A stretch of 51,747 bases of DNA from Perkinsus olseni (taxonomy: Eukaryota). The number at the start of each line of letters is the position of its first letter. Positions within the stretch are counted from its first letter, which is position 1. The notes beneath the pieces are model-generated. The model did no database searches. It was not told the origin of the DNA and saw only the letters and a program-made list of their open reading frames with translations. The position numbers and the translations under genes are program-made. The stretch is taken from the NCBI GenBank assembly GCA_013115125.1, contig JABANN010000220.1, positions 1-51,747 on the forward strand. Direction: 5' to 3'. Positions 1 to 51,747 of the stretch are shown here, one piece after another.

Positions 1-16
1 CAACTTAGTATTTCTA

Positions 17-878
17 TGTCTGCGTCTGTGGAGTTGGCTGCACAGCAGAGTGAAGGGAAGAAGGGCCAAGACAGAGGGTACCGACGCGGATGTACCTGAG
101 GACGCTCCCCAGGTTTTTGACCGCGGCTTTTCGGTGACTGCGTGTATGATGATGAAAATTGGGCGAGCGCGTTGAGAGAAGACGCATTTTGTGCAAAGTG
201 CAGGAAAACGCATCTACAAGTCGTCGTCTCCATCATCGGTGACCTTCTCTGAGTTCTTGAATGCCTTTAGACGTAGAAGACTGTGACGTCATCCTCGCTG
301 ATGATGAGATGGCCAATCGAATGGTGATCAATGACATTACTACTATCTCCAGGAAGGTGTTGCTGGCAGGTGGCTCAAGGCAACCTCGGCTTAGTTGGAT
401 TTGATGAGGACAACGAACGTATTTATGAAGGTAGACCATCATGCTACCCGAATGCTCATCAACCCTCTTCGTTAGCTGAGGATGGTCAAGAGGCTTTGGA
501 TAAGTTAGATGAACTCCAAGAAGAAGGGGAAGGCCCTGTCATAGTAAACCCCACCCCGCCATGATGCTTCCATCATTGCTGCACTGTAGGTCCTACTGGA
601 CCTGCACATGACCGGCGGCATGGACGGTCATATCGCAGCTGAAAAGTTGAAGGAGAAGTATGATGAATACACAAGGAAGCCTTTCATCGTGTGCTGTTCG
701 GCCGAGGTAACCACCCAGTCGATCCGTCAGCTGTTGATGTGCTGTAGCGAAGGTACTGGAGGACTTGAAGGCTAAGCCATGGGCTCATCGATTTCACCAC
801 TTCGCCGCAAAGCCGATGATGATGGAAGTTGTGGAGGAGATGGTATCGAGTTGCTCAGAATGGCTGGATAACGGGTAA
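17..878 (+). CDS. Spliced CheY-like response regulator receiver (REC) domain protein; 5' exons uncertain
   Basis: Joining exons across short GT-AG introns gives VILADDEMANRM / VAQGNLGLVGF..IYE / AEDGQEALDKL..PVI / VLLDLHMTGGMDGHIAAEKLKE..PFIVCCSAE / ..HHFAAKPMMMEVVEEM..WLDNG*. The acidic DD pair, phospho-acceptor Asp (DLHM, ~599), Ser switch and KP motif are all present. Stop TAA ends at 878. Confidence 0.8.
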
Positions 879-1106
879 AGCATCATGAGTAACCGGGATG
901 AATACAGTGTTCTTCCAGTTGCGAGAGAGATTACACGACGGATGAGAATGGGCCTGGCGGGGAGGAGGAGGAAGAAGAAGAGGAGGCCGAGGAGGAGTGA
1001 AAGCTCAACCCCATCATGATCATTACGATGTTGATATGAACCAAGTGTTCTGCGTTTCTTACGTTACCCCATCACGCGACTCGACAGGACTACGTGGAAA
1101 CTAAGG

Positions 1107-2967
1107 CTATCGCTTGCGGGAGTATAATCGGCTCTTCAACTCATCAGCCTTGGCGATGATATCCTTCTCTGTCTTGGTGCCCAGGAACTCTCTTATCTTC
1201 ATCCATCTGTCACGCGTACCACCAGGATACCTAGCGTCCATTCAAGTATATATTATCGTCATCAAGAGGAACGCAGCATCACTTGGTAAGAGCTTTGGTC
1301 AGCTTAGCCAACTCCTCCTCACTCCACTCAGCGCTATCATCTTCCTCCTCTTCCTCACCCTTCAACTTCTCCTGTATCTACATGAACACGTGTCCTCAGA
1401 CTCCACCGTCGTGGGTGTATACCAAATCGACGAAGGCCTGGTCGGCTGAGATGCTCGAGTAGTGCAACACCTGAGTACCATCGGATGCAATACAACCCCA
1501 TCCGCTACGACCATACCTCCTCTCGGTCCATCCGGCTCAGCACTTCCCTGTATGCGTTTGCATCGACCATCTTCAGCTTCTCCGCCAATCTTTCCCTGCC
1601 CTCGAGATACGCTACACGCTCCTGAGGGCAGACGTTGACTCGAACTCTGGCCCGTGGTAGCAGCTCACAGCAGCCTTCTGCTGTAGCCTTTCTCTCTCGG
1701 CCTCAGCCTTCTCCTTTGTACGTTGCTCGATCTACTCACACACACGATGAGAGCGGCTTCGCTCCAGTGAAGTGGCCCACAGCCTCCTGTCTTAGCTGCT
1801 GCTCCCTCATCTTCCTCTCCCTTCCCGCCTGCCGAAGCCTCAGCCTCTCCTCAGCCCGATGCCGCGCCTGATTGGTATATCCCTCCACTCACGGAGATTG
1901 TCCCCACCTGTTCCTCCTCGGCCTTAGCTCTCTCCTCTGCCGCAGCCTCAGCCTTCTCTTCCATCAGCCTAACATCACAGCTGCCATCATCCAACGGGTG
2001 GGGTTGAGGACCTCAGTCGTCTCCGTTCGTGCCGGCTAGACCAAAGTAGCCAGAGGCTTCGTAGAGGCCAAAACAAGAGCTGAGCAGCGATGAGAACTGA
2101 TGATCACCATCAGCTCAGACTACTGTGTTGAATAAACTCGGTGTGTCAATGACGCGACCATCGACGACCACCGATGACAGTAGCCGCCTCCTGAGCTCAT
2201 GCTCGGTTACACTCTGCTGCTGCCGCCGTCTCTCAGTCGCAAGCTTAGCGAGGAATTGTGGTGAACTGCTGGCGATGCGACAATGACGATGGTACCTTGC
2301 GTGATGACCGGTTACTGACACGGCAGGGTATGCTAGTACAATGTCCAGGCATTTATATACTGTATAGCCGTGATAAAGAGGAGGAGACCGACGATGAGAT
2401 GAAGTAATGGTAACTGAATAGCAGCAATAGCAGTAGTCGGGGAGGAAGGGAGAGGCAGCTACTTTAGGCTGATAACGGGCTTGGTAAAACCTGTAGCGAT
2501 TATACCTGAGTACAGCAACTGCCTCCAGTGAGCTAATGAGTTGCTAATGACTCTGGTACAGCTGTTCGTTTGGATGGGCGAGATAATAGTCGTATGCCTC
2601 TCTCAGCTGAGGTGATGATAAGACCTCATAGGCCTTAGCCAGCTGTTGGAATTGCTGATAGTGTACAACGTGACAAGGGGAGGGGACCGAGGGTGCCATC
2701 ACTTCATTGGCGAGGGACTCCTCGACTTCCCTGTTCTTGTCCGGATGCAACTTCACAGCCAATCGTCGATAGGCTCTGCGTATTTCACCTTCGCTAGCGT
2801 CTTGAGCTACACCTAGTATCTTATCTGACATCATCCGTGGCCCCCTGAGTCGATGGTGTAACCTCATCCCTACAACAATCGTCATCACCACAGTACAGCT
2901 CCTCAGCGACTACTCCATCGACCACACAATGCCACAGCAGGAAAAGTCGGAGCAGCGATGGTCGCAT
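1107..2967 (-). CDS. DNAJC25-like ER J-domain co-chaperone with TM segments, coiled coil and C-terminal SANT/Myb domain (multi-exon)
   Basis: Signal peptide MRPSLLRLFLLW, then LYCGDDDC..ILGV, J domain with HPD (LHPDKN) and AYEVLS. TM segment YQPK/LPLLHLIVGLLLFITAIQY, second hydrophobic segment AQLLFWPLRSLWLLW, E/K/R-rich helix. Ends WSEEELAKLTKALTK/YPGGTRDRWMKIREFLGTKTEKDIIAKADELK..RKR*. Confidence 0.85.
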
Positions 2968-3061
2968 GAAAAACCCAGTCGAGGTGTACAGAGGTTCGTG
3001 ACAACACAACACGAGAAAATGGTAAAGGAATCTTAAAACGAAACTCAAGCGCGATCAATAA

Positions 3062-6000
3062 TTATGTGACTGAGGGCTTGGTGGCGGTGTCCTTGTTGGC
3101 GGCCCGCCCCGACTCTTCCGCAAGAACACTGATGGACCTCACTATTGAGAAGGGGCAGTCACACTCTAGGTCGAGTAGGAAGGGAGCCTCTACTCCTGCA
3201 TCAAGCGTACACGGGGTCACTACGATCACATCATCGAAAGTGGATGGACAGGCACCTGAAGGGAGGGTAGAAGGGACAATGACAACCCTATAAAGTCATC
3301 GTCCACTCAGTTCTCGACGCGACCTCGCGCCTGGATCCGGCCCGGTGGATCGCCAAGTGCTCATCATCAGAGTGCAACCGCAGCCTCTACGGCAAGTCTC
3401 GAGAATCGACGACGATGCACGACAGCAGAGGACTTACTTCTATCCACTTTATTGGAGACATACATATTAGGCCAGTGGGGTGACATGGCTAATACTTCAT
3501 CAGTGAACAATGGCATCGAGGATGGGCAGCTCCGGAGGACAGACGATCGAAGGAAATGTACTGCTGGTTTATACAGACCATCCGTCACCTTAGCACAATA
3601 ATGGTGGATTCCCCACCAGGGAACTTCCGAACCCACCTGCTCATCATCGTCATCATGTGCAGCACCACCACCACCAACACACACAGTGGCTCGGAATTCC
3701 CAATAGGGTAGACTACGAGCAGCGTCAGCGTCCAATCTGCATCACCAATCTCCCCCGTCGCTGGTGAGATGATGGTAGCCCTACACACAGACCCACATAG
3801 GGTTCCTCTTAAACGTGCTCTTGTCGCCACTGCCGCCCGCATTGAAGCCAGACTTCCAACTGAGGGTGGCGATGATGAGTAGGATAGCTATGGAGGGTGA
3901 CGATGAACTCACCAGGCATCGGAGACGACGGAGCGATGTGCCTTTCGAAGAGGGATGGGCTCGACGCCGATCCTGGATGTCGAACAAAACCGTATTGTAA
4001 AATCAATCGGAGAGAAGCGGCGATCAAAAACTCCGACCACTGCAGTCAGATGGAGGACTTCCTGGGCCGGGTCGTAGAAGAACTGAAAAGAGTCAGTCAA
4101 CCTCGAAGACATACCAAGACGCAAGAGCTAACCTGCTCATAAGGGAGTTGAACCTTGATGGTTGTATGTGGGGCATTGGTGTATACGCCTTGCACCATTG
4201 GCCGATCAGGACGGTATATACGACGATGGGAGGACCTAGCACGTGGAGGAGGGCCTGCAGAGGAGGCAGAGGAGGCAGAGGAAGAGGGAGACGTACCGGG
4301 AGCGATAGACATGAATTGTGACATTGTTGAATATGAAGTCTTGATTCTCATGCGTAGGGAATTCAGAGTTATGCTGAGTCAATACCAACCATACTAGTAT
4401 CTGACAATACACGATGAAGCTGAGAGAAAACTATGATGACCGTCATAGACTATGCACGAGTGAACGCATGAGCCTTGCTAAGACACCCAACCCGAGCGCT
4501 CCGAGTCAAGACGGTTTAGTGTGATGATCATGGAAGCATTGAGCCAGAGTCAAGGACACAGCGATGAAGAAACACGAGGTCGTAAGGCTGTTGTTATCGA
4601 TGAAGAACGGTTCATGTCGGCGACATTTTCGTGGTGGATTCATACCAACGTCAACGCTGTTCGAGTTGATTTCAGCGACGGGCGGGACAGGAAAAGACAC
4701 CTACATCGCTTGGACGGCTCGGTCGAGGTATGTCGATGGAGTACCTACCACCGGAAGGCGATAACAGTCTATACGACAACCCGGGTACGATTACTGTGGG
4801 TTGTTCCCTAGGAAGAACCTGTCATTCTCCACCCACTTGCTGACCTCCCTCAAGTAAAACCATTCACCGTGGACTGTATGGGAATACCGGAATAAGGCAG
4901 GATTCCAGTTCAGACAGACAGAATCGAAATACCTGATACACCCAGGTTCGAATCCCACCCTCGGCACCCAGAAAAAGCAATTTCTGTCCATTTGCGGTGG
5001 CCATGAACGTCGGGTGCCCCAATGGACTGTTGTTTGTGTCGAGAACACTCGTCGATACGAAGCCAAGGAGTTCACCGCAAGTGTGTAGGAAGTCCTGCCG
5101 TCCGGGGCCTGGACGGCCTGCGAATTCCGAAATGCCGACTGCAGTCTGCTCGCAGAGAGGGTAAACCTCGATTATCAGAGCGAAGCGAAATGCAGTAAGT
5201 CATTCAAAACCCTTCCACCACATCTTAGAACTATCGGTACGCATGGGCAGAGTTTAAGAAACGAAGGAAAATCATAAACGAATGACAGACAATTCGTTGC
5301 ATCTATTTTTCTCATGGCGAATACAACAGCTCCCACCCATTATCATTTTATAACATGCACACTTAGTGGGGTTACGACTTACCGAACTAAACTCTCGAAG
5401 TCGATCCAGAATAGTCCTCTATCATAATCGACACTAGTGAGCTGGTCGTAGTGCAGCATCTGCCTCAAACCCTCATCAGCCCAAGATTCCTGACAACACC
5501 GATGACCGCTGGACTCTTGCAGGGGACCTACTTCATCCTCCGGGGAGAACCTTCCTCTCCACCTCAGAGACGACCACGGGTTCTTCAGCATCAGCAAACG
5601 ATTACCCTTAAACTCCCCGACCTACTCACTCACAGACATCATTCGACCACCGACGAGATCACCGCTCACCTCCAGTATGGCGTAGGTATGCCGACTGGCT
5701 AAACCTGTTCGATTGGATTCTTCTTCCGACAGCTCACCACACGCCACAGTGAGGAGGCAATCCCCTGAAGGAAAGACGCTCCAGATGCTCTTCGGCTACT
5801 CCCAGTCGATCGGTGACGACCCCGTGAGCCTCTCACCATGCTTGGTGCCCGAGTGCAGAATCTCCCAGACTCGCTCCGGATCGCAGAGGGACTTCGGAGG
5901 AGTAGCCGACCCTAATAACAAAGCTCAGCGCCTTTCTGAGAGCAAGGACGATATGATCCATTTCGTCGACGAAGTTATGTAGGAATTCCCCGGCCACGAA

Positions 6001-8609
6001 GACCAGGAAAAGGTTTTCACAAATCAGAGGGCAAGATGTGTCGACTCACGTGCTAATGACTCCGGCTCAGAGTCACTCGATGGTGTCGTGGAGCGCAGAT
6101 CTGCGAAGAATATCTCCTCAGGTAGCCAGCCAGTGAGGACATAAAGGTCGCAGGAAGCGATGGAGCCGGGAAAACCGTATCCCCTGAGAAGATGATCATT
6201 CTCACAGCTTGTCTCCTTTCATCTGGTACTCACCCATGAACCTTCATAAAAGCCTTCTCGAGTATCGGGGCCCACCAATCGCCATTCTTACAGTAGGAGG
6301 TTAGTAGCGTGCCGTTGGAGGAGAGAGGGAACTGAATGAACACCAAGAAGGGAGATGGGGCGAAAATGACTTCATTATCTGCAGTACGCAACGAGGCCAC
6401 CCTGTTGGATCATCCTGCCGTCTGCTGTGATCAAGACAGACAGAGCTACGGACAGTATTATTCGCCTATCGCCATAAATGTACTGTCAGGTAGAGATGAG
6501 AGTTGGGAAAGGAGTGGTATCGACGTGTATGACTCGATCTTACCCAGTCAGAAACTTCCACCAGCCTCCACACTCCATTAACAAACAACCTAACCTTGTA
6601 AGCACCCGTTGGCGACTTCACCGCTTGTCCCTAGCAGAAAATAGATTCCTCCCCGACGGAGCGAAGCTGATGGTGATCACCCGCCGGTTTTGCGGGTATA
6701 TTTTATCCGAGAAGAGCCTGGGTTGTTGATCAGACGGTTGTCGGCCGTCAGCAGAGAACCGCTGCTCCCAATGCATACCTAAGGAGGGGTAGCGGAATCA
6801 CAACGCTGCCGCCGTCGAGCCTTCACCCACATATGGCAAGGGCCGATATGAAACTGCAATCGCCCACAAGGTTCTGCACCAACTGCCCCGCCGATGTATC
6901 AGTCACGAGAAGCTTGCTGCGGTTGCTGTTGTTTGCAGGGATGTTCTGATGACACGCATGCATCGATCGACTACAGCGGCGGCAGCAGGGCTTCCCTACA
7001 GCACTAGACAAGGGTCCCCACTTGACACAGAGAGGAGCTTGCTGTGGTGAAAGGCTCATCACGTCCTCTTCATTCCTCATAAACCGGGGCATGGTCCCCG
7101 ACAATCTGACAAGCCACTGCTACACGAGTCAGCGCCTACAGCTTACATTCGTGTGCTATCATCATCAACAATAACAGCATCCTCTTCATTGGACCACTCG
7201 GGGAACTCCATCCCGCCGATCTCCCCTCCTCTGATCACAATCCGGCTCTCCTTAGCCGTCAATACCCGATCAGGCGATACGGAAGACGAGGAGGAGGAGG
7301 AGGAGGAGGAAGGTTCAGATAGCATAGACGTCTGCTGCTGCTGCTGCTGCTGTTGCTTCAGCTCTGTCGTCAGGGGGTTCATCAGCTTGCTAGACCCCGC
7401 TGCCCGAGGTGGCAATACAGGCGACTTGCTCAGCCCTCGATACCTGCAATTCAGACAAACGGTAGGTTCCTCGGTTCAATAAGCATTAGGTCCCCGGATC
7501 GAACCCTGGCACCTCGCTATCATTTCATCGACTTGGGCCCTGCTATTGTTAACTGCTCGTCGCGTCGGACTCACTCCGCCGTCCCCTTCACACGACTCAA
7601 CCAGGACAGCTTCTATCTGCTCCAGTCGATGTCGGCAAGACTTCAGCGTATTCAGCGCCTCCATAAACCTGCGCAAGTTCGTTTCCCGGCAGCTCCATAC
7701 TCACACCCCACCTATGGTGATCGACAAGATCCTTAGTCTTACTCATACCCGATGAGTAGCAGCCGTCGGTGTCGACAATCTTCTGCGTCTCCTCATAAAC
7801 CCGTATCTTATCAGCCTGACCAGAAGAGCATCAGAGCCCATCAGAAGCCTTCACGACTACCGCTGCCTCAGCCAGGCCCAGCGTCTCCGCAAGATGCTTA
7901 TTGAAGAGTGATCGGCGTTTTGGATCGGTATTAGCATCCCTGCCAGCCACTAGCCACTGGGCTGATGCCAGATACCTGAAGACCCGTCACCTCCTGCTTG
8001 GCCATTACGATATACACGATCCCTCGCTAGAAAGGGGCTACTTAACACTCGAGCATCCATGTCTATGGTAGCAGTGGCCAGTGCTACAGCGATCGTGTAA
8101 TTCTCATGTGCATCAAAATAGAAGTCTCCCACGGTAGTGTCGCGTCGCGTCGCTCCGCTAGTCGAACTAACCTAGCTCTCGAGGATTGGTATGATGGACG
8201 GGTGACGGATGGTAATACCCGTCACCAGAACACCCTTTCCTAGGGATGGTGAGATGGAAGGCCACTGTTGCCTCCGAGAATAGGGCAGAGGCAAGACGTC
8301 GTAATAGAGGTTAGAAGTCAGCCAATCCTGTCCATCTGCGGGCAGCCCCTGCTCTCCGGCTTACGCTTCCTTGCCTTTGACGTAATCACCATCTTCCATG
8401 TACGATCGACCAGATTGCCGTAGCTCAGCTGCCCTATCAACAGCCTTCAAATCGAACCTGAGAGTATGACCAGACAAGTGAACAGAGGAGATCTAAAGTA
8501 CATAAAGAATTATGTTTTTCAATAATAACCGGACGTCGTCCGCCGGCTGAGCGACGATAACGTTTTACCTTGTCCCATCCGATGCATCGGAACCCCTCGT
8601 TGATGCCAT
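3062..8609 (-). CDS. CAPN7: Calpain-7/PalB-like cysteine protease (helical MIT-like N-terminus, CysPc, two domain-III repeats), many introns
   Basis: Catalytic Cys in QNLVGDCSFISAL (~6860), His in GLASRHTYAILE (~5690), Asn in LMLKNPW (~5580). Also GLFWIDFE, FLGNNPQ/YSI, LVWLVLTQH, YRPDRPMVQGVYTNAPH, WKSGFNAGG..RNPMW and C-terminal TPCTLDAGVEAPFLLDL..SVT* (stop at 3062). The 5' end (MASTRGSDASDGTR/FDLKAVDRAAELRQ, ATG 8609) is inferred. Confidence 0.85.
7286..7356. repeat. (GAG)n and (CTG)n trinucleotide runs encoding poly-Ser and poly-Gln in a calpain linker
   Basis: gaggaggaggaggaggagga and ctgctgctgctgctgctgc, read on the minus strand as QQQQQQQQ...[11 protein letters not shown] in ORF 7143..7415. 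Confidence 0.9.
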
Positions 8610-8674
8610 CACTAAACAAACTGAAGTTAATGTCGTTACTGCTGATATTAAACAACACGAGAAAGGGGCGTGCA

Positions 8675-11600
8675 TTAGGAAACGTCCATAGTCTGAGACC
8701 CACGCAGCAGTACTAGGGTGGCGAGCATCCCCGGCATATCCTCGAAGTCGATGAGCCGAGTGGCGGCTTCATCTGGGAGGTGCCGACAGGACGAAACAAT
8801 CTCATACTGCCCGTGTTCACCCTTCTGATTTACTTCGATGGACAGGGGCTGAGGAAATGAACGACTTGCATGCGAAAGGGCGCGGGTTCGAATCCCAGAG
8901 ATCGCATCACCTGCTGCGAAGGTTCTTCCTTCAACCTGAGATGCCATCGATGACCATCCGGTAGGGGATTCACTCGCCAGCCGGTGAGACTCTCAACGCT
9001 CGTAGCCAAGCCACGAACGTGCCTGAGAGGACGGCGAGTTTCGAGCTACAACAACCTCAGCGGCATCAGTAATACTCTTGCATGTCAATCTTGAACTCTC
9101 GCAATTCCCTAACGGCCCCGTCCCTTTCTGCCGTAACCTCTTCCAATCTATTCAATGGCTCACCGGACGACTGCTCTGAGAAAGGAGAGCGATTCCTCAA
9201 GACCAGCTCAGACCCCAACAGGGTATCATTCTCGGAGGAGGACACCGGCCGACTACCCTACCCCGTGCGTTCAGTTTCCTTATCTCCTCATGGAGCCGGT
9301 CTACTTCACTGAGCCGCTCTAGCGTTGCCTTGTACCTGGTTCAAAAATGACAGCTGTGGGAGTCGAACCCGAGTCCATTACCTCTTCGCCATCGGCTGAC
9401 TGACGTTCCCCTCTACCGAGTCCCCACCCTCCGGAGGGCTTTGGTCACTTGGTCGCCGTTTGCGTACAATCTGATGCGATACCGTCCCCAAACCCACACC
9501 AACTGGCAGTAGTATGCTGAGTTGCTCGATTTATGGTACTCCCCGTGCCACAGTGAGATAGTCAGAATCCGTGATACCTTCGTCGCCGCTTGCTCCATTT
9601 TTAACCTCTGTAGTTCCTCTTCCTTCTCCTTCAACAGCTCACTGAGCCGGCTCATCTCCTCAGCGTTGGCTGCTATGATCTGATCAAACCAGTGGAACCT
9701 CCAACCACCATTCACCCGAACCTAGCCTCTCACCCTGTCCTTCTCCCTCATCGTACTGACGGCAGCATCCTCTTGGCTGGCCGCCTCAGAGTCGCTCGTC
9801 AATTCTATCACATCAGATGCCGACGACGAAGAGGAAGCCTGCAGATGGGCGAAAGCGTCACTCGCCACGAAATTCCCGAGCAGCCCAGCGTTGCCGCAAC
9901 CCACTTTCGCGATCTCATCTGTTTTCTTAAGCTGTTCTTTCGACTGAACCCCGGCTTCCATCGCCTTCACTTTCGCCTTTAGATATTCCTGCTCTCCTGA
10001 CAGCCTGCAATCGAAGAATCAGAAAAATCTCCCGGCTGCGCAAAGATTCTCCTCTCACCTCGCAGTCTCAGCCTCCAGCCGGGCCTTGTCGGACTTAGCC
10101 TGGCGGATGAAGCCCTTCACCATACTCCACTCGGACGACAGCAGCTCTCGACTTCCCGTCACTCGCCCCGAAATTCTCGGGGAGGATGGTACAACACCCA
10201 AAGCCGTCACTAACAGAAAACACGCTGGCAGTTGGCGAAGTCAATGAAGCCGCCGAGTCGAGCACACTAGGAAGGGCTCACATTCCTCATGAATCATCTC
10301 CGTCTCGAGTATGAACCCAGCAAGCTCCTCTCGAAGACGCTGTATGGTGGAATGAGAGGATATCTGAGAAGAAGTCTATCCGGATATACCTATCAGAGGG
10401 TATCCAGTCAGTGAGGCGCTTCGTTGGAAGATTTAAAGCTATCAATTTAGGACTGCAACCACTCCGTTAACTGCAAGCATCGACCTCGGATACTCATCAA
10501 ATCGAGCGAGAGACCGAGGACACTTCCCAACAGTTAACAGAAGGACCGACATTCATAGCCAACTTGGAGTTAGTCGCTGACAGCTGCTCCTTAGTGACGG
10601 CCAGCATGTCCCTTGTTGCTTCCAGCTCCTCCTAAGAATACGTAACTTGGCGGGAATAGTCAGAAGGCGTCCTCAGAAGGCGTCCTCACTTGTATTTTCT
10701 CGGTCTCCTTCGCCTTCGTTTCTGCAGCTCGGCAGTCGTTAAAAGCAAGCCTTAGCTCAGCCTCGAGCTCAGATATCCGACCCAACAACGACTGTACCTG
10801 CTCGTCGATGGCCGCATACGTCACGCGCCACGAAATTGTCCTCTTGCCTGTTGCTGAGTGCTCCTGTGCAACTCCAATTCCTTCTCTAATTGGGCTACCC
10901 TCAATTGACAAGATTCGAGCTGGAACCTCGCAAGAGACGATCCACCGGAGGCCGCCGCCGCGAGGCCCTGAGGGAACACAATCAAACTGCCGTGGGGCCT
11001 AGGGGCTCACCATGCCCATCGCTCCCGAGTCGCCCAGCAAGGCCTCCTGCCGTTGCTTCTGCAGTCCCTCACATCTTAGCTCAAGATGGACCTGAAAAGT
11101 ACACAGCAATGCTATTGTTATCGATACTCATCCGACTAAGCACAGGACTAGCACTTGACTTGTGAAATTTCCCTGCCGCAACAACATCAACCCGGCAGTA
11201 CGAGCACCACCACCTGACCCAATCCCAACTCTCTGTACGTCTATACGATTGCTAGTAGTGATTAGCACAGCGGGAGTAGTCCAGGAGTAAACCGCGCATT
11301 ATCGACGAGACGGCCTACCCGTGTCCGCTGATGCTCCGCCCTCTCCTTCTCAAGTCTGGATCTCACCTCACATTCCTCATCGTGTAATCGATCCACTCTG
11401 AGGAGTATCCAGACGTTGACGGCGAAAGATGCAAAATAGGTCGACTCGCGTCCCACTCAGCTTCAAGCTGTTTCTTCTCCATTTGCCAATCTTTCTTTTC
11501 CTCCTCCAACCCTGTAGCCTTAGCCTCGGCTCGAGCGCATGCTGCTGTGAGGGACTCCAACTCTCGCTTCAGTAGAGCCTCCCGAGACGATGCCGATGCT

Positions 11601-11941
11601 GAGGAGCAACACGCATACCGGCCTCGTGATGTGAGAGAGGCCACTGCTAGAGGTGACATATATCCCTATCATCGTCTGCGGCACCGCAAGCCCGGCACAT
11701 GATAGCTACGCTTATGGTTGATGATGATGGGCAACCGAGACAGGGCTCCGTCGTCTAGTTGGGAACATCAGACGTAGTGTGAGCGACGGGGGCGGTAGTG
11801 TTAGAATTACATGATGGAACGAACGAAATGGTGGGTATAGTGGTCAGACGTACTCCTGCGAGCAGCAGTCTCACCCAATTCAATCGTCCTCTGCTCCAGC
11901 TTAGTCATCCACTCCTGGCAGCACTGCTCATTATTAGACAT
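8675..11941 (-). CDS. Hypothetical long coiled-coil protein (multi-exon)
   Basis: Series of heptad-rich exons flanked by GT/AG, e.g. REALLKRELESLTAACARAEAKATGLEEEKK, QVQSLLGRISELEAELRLA, AEEMSRLSELLKEKEEELQRLK. Last exon ends ..GSQTMDVS* at 8675. Start codon uncertain. Confidence 0.6.
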
Positions 11942-12271
11942 CCGATAAGCGACAACAACAACAACGCCTCTAAGAACCGCTACTGGTCGGGACGTGCCCA
12001 TACCAAAACAACACCCGATCTCAGGCATGACCAATCAATGGCAGCTACGATTCTACCACCCCACATCCGTGTCAGAGAAAATGGTTCACTCTCGTGCATC
12101 GGCGAGGCTATGGTGACACCACACAAAATGCCTCACCGTAGCAGTAGAATGAACCTCGGATACCGGCCAGGCACAACAGGAGCTCCTAAAAAGTGATTAT
12201 CGTTCGAAAAATCCTGGTAATAGACGGGGTGAAAAATTCCCGAGAGGGCCCTTTGGGCGGCTTGGGTAGCA

Positions 12272-13984
12272 TTAGATGCCCTTCACTGTTATGATACAGC
12301 TCTGACCCCAATGGTCGGCAAGCTCCTGCCCGTAGGGCTGACGGAGGACCTGAGACTAATACAAGACGTAATGCACTACAAGACGCGCTTCGCTCCGCTG
12401 TCAGACCATCGTCTAAACCAGTCTACGCAATCACTACCGCAATCACCTCTATTTCGGAACAGTCCACTCGGGCCCACTGAGTACCGTCCAACTCGTCTAA
12501 TGCAAACAGATGATCAACCTGAGAAATGCGGAGTCATTTTCGGGGAGTGTCTTGCTCATAGACGGCCTTACCCGTATAGGATGGACGGGCCAAGGGAACA
12601 GGCTGTTACCGTCCGCGTCTGGCAGCGCCTCTTTTGCCTTATTATGGCGGCTGTGAATCGTGTAGCGATATCTGCGGTCGAAACAGGCTTCCCAGGATTG
12701 GAACCGGGGACCTGCGGGCTACTCCTCGTCGCCATGAACTTCTCGCCATAGATCACGGGTCTTCGCGACACCATCCAACGTCCGAAGTTTTTCGTAATAT
12801 CTGACAATAGTAAAAACGTCTATTCCAGACTCGCTTCGCTCCGCCATCACTCACGGGGAAGTGTCGATTACGTTGAAATCACCACAGATGAGGAAGCCAG
12901 TTCTTTTCGGGTCAATCAGCTGGGCGCCCACGGCCCTGAGGCGAATGAATTCGACAATAATAAGAGTACTCCCTACTCCTCCGTGGCTGTTCTGATGAGA
13001 GCCCGCAGATCCTCAGTGTTCGACTGCCGATGATCGGAGCCTCCTAGGACGTCATAGTGGGAGTTGACCACCATAAGTTTGAGGCCTGTATCAACTCCAC
13101 CTTCCACTAGTTGAAAGCATGTGCATATGCAACCTTGCTGTGTGAAGGGGACGCTGAGGGAGGAGAGCTCAACGGAAGGAGTCCTTCCGAAGGACTAGTC
13201 ATCACTCGAAGGGCGCGAGTTGAACTCGCCGAGTTCGTCAGATCGATACAGCTGGGAAGAAGAGTGGATCGTCGTCCACACATATTGTTCACACTAAGCA
13301 TTGAGTTTTTATCCGGTATTTCATAGTTATTCTGAATGACGACGACCTCTCGACAATAGCATGCGTCCCAACCTCTTAGTTAATGCTCACAATTCATACC
13401 AGCATGGTTGATGTGCACTACGCCAACCTCGCGGAGGGCACCATCAGACCTCCCACCGTAACAGTACGTCAGGACAAGCGCCGGCAGATCGCCTAGCCCT
13501 ACTACCTCTTCCTGTACGTCATCTTCCACCACTTTAATTTCCGCAGTGGTCCTTCCTTCCGCCATGCTTCGTACAACCCACCCGTCTTACCCCAATACAT
13601 ATGCCACCAATCAGTATAATTACATCTGCTACCACTGCTGAGCCCTTCCAGCACTTCATGTGTCTCTCCCACAGCATCATCTATATTGTAAGTGTAGGAC
13701 CCCCAAACCTTAAGAACAGCCCATCACCAGCTCCAACTCCTACTGGCCGTGACTAGCTCGCCTCGCCCACCATCCCTATGGACGGTGCCCCTTACCTCCT
13801 GCAGTAGGGCTAAGTCGTGCTTAGCAGCCATATTGCCAATACCCAGACTCCTTTCCTTTTGCCTGGTGCATCCCCAAAAAATTGGATTAAACGTAAACCC
13901 ATAGGGTATCAGATAGCAGTTTTGGAGGTAAATGCTCACCTCCACAACCGTTGCATCATCGTTCTCTGCTGATGCCGTGGGCAT
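12272..13984 (-). CDS. Endonuclease/exonuclease/phosphatase (EEP) family enzyme, sphingomyelinase-like
   Basis: EEP motifs in order across exons: LQNCYLIP, DLALLQE/VW, LMVVNSHYD, ICGDFN (~12875), LADHWGQ (~12310), then SCIITVKGI*. Confidence 0.8.
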
Positions 13985-14199
13985 AGTACTGATGGGTGAT
14001 TGCCCTCTGATCTACGACCCCCTCACCGTTCATACTACTATTACCCTGATTAGGGCATCACTGGTATCAGCAAGGGTTGGGAAGCTCAAGTCTTTTGACG
14101 CACGATCGATTTATAACACCTCCAACTGAATGAACTCAACAGAAGGACCAGTAGAGGGAGACGATGAGGGAGTGCGGCTTCCCGCCCTTTTCACAATGC

Positions 14200-14796
14200 T
14201 TAGAGCTCTTCTTCTGACGGCTCCACACCCTTGATACTCAGCAACTCGATATTGAAGACAAGAGTAGCACCACCGGGAATAATACCGCCCGCACCGTACT
14301 TGCCATACCTGTGACCAACTTCCACCTCGCAGTCCTGAGCTGCTATATTATTACCCTTTGCCGCTGGGAATTGTAACACGCCAGAGCTCACCAGGGCACA
14401 TGCCGACAAGGCCCTCATCCCAACCCTTGATCACACGACCTGACAACGGTTATCGTACAGCCCTTCCAGGGGCGGCAGCCAAAGCCCTTACCTGCTCCAA
14501 GAGGGATCTCGAAAGGGCGATTCCTGTCCCTGCTGGAGTCAAATTTTTTGCCGTCTTGCAGTGTCCAGCCGGTGTAGTGGACCGAGATCGAATCACCCTT
14601 CTTGGTAGGGCGAGCACACTGCTTCTCAACCAGCTTATCGATGACTGAACTCCATCACTCACTCGACAGTACCGGGACGCGTCCTACCTAGATCAGCGTC
14701 CTCCGGAAGGTTGGCTGCCGGCTCTGGCGCCACATCCTCGGCACCGATGAGGAAGAGGGAGAGGGAGCACACCAATAGAGCAAAAATGGAACGCAT
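14200..14796 (-). CDS. ER-type FKBP peptidyl-prolyl isomerase (FKBP2/13-like)
   Basis: Signal peptide [19 protein letters not shown], then [48 protein letters not shown] and [15 protein letters not shown]-terminal EEEL* is an ER-retrieval-like signal. Confidence 0.93.
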
Positions 14797-15026
14797 GGTG
14801 GTTCTTAACAAACTCTAAAAGAAAGACGAGAGAAGCGCGCTGGCAACCAGACAGGATCCTTGTGGCAGCTGGCAAGGGAGGGCAAGATGAGAATGCTCTC
14901 CTCTAGCGGTGACACACTTTGGAGCAACCGTATGGGGAGCGATGCTGAACCCCTCGTCAACACGACATCGACCTCAGATAGAAACACAGAAAAGAGCGAA
15001 CACCAGTAGCGTTATCACTAAAATAA

Positions 15027-16604
15027 TCACTCAACTAGAAGAACTTTCATAACATTGATAGCTCCGGGTGTTTCCTCCTTCATACCGTGTACGGCTACCA
15101 CCTTTTCACCAACTCTAGCGAAGCCCATCTGCTTAGCATGTTCCAGCGCATTATGGATGACCCTGTCGGAACCCTGGAAGGAGGGGACTTGAAGAGCCCT
15201 AACACCGCGGACCACACTCAAAGATCTCATCGTCGACAAAGATGCCGACAAAGCTAGAATGGGTTGTGAGGGGCGGTACTTAGCCAAGAGGCGGGCTGTG
15301 GCGCCCGTTTCTGTAATAGCAATTATTAGACCGCAGTTTGTCTCAGCTGCAAGATCAACGGCGGCTGAGCAGACGGCCTCTGATGTAGAGAGCCCAGAGG
15401 GGCTATGATTGAGGACACGGCTACGAATTCTCAAGAATAAGGAGTCGTAGTCGATGGACTTCTCGGCGCTCTCGCAGATGCGACGTTGAATGTTAACGGC
15501 TTCAACAGGGAACTTACCACCAGCGGTCTCACCGGAAAGCATGACAGCATCGGTACCATCGAGGACGGCGTTGGCGACATCACTGACCTCGGCACGAGTG
15601 GGCCTGGGGTTCTCGATCATGGACTCGAGCATCTGGGTGGCGGTGATGACGGGCTTGCCAGCGAGGTTGCAGCGGGCAGTCATCATCTTCTGGGCGAGGA
15701 AAACCTTCTCAGGAGGCATCTCCATACCGAGATCACCACGAGCGATCATGATGGCATCGGAAGCCTCGAGGATATCATCGAAGTTCCTGAGACCCTCAGT
15801 GCTCTCGATCTTGGAGATGATCTGAACATTACGACCACGACTCCCCAAAATCTTCCGCAGTCCACGGATATCATCACCGTGCTGCACGAAGGAGACAGCG
15901 ATGAAGTTGATGCCGTTAGGAAGACCCCAGTTGAGGATATCGTTGGCCTCCTTCTCACCGATGCAGGGAAGGTCAACTCTGACGCCGGGGAGGTTCATGT
16001 TCTTACGCTCACCGATGATAGCGTGGTTCAAGACACGAGTCTTGACGCTGTCCTCGTAGCACTCAACGACCTGCAGATTAACCGTACCATCAGCCATGAG
16101 GATGATAGAGCCGGGCTTGACACTCTGGGGGAGCTTCTCGTAGGTGCAGGCAATCTTGTGGGCATCACCCTTGAAGGAGTAATCAGTGGTGAGGATCAAG
16201 TCCTGACCGGCCTCGAGCTCGACCTTGCCACCAGCGGCGAAAAAACCCGAACGGATCTCAGGTCCCTTGGTATCGAGTAGAATGGAGACGTCCCTGTTTG
16301 GCCGCTCCCTGAGTGCATCCCTCAGATTCCTCAAAGTCCGACTATGAGTATCAAAGTCACCATGAGAGAAGTTGAACCTCGCCACGTTTAAGCCCTGATC
16401 AATCATCTTAACCAAAGTATCAACATCCCAGCATGATGGGCCCATAGTGCAGACGAGCTTGGTCTTCCTCTGAAAGGAGTCTTGTTCCTCCAGTCCACCA
16501 CCCCAAGTGGCAAGCTCAGCCATATCATCAGGTACAGCTATATGGGCCTCACCAATCACTCCACAGCCATCGATACGTCGACCTGTAAAACCGTGGTCCG
16601 GCAT
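15027..16604 (-). CDS. PYK: Pyruvate kinase, array copy 1 (intronless, 525 aa)
   Basis: Motifs CTMGP, NFSHG, DTKGPEIR, KIE, IARGDLGME, TATQMLESM, PTRAE..DVANAVLDG, MLSGE. Confidence 0.98.
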   Translation of the reverse strand: MPDHGFTGRRIDGCGVIGEAHIAVPDDMAELATWGGGLEEQDSFQRKTKLVCTMGPSCWDVDTLVKMIDQGLNVARFNFSHGDFDTHSRTLRNLRDALRERPNRDVSILLDTKGPEIRSGFFAAGGKVELEAGQDLILTTDYSFKGDAHKIACTYEKLPQSVKPGSIILMADGTVNLQVVECYEDSVKTRVLNHAIIGERKNMNLPGVRVDLPCIGEKEANDILNWGLPNGINFIAVSFVQHGDDIRGLRKILGSRGRNVQIISKIESTEGLRNFDDILEASDAIMIARGDLGMEMPPEKVFLAQKMMTARCNLAGKPVITATQMLESMIENPRPTRAEVSDVANAVLDGTDAVMLSGETAGGKFPVEAVNIQRRICESAEKSIDYDSLFLRIRSRVLNHSPSGLSTSEAVCSAAVDLAAETNCGLIIAITETGATARLLAKYRPSQPILALSASLSTMRSLSVVRGVRALQVPSFQGSDRVIHNALEHAKQMGFARVGEKVVAVHGMKEETPGAINVMKVLLVE

Positions 16605-16992
16605 TATAAGATGATATTAGAAAAACAAATACAAACTGTTCGAGGCCAAATCGAAGTGCCTGAGTGCTCTCTAGACGTCTTTCACCCATTTTCATCTGCC
16701 ACGCGACGCCAGACTAGCATCATCCGTTTTGTGACAGTACTGTCCCCTAATGCTACGCCATGAGTTAGCCTCACAGCTATAGTGTGCAGTGACCGATAGA
16801 CTCCAACTCGACAACAAAACAGACACTTAGCATTCTCTACAAGCATAAGCCTTTGGATAATAACAACAGTTGTGGTATGATAGTAGTTAGGTAGCCCCGT
16901 AGCAGTAGCAGTGACATCATGGGTAATCAAATGATGATAAGTCCGGTGGCTGTGAAAGGTAGTCATCTAACGTGTAATATCGTCTACACTAT

Positions 16993-18564
16993 CTACTCCA
17001 CAGGGAGAACTTTAACCAGGTTAGTGGCACCAGCAGTCTCCTCTTTCATGCCGTGAACAGCAACAACCTTATCGCCTGTCTTCACTAGTCCCACCTCCTT
17101 ACCATAGTTTATAGCGCTTTGAATGATATGGTCGGTCCCTTGGAAGGATGGTACCTTGAGTGAAATGACACCACGGATAGCACAGAGATGCTTAACGGTA
17201 GAATCAGCGGCAGCAAGGGCGAGGACTTGGACACCAGGGCGGTACTTAGCGAGCAGACGAGCAGTACTGCCAGTCTCAGTGAGGGAAATGATCAATGAGG
17301 CTTTCACCTCACCAGCAAGTTCAACAGCTGCGGAGCATACAGATTCCACGACCGAGAGACCCTGGGGGTTGGCATTCATGACAGCTTCACGGATGCGGAG
17401 GAAGAGCGTCTCGTAGTCGATAACGGCTTCAGCCTCCTCACAGATACGACGCTGGATGGAGATGGCGTTAATAGGGAAGCTGCCGCCAGCCGACTCGCCG
17501 GAGAGCATGACACCGTCGGTGCCGTCAAGGACAGCATTGGCGACATCACTGGCCTCAGCACGGGTAGGTCTAGGATTCGTGATCATAGACTCGAGCATCT
17601 GGGTGGCGGTGATGACGGGCTTACCACGGAGGTTACAACGAGCCATCATCATCTTCTGGGCGAGGAAGACCTTCTCGGGAGGGATCTCCATGCCGAGATC
17701 ACCACGAGCAATCATGATGCCATCGGAGGCCTCAAGGATGTCATCGAAGTTCTTCAGCCCTTCTTCGTTCTCGATCTTGGAAATGAGATGGACGTTTCTT
17801 CCACGTTCGCCCATCAGCTTGCGGAGCCCACGGATATCATCACCGTGCTGGACGAAGGAGACAGCGATGAAGTTGATGCCGTTGGGAAGACCCCAGTTGA
17901 GGATATCGTTGGCCTCCTTCTCACCGATACAGGGAAGGTCTACCTTGACACCAGGGAGGTTCATGTTCTTACGCTCGCCGATGGCCGCGTTATTCATGAC
18001 GCGAGTCTTCACCCCATCCTCGTAGCACTCAAGGACCTTCAAACTAACCGTACCATCAGCCATGAGGATGGTAGAGCCGGGCTTAACACTTTGAGGTAGC
18101 TTGGGGTAGCTGCAGGCAATCTTACTAGCGTCACCCTTGAAACCGTAGTCAGTTGTCAGAGTCAGATCTTGACCAGCTTGCAGCTGGACCTTGCCGCCTG
18201 CAGCGAAGAAGCCCGAACGGATCTCGGGTCCCTTGGTGTCAAGCAAAACGGCGACCTCCTTCCCAGGGCGTTGCTTCAGGGCAGTCCTCAGGTTCTTGAG
18301 GGTGTTGGCGTGGGTTTCGAAATCACCATGAGAGAAGTTGAACCTCGCAATGTTCAAGCCCTGATCAATCATCTTAACCAAAGTATCAACATCCCAGCAT
18401 GATGGGCCCATAGTGCAGATGAGCTTTGTCTTCCTCTGCAGGGAGTCGGCAGCACCGCCATCCCAGGCAGATATCTTGGACATATCATCAGATATAGCGA
18501 TGGCAGCCTGACCGAGGACGGCATATCCCTCCACCTTACGCCCACTGAAGGCTTGGTAGGACAT
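16993..18564 (-). CDS. PYK: Pyruvate kinase, array copy 2 (intronless, 523 aa)
   Basis: Full PK motif set in an uninterrupted ORF. Confidence 0.98.
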   Translation of the reverse strand: MSYQAFSGRKVEGYAVLGQAAIAISDDMSKISAWDGGAADSLQRKTKLICTMGPSCWDVDTLVKMIDQGLNIARFNFSHGDFETHANTLKNLRTALKQRPGKEVAVLLDTKGPEIRSGFFAAGGKVQLQAGQDLTLTTDYGFKGDASKIACSYPKLPQSVKPGSTILMADGTVSLKVLECYEDGVKTRVMNNAAIGERKNMNLPGVKVDLPCIGEKEANDILNWGLPNGINFIAVSFVQHGDDIRGLRKLMGERGRNVHLISKIENEEGLKNFDDILEASDGIMIARGDLGMEIPPEKVFLAQKMMMARCNLRGKPVITATQMLESMITNPRPTRAEASDVANAVLDGTDGVMLSGESAGGSFPINAISIQRRICEEAEAVIDYETLFLRIREAVMNANPQGLSVVESVCSAAVELAGEVKASLIISLTETGSTARLLAKYRPGVQVLALAAADSTVKHLCAIRGVISLKVPSFQGTDHIIQSAINYGKEVGLVKTGDKVVAVHGMKEETAGATNLVKVLPVE

Positions 18565-19130
18565 TTACGTGATTTCGAAGGCGATAAGGAGGCTGCACGA
18601 GATGACCTGCGCCCGCGATTCGGTCCTCCGCCTCACAATCACAGTGCCGGTCATCTATTGGAAACTTCAAGAGACCATCACGACTGACCCCACAGCGCAG
18701 ATCGAGCGTAGCACGCCTGTACACAGTCCGCCCATAGCGGGGCTTGCGCAACAAGCAACAGAGTGCCTTCGAGTGGATTGACCTACGATCAACGTTGATA
18801 ACTTCCTTTGGCCTGCATGATTGAACAAAGCGTAGCAGCACTCATTCTACATGGGTATGGTCACGCAGCGAGTTGCATGCATTATGTGGAAGCAAATGGA
18901 TTGAGATTTGCACGCATGCACATTGTGAGTATAAATTCCGGCGGCCCGAACTCCCCCGCGGGGGGAATACGGCTCCGTCGCAGTACTTACTGCATCAGCG
19001 GATCACTATCAGCTTGACCCCAGTGATACTGTTGATACCACTGGGCATACGAATAACGTTTGGTGTGGTACCAGACTGATGATAAAATCCTAACATTTGA
19101 TCGACAAGAAGAAGTTGACGTTGACTCAGA

Positions 19131-19415
19131 CACCTCACAGCGTCGTCGTCGTCCTNNNNNNNNNNNNNNNNNNNNNNNNNNNNNNNNNNNNNNNNNNNNN
19201 NNNNNNNNNNNNNNNNNNNNNNNNNNNNNNNNNNNNNNNNNNNNNNNNNNNNCGTCGTCCTCCGTATCGGCATCACCTCACAGCGTCGTCGTCGTCGTCG
19301 TCGGCCTCCGTATCGGCATCACCTCACAGCGTCGTCGTCGTCGTCGGCCTCCGTATCGGCATCACCTCACAGCGTCGTCGTCGTCGTCGTCGGCCTCCGT
19401 ATCGGCATCACCTCA
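19131..19415. repeat. ~43-46 bp minisatellite CACCTCACAGC(GTC)nGGCCTCCGTATCGGCAT spanning an assembly gap (Ns at 19156-19252)
   Basis: At least three full units right of the gap and a partial unit left of it. The GTC copy number varies between units. Confidence 0.92.
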
Positions 19416-19792
19416 GTGATTCTGCCAACACATTTTCGCGAATTTTCAGCGTTGCTACGATTCTCGAAATTTCAACTCTAAAAATTCGTGAGGGGTGGGC
19501 GGGCCCCTGTCAAGTCGACACTCTGTAGATCACTAACACGAGCATCCACCTTTAATGTGTCCTCCAGCATTCCTCGCACAATAAGATCCTGCAATGGAGC
19601 TGGCCACACCCTTGGCAGACTACGGGAATGCTACTGACAACACAACAAGATGTCACTATAGGCAACACAGCGGAGTAACCGACTGCTGAGCCAATTGGCT
19701 AACTGTTACGCCAAAATGCACCACAATAAGTGGAATGATGAAGTTTTGATTACAGTAGGAGATAACTCACGGTAGACTGCAACGTTTGCTAT

Positions 19793-21361
19793 TTACTCGA
19801 CATTGACAACCTCCATCATGTTGGTGGCACCGGCGGTGTTCTCCTTGATACCATGAACGGCAACAACCTTATCACCAGCCTTCACGAGACCAACAGACTT
19901 GGCGTACTCGAGAGCCTTGGCGACGACAGCCTCGGTATCCTTAAAGGACTCAACCTGGAAGGGGAGGATGCCACGGGCGACGGCAGTGTGGGCGACGGTG
20001 TGCTCGTTATCAGTGACGCACAAGATCTGCTGACGAGGACGGTACTTGCCCAAGAGACGAGAAGTAGAGCCAGTCTGGCTGAGGGCGAGGATGAGGGAGG
20101 CGTTGACCTCGGAGGCGAGAGCAACGGCGTTGGAGCAGATAGACTCGGCAACGGGGAGACCCTCGGGGTGCTTGTTCATGACGGCCTCGCGGATGCGGAG
20201 GTAAAGGGAGTCGTAGTCGATGACAGACTCCGCGCTCTCGCAGATGCGACGCTGGATGGAGATGGCGTTCACGGGGAACTTACCGTTAGCAGCTTCACCA
20301 GAAAGCATGACACCATCGGTACCGTCGAGGACGGCGTCGGCGACATCACTGACCTCGGCACGAGTGGGCCTGGGGTTCTCGATCATGGACTCGAGCATCT
20401 GGGTAGCGGTGATGACGGGCTTGCCTGCGAGGTTGCAGCGGGCAGTCATCATCTTCTGGGCGAGGAAGACCTTCTCAGGGGGCATCTCCATACCGAGATC
20501 ACCACGAGCGATCATGATGGCATCGGAAGCCTCGAGGATATCATCGAAGTTCCTGAGACCCTCAGTGCTCTCGATCTTGGAGATGATCTGGACGTTCTTA
20601 CCGGCCTCACCCATCAACTTGCGGAGACCACGGATATCATCACCGTGCTGGACGAAAGAAGCGGAGATGAAATCGATTCCGTTGGGAAGACCCCAGTTGA
20701 GGATATCGTTAGCCTCCTTCTCACCGATGCAAGGAAGGTCAACTCTGACGCCGGGGAGGTTCATGTTCTTACGCTCACCGATGATAGCGTGGTTCAAGAC
20801 ACGAGTCTTGACGCTGTCCTCGTAGCACTCAACGACCTGCAGATTAACCGTACCATCAGCCATGAGGATGATAGAGCCCGGCTTGACACTCTGGGGGAGC
20901 TTCTCGTAGGTGCAGGCAATCTTGTGGGCATCACCCTTGAAGGAGTAATCAGTGGTGAGGATCAAGTCCTGACCGGCCTCGAGCTCGACCTTGCCACCAG
21001 CGGCGAAGAAACCCGAACGGATCTCAGGTCCCTTGGTATCAAGCATGACGGCGACGTGCTTGCCGGGGCACTGCTTGAGGGCCTCCTTGAGGTTGGCGAG
21101 GCACTTGCTGTGGCTCTCGAAGTCACCGTGGGAGAAGTTGAACCTGGCGATGTTAAGGCCCTGGTTGATCATCTTGACCAAAGTCTCGACATCCCAATCG
21201 GAGGGGCCCATAGTGCAGGTAAGAGTGGTCTTACGGGTGATGGGGTCACAGCTGGAACCATCCCAGGAAGCGAGATCAGCCATCTGGTCAGTGATGGAGA
21301 CGGCGGCCTGGCCGATGACACCGTGGTCCTTCATGGAGCGTCCGCTGAAACCGTGAGACAT
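19793..21361 (-). CDS. PYK: Pyruvate kinase, array copy 3 (intronless, 522 aa)
   Basis: Full PK motif set, nearly identical to copy 4. Reads DVADAV instead of DVANAV. Confidence 0.98.
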   Translation of the reverse strand: MSHGFSGRSMKDHGVIGQAAVSITDQMADLASWDGSSCDPITRKTTLTCTMGPSDWDVETLVKMINQGLNIARFNFSHGDFESHSKCLANLKEALKQCPGKHVAVMLDTKGPEIRSGFFAAGGKVELEAGQDLILTTDYSFKGDAHKIACTYEKLPQSVKPGSIILMADGTVNLQVVECYEDSVKTRVLNHAIIGERKNMNLPGVRVDLPCIGEKEANDILNWGLPNGIDFISASFVQHGDDIRGLRKLMGEAGKNVQIISKIESTEGLRNFDDILEASDAIMIARGDLGMEMPPEKVFLAQKMMTARCNLAGKPVITATQMLESMIENPRPTRAEVSDVADAVLDGTDGVMLSGEAANGKFPVNAISIQRRICESAESVIDYDSLYLRIREAVMNKHPEGLPVAESICSNAVALASEVNASLILALSQTGSTSRLLGKYRPRQQILCVTDNEHTVAHTAVARGILPFQVESFKDTEAVVAKALEYAKSVGLVKAGDKVVAVHGIKENTAGATNMMEVVNVE

Positions 21362-22648
21362 TCTTTATTCGGAAAAATGAACTGCAAGCGAGCCGATTCG
21401 TAGAACCATAACAGCAGAATCTAAGCCGAGCTACGATTATAGTCATGACAAATCGACTGACATCAGTCAGAAAATGATGATCCCAAGAGACACTGGTGGG
21501 TCACTGAATGATTATCGGCGTAGGTGAAGCGCTGAACACTGCGCAGCTACATCGACGAGCACACAAATGATCTGTCCCAAAGCTCTGTCCCTCTCTGATA
21601 GGTCCATGGTGCTCCGAGAGGGGCAAGAAATCCGACAAGGGGCCGGATCGCGACATGACAGCATTCCTTGGAGGCCGGCCTCCAAATACGCCCTCTTTCC
21701 ATGGGGCGTGTTATTAGTCGGGCCAATGCTGTCATCATCTAACTCGATGGGAACTCCGATGTACTTTTGGTGGATATTGCCTCCGATTTAGCGTCAGAGA
21801 ACTGCCCCTGAGCCTGCATACTCACAGCGGCCCTCGACAACGTGTTGCGATGTTATGAGAGACTCTGTAGGCTTCCAGTGACTTGTTAGGGCTGCGATTC
21901 CGATCAGCTATTGCGACCCCGGTTGACCGATACTCGGAATCGAGCCCCAGCCCTCCAATTCGGAATGAAAATACTATCATCAAGATTTACTCCGATAACT
22001 GATGGATTTTCGATTGGTAAATCACTGACACACAGAATTGCATCGACAAGCCAACTATCGTTTCACTATCGAGGGGCTGCCTCAATTAGCTCCACACCAT
22101 CCCACTGGATACGTCCGGCCGAGGACCATTACAGTGGATCCAAACAGGCCCGTCCCCCTGTTAACGCTGAGTCACTACGAACCTGTCCGTAGTCACCCGA
22201 TGAAAACTTCCCCAATCCATCCTCTTCACTATCCGCCACCGAAGATGCGACTGGGGTAAAGGTGAGTAACAGTACTCACCGTGAGTATATACAGTTTGTT
22301 ACGGATACAATGCAACATGAAGAATGCGGCCACTATGCCACGTGGTGCGAAAACGGCGGTCAAATAGAGTTTAACAAGTCCTGAGCCCGCTTCTGAGTGC
22401 TGTTGCCACTTGGTATAGCAGCCTCATTCCTATCATTATGATTAAGACAACTTTCGAGTGTAGCTGATGACTAGCTCAACACGTTGGCATGATGCAAGAA
22501 ACGGAATAACCGATATATTATTTGCCTACAGGCAGCAGCACAGCTCCGACTATTACGTTAGTGGAGCACAACTATTGTGCTCGATTGTCCAAAAAGACAG
22601 TGGTTCAATCGATAAGAAGAAAGAGGAATGGTTTTTGAAGAGAGTAAC

Positions 22649-24217
22649 TTACTCAACATTGACAACCTCCATCATGTTGGTGGCACCGGCGGCGTTCTCC
22701 TTGATACCGTGAACGGCAACAACCTTATCACCAGCCTTCACGAGACCAACAGACTTGGCGTACTCGAGAGCCTTGGCGATGACAGCCTCGGTATCCTTAA
22801 GGGACTCAACCTGGAAGGGGAGGATGCCACGGGCGACGGCAGTGTGGGCGACGGTGTGCTCGTTATCAGTGACGCACAAGATCTGCTGACGAGGACGGTA
22901 CTTGCCCAAGAGACGAGAAGTAGAGCCAGTCTGGCTGAGGGCGAGGATGAGGGAGGCGTTGACCTCGGAGGCGAGAGCAACGGCGTTGGAGCAGATAGAC
23001 TCGGCAACGGGGAGACCCTCGGGGTGCTTGTTCATGACGGCCTCGCGGATGCGGAGGTAAAGGGAGTCGTAGTCGATGACAGACTCCGCGCTCTCGCAGA
23101 TGCGACGCTGGATGGAGATGGCGTTCACGGGGAACTTACCGCTGGCGGCCTCACCAGAAAGCATGACACCATCGGTACCATCGAGGACGGCGTTGGCGAC
23201 ATCACTGACCTCGGCACGAGTGGGCCTGGGGTTCTCGATCATGGACTCGAGCATCTGGGTGGCGGTGATGACGGGCTTGCCAGCGAGGTTGCAGCGAGCA
23301 GTCATCATCTTCTGGGCGAGGAAGACCTTCTCAGGGGGCATCTCCATACCGAGATCACCACGAGCGATCATGATGGCATCGGAAGCCTCGAGGATATCAT
23401 CGAAGTTCCTGAGACCCTCAGTGCTCTCGATCTTGGAGATGATCTGGACGTTCTTACCGGCCTCACCCATCAACTTGCGGAGACCACGGATATCATCACC
23501 GTGCTGGACGAAAGAAGCGGAGATGAAATCGATTCCGTTGGGAAGACCCCAGTTGAGGATATCGTTAGCCTCCTTCTCACCGATGCACGGAAGGTCAACC
23601 CTGACGCCGGGGAGGTTCATGTTCTTACGCTCACCGATGATAGCGTGGTTCAAGACACGAGTCTTGACGCTGTCCTCGTAGCACTCAACGACCTGCAGGT
23701 TAACCGTACCATCAGCCATGAGGATGATAGAGCCGGGCTTGACACTCTGGGGGAGCTTCTCGTAGGTGCAGGCAATCTTGTGGGCATCACCCTTGAAGGA
23801 GTAATCAGTGGTGAGGATCAAGTCCTGACCGGCCTCGAGCTCGACCTTGCCACCAGCGGCGAAGAAACCCGAACGGATCTCAGGTCCCTTGGTATCGAGC
23901 ATGACGGCGACGTGCTTGCCGGGGCACTGCTTGAGAGCCTCCTTGAGGTTGGCGAGGCACTTGCTGTGGCTCTCGAAGTCACCGTGGGAGAAGTTGAACC
24001 TGGCGATGTTAAGGCCCTGGTTGATCATCTTGACCAAAGTCTCGACATCCCAATCGGAGGGGCCCATAGTGCAGGTAAGAGTGGTCTTACGGGTGATGGG
24101 GTCACAGCTGGAACCATCCCAGGCAGCGAGGTCAGCCATCTGGTCAGTGATGGAGACGGCGGCCTGGCCGAGGACACCGTGGTCCTTGATGGAGCGTCCG
24201 CTGAAGCCGTGAGACAT
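22649..24217 (-). CDS. PYK: Pyruvate kinase, array copy 4 (intronless, 522 aa)
   Basis: Full PK motif set with strongly biased codon use. Confidence 0.98.
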   Translation of the reverse strand: MSHGFSGRSIKDHGVLGQAAVSITDQMADLAAWDGSSCDPITRKTTLTCTMGPSDWDVETLVKMINQGLNIARFNFSHGDFESHSKCLANLKEALKQCPGKHVAVMLDTKGPEIRSGFFAAGGKVELEAGQDLILTTDYSFKGDAHKIACTYEKLPQSVKPGSIILMADGTVNLQVVECYEDSVKTRVLNHAIIGERKNMNLPGVRVDLPCIGEKEANDILNWGLPNGIDFISASFVQHGDDIRGLRKLMGEAGKNVQIISKIESTEGLRNFDDILEASDAIMIARGDLGMEMPPEKVFLAQKMMTARCNLAGKPVITATQMLESMIENPRPTRAEVSDVANAVLDGTDGVMLSGEAASGKFPVNAISIQRRICESAESVIDYDSLYLRIREAVMNKHPEGLPVAESICSNAVALASEVNASLILALSQTGSTSRLLGKYRPRQQILCVTDNEHTVAHTAVARGILPFQVESLKDTEAVIAKALEYAKSVGLVKAGDKVVAVHGIKENAAGATNMMEVVNVE

Positions 24218-25209
24218 GATGTTGAGGAATATAATTCACTGTGGCAAAGACATCCTTAATCCTATATCGTACACTACTGCATCAGTATTGTCACACTACC
24301 AAGGACAAGCGTTCGTCGACACTGCACAAGGCGGTCACCTCCAGACGGGGGATTTAGCTAAGCAACGACGATCGCTTGGGGGACACCTCCACACAAAGCT
24401 CGGGAACCTCGGACAGGCGCGCGAGATCCCTGCTAAGACCTGCAGGGAAGGACTGGTCAGCGGTACATCATCGACCACGGCTCGCGATATCCAAGCTTAA
24501 CAAGGCATCGAAGCGGACTCTTGAGAAGTCGATTGCTGTTGGACCCACGCGCCGAAAATTGATGATGACCAATCCCACAGTTAGCATCGTAGATACCGTA
24601 GCGATACAAGCGGCGATGCTTCTTGTGATTAGCGAACGCTGACCTCATGGACCCGCCATGATACTAGAAAAGATAGACCGCTTGTCTGTACCGGTCAACT
24701 CCTCGTACGGTATCTTCAGCACACCCCGTGATTTGCGTATGCGTGCAGATGGAGCACGTTAGGGAGGTACGACCAACACATCCGCCGCCATGCCGTGATA
24801 GAGTATCGTTTGCCGGGTGAATGTGATCACCGACATTAACACTTCGAACTCAAATCAGAGTTCCCTAGGAGGAATGACTTCCAGCATCTCTTGGCATCAC
24901 CAATAGCGAAGTCCATAGCGATAAAGATCAGCAGTAGTTCGAGATACATAGGAATTACAAGGCGTACTACGCACAAACTGCGATTGGTAAGTAGACGGTC
25001 CCATGACCATTACTGAGCGTACTACTTATATATACTCTATTAGGGAAGAGGAAGAAGTAAGAAAAACACGGTTGAAGCAGACCAGTCATGACGGTATGGT
25101 CAGCAAAACTGTTGTTACTAATCTACGGTTATGGGTGTATTCGCCGACGACAATCGTCAAAGATCAGCAGCCAAATGACTCATATTTACAACGGGAGTGA
25201 CTCAGAATT

Positions 25210-26835
25210 TCACTCCACAACGAGAACCTTAATCTGGTTGCTAGCACCAGGGGTAGACTCTTGCATGCCATGGACGGCAACAACTTTATCACCAACTCGG
25301 CACATCCCCATCTGCTTAGCGTGGGCGAGGGCATTATGAAGGATGTGATCAGATCCTTGAAAGGAAGGCACTTGCAGGGCCATGACGCCCCTAGAGAGAG
25401 CTAAGTGCTTCACAGTCGACTCGAACGCTGAGAGGGCCAAAATCTGTTGTGATGGCCTGTACTTAGCCAAAAGGCGAGCAGTGTTACCGGTCTCAGTGAG
25501 AGCGACGATGATGGAGGCATCGCATTCTACAGCTGTCTTTACAGCCGATACGCATACTGCCTCTGAGGTACACAGACCCTCAGGATGAGCATTCATAACA
25601 GCCTGTCGAATGCGAGAGTAAAGGCCATCATAGTCGATTGAATGCTCGGCAACCTCACAAATAGATCGTTGAATGTGGACTGAACTCACGGGGAACTTAC
25701 CACCAGCGGTCTCACCGGAAAGCATGACAGCATCGGTACCATCGAGGACGGCGTTGGCGACATCACTGACCTCGGCACGAGTGGGCCTGGGGTTCTCGAT
25801 CATGGACTCGAGCATCTGGGTGGCGGTGATGACGGGCTTGCCTGCGAGGTTGCAGCGGGCAGTCATCATCTTCTGGGCGAGGAAGACCTTCTCAGGAGGC
25901 ATCTCCATACCGAGATCACCACGAGCGATCATGATGGCATCGGAAGCCTCGAGGATATCATCGAAGTTCCTGAGACCCTCAGTGCTCTCGATCTTGGAGA
26001 TGATCTGAACATTACGACCACGACTCCCCAAAATCTTCCGCAGTCCACGGATATCATCACCGTGCTGCACGAAGGAGACAGCGATGAAGTTGATGCCGTT
26101 GGGGAGACCCCAGTTGAGGATATCGTTGGCCTCCTTCTCACCGATGCAGGGAAGGTCAACTCTGACGCCGGGGAGGTTCATGTTCTTACGCTCACCGATG
26201 ATAGCGTGGTTCAAGACACGAGTCTTGACGCTGTCCTCGTAGCACTCAACGACCTGCAGGTTAACCGTACCATCAGCCATGAGGATGATAGAGCCGGGCT
26301 TGACACTCTGGGGGAGCTTCTCGTAGGTGCAGGCAATCTTGTGGGCATCACCCTTGAAGGAGTAATCTGTGGTGAGGATCAAGTCCTGACCGGCCTCGAG
26401 CTCGACCTTGCCACCAGCGGCGAAGAAACCCGAACGGATCTCAGGTCCCTTGGTATCGAGTAAAATGGAGACGTCCCTGTTTGGCCGCTCCCTGAGTGCA
26501 TCCCTCAGATTCCTCAAAGTCCGACTATGAGTATCGAAGTCACCATGGGAGAAGTTGAACCTCGCCACGTTCATGCCCTGATCAATCATCTTAACCAAAG
26601 TATCAACATCCCAGCATGATGGGCCCATAGTGCAGATGAGCTTGGTCTTCCTCGTTAGAGAGTCTGGAGAGTAGCAGTTCTCATTCCACACGGACAACTC
26701 AGCCAAGTCATCGGCAACAGCAAGATCGGCCTGACCAAGTGCTCGACTCCCTTCAATGTACCGCCCCGTGAAGCCATGATCAGCTACAGGGGTGTCAATA
26801 ACGGCGGAGGCAGCAGCAACAGCAGCACCGGCCAT
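25210..26835 (-). CDS. PYK: Pyruvate kinase, array copy 5 (intronless; likely start MAGAAVAAAS at 26835, ORF open to 26922)
   Basis: Full PK motif set. The core is nearly identical to copy 1. Confidence 0.97.
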   Translation of the reverse strand: MAGAAVAAASAVIDTPVADHGFTGRYIEGSRALGQADLAVADDLAELSVWNENCYSPDSLTRKTKLICTMGPSCWDVDTLVKMIDQGMNVARFNFSHGDFDTHSRTLRNLRDALRERPNRDVSILLDTKGPEIRSGFFAAGGKVELEAGQDLILTTDYSFKGDAHKIACTYEKLPQSVKPGSIILMADGTVNLQVVECYEDSVKTRVLNHAIIGERKNMNLPGVRVDLPCIGEKEANDILNWGLPNGINFIAVSFVQHGDDIRGLRKILGSRGRNVQIISKIESTEGLRNFDDILEASDAIMIARGDLGMEMPPEKVFLAQKMMTARCNLAGKPVITATQMLESMIENPRPTRAEVSDVANAVLDGTDAVMLSGETAGGKFPVSSVHIQRSICEVAEHSIDYDGLYSRIRQAVMNAHPEGLCTSEAVCVSAVKTAVECDASIIVALTETGNTARLLAKYRPSQQILALSAFESTVKHLALSRGVMALQVPSFQGSDHILHNALAHAKQMGMCRVGDKVVAVHGMQESTPGASNQIKVLVVE

Positions 26836-27326
26836 CTTCGAGAGTCCTGATGAATGATTGAAAATGAATCTGAAGCCACTCCCCGCTAAAGTGAAAGAAA
26901 TCTCCCATGACGGCATCATCATGCTGACCCCTAGAAGCTACCATACAGACACCGACTTAAGGAGATGCTATACGCTATCGCAGGGCTCTCCCTCGATACG
27001 ACCAAGTAGTAGACGGGCACCCTTCCCAACGATGACTTCTACGACCAACATAATCACTGAGAGGGATGTTTGGGGAGCCGAGACAGCAGCCGCAGCAACG
27101 CAACAACAACAAGTACTCGGCAGCAGCAGCAGCAGCAGCAGCAGCATTGATAATCAAATTATCAGAGGTTTGTCGTTGTTATGATGATTAAGTTAGACCA
27201 CCGCACAATGGATGATGAGTTAACAGCAAAAACAACAGCAGTGATGACGACGATGAGGCACCGTCACACTACTCGCTGTTCATATTAGAAAAAAGTGCAT
27301 AACCATTATCGCGATGACAGTACTAG

Positions 27327-29108
27327 TTAGTCCACCTCGAGAACCTTCATCAGATTGCTAGAACCACTGACCTCCTCCTTCACGCCGTGCACAGCGACGA
27401 TCTTATCACCCACGGAACACAGCCCCACCTGTTTGGCGTGTTCAAGGGCATTCCTAATGACATGATCAGTACCCTGGAAGGATGGCACCTGTAGGGCTAC
27501 TATCCCCCTGTATAACTGTAAGTGCTTAATAGTAGACTCCGACGCCGACAGGGCAAGGATTGGCGGAGATGGTCGATATTTGGACAGTAACTTGGCCGTA
27601 GCGCCCTGAGAAAAAAAACGAGGAATGATAATCACCACCACGAGCACCACTGGTAGCATTATTACCGTTTCTGTAAGGGCAACGATGAGCGTGGCATTAC
27701 ATTCAATACAAGCCTTCACGGCAGAGGAGCAGACCGCCTCTGGTATCGCCAAACCCTGACACGACAACACTTGCCAATTACCCATGCCACCGTCGCCGCT
27801 TACACCATCGTTCTGATTCATGACAGTCTCTCGTATCCTCTGGAACAGGGTATCATAGTCAATAGAGGACTCGGCCTCCTCACAGATCCTCCTCATAATA
27901 GACACCGCTTGAACCGGGAATGCACCGCCGGCCGACTCGCCGGAGAGCATCACAACATCAGTACCGTCAAGGACAGCATTGGCGACATCACTGGCCTCAG
28001 CACGAGTAGGTCTAGGATTCGTGACCATGGACTCCAGCATCTGGGTGGCGGTGATGACGGGCTTGCCCATCAGGTTGCATCGCCCAGTCATCATCTTCTG
28101 GGCGAGGAAGACCTTCTCGGGAGGAATCTCCATACCGAGATCACCACGAGCGATCATGATGCCATCGGAAGCTGCGAGGATATCATCGAAATGCTTCATG
28201 CCAGACTCATTCTCGATTTTAGAGATGATCTTGATGTGACGCCCTCTCGGTCCAAGCAGCTTGCGGAGGCCTCTGACCTACCAGAACAAACGATATTAAT
28301 CAGCGGCACCCAAGCACCTGTTGTTATTACATCATCGCCATCTTGGACGAAGGATGCTGCTATGAAGTTAACTCCTTGCGGAATCCCAAAATTAAGGATA
28401 TCATTCTTGTCCTTCTCGCTGATACACGGCAGGTCCACTCTGACCCCAGGGAGGTTCATATTTTTACGTTCCCCAATAGTAGCATTGTTCATAACACGCG
28501 TCCTCACACTGTCTTCAAGGCATTCGATCACTTCCAGACTGACAGTTCCATCGGCCATAAGGATGGTGGACCCAGGTTTGACACTCTGGGGTAGCTTTGC
28601 ATAGCTACAGGCAATCTTGGTAGAGTCACCCTTAAAATCGTAGTCGGTGGTCAGAACAAGCTCCTGGCCAGCTTCTAATTTAACCTTGCCGCCTTCCTCC
28701 TTGAAAAAACCAGTTCTAATTTCCGGGCCCTTAGTGTCGAGGAGTATCGCCACATGCTTCCCGGGACGCTGCTTCAACGCTTCTCTTATGCGCTGAACGG
28801 TGGCTCCATGAGCTTCGAAATCCCCGTGGGAAAAATTGAGTCTGACAGGAAAAAATCTATCCACTAACACCTACAGTTTACCATTACCTCGCCACGTTCA
28901 TGCCCTGATCAATCATCTTGACCAAAGTATCAACATCCCAGCATGATGGGCCCATAGTGCAGATGATCTTGGTCTTCCTCGAGAAGGTATCAGTAGCATT
29001 AGAACTCCACTTCGATAACGCTGCCATGTCGTCAGACAGTACTATAGACGCCTGGCCGTAGACGCAGTGGTCTTTGATGAACCGTCCGGTGTATCCGTGG
29101 GTCGACAT
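27327..29108 (-). CDS. PYK: Pyruvate kinase, array copy 6, with four short introns
   Basis: Exons MSTHGY..MNVAR / LNFSHG..QDGDD / VRGLRK..NQNDG / GLAIPE..LTET / GATAKL..KVLEVD*. GT-AG introns lie near 28843-28886, 28278-28328, 27756-27803 and 27606-27665; the last two are in-frame and stop-free. Confidence 0.95.
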
Positions 29109-29959
29109 ACTGCGCCAAAGGAGGAGGTGGTGGACAACCACAAAAACCTAAACGGCAGCCTACTTCTAGCCCGAGACTGTCTCAACAACGTGATCACTGC
29201 GCAGAACACTAGCGCGCGCCCCGGTGATCGATTATCCTCGAGCCCAACATGACACTACAAAGAAACAAGTGTTGCGTCAATCGTCAAAGGTCCAGACATT
29301 ATCGCAGTTGCCGCACCTGAAAAGTTCAGGATTCGTCGGCGATTGGCTATCTCAGGTGACCGGTTTCTGAATGTCTCGATCGGTGTAATATTGGCTACTT
29401 CGTATCGACCTCTTTTGCCATTCCCGAACAATAGAAGCACACAAGCATTTACATGCATGTATGTTGACTATCATATGATCGCTTCCCTTCTTCAATGAGA
29501 ATATGAGTCGACATCGTACGCAGTCCCACGGGAGTAATTAGACAGGTAGCCAGCGGGTGCGGTTGCCCCATGACAAGTGGCTTCTCCCTCAGTCGTCGAC
29601 CATTCCTCGTTATGGCCAATTATCAGTTCGCGTTTGAAGAGCCTCGATGGTGTCTTTTGCCAGAATAAGTACCGATTGGACGAACGGCTAATTCGCCCAA
29701 TCCTCTTTTTGGGGCATCAGTGAAACAGAAATAGGTCAGGAAATGGCATCGTTTTTTTTGTTTTTTACTTGTCGCCGGAATCGACAGCGCAGCCACGGGT
29801 ACACCCAAATTCCGGTCCAGAACGGCAGTAGCGAGAATCGATGTGGACAGAACTGATGCTGAACTTGAGTGGATTTCAAGACGACAAGTGACGAGGTTAG
29901 AATTAGAACAGTCGTGATCATAGAAGCGGTACAACAACGTCCGATATTAGCGGTGGTGG

Positions 29960-31210
29960 GCAGTAGACTACTTAGCCTCCTTCCTCGGGCCAGTTGCATG
30001 CATCTCAGTTGATGCACCCCAGACCTCGTTCTTACGGCAGTCTGATTGGCCATACCCCTGCATAACAACATCATCACCATAGGACCACTACTAGTACTAC
30101 CTCCAGAAACCTGAATCGAATTCGACCAGTCGCCCCACAGCTTGGACACACATCATGCTCTCCTCCGATGTGATTGTAGCGTGCGTCCAATGCAGCCCGC
30201 AGCTGAGGAACAAAGATCGAACTCCCCCTACGCGATCAGCAACCAACCTGTTTGGCCTCTTTGATGGTCTCCTCGTGTTCTCGCTCTCTCTTGCGAGTGT
30301 CCACCGAGCTTCCAACTTCTTGTAAAAATTCACGCGTTCTGGCATCACTACGGTCACCGGCCACATTTATGATCTGCGCAAAATACCGGTGTTATCGGAT
30401 CACGTACACCACCCTTCCAACCTTTTCTCGCGTGATCGGGTAGACGCTCTCCGGGTTCTCTGCCAAATGCTTCAAGGGGTCCACTATCTTCTTCAGATTC
30501 ATCCGATAATCACCGGTATCAGCACCATACTCGTCGTAGAGGTACTGCTCAGCGGCGTCAGACAGCCACAGTAAATCCGGTACACCGATGACCAGCCTCG
30601 CGGCAGCAGGAGTGGTACGAAGACTTTTCTGAACTAAAAACAGTAAAACCATCATTCAACGATACCCCTTCATCCGTACATCGTTCGTCGTATTGGACGG
30701 CACCGGGCCGAGCTTCCACGCGCTGATAAGCTTGGTCGCCGATGTCTTTATGCACTCCCGGATGTTATTATGATACCACTCCTTTGATAACTCTCGCTGT
30801 ACTGCCTCACAACTGAGGGCACTTCGACTGGACGGTGGCACAAGCAGTAGCATTGCCATATAAATAGAAGCCAGCTTAGGAGACTCCGGACCATCCTTCT
30901 CACGTGCTGCTGCTAGTCTAGCCAGTACAGCGGCGACCGTGAAGTCCCATCGTGGATCGACACACTGAGAACGGCCATCACCATTCGATACCCGTCAATG
31001 ATGGCCTACTGCATCGACCAGGGCTCCCGTGACCATATGCTTGGCGGAAAACCGAAGTTGGCCGTTCGCCTGAACCGCCTTCTTTCCTTTGTGAACAGCC
31101 GACATGATATAGAACTGCGGAGGGAGGTCCCGGGTTCGATCCTCACGGAAAACCATTTGCGCTCCTTTCACCCTCAAAAATACTGCAACCAAAAGACATA
31201 CTGAATTCAA
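29960..31210 (-). CDS. Hypothetical protein (probable multi-exon gene, family unrecognised)
   Basis: Successive minus-strand ORFs with protein-like composition (30097-30366, 30392-30655, 30656-30859, 30995-31210). No motif recognised. Confidence 0.35.
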
Positions 31211-31355
31211 AAGAAACTTTCACAATGCATGGTTATGAGAAATCACCTTCGACGATGCTGACAGTCCCCACCTAAAACGTACTATCCAGCAGAAGGCGGC
31301 AGGGAAGAGAGTACAAGTTGGCGTTTATGAAGGGTATCATAGCTAACTCCATGGC

Positions 31356-32416
31356 ATGAGCGTAGTACCGGTCTCGACACAGGCGACCAGCTGTGAGGAT
31401 ACCCACAGTCCCTTCCGATCGACCAGACTCCACGCTGAGAGCATTCCATCACCATCACGCTATTGGTTGCTTCTCACCGTCCGAAGATCTTATCATCAGC
31501 ATGACCCAATTCGAGGCCCTCTACTTCCATCAACTTCTGTACAGCAGGTGGGACCTGTCCAGCACGGCACTACTACCCTCCCAACGGCGAGCGTGATAGT
31601 AATGCATAGATTAGCCCATTGGTCCGTGACCGTTAGTCGCTATGTTTCCGCTTCTTTACCGATCTGTGTGGGAAGTGTTACTTCATTATGTTGCTTATAC
31701 GCCCGTGCCTCGATAGGACACAGGATGGCCGTTAACAACAACCCTCCTACCTGGAAGGTAGCGGTCCTTGCCTCCGATACGTAATCATCACCATGCATTG
31801 ATACACATACCCAGGCAGCGACATGTCTAACATTGATAATCACCATCAATACCACTCCATTACCAACTCACAGCCGGCCATCTTCCGTCTTGAAAACGCC
31901 TCCTTCGAAGGCTACGTAAAAGTCAGCCTGCTTGGTTCCACGACACAAGGCGGCCAGTCTATTCCTCGCCCCCCTGAGAGAGATCATAGCCCCGTCCCCA
32001 ATCTGACCCCCGTCCAACAGACTGATTCTGAAACCCAGAATAGATTCTTACACGTAAATTGCGGTTCCAAAATCGGTTTATTGGATACCCCCTGCGCCCC
32101 TACCGTAAAGTCTCCGCATCGCCATAGGGCTGGTCAGCAACTCCACTATCGGTGGCTTCCCCCAGCACTACTAACCTGCACCGAACTGCTTCACACCGTC
32201 AATGACCTCACTCACTCCCTTCCTTTTATGAAGGGTTCTATCCCCACCCGGGCTGCCTCTATCTTCACTGGATTAGTCGAGGCCACCAAAACTCTCACCA
32301 CTTCCTTGGACATCGTCGACGACTACGCAGCAATGATCCGGCGGGGGGAGCAAGGCATGGATTTCGTGGCGCGCGAGAATTTTTTTCCAGCGCTGTTGTT
32401 CACGTGCGGTACTTAA
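31356..32416 (+). CDS. Hypothetical protein (probable multi-exon gene)
   Basis: Exon-like segments bounded by GT/AG (PAIFRLENASFEGYVK; ALLTCTELLHTVNDL..FFPALLFTCGT*). No family recognised. Confidence 0.35.
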
Positions 32417-32522
32417 GACTACAGTTGTGGTCCGGTGAGTCGATCGACCTATTTTGTATCTTGCCAGGTGTACTATAAGATACTAGTTCTCTTCTCCTCC
32501 TTCGTGTAATTATTTCCACACC

Positions 32523-33446
32523 ATGATGGAGCCTACTGCCTTAGACGGTGTTATGTCGTCTTCCTCTTCATCGTCAAGTAAACCACAATCATCAGGAGGC
32601 GGCGCCAGCCAAATCGTGCAGCCATCCTACCCCGTCAGGCTTGCACGAGGGATCTCTCGAATGTGACCACACCCACCTCGACCATTGTACCTTACCATCC
32701 GTTAAGGTACACCTACTACCTCGAGAAGACCACCATTTGGACGAAGAGTCGTTGGCTGGCGTTCTTCGTCGCTTGTGCTATATACGGCATCAGAGTTTAC
32801 TTCCTGCAGGGTGATAGTAGCCGCTACTGTCTTCGGTGCTATTGGTATTACTATGACATCAGGTTTTTACATCATCACCTATGGTTGGTCTATCTACCTT
32901 CTTAACTTGTTCATAGGCTTCATATCGCCGCAAGTGGATGAGGATAGCAATGCACCAGTCCTGCCAACACGGTAACGCATATCTTTGGCTCGACCGTGCA
33001 AGATACGAAACAGGTCAAGTTGCGGTATCTGATTTCAGGGACTCGGACGAATTCAGGCCGTTCCAGCGTAGGTTGCCAGAGTTTGTATTTTGGAAGAGAG
33101 CAATGCAGGCGACATTAATCTCCATCATCATGACGGTGGCCATCCCTCCAACCCACCACCCCTTGGACGCTCTTTCCTTCAGTTCTTCCCCTTCTTCGAC
33201 TTGCCTGTGTTCTGGCCCATCCTACTGGTGTACTTCATAATGCTCTTTACTCTCACCATGAAGCAGCAGATCAAGGTAGCGTCACCATCCCCTCCCTCCT
33301 ACTGGCCCTGAGTGTTCCTCTTAGCATATGATAAAGCATCGATATGTGCCCTGGTCCCACGGGAAGAAGTCGTAATAATAATCAGTAACTCACCTTCATA
33401 AACACAATACTGCATGTTCAGGTACAAGGGGAAGGAAATGAAGTGA
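32523..33446 (+). CDS. RER1: RER1 Golgi-to-ER retrieval receptor
   Basis: [89 protein letters not shown]. Confidence 0.95.
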
Positions 33447-33629
33447 TCATTGTAGTGACCACCATCGGCCTGACGAGGACGAGCAGCAGCAAGACTGACG
33501 ACCGACTGCCAACAATCCTTCTATTGGCAAGGACCATTCTCTCACATTTTCTGACACCTCTAGTAGCTCTGCGTATCACCCAACATCGCCAGTCAATGTA
33601 TCTAGGTATAGTTTTACCCTTGTTTTTAC

Positions 33630-35645
33630 ATGGCATACTTGTTGTTATTCATCATCGGTTTGCTGAGCGATGCTGAGGTTTGCTCGGCTGCCGCTCTGTA
33701 CGGCAAGAAGGATTCCTTCGTGCAAGTGCTGGATGCAAAGTCCTTTGCTAAGACGGTTGTTCAGAGTAGTAAGGGAGGAGCACACCACTATGGGTTTTTG
33801 TTGTTTTTGCACGCTGGGGTTTTATTGATGCCCACAGGTAACGAATTGTGGGTGGTGGAATTCTACGCAGATTGGTGCGGTCATTGCCAACAGTTTGCAC
33901 CAGAGTATGAGAAGGTAATCGGAAGGACCTGAGTTCTACCCCCGCGGAGGGTATTCGTCCATTTTCAGGCCGCCACTGCTATGGCTGGGATAGTTAACTT
34001 CGCAGCTGTCAATGATCAGTCAGTGATGGGCCCCTACGGTGTTCAAGGTATTTCGAAAACTACAAAGGACGCGGGTTCGATCCCCGGCAACTCTGCTCAG
34101 GGTTCCCCACTGTAAAGTTTTTCGGAGAAGACAAATCGAAGCCCGTGGATTACAGCGGCCCGAGGGAGGCTAAAGGCCTGGTCAAGTACGCCATCTCGCA
34201 GGTGACGCTCACCACCAACATTCTTATCATCGTCATCTCTCATTGCACAGGCCAAGAAGGTCGCCAACGATCGCCTCGCTGGTAAATCGAAGCCTAAGAA
34301 GGCTAAGAAGGAAACCGGTGGTAAATCGAAGAAGGCCGATACGCAGCCAGAAGGGAATGAGGATGATGTTGTTGTAGGTCGTGGATGTGAAGAGGTCAGT
34401 TTCGATGATTTTGGTAATGGCAGGTATTAACTGGCAGCAACTTTGATAAGTTGGTCATGCAAGATGACAAGTCTGTATGGTTTGTTGGTAAGTCATCGAA
34501 GGTCTCCTCTCTACCATCGTCCCATCCCAGAGTTCTACGCCCCTTGGTGCGGCCATTGCAAGGCATTGGCTCCTCATTGGACCGCAGCTGCTACTCAAAT
34601 GAAGGGTCGGGTCAAGTTCGGGAAGGTGGGCACTGCGGGCCCTTCGAGATCGTTCACGTTCACTTGCTAGGTCGATGCTACTGAAGAGCAGTCCTTGGCT
34701 CAGCGGTTCGGAGTTCAAGGCTTCCCCACTGTACGTTAGGCACCTCCACCGCCCCAATCCTATGCGTACTACTCAGATTAAACTCTTCCCCGCTGGCAAA
34801 AAGTCGGACGGCCTTGCTGTTGACTACCAGGAACAGAGAGAGACCAGCAGCCTCGTCCAGTTCGCGGAGAAGTGAGCAGCTTCCTCGCCTCCTGCCCGTG
34901 ATAAATCTCTCCGGGCAGGTATTATAGCTATGCTAAGGAAGCCACTCAATTACTCAACCAGGAAGATTTTGAAGAGAACTGCAAAAGTGAGTAATCATGA
35001 TACCATCTTTTCCGTTATTCGTCGCCGGATGGCACTCTGTGGTGGTCAGATCATGTTTGCGTCATCGCATTTTTACCGCATATTTTGGACTCGGGTGCTG
35101 AGGAGAGGAACGCCTACATCAAAGAATACAATGCAGCCGTGAAAGGTATTCACCCTTCGCTACTGTCGATGTAACACTTTTGTGTTAGCTAACCCTGGCA
35201 TTCCCGTCCACTACTACTGGTCACAAGGCGGAGATCAATTTGATTTTGAGGAAGCCCTTCGACTACAGTTCGGGTAAGCAGTTTTTTATAATAGTCACGT
35301 CTTCACTATCCGGTTGTTCTGTAGTTACCCGGCCTTGGTGGCGGTCCACTTGTCTAAGGGACATTACGGAATCCATCGTGGGGGCTTCGATGAGGCCAAC
35401 ATCAGAACCTTCGTCTCGGGCCTGATGGCTGGCAGGGTCAGTCGTTGTACTTCTTTCGTCTGCTCGCAGGAAATCATCCCCAGGTAACCCTCGACCCACT
35501 GCCTAAGAATCTTCCCAAGCTTCACAGCGTCACTGCATGGGATGGTAAAGATGCTCAGCCGGAGCCTGAGGAGGATACGGTAGCGCCTTGCTCATGATTG
35601 CCTCCCTCACGGCAAGGTATTCCCTTTGGTTTTCAGGAGCTGTAA
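33630..35645 (+). CDS. PDIA6: Protein disulfide isomerase P5/PDIA6-type (a-a'-b), many introns
   Basis: Signal peptide, two WCGHC thioredoxin sites (~33875, ~34546), GFPTVK/GFPT-IK motifs, b domain ([19 protein letters not shown]) and C-terminal ..EPEEDT/EL*. Confidence 0.93.
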
Positions 35646-36111
35646 TGGCACTTCCCGTTCTCTGAGATGGCAGGAGGTTTGCCGCGTGTGATTTCAAACA
35701 CCTATCATTTTTCCTCGGGCTACTTTGGTGGTGTTCAGTAGTTACGCTGCATGGAAAGGAGTTGATGATAACCCGTCCATACAATTGACGAGCCAATGCA
35801 CTGAGCCGTACCGTCTTCGCCGATGCCCGCTGAGAGGTATCCTCGGTGCTTGTGAGAGATGGAATGTGAGTGGTACATCTGAGCTGGAGTGATAGTTGAT
35901 GAAGAGTATCAGCCCAGAACGCCTGCGGAATCTTCGGTTGTGAGAAGCGGCGGGCAGGGCCGAATTACCCAACATGTTCAGCGATTTTCTTTGAAGGCAT
36001 TATGGCTCATCTCAGCCAAAAGCCCTGGTCGAGTATCAACTATGCTAAACACAAGTTTCGGGCGTTAGAAAACTAGAAAATCTGTGGCAGTTACATATGG
36101 CACTGCAATGT

Positions 36112-36734
36112 TCATGATAGTTGTCCACAATCGGCAATTACTACAACTTGTGAAGTCGCTCCGCTAGAGGACCCAACACTCTCCATCTTCCTCACAACAT
36201 CCATGCCATCAGTTACCTGGAAAATGAGGTAACCCTCTAATATACTCGAAGAGGGCATATACGCACCTTCCCGAACACCACATGCTTGCCATCGAGCCAG
36301 GAGGTCTTCTCAGTGCAGATGAAGAATTGACTTCCATTCGTATTGGGACCAGAATTAGCCATGGACAGTATCCCTGGTCCAGTGTGCTTCAGCTGGAAGT
36401 TCTCATCCTTGAACTTAGCCCCGTAGATGGACTCACCGCCAGTCCCGTTACCTGGGAGAGAGGGCGCGTTACTACGGAGCAGCTCAGAGCGGCAGTCGAT
36501 CTTACCGTTGGTGAAGTCGCCTCCTTGGCACATGAACTTCGGAATGATACGATGAAAGCTGCTGCCTTTGAAGTGAAGTGCCTTGCCTGACTTGCCAACA
36601 CCTCTCTCACCAGTGCATAGACAACGGAAGTTCTCTGCTGTATCGGGAACAACATCCGCAGCGAGCTCGAAGGTCACGCGGCCGACGGGAGAACCGCCGA
36701 TGGTGATGTCGAAGAAAACGGTGGGGTTGGGCAT
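36112..36734 (-). CDS. Cytosolic cyclophilin (CypA-type PPIase), two introns
   Basis: [61 protein letters not shown] / [16 protein letters not shown]. Confidence 0.97.
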
Positions 36735-38149
36735 GGTGAGAGTGAGCGAACAAGTTGTGTCAGCTACCTCGGTCGCAGAAATCGCATTAAATCAGGCAAG
36801 CATACCTTAGGTCAAATCGTAGGGGCGATCCAGAGAGCAGGACTTGGCTACGAAGCCCGGGTTTGAGTCTAAGACATGAACGCACCGCACCAGGAGGATG
36901 CGTGCTGACGGTTTCATCTCGACAACCGTTTCTCGGATCTTATCTTAAGAGAGCAAGTGACCATAGCAGTAGTGACTGAGTCGCAATGAATAGCTCAACT
37001 CTGCCATCTGATTCCGCTGAGAAGCACATTCAACAACATCCTGGCCCTCAGGCCCATCCTTCCGCACGCACGCACCGAGACGACCCAGCGACATGTCGAT
37101 AGCCGTTGAGTGTAGCGCATAACCATTATGGCGCTGTTTGCCTCGGATAATACGCTTTGCCGTCCTCAGGGAGTAACTTGAGAGCTATCCGTTCTCTTCC
37201 ACCTATAGCTCAGTATGCGGCTGCGAACGAACACGAGCGCTCCGAAGGTACATCGCATTTCGGCCTCGCCTAGGGCGAGTCGCCCTCCACAGCTATTGTG
37301 GACGATGGGCACGCGTGCGACTCGTCAGCAGCGATATCGATAGATCGTTTGATCGACAGAGCGCGTCTTCGTTGCCAACGAATCGTTGGCTGATCTTGCA
37401 AGCCGGTCCCTATGCATTTTAAGTTGCCGTTATTCTTGTAACCGTGGATAATTTAGTGCGGTGGAGGAGCCAGTCTCTCGAACTCAATGTACAACTTCGT
37501 GAAGTTTCGTCGACCCCATGACTGAGGATAAAAGAAACCACTACGTGGTGCCTTATGCTGCTTTCTCCTTACTGTACGGGATGAGCTCGTGATAGGTGTC
37601 ATCCACGAAGCGCAACGGTCGGCCAATTCCGGCAACCAAACGTGAAGATCTTTGATTTTTCAATGAGCAGGACAAGACCCGTCAATCGTGGAGCATGAGT
37701 GCCGGCCAACAAGAAACACGCGGAGGGCTCGGTCAGCCGGGGTAACCCACCTGATCCAGTATAGTTTCGTCCAGCGCTCAACTGATCCAATATGAGTTCG
37801 TCCAGTTTCAGGCGGCCCAGTGCCACTTCGTCCATCTCATTTCATTCATAAAAGCCGCCCATAAAATCAGATTTCGTTTCATCCAGTCACTTTTTCCATC
37901 AATTTCTTTTTATCTCATATCGCCCACAGAACCTTTTAATTCGGGATCAAAGATGCCGCGTTCGGTAGCTGGCGTGTTAGGTTAACCAGGAATTTTTCTT
38001 CCCGCCCACCCGAGCGATGTGCATCAGAGTCCCGCCCCTCCCGAGAGTACGATGTGCCTGCTGAGCACATCGTGCTATAGCAGGCTGAGTTTACTACCGT
38101 TTTTCCTGCCTCAGCGCCCGCTCATACGCATGCGCAATGCGCATAGCTC

Positions 38150-39220
38150 GTAACCTCCTCAGCTTAGTCTCTAACCTCACACAAGCCGTGCTATGATAGA
38201 TCTTCTATCCGTCATTGACCTTGGTCTATGAGTCATAGACTTTGACAGGACCTCCATACAACGAGCGCTGCTCGTCGAAAGGCATACCGTCCCTGGTTTC
38301 GCCGAGGAGGAACCGCAGCACCATCGTGGTGGTTAGACCACATCCTCGCTGCCAATGTGCGTGCATGCACGTGAACTCCGGCTCAATATGAGCTTGCGGA
38401 CGAACACGGGCGCTTCTCAAGTGCTCGCTTACGGAGACGAAGCCGACTAAACCGTCATGAATAGTCGTTTTCATGCCACGCTCTACCGGGCCCTCCCCGG
38501 TACTCGGAATGTAACATCACTGAAACATGAGGTTCACCTCATCTCCAGGTCCAGAAGTTCAAGACCCCTCCAGGCAGGCTGGAGGGGCCCTGAACTTCTA
38601 GTTGGCGTGGAGGGACGGCGCAATATTATAATGGGACAGAGGACTTTAGACGACATTAGTGACTTCAAGTCACTGATTTGTCACGCACACTACCGCCCAC
38701 CTGACAGTAACCGGTGTTGTGATCCGAGAACTTCTCCTACCAGTCGCATAGTCCTCTCCTCTCAGCCTCACATCCGACCCTTTGCCCAAACTCGCTAGCT
38801 TCTAGGCGCGCTTTGTCAGCACGTGCCCAACCTCACACAAGCCGTTTTATGATTGCATTTCTGCTCACATGCATCGATGCACGCATGCACAGCGACGACC
38901 CATTGCCATCTCGTTAGCCGACGAGTGAAGGTTATAACCAGTGTATCGCTGGAGGAATATTCTGCCGTCATCAGCAAGAATCAGAAAGTTATGTGTTTTC
39001 AGTAAGCTCTGGCCCGAAAGGAGCTCCCGGTCGAGCACGGACGCTTCAGGCTCCGAAGTCCTGGGGTGTAACACCCCGGGTGTTTGTTTACGGGGACGAG
39101 GTCGGGGAAACCGCCTGCAATAGTCGTTTTCGAGCCGGCCTACCAGACCCTCCCCTCAATAATGGCAGTATAACATAGCTGGGACACATAATGATGATCG
39201 ATCATCACAAGGTTGAGACT
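38150..39220 (+). repeat. Degenerate tandem duplication with a period of ~657 bp (possible decayed gene pair)
   Basis: AACCTCACACAAGCCGT..TATGAT occurs at 38173 and 38829. GGACGA..AAACCG..AATAGTCGTTTTC..CTACC..CCCTCCCC occurs around 38432-38497 and 39091-39155. Confidence 0.75.
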
Positions 39221-39438
39221 CCCCATCAGAGAACACCTCAACTTCATCTCTTCTTCGCTCCTCATTGGAGACAACGGCCGCGCGTTCCTGTGACATCGAT
39301 CCCGCTAATAGCCGGCAATTCGTCGCGCAGAGTCCTCGGGGATGTGCAATCGCGGAGTGATTGTCTCGTCTGGGCTGTAAGTAAAGAAACTTCTCAGCTT
39401 TAACTCTGATCTCTGTTTAAAATCGTTCCTTCCTGTAA

Positions 39439-41106
39439 ATGCTCCATAATATGTTCCTTCTACTCGTCCCCTTCATAGGGACAATGTATGGCGTTGATGC
39501 CCTCCAGGCGACCAACGCTCGTTTCACGGCTACCACCACCAAGTATTGTAACAAGGACCTCCTGGATTCCAATGGCAACCCCGCACCCTGCGGGATATCC
39601 ATGGCTAGAGAAACCTACGGCCTGACTCTACCCGGTATGGAAGACGGTAGCCTCACCACGAGACAAGATGTGATTGCCACTAAGGAGGGTCAAGTGACTA
39701 TTGAGGCTTCCCCAAGCCGCCCCTATCAGTACATGATGTATGTTGAGACCCCTGAACTCCGAAAGGTCGATCAGATATTCATGAACACGGCCCGTACTGT
39801 CCTCGAGGAGACTCATGGTACCGAGCGAATGCTCGCTGTGGCAACTCAGAACTCCCAAAGCCTCGAAGAGGACGGCTGGATCAATGAAGGCGCCGAGTCA
39901 GTCGACGGCGGATCTTACACTAAGTGGGTTCTTCACGGTCCCGAAGGGGTAAATCCCAAAGACGGTACCAATTACACCGCTCTCTATGAGACTGGTCTCC
40001 AGCCCGATACCTGGGTGCTCTATACTGACGAGTCTGCTAACAAGCCTCATAAGCTCCTTGCCATCAACACACACAAGAACGGCAAGGTCTTCCAAGAGAC
40101 TACTATTGATAGCTGGGAATCTCTCGGTGATGAGGTCGGTGTTCAGCACGCCACCAATGAGATGTTTTCGACTTACAATGTCGATTCCTCTCGTTTGCTC
40201 TCGACTGGCGATATGAAGGTGCCCTTCGTCGACTCTGCTTATCTCACCGTTGACTACATCCCCGAAAGCGCTCGCGCTTTCTTCGAGGACGGAGAAGACT
40301 ACGACTGGATGCCCGAGCATCGCAGTCTCAGACAGGGTGCCGGCTTTAAGGGTATTCAGTACTTCACCATCGAGAAGGGGTCCGCTGCCGATTCGTTCTT
40401 CCGCGCCAACACAATGAGGGAGCTCATCCAGATCGCTAAGTTCGAGTTCCCCAAGAGCTGCAAGGATAAGGACGGCAAGCAGATCCCTGGGAAGTATTGC
40501 CTTTACGTCCAACTGGATGTAACGACGGATCCATCGGTCTCACTCGAGGCTGGCATGACCTTCGTGGATGTGAACAACCCGGACATAACAGCTCATTTGA
40601 AGTTGGCCGTCAGCCTCAAGGATACCGACGGTTCTGCCGTCCTTGACCTGTCCTTCGAAGCCGGTGGATGTGCTGTTGTCTTCCAAGTCGGCGAAGGCTT
40701 CAGCCTCTCTATCAACGTGTGCATCACGGGTAAGGCTTCAGGCGAAAACCTGTTGCAGCCCGACAAGCGCACGTTCTCCGGTTCGGTCGAGCTCACAGTG
40801 AGCTTCAACGTTAATGTGCCAGTCGCTGGTAGCATCATCCACTGGGCCATAACTGCTAAACTGGGCGTCACTGCCAAGCCTCAGAATGACATCTCGGCCT
40901 ACGGTAGCCTGGGAACCGATGTTTCGCTATGGATTGCTGGCGCTGCTGTATCGATCGACATCAAGGGTAACACCGTAAGCCATATGGCAAACAGGTGGGA
41001 GTTCGTCTCCGGAGTCAACTTCAACGCCTGGGTCAAGGTCTTGTTCTGGGGTACATCTTGGAGCCATCGTTGGGAGATCTGGCACGCTGGCCCCGTTACA
41101 TTCTAA
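39439..41106 (+). CDS. Intronless 555 aa predicted secreted protein of unknown family
   Basis: Long ORF with strong C-ending codon bias and a hydrophobic N-terminal signal (MFLLLVPFIGTMYGVDA). The C-terminal third is rich in beta-strand-like sequence. Confidence 0.92.
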   Translation: MLHNMFLLLVPFIGTMYGVDALQATNARFTATTTKYCNKDLLDSNGNPAPCGISMARETYGLTLPGMEDGSLTTRQDVIATKEGQVTIEASPSRPYQYMMYVETPELRKVDQIFMNTARTVLEETHGTERMLAVATQNSQSLEEDGWINEGAESVDGGSYTKWVLHGPEGVNPKDGTNYTALYETGLQPDTWVLYTDESANKPHKLLAINTHKNGKVFQETTIDSWESLGDEVGVQHATNEMFSTYNVDSSRLLSTGDMKVPFVDSAYLTVDYIPESARAFFEDGEDYDWMPEHRSLRQGAGFKGIQYFTIEKGSAADSFFRANTMRELIQIAKFEFPKSCKDKDGKQIPGKYCLYVQLDVTTDPSVSLEAGMTFVDVNNPDITAHLKLAVSLKDTDGSAVLDLSFEAGGCAVVFQVGEGFSLSINVCITGKASGENLLQPDKRTFSGSVELTVSFNVNVPVAGSIIHWAITAKLGVTAKPQNDISAYGSLGTDVSLWIAGAAVSIDIKGNTVSHMANRWEFVSGVNFNAWVKVLFWGTSWSHRWEIWHAGPVTF

Positions 41107-42860
41107 GTTCCTATTATTATTAATATAGCGTGGATACATGAGTCCACTTGGCGCCAACAGGCTGCCATAAACGTTGGTATTGATATCGGGCCGTGCAGTC
41201 CCCTCAACGTATTGTATGATAATCAGTGTTTCTCTCATTCTGTTATTTTGTCTCCTTCTTGGCCGAGTGAGGGCGTCGAAGCCTTCGACTACTTATTATC
41301 AACTGTTCGACGATATACGTTTTAGTACCACTCATTCCTCGAGTGTCGAACTTATCATCATCAAGGACAGCAACCCCACTTAGTATTGGTTAGGACTTAC
41401 GACGCTGCTGTCCCCCCTACTGTACAGAAGAATCTCGTGATAAATGTGATTCACGATCCACAACGGTTAGCCCCATTCCGGCAACAAGATAGAAGTATCT
41501 TTGGTTCACCAGTGGGAGGGGTTGAATCTCTCGTTTGTATACTCGAGGGTTTTGTATTCAAACTTTTCGATGAAGAGTCGCACCAAGCATTGAGCACTTG
41601 GTGATGTAACACTAAGTATGATACCTTGATACTGGCACATCATAGAATACAATGGAAACGAATAATTCCCGTCGCGGAGTAGGACTCCTCTGGATAGCAT
41701 GCTGCTGTCCTTGAACTCGAAGGAATGAACGCAATCAAGATATGATTGTGGGAAAGACTTATCTTGTACAGAAAAATTAATGTTGGGTTCCACTAGCGCT
41801 AAGCTGTAGATACCAAATCCTTATCACAAACTGGTCACAAACTGATTAGGCGGGAGTAGCGGCGGAATCTCCAACAGAGATCTCAATAACAAATTAGGCA
41901 GATGACGAAGGATCGGTGGCGGCACGTGAGATATTATGCCGTGAAGTAATACCTCGAGTGCCCACGCTCGCACGCAGCCCATGCATCGGGCGAGATGATG
42001 TGACCAGCCGTGTAGTGGTTGTTGATTGCCACGACTCGTACTGAGTTATTGAGGGCACTCAATCTTCAATCTAACTTTATAAGTATAGGTAATATAACTT
42101 ACATCAGCACTACGCTGAGGTAGTAGCTCGAGAGATACCCACAAGTAGACGTGATCACAATCTCATCACAGCCGTAAGTGTCAACGAATCAATGCCGATG
42201 CAACGGTTAACCGTGTCACTGCAGGCAACGAGCCTAGTGTTATCATGGATCGCTTATGCATGCTGTTGGAGTTGGAGGAGACTCCGATAGGAAGAGCGGA
42301 TGGTTGAGTACTGGTACACTGCGCCGCAAATTCGAGGAATCTTTTTTCTCGAGTGGTTCAGTGGTTCGAGTGGTCCGACCATCATTGTCGTTCGAAAGCG
42401 AAGTTGCAGCACTTCTCATCATGATGCTCGACGGCATAGCCATAAGCATAGATTGGGAATGGGAGCACGCTTCGGAGGTCTACCAGGCTCAGGAGAATCA
42501 GATAGTAGCCGCAGTGTGGCGTTAGAACCGAACCGGTACAACTCGGAGTTCAGGTCTCAAACGAAGCCCATTCCTGACGTAGCGAAGTCTCCAGTTACGA
42601 CTGGTATACTTCAATAAGCGGTTGGGCGCCTACTCTTTCCCAGACGCTACCCGTGCATTGATTAGTGTTTCAGAATTTCGGCGAAGAGCGGTAGCCTGTG
42701 GGACGTACTCGGTAACGTAACAGGAAGTGAAGTACTCTGATACTCGCACAACATAGCATAGAATAAAAGTGAGCCTCTCGCATAGGAGTGGTGGACAAGG
42801 ACTCTTGTTGTCTCGGCTGAATGCATCCCGAGCGGCATACCCTTAGCATGACAGCAAGTG

Positions 42861-45800
42861 TCAGTTTACAGTACGTGAGAAATGACGGTCGTGGTGGTCA
42901 GACAGCACCGATGAGGAAGGGCTCGGGCTGCCGAGATTAGGCGGGAGTAGCGGTCGAGTCTCCAACAGAGATACCGAGGACGCTTTATGTGGATCGTGGG
43001 GGATCGGCAGCGGTCGGGCTGATGGCAGCCCGTGGATAACATAATTGCCCTCAGCCATCAACGTACCTCTATTCGTGTCAGCTCCAGTGGGGTCCCCTCG
43101 ACGCTCTGCTGAATAGGTTATCGACGACTCACGCGCATGAACTGACATCTTCGGTTTCGGAAGTGCCTAGCCTTAGATGAAGCTAGTGCATCGAGCTTCA
43201 CTTACCGATGTGATGCGACCAGCGGCAGGCCTCTCTGCTGTCGGATCCTCTCCGGATTCAACAAGTACCTGACGCTACTAGCGTTGCACGAAGCACCGAG
43301 ACGACATCGTGAGCTCACTGACGGCCGAGCATCCCCCACAGCCGCTTGGGCACCGTAAGAGTCATCTCTCCGTTGTAGTGCCGCTCGCATTCTTTCCTTC
43401 TCAGCCGTCAATCGGCGTACCTTCGTACCGAATGGCCAGCATTGACTACTTCCTCTGTATGCTATCAACCTGGTCCAAGAGGCGCTCAAGCTGGCGTCTC
43501 TCCGTCGACAGCTGATCCGTCAGCTCAGCCACCCGAGCAGCCTCAGCGTTGTAGTCTTCGAGGGACATCGTGACCATCCGTCGGGCCTGCAACCCAAGCA
43601 GTCACCACTTCAACAATGATGTCCTACATAGTCGATGACATGCCGCTGGCTCCGGCCGAGGCTGGCCACAGTGGAAACCCTGTCCCCAAAGACTTCTCCA
43701 TACTCTGGCACCTCCACAGCCAAGCCCATCAACTCCAACCACGCCCTGACGTTGTCTCACACGCTTTTCAGCTTGTCCCTTGGCCAGCATATTTTCGGTA
43801 TTAATCTGATCTAGCTTTTCCACTGTAGATTGGAGCCTATCACACTCCTCTTGCAGGCCATGATGCTGTAGTGTTAGGAACTGTCTGAAAGCCATCAGCT
43901 CCGCACCCTTCCCCCCATCACCCGCGATAAGTCCACCTCTGTGATGACTCTTGCTCAACTGCTGCCTTCAAGATTCCCATCTGTTCCGTAGCCGAGGACA
44001 GCTTCTCATTGGCTTCTTCCAGCTCGTATGACAGCTCGTCGCGCTCGATTATCACGGAGGCCAGCTCGGCCGACTTTCTGTCTACCTAAAAGATGATACG
44101 AGCAACGCCCTGTAACTACGGCACTCCTCACACGTTGGCACAGACTGGACAACTCTAGCTTCAGATCCTTCACCCTCCGTCGGAGTTCCTCCACTTGCCG
44201 CCGAGTTCTACGAGACAGCCAGAGAGGTCGTTTCTCCCAACAAGCCACCCAATAGGGAAACAAGGACTCGTACGGCAAGGGTTGAATCGACTAGACCGGT
44301 CACAGACCCACACTTCCACTTCCTTCTCAGCAGCCTCCGCCCTAGACTCTAGCCTCTGACACCTCTCCTCCGCGCTGCGCAGAGCCGCTGAGGCCTCATG
44401 CAGCTCCTGGTCCTTTCCTCGTAACTACACTTACCACCTTCCCGATAAGTTTCCCAACAGTACCACCATCAACTCACCAACTTGCGTGTTTCGATGAGCT
44501 GCTCTCTCCGCTTACTAAGCTCCATCTCCGCTTTCACTGCGAAGCTTTGATCGCGGATTGACTGGTGCTGCAAGGACTCCGTACTAGCACTCGACCTGAT
44601 GGGCGCTCTCCGGAGCTGCATCTCAGGAGCCCCGGAGGCCTCACAGTCGTTTTTCCTCTTTGGCCGTGTCAAGTAGCACTTCTAACTCTGATACCTTCCC
44701 TCTCTCTATTCTCAGCGTATCTTGGAGCTGCCGAACTCTGCCAGCTTCAACCTTGGCAGCGGCAGTAGCGGTTTCGAGTTCCTTTTCGCCACGAGTGTTA
44801 AGGTACTCCAACTCAGCAATCTGACGGCGACGCTAAGAGGCAGCAACAACGAATGACGGACCCTTTTTTTCAAAACACGGGTCTCTCCTTCGACCGCCCT
44901 CCCTTGTCCGCCGGCTGCGAGCCGGCGGCTATTCCTCCTTTCTTCTTCCAATTCGTCAGTCAGTCGATCCACCTGAGGGACGCCCTAGTCACAATTAGCG
45001 ATCATCAGAGGTGGTTCGAGGAACCTCCGTCGATAAGGATGCCAACTCGGCTTCCATCACCCCAACCTTCTCACTGCCAATCCGCAGCAGCTCCACTTCA
45101 GCCTGTAGATCGGCGCACCTGCCGCATCGATCGCTCTCGTGAAGCCCTGACTTCAGGACCCACCGAGCCTCAGCTGCTTCCAACCGATTCCTCGTGAACT
45201 CCCTCTCGGCTATCAGGCTGATATCTGGCCGTGACATTCCGTGAGGTTAGAAGGGTTATCGACTAGTGACTATTGCCCGTATTAGGAAGCGAGTCTCAGT
45301 CCCCTACGCCTATCACCCATCAGCGCGTAACAAACTTCACGAGGAAGTCGGCAGAGACGCTCACCCTCGGCCTCCCTCTCCGCCCCCTTTCGTTGTCCTC
45401 GTGATCGTCCCCTCTCCTTCACTGCTATCGCCAGGTCCTCTTCCAACAGCTTCGCCTGACGCACGCCTCCCACCACGAGATTATCGAACCCCATCTCTCA
45501 GCTCCTTACCTGGGCTTGCAACCGAAGATTCTCTTGCTTCACGTCGGTCAGCTCTTTTGCCTCGCAAACTGCCTGGTGGCTACCTGAGCCTTCCACATTG
45601 TCAACGGAAACGGTGGAAAATTGGTCGAAGGAGACCTCACTCTCGAGTGCGTTTCGTCTGGAAGTACCCTCCATCGCCTGCCTCGACCGCCGACCCTCCT
45701 CCACCTCCGCCTGCAGTCGACTGGTCTGTCGTGTGAGCTCATCAGTAGCCCCAGCGGCCCGTGACGTTACTGCAGGAGGAGGGAAGGATGCAGAGCGAGC

Positions 45801-46384
45801 GATTATAGAGGCCTACTACCGAGGGAGCCCCCGTGCTCTACAACAGAGGAGGTATCTGACAAGGCATTTCGTCAGACCGCGTTTGGGGTGGCCCCTTTGA
45901 TGAGGCTTGCCTCACCCTCATGCTGCCCCGCGGCAGGAAGTTCTATGGTACTGGCCGGCGAGGCACTGCTGCAATGCAGCTGCTGCTGCTGCTGTTGATG
46001 ATGTCCACTTTCTCCGAATACCCTTCTCCTCATCAACTCGAGCTTCTCTCGGGAACCCGTACCGCTCGACGCGTACTTAGTCTCCGACGAAGACGTTACC
46101 CTCTGGATGGAGGCCTGGACCTGCCCAGACGCACGACGAAGGCTTTTCCGCAGAGTACGGCCGAACACTGACTGGTGACGGCGTCCGGGCCCTGACGACA
46201 TCATCTCCTCCACCCGATCCGGAACAGTAGTTCACACCCATAGCGGGAAGGGTTGATGCTGGTGACACGACCTGCAGAGACACCGTTGAGGTACTGGCGG
46301 ATTCTGAAGAACCCTCCCACCTGTACGCCCCCTCCCTTCTCTTGATCATCAACCACGACCTCCAAAGGAGTTGGCCGCCGCCAT
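42861..46384 (-). CDS. Hypothetical long coiled-coil protein (multi-exon)
   Basis: Heptad-rich exons such as KELTDVKQENLRLQAQ, ADLQAEVELLRIGSEKVGVMEAELASL, DRLTDELEEERR and LQEECDRLQSTVEKLDQIN. N- and C-termini are low-complexity and boundaries approximate. Confidence 0.6.
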
Positions 46385-47324
46385 CTCAGCTCTGGTCCGG
46401 CTGAGGCGTCTTTGACAATCGAGAGTGTCGCGTTCGGGTTTCCTCTAAGGAAGCACTCGACGTCTGCTTCAACATATCCTCCGCGTTACGGTGGTGTTGT
46501 GTTTCTCTCCAACGACTGCTGTCCGGAAGATGACACGGAGACTAATAGCTAGTACGCTACGGACTGGACTTTCATTTCCGACACTCCTAGAGATAACCCC
46601 AATCGAGATGGATCATTGATAGTTGGTTACGCATCAACCTACTCGATTCTACGGATGACGTGTAGACCCGAGGCTACCAATGCCAGTATCGAGCCGAACC
46701 CGGGTGGTGTCAAGCGACGTCGCGAACAGCAAAGGTGTTCCAATAACCCAAGATGATGATGACGATGAGGAGCTGATCACCTCCACTTCCCTCCACCCCT
46801 CCCCTGCCTCGCCGATTTGTGAAGGACAATCTCAATATTCAACGTCCTGTCTTTTCCACCATTGCCAAGTCCATCCTGGGCGGCCGAGGCAGCAGTGGCC
46901 ATCGACAAAACAACAACAATAACCGACTTCTTTCGCATGAGCTCCTCATCGAACGCTCTGACCCTGCTTACACTGCGGCAGGCGAGGCTACATCTGGGGG
47001 TTGGGTTGACTCAATGGGTAGAGATGGTACACCATTAGCATGATGCCCTTTCAGTTATACTTCTGCCCGTTCATAGAAAGTTGGTATGAGCGCGTCTGGT
47101 CCAATAGTATTAATTGACTACTCAGCACCACAGCTGGATGTGATCACTTTTGTCTTCAAGTAGAGAAGCAAGTGATGGAGACCCCTTCTAACAACAACTG
47201 TGTCGTATTATGATAGTCTCGACTGCCGCTGCCGTCGCGTCGTCATCATCCTCGCAACGACAACAGCAGATTTACGAGATCCTGCACTGCAAGAATGCCT
47301 TTGGCATACAATTAATAAATAATC

Positions 47325-47942
47325 TTAATAAAGGACATCAACGCCGCTCCGCCTCATATCCCGCTCCGCAGCAGCACCCTCATCTCTGATGTGCTGTATC
47401 CTCGAACTCGGCCACGTCTCGAACTCTCCACTCCTCGACGTCTCCCTCTGCTTCTCGCCTCTCAGATAGCGTTCCCTCTCATCCAATGGCAGATACTGGC
47501 ACCTTTTCTCAGGCGACAGCCTTGCCCGATGCTCCTCCCTCGGAGACCTCTCACTCACACGCGTGACGTCCAAGGCTTCTTCGGTCTGTACCGCGCTATC
47601 CTCTAGCCGCGGCGGGAAGGCGGTGAAAATTTTCCCATCAGTCGAGGTAGTTTCATCTTTGGTATCATCAAATCGATCACCATGGCGCGCGCGATAACGC
47701 TTGTCTCTACAGCTTTTAATGAGACCTTTAAGGACGAGGCGCACCTCGTTGAAGGGAAGACTGTCAACTTCGAATTCTCGTTGCAGGAGGAGTTGGAAAT
47801 CATGAGTGGCGAAAATACACTCGGGGACGCCGACTTCACGCAGACGATCCGCGAACGACCAGGGCTGAAAGGAGATGAACCGTTCCGAACGGCATCGGCA
47901 TGGACGCTGTCGACAGCCGAAGACCGTGAGCAAGGTAGCCAT
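47325..47942 (-). CDS. Hypothetical 205 aa ORF
   Basis: Longest ORF in the region. No recognisable motif, and strand assignment is uncertain. Confidence 0.25.
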   Translation of the reverse strand: MATLLTVFGCRQRPCRCRSERFISFQPWSFADRLREVGVPECIFATHDFQLLLQREFEVDSLPFNEVRLVLKGLIKSCRDKRYRARHGDRFDDTKDETTSTDGKIFTAFPPRLEDSAVQTEEALDVTRVSERSPREEHRARLSPEKRCQYLPLDERERYLRGEKQRETSRSGEFETWPSSRIQHIRDEGAAAERDMRRSGVDVLY

Positions 47943-50563
47943 AAGACGTTAAGCATGTAAGTGTAGCACAAAATAAGGAGGGTATTGTGACTGGTTGGAA
48001 ATGACTTACTGGTATTTTTCCACTGATAAATCCTCGAATTATAGGATACGTCCTCTCCACAAGAGGGTCATGCATATGGTAGATGTCGCCGGTCTCCGAG
48101 GATGGCTGAAAGAAGGCAGAACCGATGCAGTCGATAATGATGATGATACAGGAGACCCATCAGGAGAATTCGCACAACTCTAGCTCCGATCGATCAAACG
48201 CTTTGACGCGCCCACAAGGCGACAGACAAGAGGAGAAGAATATGCTCAATCGGCGAGAGTAGAAGAATGTGTTGGGCGATGCCATGAGGAGAGAGCTGCT
48301 CGAGAGGCCTACCAGTCCGCCATCAACCGCCAAGCCATCAAATCGTTTGTTCTTCCGTGATTGCAGTGCTGCTGACATTCCTACTAATGTACTGTCAACT
48401 AAGAGTGGGCTGCCATATCCCGAGACCGCAGGTTCGATTCCCACACCCGACAACTCAACCAAAAACCAAATCTATCAGCTCCTGCATGGTGACCATATAT
48501 AGAAATAGGTCTATTGTTGAAGGGACTGTCCACTTTCAAGCCTAAGGACCGTCTTCTTGCTGCCACCGTCTGTACCCGGAGCCGCATTCTTCAACTCCAG
48601 TCCGACTACGATTGAATCCTCATCTTTATTAATTTGTTCGGCCAACTCGCAGAACTCCGGAAGCCCCTTCCCCGCCGATCCATCAAACTAACACACGAAC
48701 CATCTCAAGTGAGAGACGTAGCGCTCCGGTTGGACCTTAGCCATGATCGGCCCTTTCCTGTATGATCCGACTATCAAGGTCACTACGATCTGGGTTCCCT
48801 CAGGACAGCGCAGATAGAGGCTACAGTAACCGTCCTGAGGAAAATAGCTACCCTGAAGAGAGAGTGAAGAATTACCTTTTTGGTGTTGGCGTTGCCGTTC
48901 GGATAGAATTCGAGAAGCATATCATGAATACCTGCATAATCGATCAGGCGATCGATAAAGGTCATTCCCCACCTGCTGCTGTGAAAATCGGACTATACAG
49001 ACTCGCTCCGCGCGGCGCCGCAGCTAGCCTTCGGGAGATCTTCGAAATCTTCCACTCGACCAAGGATACGTCGCGATTCTCGACCACCAACACTTCATGA
49101 CGCACCAGACTATTGAGTGACAGCCTATGAACCTGCGGACGTGGCATCAATCACAGCCAACTCGGACGAGTAGGTACTCTGCGACTTGCCTTGATCTCTC
49201 CTCGGCCCATCTCGTACACCCTGGACACGTCAATGATATCAACCCCAACAGTAACACTAAAATCAGGTACGATCGAGGAGAATTGGCGATGGACTTCAAC
49301 CTGTCAGCAGCTTGATCGATCTCCGCGTCCAGCAAACAGAAGTTTGAGTGACCATGGCCCATCCGAGAGTCGTACGTGTCTTCATCTGGGGCTCTGAGAA
49401 ATCATTCCGATTAAGCATCCGACCCTTCAAAAATATTCGCAAAAGCCGTCCAATTTCGATAGCTCATCGATTCCACCGGCCGGGGCCCACTACCTGTAAT
49501 GGTTTCCAACAAAAAGTTGGTATTTGATATTGGTCCCCTCAGGGCACCAAAAAAATACGGAACAGAAGCCGTCCAGTGTCGCGGTCTCTCGGCCTTGAGG
49601 AAAGAATTCCAACTGCATGTTGCGGATGCCGCAGGCAGAGAACTGACAGATGGCACTCCGTCCAGGGCGACCGCTCGAAGCCAATACTCTACCTCAGGAC
49701 TCCAAATGCTGACGTTCTTGGGACACACCTTCAGCTGCTCTCTAATACCTGTGCCAAGGCATGCGAAAGGTACCAGGAGGAATTCTCGGGCCCTCCATTA
49801 TCACCAGTAATAGTCCATTCCACCCTCCTGGTGAGGGGGTCAGTTCCAGCTTCCGTGACACCCAACTGCATAGTCAAATGTTCGTTCTCCATCCTCAATG
49901 CTGAACGCAATTCACACTCCATCATATCCCGCTTCGCTCCGCTGTTCACCGTCAATTCTATCCTTGAGCGTTTGAATCTCTCTATCTTGTCGCCGCATCT
50001 CTGCCATATGCTTCTGTTCGATATCGGCAATATGGGCGCCCAGCTCTGCGGGTCGACACAGTCTCCAGGGCGATGCCGGTAACCCTCCCTTCCCCTACGG
50101 TTAATCCGGTATTTCCAGTCATTCTCTGCCATACCGCCCTGCCGAGAGTAGCACGATCACCAACAGAAGAAGTACGAAATACAACTACCAAGTCCACGAC
50201 GACAGATGATGGCACGCGGTAGAGGATTGAACGTGGATCCACGGCACCGTTCGGCGTTCAATTTGTCATGCAGCCGACTCACACGACACCACTCCCACAC
50301 TACCACCCAGAGGGTGACATCCTCAGCACACTCCCTTCCTCGTCCCGACATGGTGTGCCCGGGACACCCGATTCGTTTGAGTACGCGCACTCAAACCGAC
50401 ACCTCATCCCATGATCCACCCCACTCCCCCACCCTCCAGGTTCACTGCTCTGGTTTTAAACGACGCAAAGCTACATAGATTCCGATGATGGAGCGTGCAC
50501 TGCTAGGAAGTCGTTCACGTGTAATTGTCAACGTGGAGCCTCCGGATTACGAGTGTGCTTGAT

Positions 50564-51531
50564 TCACTCAGCACCACGGTCAGTTTCCGATCTCCGACGT
50601 TTCTTGGACTTCACAACGCCGAAATCAATAACCTGAACAAGAACATCGAATGACTGGGTCCCTTCCGAAAGAGCAAATTTGTGAGTTCTGGCTTTGTCCA
50701 GCATGAACAGCGCAAAGAGCTTACTATTTGAAATAAGACTGACTGCATGTATGCTCAGAGATATCAACGCAACAGTACGATGTACGCCACCCTCTCGCAG
50801 ACTCGACCATACAGCTGCTATACTGAGGTTACTCCCTTCTTAATCTCCTCGGAAAGGCCGAGCCTGTCTTCCGCCGTATCGAGCATGTTTGCCGCTGCCA
50901 AACTTGAAGTATTGATCTACTGAAGATAACTTCTAATTCATAATGCGCCGAATACCTCTCCGAAGCCTTTAGTGAAGGCTTCAGCGGCGTCGGCCATGAA
51001 TATTCCGGGGCTGTGTTCCACTCCTAGTCGGCTGCACCTTAGCTTAACGCCCGGAAGGCTGCTGTCACGGCCTCAGCGTTCTCGCTCATAGTGAGACCGA
51101 TGGCTAACGGCTTGAAATGGCCGGATTATTCAATGGTGCCCAAGACCAAGATCGGAATGCCGCACCAGCTTATCTCGTACGTATAGTCAACTGCCATCGT
51201 TGTTCCCTCAATCCCCTGCTGCATCATACCATATAGGCATCGCATCGTATAAGCTCAACCTTACTTTCGCAACTCCTTCACGAGTGTCACCATTTGCCCT
51301 CTCTCGTGCACTCAACATGATTATCATGTCATGATAGGAGCAGAAGATCCAATGAGCCATACACCATATACGCCGTATATTATACGGTATATGATATACC
51401 TGGGTTACCCAGGCTGGGTACATGGTATCGTAGAGCTCATAATAGGTCTTTGAGCTCTTATCGATCTCGTCTGCTTCACCACACTGCCGATAGGCCGGCT
51501 TCGAACACGTAACGTGCGACACACGGCACAT
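50564..51531 (-). mobile_element. Decayed Mutator-like (MULE) DDE transposase with SWIM zinc-finger remnant
   Basis: Manual translation gives MAVDYTYEISWCGIPILVLGTIE*SGHFKPLAIGLTMSENAEAVTAAFRAL, a frameshift, then PGIFMADAAEAFTKGFGEVFG; these carry the first and second catalytic Asp contexts of MULE transposases. Downstream YCCVDISEHTCSQSYFK**ALCAVH resembles a SWIM finger. Contains in-frame stops. Confidence 0.75.
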
Positions 51532-51621
51532 TCTGATACTTTCCGCAATCCCTTGGGTTGAGCAGCGGCCGCTTAACCCAAGCCACTCAAGCCAGTAGTG
51601 CTACTTCGAGTTGAGGGGCAA

Positions 51622-51690
51622 GGGGGGGGGGGGGGTGGGGGGCCGGGGGGGGGGGGTAGCCGGCCGGGGGGGCCGTTGGGGGGGGCGAAT

Positions 51691-51747
<57 letters not shown>
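51622..51747. other. Poly-G contig end, probable sequencing artefact
   Basis: Near-pure G run at the terminus with no telomeric repeat unit, typical of two-colour sequencing no-signal calls. Confidence 0.8.

Follow-up and report, generated by a model that had tools for sequence, protein, structure and literature searches.

A tandem array of six predicted pyruvate kinase genes in Perkinsus olseni with domain-limited, apparently ongoing gene conversion

Gene conversion is known between the phosphoglycerate kinase (PGK) genes of Trypanosoma brucei. Across the tandem arrays of this organism, partial gene conversion has been described, with chimaeric copies in 21 of 47 arrays (PMC1855330). The pyruvate kinase (PK) array of Perkinsus olseni reported here resembles those arrays, as they are described there, in consisting of tandem paralogs of a trans-splicing protist, in which orthology is lost in the converted parts and less conserved regions escape. 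It differs from them in encoding a housekeeping allosteric enzyme, in its sharp, domain-scale tracts, in codons that mark the donor, and in a tract end marked by a copy with introns (PMC1855330). The T. brucei PGK A/B/C array is likewise a tandem set of glycolytic kinase isozymes whose catalytic parts are similar and whose ends or expression differ; according to its description the PGK copies differ by compartment and life stage, whereas the PK array is known here by sequence and PK is a regulated tetramer (PMC7729029). Toxoplasma gondii PK1 has the same domains and is described as one cytosolic gene, compared with six in Perkinsus (PMC2939071). Tandem, intron-poor, highly expressed dinoflagellate genes share with the PK array intronless copies, distinct spacers and trans-splicing; unlike the arrays as reported there, the PK array has no leader-like relic upstream and is composed of long-diverged isozymes, not near-identical repeats (PMC2488372). 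In yeast, conserved housekeeping duplicates of histone and ribosomal protein genes are converted as well, possibly kept by selection on the complex, and in that account expression alone is not explanatory either; these are unlinked whole-genome duplicates, whereas the PK array is converted only in part of each gene (PMC4700949).

The window, a 51,747-nt stretch of P. olseni contig JABANN010000220.1 (assembly GCA_013115125.1), contains six PK genes in tandem, all on the minus strand. Copies 1 to 5 are intronless: c1 (15027..16604, 525 aa, with an identical protein in another assembly), c2 (16993..18564, 523 aa), c3 (19793..21361, 522 aa), c4 (22649..24217, 522 aa) and c5 (25210..26835, 541 aa). 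An earlier note on this DNA had correctly listed these five and overlooked the sixth, c6 (29108-27327, 524 aa), which takes part in the exchange too. The c6 gene model has four introns (28887-28842, 28330-28278, 27803-27756 and 27665-27606), all four seen as spliced joints in RNA run X7. On the same strand a 109-nt GT-AG intron (24438..24546) lies in the c5-c4 spacer, its AG coinciding with the point where the c4 RNA contig begins, and in c2 mRNA the spliced leader is attached at an AG some 30 nt upstream of the ATG. PF00224 scored above the cut-off in all six copies, and PF00224 and PF02887 (PK_C) were both found in c1, c4 and c5, the three of the six that were scanned. The best solved relative of c4 is T. 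gondii PK1 (E 1e-170), and c6 is the copy closest to apicomplexan PK1 in trees. Judged by sequence, the six copies are predicted to be apicomplexan PK1-like pyruvate kinases of the cytosolic type. In Perkinsus database gene models, adjacent PK copies are fused into proteins of 1038-1546 aa.

Across the B domain and most of A2, DNA identity among c1, c3, c4 and c5 reaches about 98-99%. The two regions of c4 common to c1, c3 and c5 are a B-domain tract at 23543..23897 (c1 counterpart 16275-15921) and an A2 tract at 23170..23446 (c1 counterpart 15824-15548), both on the minus strand. From DTKG onward, c1 and c4 have 358 nt in common with five mismatches, and in their second tract, beyond an island, 4 of 285 nt differ. 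The tracts behind the near-identity that had been described for these four copies from DTKGPEIRSG to GKFPV are real, but between c3/4 and c1/5 they end about 10 codons short of GKFPV, and only the c1/c5 pair reaches GKFP. This pair, as had also been claimed, shares CTMGPSCWDVD..RDVSILL, within a 961-nt tract with 13 mismatches that covers A1, the B domain and A2 (16470-15513 in c1 versus 26653-25696 in c5, minus strand). The proposed island of about 100 bp was recovered at 15825..15918 on the minus strand of c1, with mismatches at 28 of 96 nt between c1 and c4, at 1 of 96 between c1 and c5, and at 2 of 57 for the first part, which is also present in c2. Copies 3 and 4 are alike over the whole CDS, with 25 of 1566 gap-free columns differing, and the likeness is gone outside, as the earlier note had seen: the flanks show no relatedness, starting with the very first base beyond the CDS. 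Copy 2 has short shared tracts only. An exon-1 tract of c6 (28888..28981, minus strand) is common to c5 and also to c1 and c2; c5 and c6 differ at 2 of 92 nt up to intron 1, where the tract stops, and at 7 of the 22 nt that follow. A candidate c2/c6 tract, with 9 of 96 nt differing, is not claimed, as its silent-site p value was 0.059.

Synonymous divergence, which would have been uniform along the genes had the conversion reading been wrong, is far from uniform: pS between c1 and c5 is 0.69 in the N-terminal part, 0.04 in the core and 0.80 in the C domain, where silent sites are saturated. A silent-site permutation test gave p<=0.0005 in 5 of 15 pairs (c1c3, c1c4, c1c5, c3c5 and c4c5) and p of 0.01-0.03 in three more, which fail correction for 15 tests. 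In the core tree all c1/3/4/5 rows were joined at 100/100, with no resolution within that clade, and in the C-domain tree rows sorted by paralog. The silent-site tracts and the conflict between the two trees support the patchwork gene conversion that had been proposed.

A 451-kb contig of P. olseni and two contigs of P. marinus (306 and 538 kb) have the same gene order and the same links of N-terminus, core and C domain, and P. chesapeaki records likewise keep both; core proteins of c1 or c3/4 were searched for in P. chesapeaki and none was found. Compared across species at the protein level, with few variable sites, cores of same-species paralogs were at a distance of 0.011 (31 pairs) and those of between-species orthologs at 0.016 (18 pairs), whereas the corresponding C-domain distances were 0.463 and 0.094. 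Residue 175 is E in 9/9 P. marinus rows and Q in 10/10 P. olseni rows, and at residues 153 and 348 the P. marinus rows agree by contig rather than by paralog. Because paralogs share species- or haplotype-specific residues in the core, conversion appears to be ongoing.

The shared core also carries a codon signature. In c3, A-ending codons are almost absent. In c1, the contrast between a biased tract and a relaxed C domain to which the earlier note had drawn attention is strongly borne out, with A-ending codons at 2/164 in the core versus 30/133 in the C region (p=9e-10); the counts for c5 are 4/164 versus 24/126, and for the control c6 20/164 versus 21/130 (p=0.4). The stop-free antisense frame mentioned alongside is present in c1, with limits corrected to 15441-16277, and is a weak marker because c2 has a similar frame (17299-18096); it was rejected as a gene or specific marker. 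At the tract edges, rows of the recipient-type copies c1 and c5, and of c2, carry c3/4-type residues (M106, D230, ISAS and D342), and c1/5 residues are missing from A1 and from the island in all 10 c3/4 rows. The flow is not one-way, since some c3/4 rows have residues of the c2 type (G281 in one c3 of P. olseni, P153 in a single P. marinus contig). Exon-1 exchange with c6 also took place in both directions. P153 on that P. marinus contig may be ancestral. An ancestry test based on distance to c2 was supportive with all sites (p=0.0006 versus c1, 0.011 versus c5) and lost significance when the short c2 tracts were left out (p=0.07-0.29, all silent sites). Of the directional conversion from c3/4 into c1/5 proposed earlier, codon usage and boundary residues support a probable net flow in that direction, in terms of what became fixed, and not a strictly one-way transfer.

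The codon signature could also be made by symmetric conversion with GC-biased repair, in which case the donor could not be named. Regions under conversion should gain GC, and GC3s rises from 0.53 in the c1 C region to ~0.70 in the tract. However, the loss is confined to A-ending codons, and T-ending codons hold steady (~0.27-0.31 versus 0.28 in c1), contrary to what GC bias predicts, while the boundary residues travel mostly outward from c3/4, which argues against symmetry. We consider this explanation unlikely.

Conversion templated by RNA or cDNA, with abundant c3/4 mRNA overwriting c1 and c5, was the mechanism suggested by the earlier note, and it is likewise improbable. It would fit the finding that c1-c5, three enolase copies and five GAPDH copies are all intronless, which counts in its favour by contrast with the 69.2% of 104 Perkinsus genes examined in which introns were reported (PMC3101222). 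The likeness stopping at the CDS ends and the retroelements reported from P. marinus (PMC2868825) point the same way. Against it, the c5/c6 tract ends exactly at c6 intron 1, which was kept, this being the single informative intron boundary. Within 400 nt upstream, none of the six copies had a spliced-leader relic above shuffled background, and UTRs and spacers are unrelated (best match in an all-against-all BLAST of the spacers 35 nt at 77%, E 0.006, the rest noise). The deepest RNA contigs in run X7, one library in which depth is not the true expression level, were those of c6 and c2, above c3/4 and not the main donors. In that library the description of c3/4 as highly expressed holds only against c1 and c5; because c6 and c2 look more expressed there yet use relaxed codons, a tie of codon bias to expression stays conjectural. 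Dispersed GAPDH showed no significant tract in 10/10 pairs, whereas adjacent enolase copies e2 and e3 had one (p=0.015, 1 of 3 pairs, uncorrected). The pattern in the enolase array (e2/e3) resembles that of the PK array and is weaker.

Purifying selection with a common codon preference, or recent duplication or unequal crossover, could be invoked in place of conversion: no other part of PK is as conserved as the core, and unequal crossover can account for the c3/c4 likeness and for one P. marinus contig having just one c3/4 copy. This is very unlikely, as the silent sites of this core have diverged in c6 and c2 (60-62/74 and 38-39/75 in the B domain), paralogs have species- and haplotype-specific residues in common, and in both species c3 and c4 keep their own flanks and position-specific residues. 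Least credible is a collapsed or mis-threaded short-read consensus, the failure the earlier note had itself named: the assembly is fragmented, with a gap of 97 N inside the array (19157-19253), and X3 contigs break at the shared tracts and therefore do not phase the gene ends, but this explanation is already largely refuted by private variants in each core, by the recurrence of order and links on the 451-, 306- and 538-kb contigs, by single-depth X3 spacer contigs (153-179) without differing letters, by a summed depth of the four cores that is, as a rough measure, ~4.3x spacer depth, and by the fact that collapse presupposes near-identical cores.

Our preferred reading, to which we give a probability of roughly 0.8, is an old six-copy tandem array of cytosolic-type PK paralogs, in the order c6-c5-c4-c3-c2-c1, under recurrent ectopic gene conversion at the DNA level. 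Conversion would persist where copies are alike, that is, in the B domain and catalytic A2 (c1/3/4/5), over the whole CDS (c3/c4) and in short tracts (c2, c6), and would have ceased where homology was broken by divergence or an intron, in the N-termini, last A helix, C domain and spacers. The shared core would be mainly of codon-biased c3/4 descent, probably because selection on c3/4 rejects incoming changes and c1 and c5 tolerate overwriting.

The effector segments described for T. gondii PK1 (PDB 3EOE/3GG8) are T437-T442, P480-T485 and H512/E516 (PMC2939071). Segments of this type are retained in c1, c2, c6 and P. olseni c5. Two of the three are changed in c3 (D342/N361 type) and c4 (N342/S361 type), with S-Q-T for T437-E438-T439 and VES(L/F)KD for the PSFQGT loop, and the third is changed in P. 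marinus c5. The idea of interchangeable allosteric domains was overstated: with order and linkage conserved across species, C domains never swap, and in P. olseni the effector site is changed only in c3/4. The idea that conversion yields identical A-A' tetramer surfaces is only half borne out, as helix 9 lies inside the tract and helix 12 outside. A more speculative and rather doubtful extension is that selection holds the tract boundaries in place, and that c1/c5 are continually provided with an identical catalytic B+A2 module by codon-optimised c3/4, whose effector pocket is remodelled. Isozymes would then share an active site and differ in regulation, possibly in mixed tetramers, with residues 342 and 361 held apart between c3 and c4 across species although the surrounding sequence is converted, and the same pattern may run in other glycolytic arrays (enolase).

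The literature searched, with subscription journals mostly outside it, yielded no description of the PK array, which genome papers may mention. The process is already known, as in trypanosome arrays, and the PK array is a new instance of it that is clear and still running. For Perkinsus, PK trees built on the core and the gene models in databases are misleading. The array offers a clean natural case of domain-limited conversion, with codons that mark the donor, an intron at a tract end and variants spreading between paralogs within species, so that public sequence data can be used to test donor bias, the type of template and selection at the edges of tracts. For the organism, the prediction is that the regulation of c3/4 would differ from that of the other four enzymes.

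The array comprised six pyruvate kinase (PK) genes, c1 to c6, in head-to-tail order and all encoded by the minus strand. The five copies of the earlier note, c1–c5, were recovered and lacked introns, but its count missed c6, a sixth PK gene (29108–27327, minus strand) with four GT-AG introns of 46–60 nt each, all four of which were seen as spliced joints in the RNA library X7. A genome-wide PK-domain search, which intron-split genes may escape, gave 8 matches, every one inside this array. Based on an alignment with Toxoplasma gondii PK1 (Toxoplasma number = c4 residue + 13) and domain borders taken from PMC2939071, the tract common to c1, c3, c4 and c5 took in the B domain in full and, within A2, its catalytic part; it excluded A1, an island of 32 codons, the final A helix and the C domain. 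Elsewhere in the window were an intronless DUF6740 (PF20525) ORF of 555 aa with a hydrophobic N-terminus (39439–41103, plus strand, E 5e-226), cyclophilin (36240–36791) and DnaJ (2547–2909) gene pieces on the minus strand, both broken by apparent introns, and a low-complexity poly-G contig end (51610–51747), likely a sequencing or assembly artefact.

The tract shared by c1 and c5 extended over 961 nt with 13 mismatches, and those of c1/c4 and c4/c5 over 356–358 nt with 4–5 mismatches. Silent-site divergence (pS) between c1 and c5 was 0.69, 0.04 and 0.80 in the N-terminus, core and C region, respectively. Across 190 silent polymorphic sites, tracts were detected at p ≤ 0.0005 in 5 of the 15 copy pairs and at p = 0.01–0.03 in 3 more; the other 7 were not significant. 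c3 and c4 differed in 25/1566 columns and had unrelated flanks. c2 had two short tracts in common with c1/c5, and c6 exon 1 shared 92 nt with c5.

The order c6-c5-c4-c3-c2-c1 was repeated on a 451-kb P. olseni contig (protein clusters, 44 members listed) and was partly recovered in P. chesapeaki and on P. marinus contigs of 306 and 538 kb, of which the 538-kb one has a single c3/4 copy. The links between N-terminus, core and C domain were also identical in the other Perkinsus records, which argues against collapsed consensus cores, a check raised by the earlier note. In the DNA read run X3, the spacers gave unique contigs of even depth with zero differing letters; X3, which may be the same strain, breaks at the tracts and so confirms the repeats, not their phase. 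Judged from these sequences, the conserved-core pattern is not an assembly artefact. A 43–46 nt minisatellite (19140–19415) flanks a 97-N gap between c2 and c3, and loose contig ends suggest that it also occurs elsewhere in the genome. Public models P0124, P0128, P0131, P0141 and P0142 (578–1546 aa) join adjacent PK copies, or c6 and upstream genes, and are probably annotation errors.

For the trees, 21 of the 44 cluster members were kept (proteins of the window itself were left out, as were short fragments, fused models that were redundant and neighbours other than PK), and 3 fragments and 2 outgroups were added; rows with ≥30% gaps were excluded, giving 30 C-domain and 31 core rows. In the C-domain tree, rows clustered according to paralog and c6 lay next to the outgroups, whereas in the core tree one 100/100 clade held all c1, c3, c4 and c5 rows. 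This conflict, together with the tracts, bears out the patchwork conversion of the core proposed earlier. Over 14 full-length rows, protein distances between same-species paralogs and between-species orthologs were 0.011 vs 0.016 in the core and 0.463 vs 0.094 in the C domain. Residue 175 was E in 9/9 P. marinus rows and Q in 10/10 P. olseni rows, two of which were near-duplicates of the window's rows. S348 occurred in all three copies of one P. marinus contig and P153 in all three of the other, and D153 was common to c1, c4 and c5 in another P. olseni assembly. On this sequence evidence, conversion in the PK core is real and ongoing. Two records named Oxyrrhis marina (P0151, P0152) were placed within the Perkinsus c2 clade, adjoining P. 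chesapeaki, and are probably mislabelled or contaminated transcriptome records.

The directional flow from c3/4 into c1/5 that had been claimed was borne out in part. A-ending codons numbered 2/164 in the core vs 30/133 in the C region of c1 and 4/164 vs 24/126 in c5, and were almost absent along the entire c3 and c4 genes; the control c6 had no contrast (20/164 vs 21/130) and that of c2 was weak (p = 0.035). At the tract edges, the c3/4-type residues M106, D230, ISAS and D342 were found in c1, c5 or c2 rows, and c1/5 residues were absent from both A1 and the island in all ten c3/4 rows. Strictly one-way flow is argued against by c2-type residues inside c3/4 rows (G281 in one c3, P153 in one c3/4), by exon-1 variants exchanged among c1, c2, c5 and c6, and by a c2-distance ancestry test that weakened once short tracts were removed. 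Symmetric exchange with a selective filter in c3/4 would be expected to give the same picture. GC-biased repair as the source of the codon signature is argued against by T-ending codons, which, from the codon counts, were not reduced in the tract.

Contig depth in X7, a poor expression proxy from a single library, was highest for c6 (727–817) and c2 (at least 479); the C region of c3/4 reached 158, c5 54 and c1 30. The supposedly highly expressed c3/4 thus stood above c1/5, yet were not the top transcripts in that library, c6 and c2 being deeper. The suggested RNA template fared poorly: the c5/c6 tract ended at the first intron of c6, followed by 7 mismatches in 22 nt, and no spliced-leader relic was found upstream of any of the six copies. 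DNA-level conversion is the simpler reading. The intronless c1–c5 may record one old cDNA event; as c6 is basal, a single intron loss is enough. c2 RNA carried a leader end matching the Perkinsus leader described in PMC3101222, joined at 18593 (AG ~30 nt before the ATG). X7 also contained a minor cis-spliced joint linking the 3′ region of c5 to the c4 leader (24438–24546), and a single contig that ran from c2 through the spacer into the beginning of c1 (16426–17551); both are consistent with read-through transcripts that trans-splicing then resolves.

The Toxoplasma effector segments were retained in c1, c2, c6 and P. olseni c5, whereas two of the three were altered in c3/4 in all three Perkinsus species; c3/4 are predicted to be regulated differently from the other copies. 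Contrary to the earlier proposal, the allosteric domains are not literally interchangeable, since each C domain remains with its own N-terminus. c3 carried D342/N361 and c4 N342/S361 in P. olseni and P. marinus alike, a difference that may reflect selection. In P. marinus c5 (P0005, P0136) the C-terminal effector loop was fast-changing, with D at the E516 equivalent, possibly through relaxed selection.

Three tandem intronless enolase genes (G000:C3308, L021:2745–7572) showed a patchwork like that of PK. Copy e2 was codon-biased (1/342 codons A-ending), and e3 matched it at codons ~91–200 and 316–400 with 88–99% identity and few or no A-ending codons; a tract was detected in 1/3 pairs (p = 0.015, uncorrected). 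More enolase pieces stopped at contig edges (L013–L015). No significant tract was found among five GAPDH copies; two inverted GAPDH genes (G000:C2707, L022:1931–6001) were ~99% identical including upstream sequence. In the literature listings that were searched, we found no published account of this PK array. It shares partial conversion with T. brucei arrays, reported for 21/47 tandem arrays in PMC1855330, and tandem isozymes with trypanosome PGK (PMC7729029), and it is tandem and intron-poor like the dinoflagellate genes described in PMC2488372. The process is thus already documented, and the PK array is a further instance of it.

Follow-up and report, generated by a model that had tools for sequence, protein, structure and literature searches.

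Introduction

That tandem paralogues evolve in concert through interlocus gene conversion is a general concept. Tandem arrays of intronless genes are a theme of dinoflagellate genomes, and a Polarella study reportedly speaks of 'tandemly repeated single-exon genes'. Co-oriented intronless tandem copies, as well as retrogenes tagged by the spliced leader (SL), have been reported from these myzozoans, which use SL trans-splicing (PMC6050394, PMC12014239), and the retrogenes are said in review to have landed near their parents, with an intron-bearing relative nearby (PMC6050394). A second system is RT-mediated intron loss, in which a cDNA recombines with the gene and which one account calls 'the most popular model' (PMC2614967). 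For the alveolate ancestor, 3.7–6.3 introns per kb have been estimated, followed by net loss (PMC3174169). A locus from Perkinsus, the dinoflagellates' sister lineage, can inform the timing of the first tandem single-exon arrays and of mRNA recycling.

We analyzed a stretch of 51,747 nucleotides from Perkinsus olseni (contig JABANN010000220.1, positions 1–51,747, hereafter the window), which contains an array of six pyruvate kinase (PK) genes, termed c1 to c6. The array is a tidy but unexceptional case of a gene family that has lost introns. As in the dinoflagellate arrays, co-oriented intronless tandem copies are found beside an intron-bearing relative in a lineage that trans-splices. Unlike in SL-tagged retrogenes, however, the defining SL relic is absent, and the copies, far from being near-identical units, are old and have diverged at their ends, with unrelated spacers between them. 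The array shares with RT-mediated intron loss the exact excision of every intron, the intact frame and the joint loss of neighboring introns. It differs in that the event would have struck a single member of a tandem family before being propagated to four further lineages, and in that the intron-bearing sister gene, c6, persists, its exons still trading sequence with the copies that lack introns. With concerted evolution the array shares mosaic tracts which are identical even at synonymous sites and in which paralogues of one species are closer than orthologues; what sets the array apart is that conversion is confined to the catalytic barrel, that the regulatory ends are copy-specific and that the intron sites of c6 mark tract ends. 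An intron-bearing gene and five intronless paralogues lie side by side, all still exchanging sequence, and few loci allow cDNA-mediated intron loss, its spread by duplication or conversion and the role of introns as conversion barriers to be tested within one family. A full-text search of the literature on Perkinsus PK and on intron loss, in which PK papers were represented by title and abstract, yielded no description of the array.

A tandem array of six complete PK genes

The six complete, co-oriented PK genes occupy 15027–29108 on the minus strand, from the stop codon of c1 (15027) to the ATG of c6 (29108), as the initial annotation had placed them. Five are single uninterrupted ORFs of 522–541 aa, namely c1 (15027–16604, 525 aa), c2 (16993–18564, 523 aa), c3 (19793–21361, 522 aa), c4 (22649–24217, 522 aa) and c5 (25210–26835, 541 aa from the ATG at 26835). 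The frame of c5 stays open upstream to a second ATG at 26922; the 541-aa form exactly matches a public protein, and upstream of 26827 both DNA and RNA contigs differ from the window sequence. c6 (27327–29108), delimited by alignment to c1–c5 and by spliced RNA contigs, has five exons and encodes 524 aa. At the protein level c1 is 99% identical to the P. olseni protein P0002, and c6 is 99% identical to the P. olseni models P0153 and P0007. The identity between c3 and c4, 98.4%, spans exactly ATG to stop, and their flanks are unrelated. The strongest codon bias among the six copies is that of c4 (GC3 of 0.75).

In all six proteins PF00224 is matched over positions 2–328 of 328 (E 1e-131 to 1e-138) and PF02887 over positions 1–114 of 114, c6 being represented in this test by the public model P0153 (99.2% identical to c6). 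Moreover, about 150 columns, the predicted active-site columns among them, are invariant in an alignment of 18 PK sequences, in which c2 is present itself and c1, c3/4, c5 and c6 are represented by near-identical proteins. All six copies are full-domain pyruvate kinases (EC 2.7.1.40) of the cytosolic type with predicted activity. Their closest known counterpart is apicomplexan type-I PK, which has the same two Pfam domains: a full-length colinear match (692 bits, residues 39–523) links them to 3eoe/3gg8, the best match among solved structures, which we take to be Toxoplasma gondii PK1, identity to coccidian PK1 proteins is about 63%, and the C-terminal motif of c6 is the myzozoan consensus. 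Different from the apicomplexan enzyme are the presence of six tandem paralogues and the C-terminal domain of c3/c4, which is strongly diverged (52% identical to c6).

The spacers had been described as mutually unrelated, and self-BLAST of 14000–30500 indeed found no similarity between any of them. The sole match outside coding sequence in this search is a 74-nt tandem repeat at 19253–19415 in the c2/c3 spacer, which directly follows an assembly gap of 97 N at 19156–19252, gap and repeat together covering 19156–19415. At this repeat contigs of the sequencing runs X2, X8 and X19 depart from the window sequence, with alternative sequence at 19309/19398, and an 18-nt motif from the loose-end consensus is absent elsewhere in the window. 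The tandem repeat beside the gap is the likelier source of the alternative sequence; a haplotype without c3, also considered, is the less likely explanation. A tblastn search found no PK relics beyond the six genes.

Nearly every neighboring gene had been said to carry introns. Outside the array stop-free frames reach at most about 200 aa, with a single exception of 555 aa, and neighboring genes are seen as Pfam fragments (Rer1, for example, in at least four pieces). The statement is nevertheless slightly too strong, since DUF6740 at 39439–41103 is a complete single ORF. In a survey of 104 Perkinsus genes about 31% were intronless (PMC3101222).

Splicing and transcription

Alignment to c1–c5 divides c6 into exons at 29108–28888, 28841–28331, 28277–27804, 27755–27666 and 27605–27327. 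The four introns are 46–60 nt long and all of the form GTAA..AG. Intron 1 (28842–28887, 46 nt, GTAATG..CAG) is in phase 2 inside codon 74, with an RNA joint 28841→28888. The other three are in phase 0: intron 2 (28278–28330, 53 nt) after codon 244, with an RNA joint 28275→28329 (cut +2); intron 3 (27756–27803, 48 nt) after codon 402, with a joint 27754→27803 (cut +1); and intron 4 (27606–27665, 60 nt) after codon 432, with a joint 27604→27665 (cut +1). RNA contigs from the runs X7, X8 and X19 lack each of the four, and the DNA run X2 skips none. With its introns taken out, c6 is a 524-aa PK that is colinear with c1–c5, each of which is without all four introns, precisely removed and with the frame untouched. 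The contrast between one copy with four introns and five with none, drawn in the initial annotation from the ORFs, is thus borne out by alignment and by splicing in three runs.

At least five of the six copies, all but perhaps c3, are transcribed. RNA contigs cover c1 over 14979/15027–15537 and c5 over 24547/24866–25720 (both in X7 and X8), and those of c4 (22493–23273 and 23537–24240 in X19, X7 and X8) reach into its own UTRs. For c6, the spliced form is present in X7, X8 and X19. On the flanks of c3 itself RNA cover is almost nil, with a depth of about 8 in X7 only, in a type of data, contigs, that cannot show absence. c2 is found in RNA contigs of X7, X8 and X19, and its mRNA receives the spliced leader by trans-splicing some 28–30 nt upstream of the ATG (junction 18592–18594). 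The loose end at 18594 is the reverse complement of the 3' end of PmaSL1, as given in PMC3101222, followed by adapter.

Gene conversion among the copies

Sliding nucleotide identity shows that the catalytic barrels of c1, c3, c4 and c5 are 97–100% identical, compared to 50–65% for their N-termini and C-terminal domains. BLAST delimits the converted core of c1 to 15441–16466, with blocks of 87–89% that contain stretches of 97–100%, and the matching blocks on the same strand are 20207–21232 (c3), 23063–24088 (c4) and 25574–26649 (c5). Between c1 and c5, codons at conserved residues are identical in 276 of 286 cases in the core versus 28 of 88 in the C-terminal part. In 12 of the 15 copy pairs the longest identical run exceeds those of all 1000 shuffles, a test that ignores site-to-site rate variation. 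In line with exchange within each species, the core proteins of c1 and c5 are 99% identical in P. olseni and 98% in P. marinus, compared to 96–97% between the species, which is a small margin. The unconverted parts, in contrast, group by orthology, both in the trees and in the 91–95% identity of the termini to P. marinus orthologues. Together these patterns show pervasive interlocus gene conversion, which keeps the barrel near-identical in c1, c3, c4 and c5 and leaves copy-specific both the first ~100 residues and the alpha/beta domain at the C-terminus, the part of PK that carries the allosteric site.

c6 joins conversion only within exons. A tract in exon 1 (28888–28980) is shared with c5 (98%) and with c1 and c2 (~94%); in BLAST, 16376–16470 of c1 and 28886–28980 of c6 are 94.7% identical. 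The tract stops at the base that directly precedes intron 1, and immediately 3' of the site identity drops to background. Further tracts in exon 3 (27904–28231; BLAST blocks of 83%) are shared with c1, c3, c4 and c5 and, further 3', with c2: codon identity is 40/45 between c6 and c5 in alignment columns 945–1125 and 22/27 between c6 and c2 in columns 1125–1215.

Age and phylogeny of the array

Each of the lineages c1, c2, c3/4, c5 and c6 has an orthologue in P. marinus. Five consecutive proteins on one P. marinus contig match them by their termini and in the order of the window, with terminus identities of 91–95%, but 80% for c5, and a second contig carries two genes of the c3/4 type. P. chesapeaki orthologues were found for three of the lineages, with the c5- and c6-type genes adjacent. 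Moreover, an independent P. olseni contig of 451 kb contains c6, c5, a fused c4+c3, c2 and c1 types. The shared order indicates that the tandem duplication of the PK family predates the divergence of P. olseni and P. marinus. Neither the age of the array and its synteny with P. marinus nor the strong gene conversion had figured in the initial annotation.

A full-length tree was set aside as a guide to the order of the paralogues, being confounded by gene conversion. The main tree was built from 222 columns free of recent conversion in 21 rows, and it recovers the c1–c5 lineages as one clade (support 100/98) with c6 outside, in keeping with the intronless state having arisen once. Part of this support could reflect older conversion among c1–c5. 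A tree of the C-terminal domain only (151 columns, fewer Perkinsus rows) gives an intronless-only clade a support of 55 and does not separate the five lineages. The Perkinsus paralogues form one clade of 12 rows with a support of 99 in the full-length and 93 in the C-terminal tree, indicating that all six arose inside the Perkinsus lineage. c6 is the most conservative, consensus-like and slowest-evolving copy.

Origin of the intronless copies

The initial annotation had proposed that the intronless copies derive from mRNA or cDNA. The precise and simultaneous absence of the introns, the c1–c5 clade and the conservative c6 are all consistent with such an RNA/cDNA-mediated origin; the marks of a landed retrocopy, in contrast, are missing. 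We consider it fairly probable that all four introns were lost in one ancient cDNA-mediated step, which was followed by tandem duplication and concerted evolution. In the ancestor of c1–c5 a spliced cDNA would have recombined with a genomic duplicate beside c6, and later duplications would have passed on the intronless state. c6 would have kept its introns because conversion tracts halt at intron heterologies, possibly also because selection favors them. A single loss is more parsimonious than four gains limited to one of six copies, and we infer that the four introns were ancestrally present. The only direct hint of their age comes from P. marinus, where the model of the c6 orthologue has a 4-residue gap exactly at the intron-3 site.

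Alternatively, an SL-capped, spliced PK mRNA may have been reverse-transcribed, inserted beside c6, gained expression and been amplified in tandem. We regard this as rather unlikely. All four introns are missing from all five copies, the lineage trans-splices and c2 itself bears the SL. Moreover, reviews mention retrogenes in P. marinus (PMC6050394), and SL exons are reported inside some P. marinus genes (PMC3101222). Retrogenes of Symbiodinium, from the sister lineage, tend to insert near their parents (PMC6050394), so that the earlier remark that retrocopies beside their parent are unusual goes too far. However, the 300 nt upstream of each copy hold no SL relic: pattern searches with up to three mismatches gave no match, a further pattern search gave two, as expected by chance and both of them away from the upstream regions, and local alignment upstream of the copies gave best scores of 6–8, against a background with a 95th percentile of 7 and a maximum of 12. 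Nor is there an A-rich remnant after any stop codon, inspection by eye revealing no A-run in the following 400 nt. UTR similarity to the parent is likewise absent, since the similarity to c6 or among copies never passes the ends of the CDS and all inter-copy BLAST matches end within it. As the event would predate the split of P. olseni and P. marinus, decay could explain the missing hallmarks, and after such decay in-place cDNA recombination and a retrocopy beside its parent predict an identical present sequence. In its fullest form, which we hold to be likewise rather unlikely, an SL mRNA would have been recopied beside its parent in the Perkinsus common ancestor to found c1–c5, and the introns of c6 would since have acted as conversion barriers that insulate one 'reference' isozyme. 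If so, the mRNA recycling that builds tandem single-exon arrays in the dinoflagellate manner would have its oldest traceable case in this array, with the core of the other copies homogenized while their regulatory ends diverge.

It is distinctly unlikely that the ancestral Perkinsus PK was intronless and that the c6 lineage acquired four short introns later. Among related protists, several full-length PKs have been predicted on long contigs as one uninterrupted ORF each (P0115, for example, on a contig of 22 kb), and L024, an unrelated contig with tandem PKs, has hardly any introns. Yet a single copy would have to gain four introns while five equally old paralogues gained none, and that copy is the slowest-evolving one. 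Its introns resemble ordinary Perkinsus introns, reported to be mostly shorter than 100 bp (PMC3101222), and net intron loss has been inferred for alveolates (PMC3174169). L024 comes from a metagenome scan for outgroup PKs, in which 80 of 587 confirmed loci were retained, mostly transcript-length contigs and bacterial PKs. Among eight loci searched by tblastn (L001–L004, L011–L013 and L024), more than one PK segment was found only in L024 and L003. L024 is eukaryotic (GC 64%, 47–59% identity), and its frame is broken once, near residue 441, where c6 has no intron; L003 is a 2.1-kb contig bearing two PKs. Neither is suitable as an outgroup.

Spread by conversion, in which one copy lost its introns and tracts from it erased those of the others after duplication, strikes us as quite improbable. 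Conversion is active and spans the intron-2 site in c1, c3, c4 and c5. The sites of introns 3 and 4, however, lie in the C-terminal region, which is 50–65% identical and has no sign of recent conversion, and no copy has an intermediate set of introns. The monophyly of c1–c5 on unconverted columns makes inheritance of the intronless state the simpler account. Finally, the N gap and tandem repeat in the c2/c3 spacer and the divergence of contigs from other runs at 19309/19398 and 26827 might suggest collapsed or duplicated haplotypes, but such an artefact is highly improbable, as the copies, c3/c4 excepted, differ in 15–34% of nucleotides, DNA contigs of X2 (perhaps not independent of the source of the window) bridge three of the five spacers (c1/c2, c3/c4 and c4/c5), and the same genes recur in the same order on a further P. 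olseni contig and on two P. marinus contigs.

Isozymes and gene models

On our preferred reading, ancient one-step intron loss followed by duplication and concerted evolution, the six isozymes probably differ in regulation and not in catalysis. The shared catalytic core and the distinct C-terminal domains suggest differently regulated exits from glycolysis in an economically important parasite of molluscs. The near-identical cores will mislead short-read estimates of expression. Public gene models, finally, fuse adjacent copies, giving models of 1029–1546 aa.

A tandem array of six pyruvate kinase genes, one of which has introns

Six pyruvate kinase (PK) genes, termed c1 to c6, lie in tandem on the minus strand between 15027 and 29108. 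Five of them, c1 (15027-16604, 525 aa), c2 (16993-18564, 523 aa), c3 (19793-21361, 522 aa), c4 (22649-24217, 522 aa) and c5 (25210-26835, 541 aa, in a frame that stays open as far upstream as an ATG at 26922), are single ORFs. The sixth, c6, runs from 29108 to 27327 and encodes 524 aa after removal of four inserts, each of which starts with GTAA and ends with AG: intron 1 (28887-28842, 46 nt), intron 2 (28330-28278, 53 nt), intron 3 (27803-27756, 48 nt) and intron 4 (27665-27606, 60 nt), all on the minus strand. In c6 numbering, intron 1 falls in codon 74 (phase 2) and introns 2, 3 and 4 at codons 244/245, 402/403 and 432/433. These inserts excepted, c6 is colinear with c1-c5 in the alignment. 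A domain search found PF00224 and PF02887 complete in all six copies, c6 being checked via the public protein P0153, which is 99.2% identical to it. The best solved structural relative is 3eoe/3gg8 (692 bits), which we take to be Toxoplasma PK1. No PK fragments were found elsewhere in the window. The array described in the initial annotation, six co-oriented PK genes of which five are intronless and c6 has four introns, is borne out.

Four runs supplied the contigs that were placed on 14500-29600: X2, which is DNA, and X7, X8 and X19, which are RNA-type and come from three studies. Each of the RNA runs yielded one contig that skips all four c6 introns, whose plus-strand ends read CT..AC, and none of the four is skipped in X2. 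For c1, c2, c4, c5 and c6, RNA contigs extend into UTRs or unique end sequence; no contig of X7, X8 or X19 was seen to do so for c3. A loose contig end at 18594 consists of the reverse complement of the final bases of PmaSL1, the Perkinsus spliced leader (SL) whose sequence is given in PMC3101222, followed by adapter. The c2 mRNA is therefore trans-spliced approximately 28-30 nt upstream of its ATG.

Three of the five spacers (c1/c2, c3/c4 and c4/c5) are bridged by the listed contigs of X2, a run perhaps not independent of the source of the window. The spacer between c2 and c3 contains 97 N adjoining a short tandem repeat, at which point the contigs diverge, and the c6/c5 spacer contains a CTG/CAG trinucleotide repeat (27111-27156), at which the short-read contigs break. 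In the c5/c4 spacer, 109 nt (24438-24546, minus strand) are spliced out with GT..AG ends in one X7 contig of low depth (8.8), which links the 3' UTR region of c5 to sequence immediately upstream of c4; this could be read-through from c5 to c4 or a 5'-UTR intron of c4. At the extreme start of c5 (26827-26922, minus strand), X2 DNA and X8 and X19 RNA contigs differ from the window sequence upstream of 26827, probably because the c5 N-terminus varies between alleles or haplotypes.

The PK family is older than the divergence of the Perkinsus species compared

The closest proteins to c1, c5 and c6 are P. olseni models (99%); c3/c4 share 98% identity with a protein that bears the name of P. marinus. 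Exact-sequence look-up recovered the c6, c5, fused c4+c3, c2 and c1 types on a separate 451-kb P. olseni contig and five consecutive PK proteins on one P. marinus contig. Judged by their N- and C-terminal identities (91-95%, 80% for the c5 pair), these five P. marinus proteins pair with c1, c2, c3/4, c5 and c6 in the same order as in the window. Another P. marinus contig carries two c3/4-type genes together with a c2 and a c5 type, and in P. chesapeaki c5-type and c6-type genes are adjacent. Since orthologues occur in the same order in P. marinus, the PK family is older than the divergence of these species. The recurrence of these types in this order on P. olseni and P. marinus contigs also answers the earlier worry about copy number.

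Several assemblies annotate the array wrongly: five public P. olseni models (P0123, P0138, P0142, P0145 and P0151; 1029-1546 aa) each fuse two or three adjacent PK copies. The UniRef PK entries P0133 and P0134, both assigned to Oxyrrhis marina, are 97-99% identical to the c2-type protein of P. chesapeaki and look like transcriptome cross-contamination. On two eukaryotic metagenome contigs, L024 (3135 nt, GC 64%, 47-59% identity to c6) and L003 (2142 nt), two or three PK genes follow one another head to tail, so PK tandems are not confined to Perkinsus. No usable outgroup PK gene structures came from the metagenome scan.

Gene conversion in the catalytic core

Sliding nucleotide identity between copies is 50-65% at both gene ends and 97-100% over most of the barrel domain among c1, c3, c4 and c5. 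Where the residue is conserved, c1 and c5 use the identical codon at 276 of 286 positions in this core, compared to 28 of 88 in the C-terminal part. For 12 of the 15 copy pairs (the exceptions being c2-c3, c2-c4 and c3-c4), the longest identical run is longer than in any of 1000 column shuffles, a test that ignores rate variation among sites. Between c1 and c5, core identity is 99% in P. olseni and 98% in P. marinus; across the two species it is 96-97%. Conversion is restricted to the catalytic core, a detail that would be worth pursuing.

The identity of c3 to c4 is 98.4% and spans exactly 1569 nt, from ATG to stop, with unrelated flanks on both sides. A segmental duplication would copy flanks, so a recent one fits less well; repeated conversion of old duplicates accords better with the data. 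Codon bias is strongest in these two copies (GC3 0.74-0.75 vs 0.60-0.62), and the codon style of the common core is theirs.

By the same kind of comparison, c6 shares in conversion, inside exons only. Over the final ~93 nt of its exon 1, c6 matches c5 at 98% and c1 and c2 at about 94%; from the first base past the intron-1 site onwards, identity is at background level. In exon 3, c6 and c5 share 40 of 45 codons in alignment columns 945-1125, compared to 50 of 129 in the preceding 540 columns, and another stretch matches c2 (22 of 27 codons). No conversion tracts across c6 intron sites were found. The conversion tract that ends at an intron would likewise merit pursuit.

Origin of the intronless state

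In a full-length tree of 35 rows the intronless copies form a clade with 100% support and c6 lies outside, a signal that could itself arise from conversion. A tree of the C-terminal domain did not settle the branching order (Perkinsus clade 93, intronless-only clade 55). A third tree, to which P. marinus and P. chesapeaki orthologues were added, was built after removal of recently converted columns, which left c6 residues 1-42, 75-102 and 374-524 (222 columns, 21 rows); one truncated P. marinus model and one mislabelled sequence were excluded. Here, the c1-c5 lineages (14 rows) group in a single clade (100/98), and the three c6-type rows lie outside it, on the shortest branch. The simplest history is a single loss of four introns on the stem of the c1-c5 clade, and recombination with spliced cDNA predicts exact, simultaneous excision, as is seen.

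The initial annotation had proposed that a cDNA-derived copy landed beside its parent c6, or that cDNA recombination removed the introns in place. The intronless clade and the exact, simultaneous excision support this proposal, and the absence of retrocopy marks counts against part of it. In favour of a retrocopied founder, mRNA is recycled in the lineage, as SL exons inside some P. marinus genes (PMC3101222) and retrogenes detected in P. marinus (PMC6050394) show. According to the latter source, Symbiodinium retrogenes tend to sit close to their parents, which undercuts the claim that such a position is unusual. However, no SL relic was found by pattern searches, local alignment being within background, no copy has an A-rich tail after its stop codon, and no similarity between copies extends past the CDS. 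Given the age of the event, the missing marks weaken the retrocopy reading but do not refute it.

Gain of the introns in c6 is the less favoured direction; the preference for loss in c1-c5 rests on parsimony and on priors, alveolate ancestors being estimated in PMC3174169 to have had 3.7-6.3 introns/kb, with net loss since. The P. marinus c6-type model has a 4-residue gap exactly at the intron-3 site, a hint, and the sole direct sign, that the c6 introns are old. No published account of the array was found in the literature; the locus is a well-behaved case of known processes, namely tandem duplication, RNA-mediated intron loss and interlocus gene conversion.

Intronless genes are not rare in Perkinsus: 32 of the 104 genes surveyed in PMC3101222 have no introns. 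A further long intronless gene (39439-41103, plus strand) stands amid fragmented, intron-rich neighbours; it is a complete single ORF of 555 aa that matches Pfam DUF6740 over the whole domain (1-532 of 532 positions, E 5e-226). Just downstream of the array, an FKBP-type gene has a 43-nt intron (14645-14687, minus strand), spliced in three RNA runs, and a spliced-leader junction at 14816 (minus strand).
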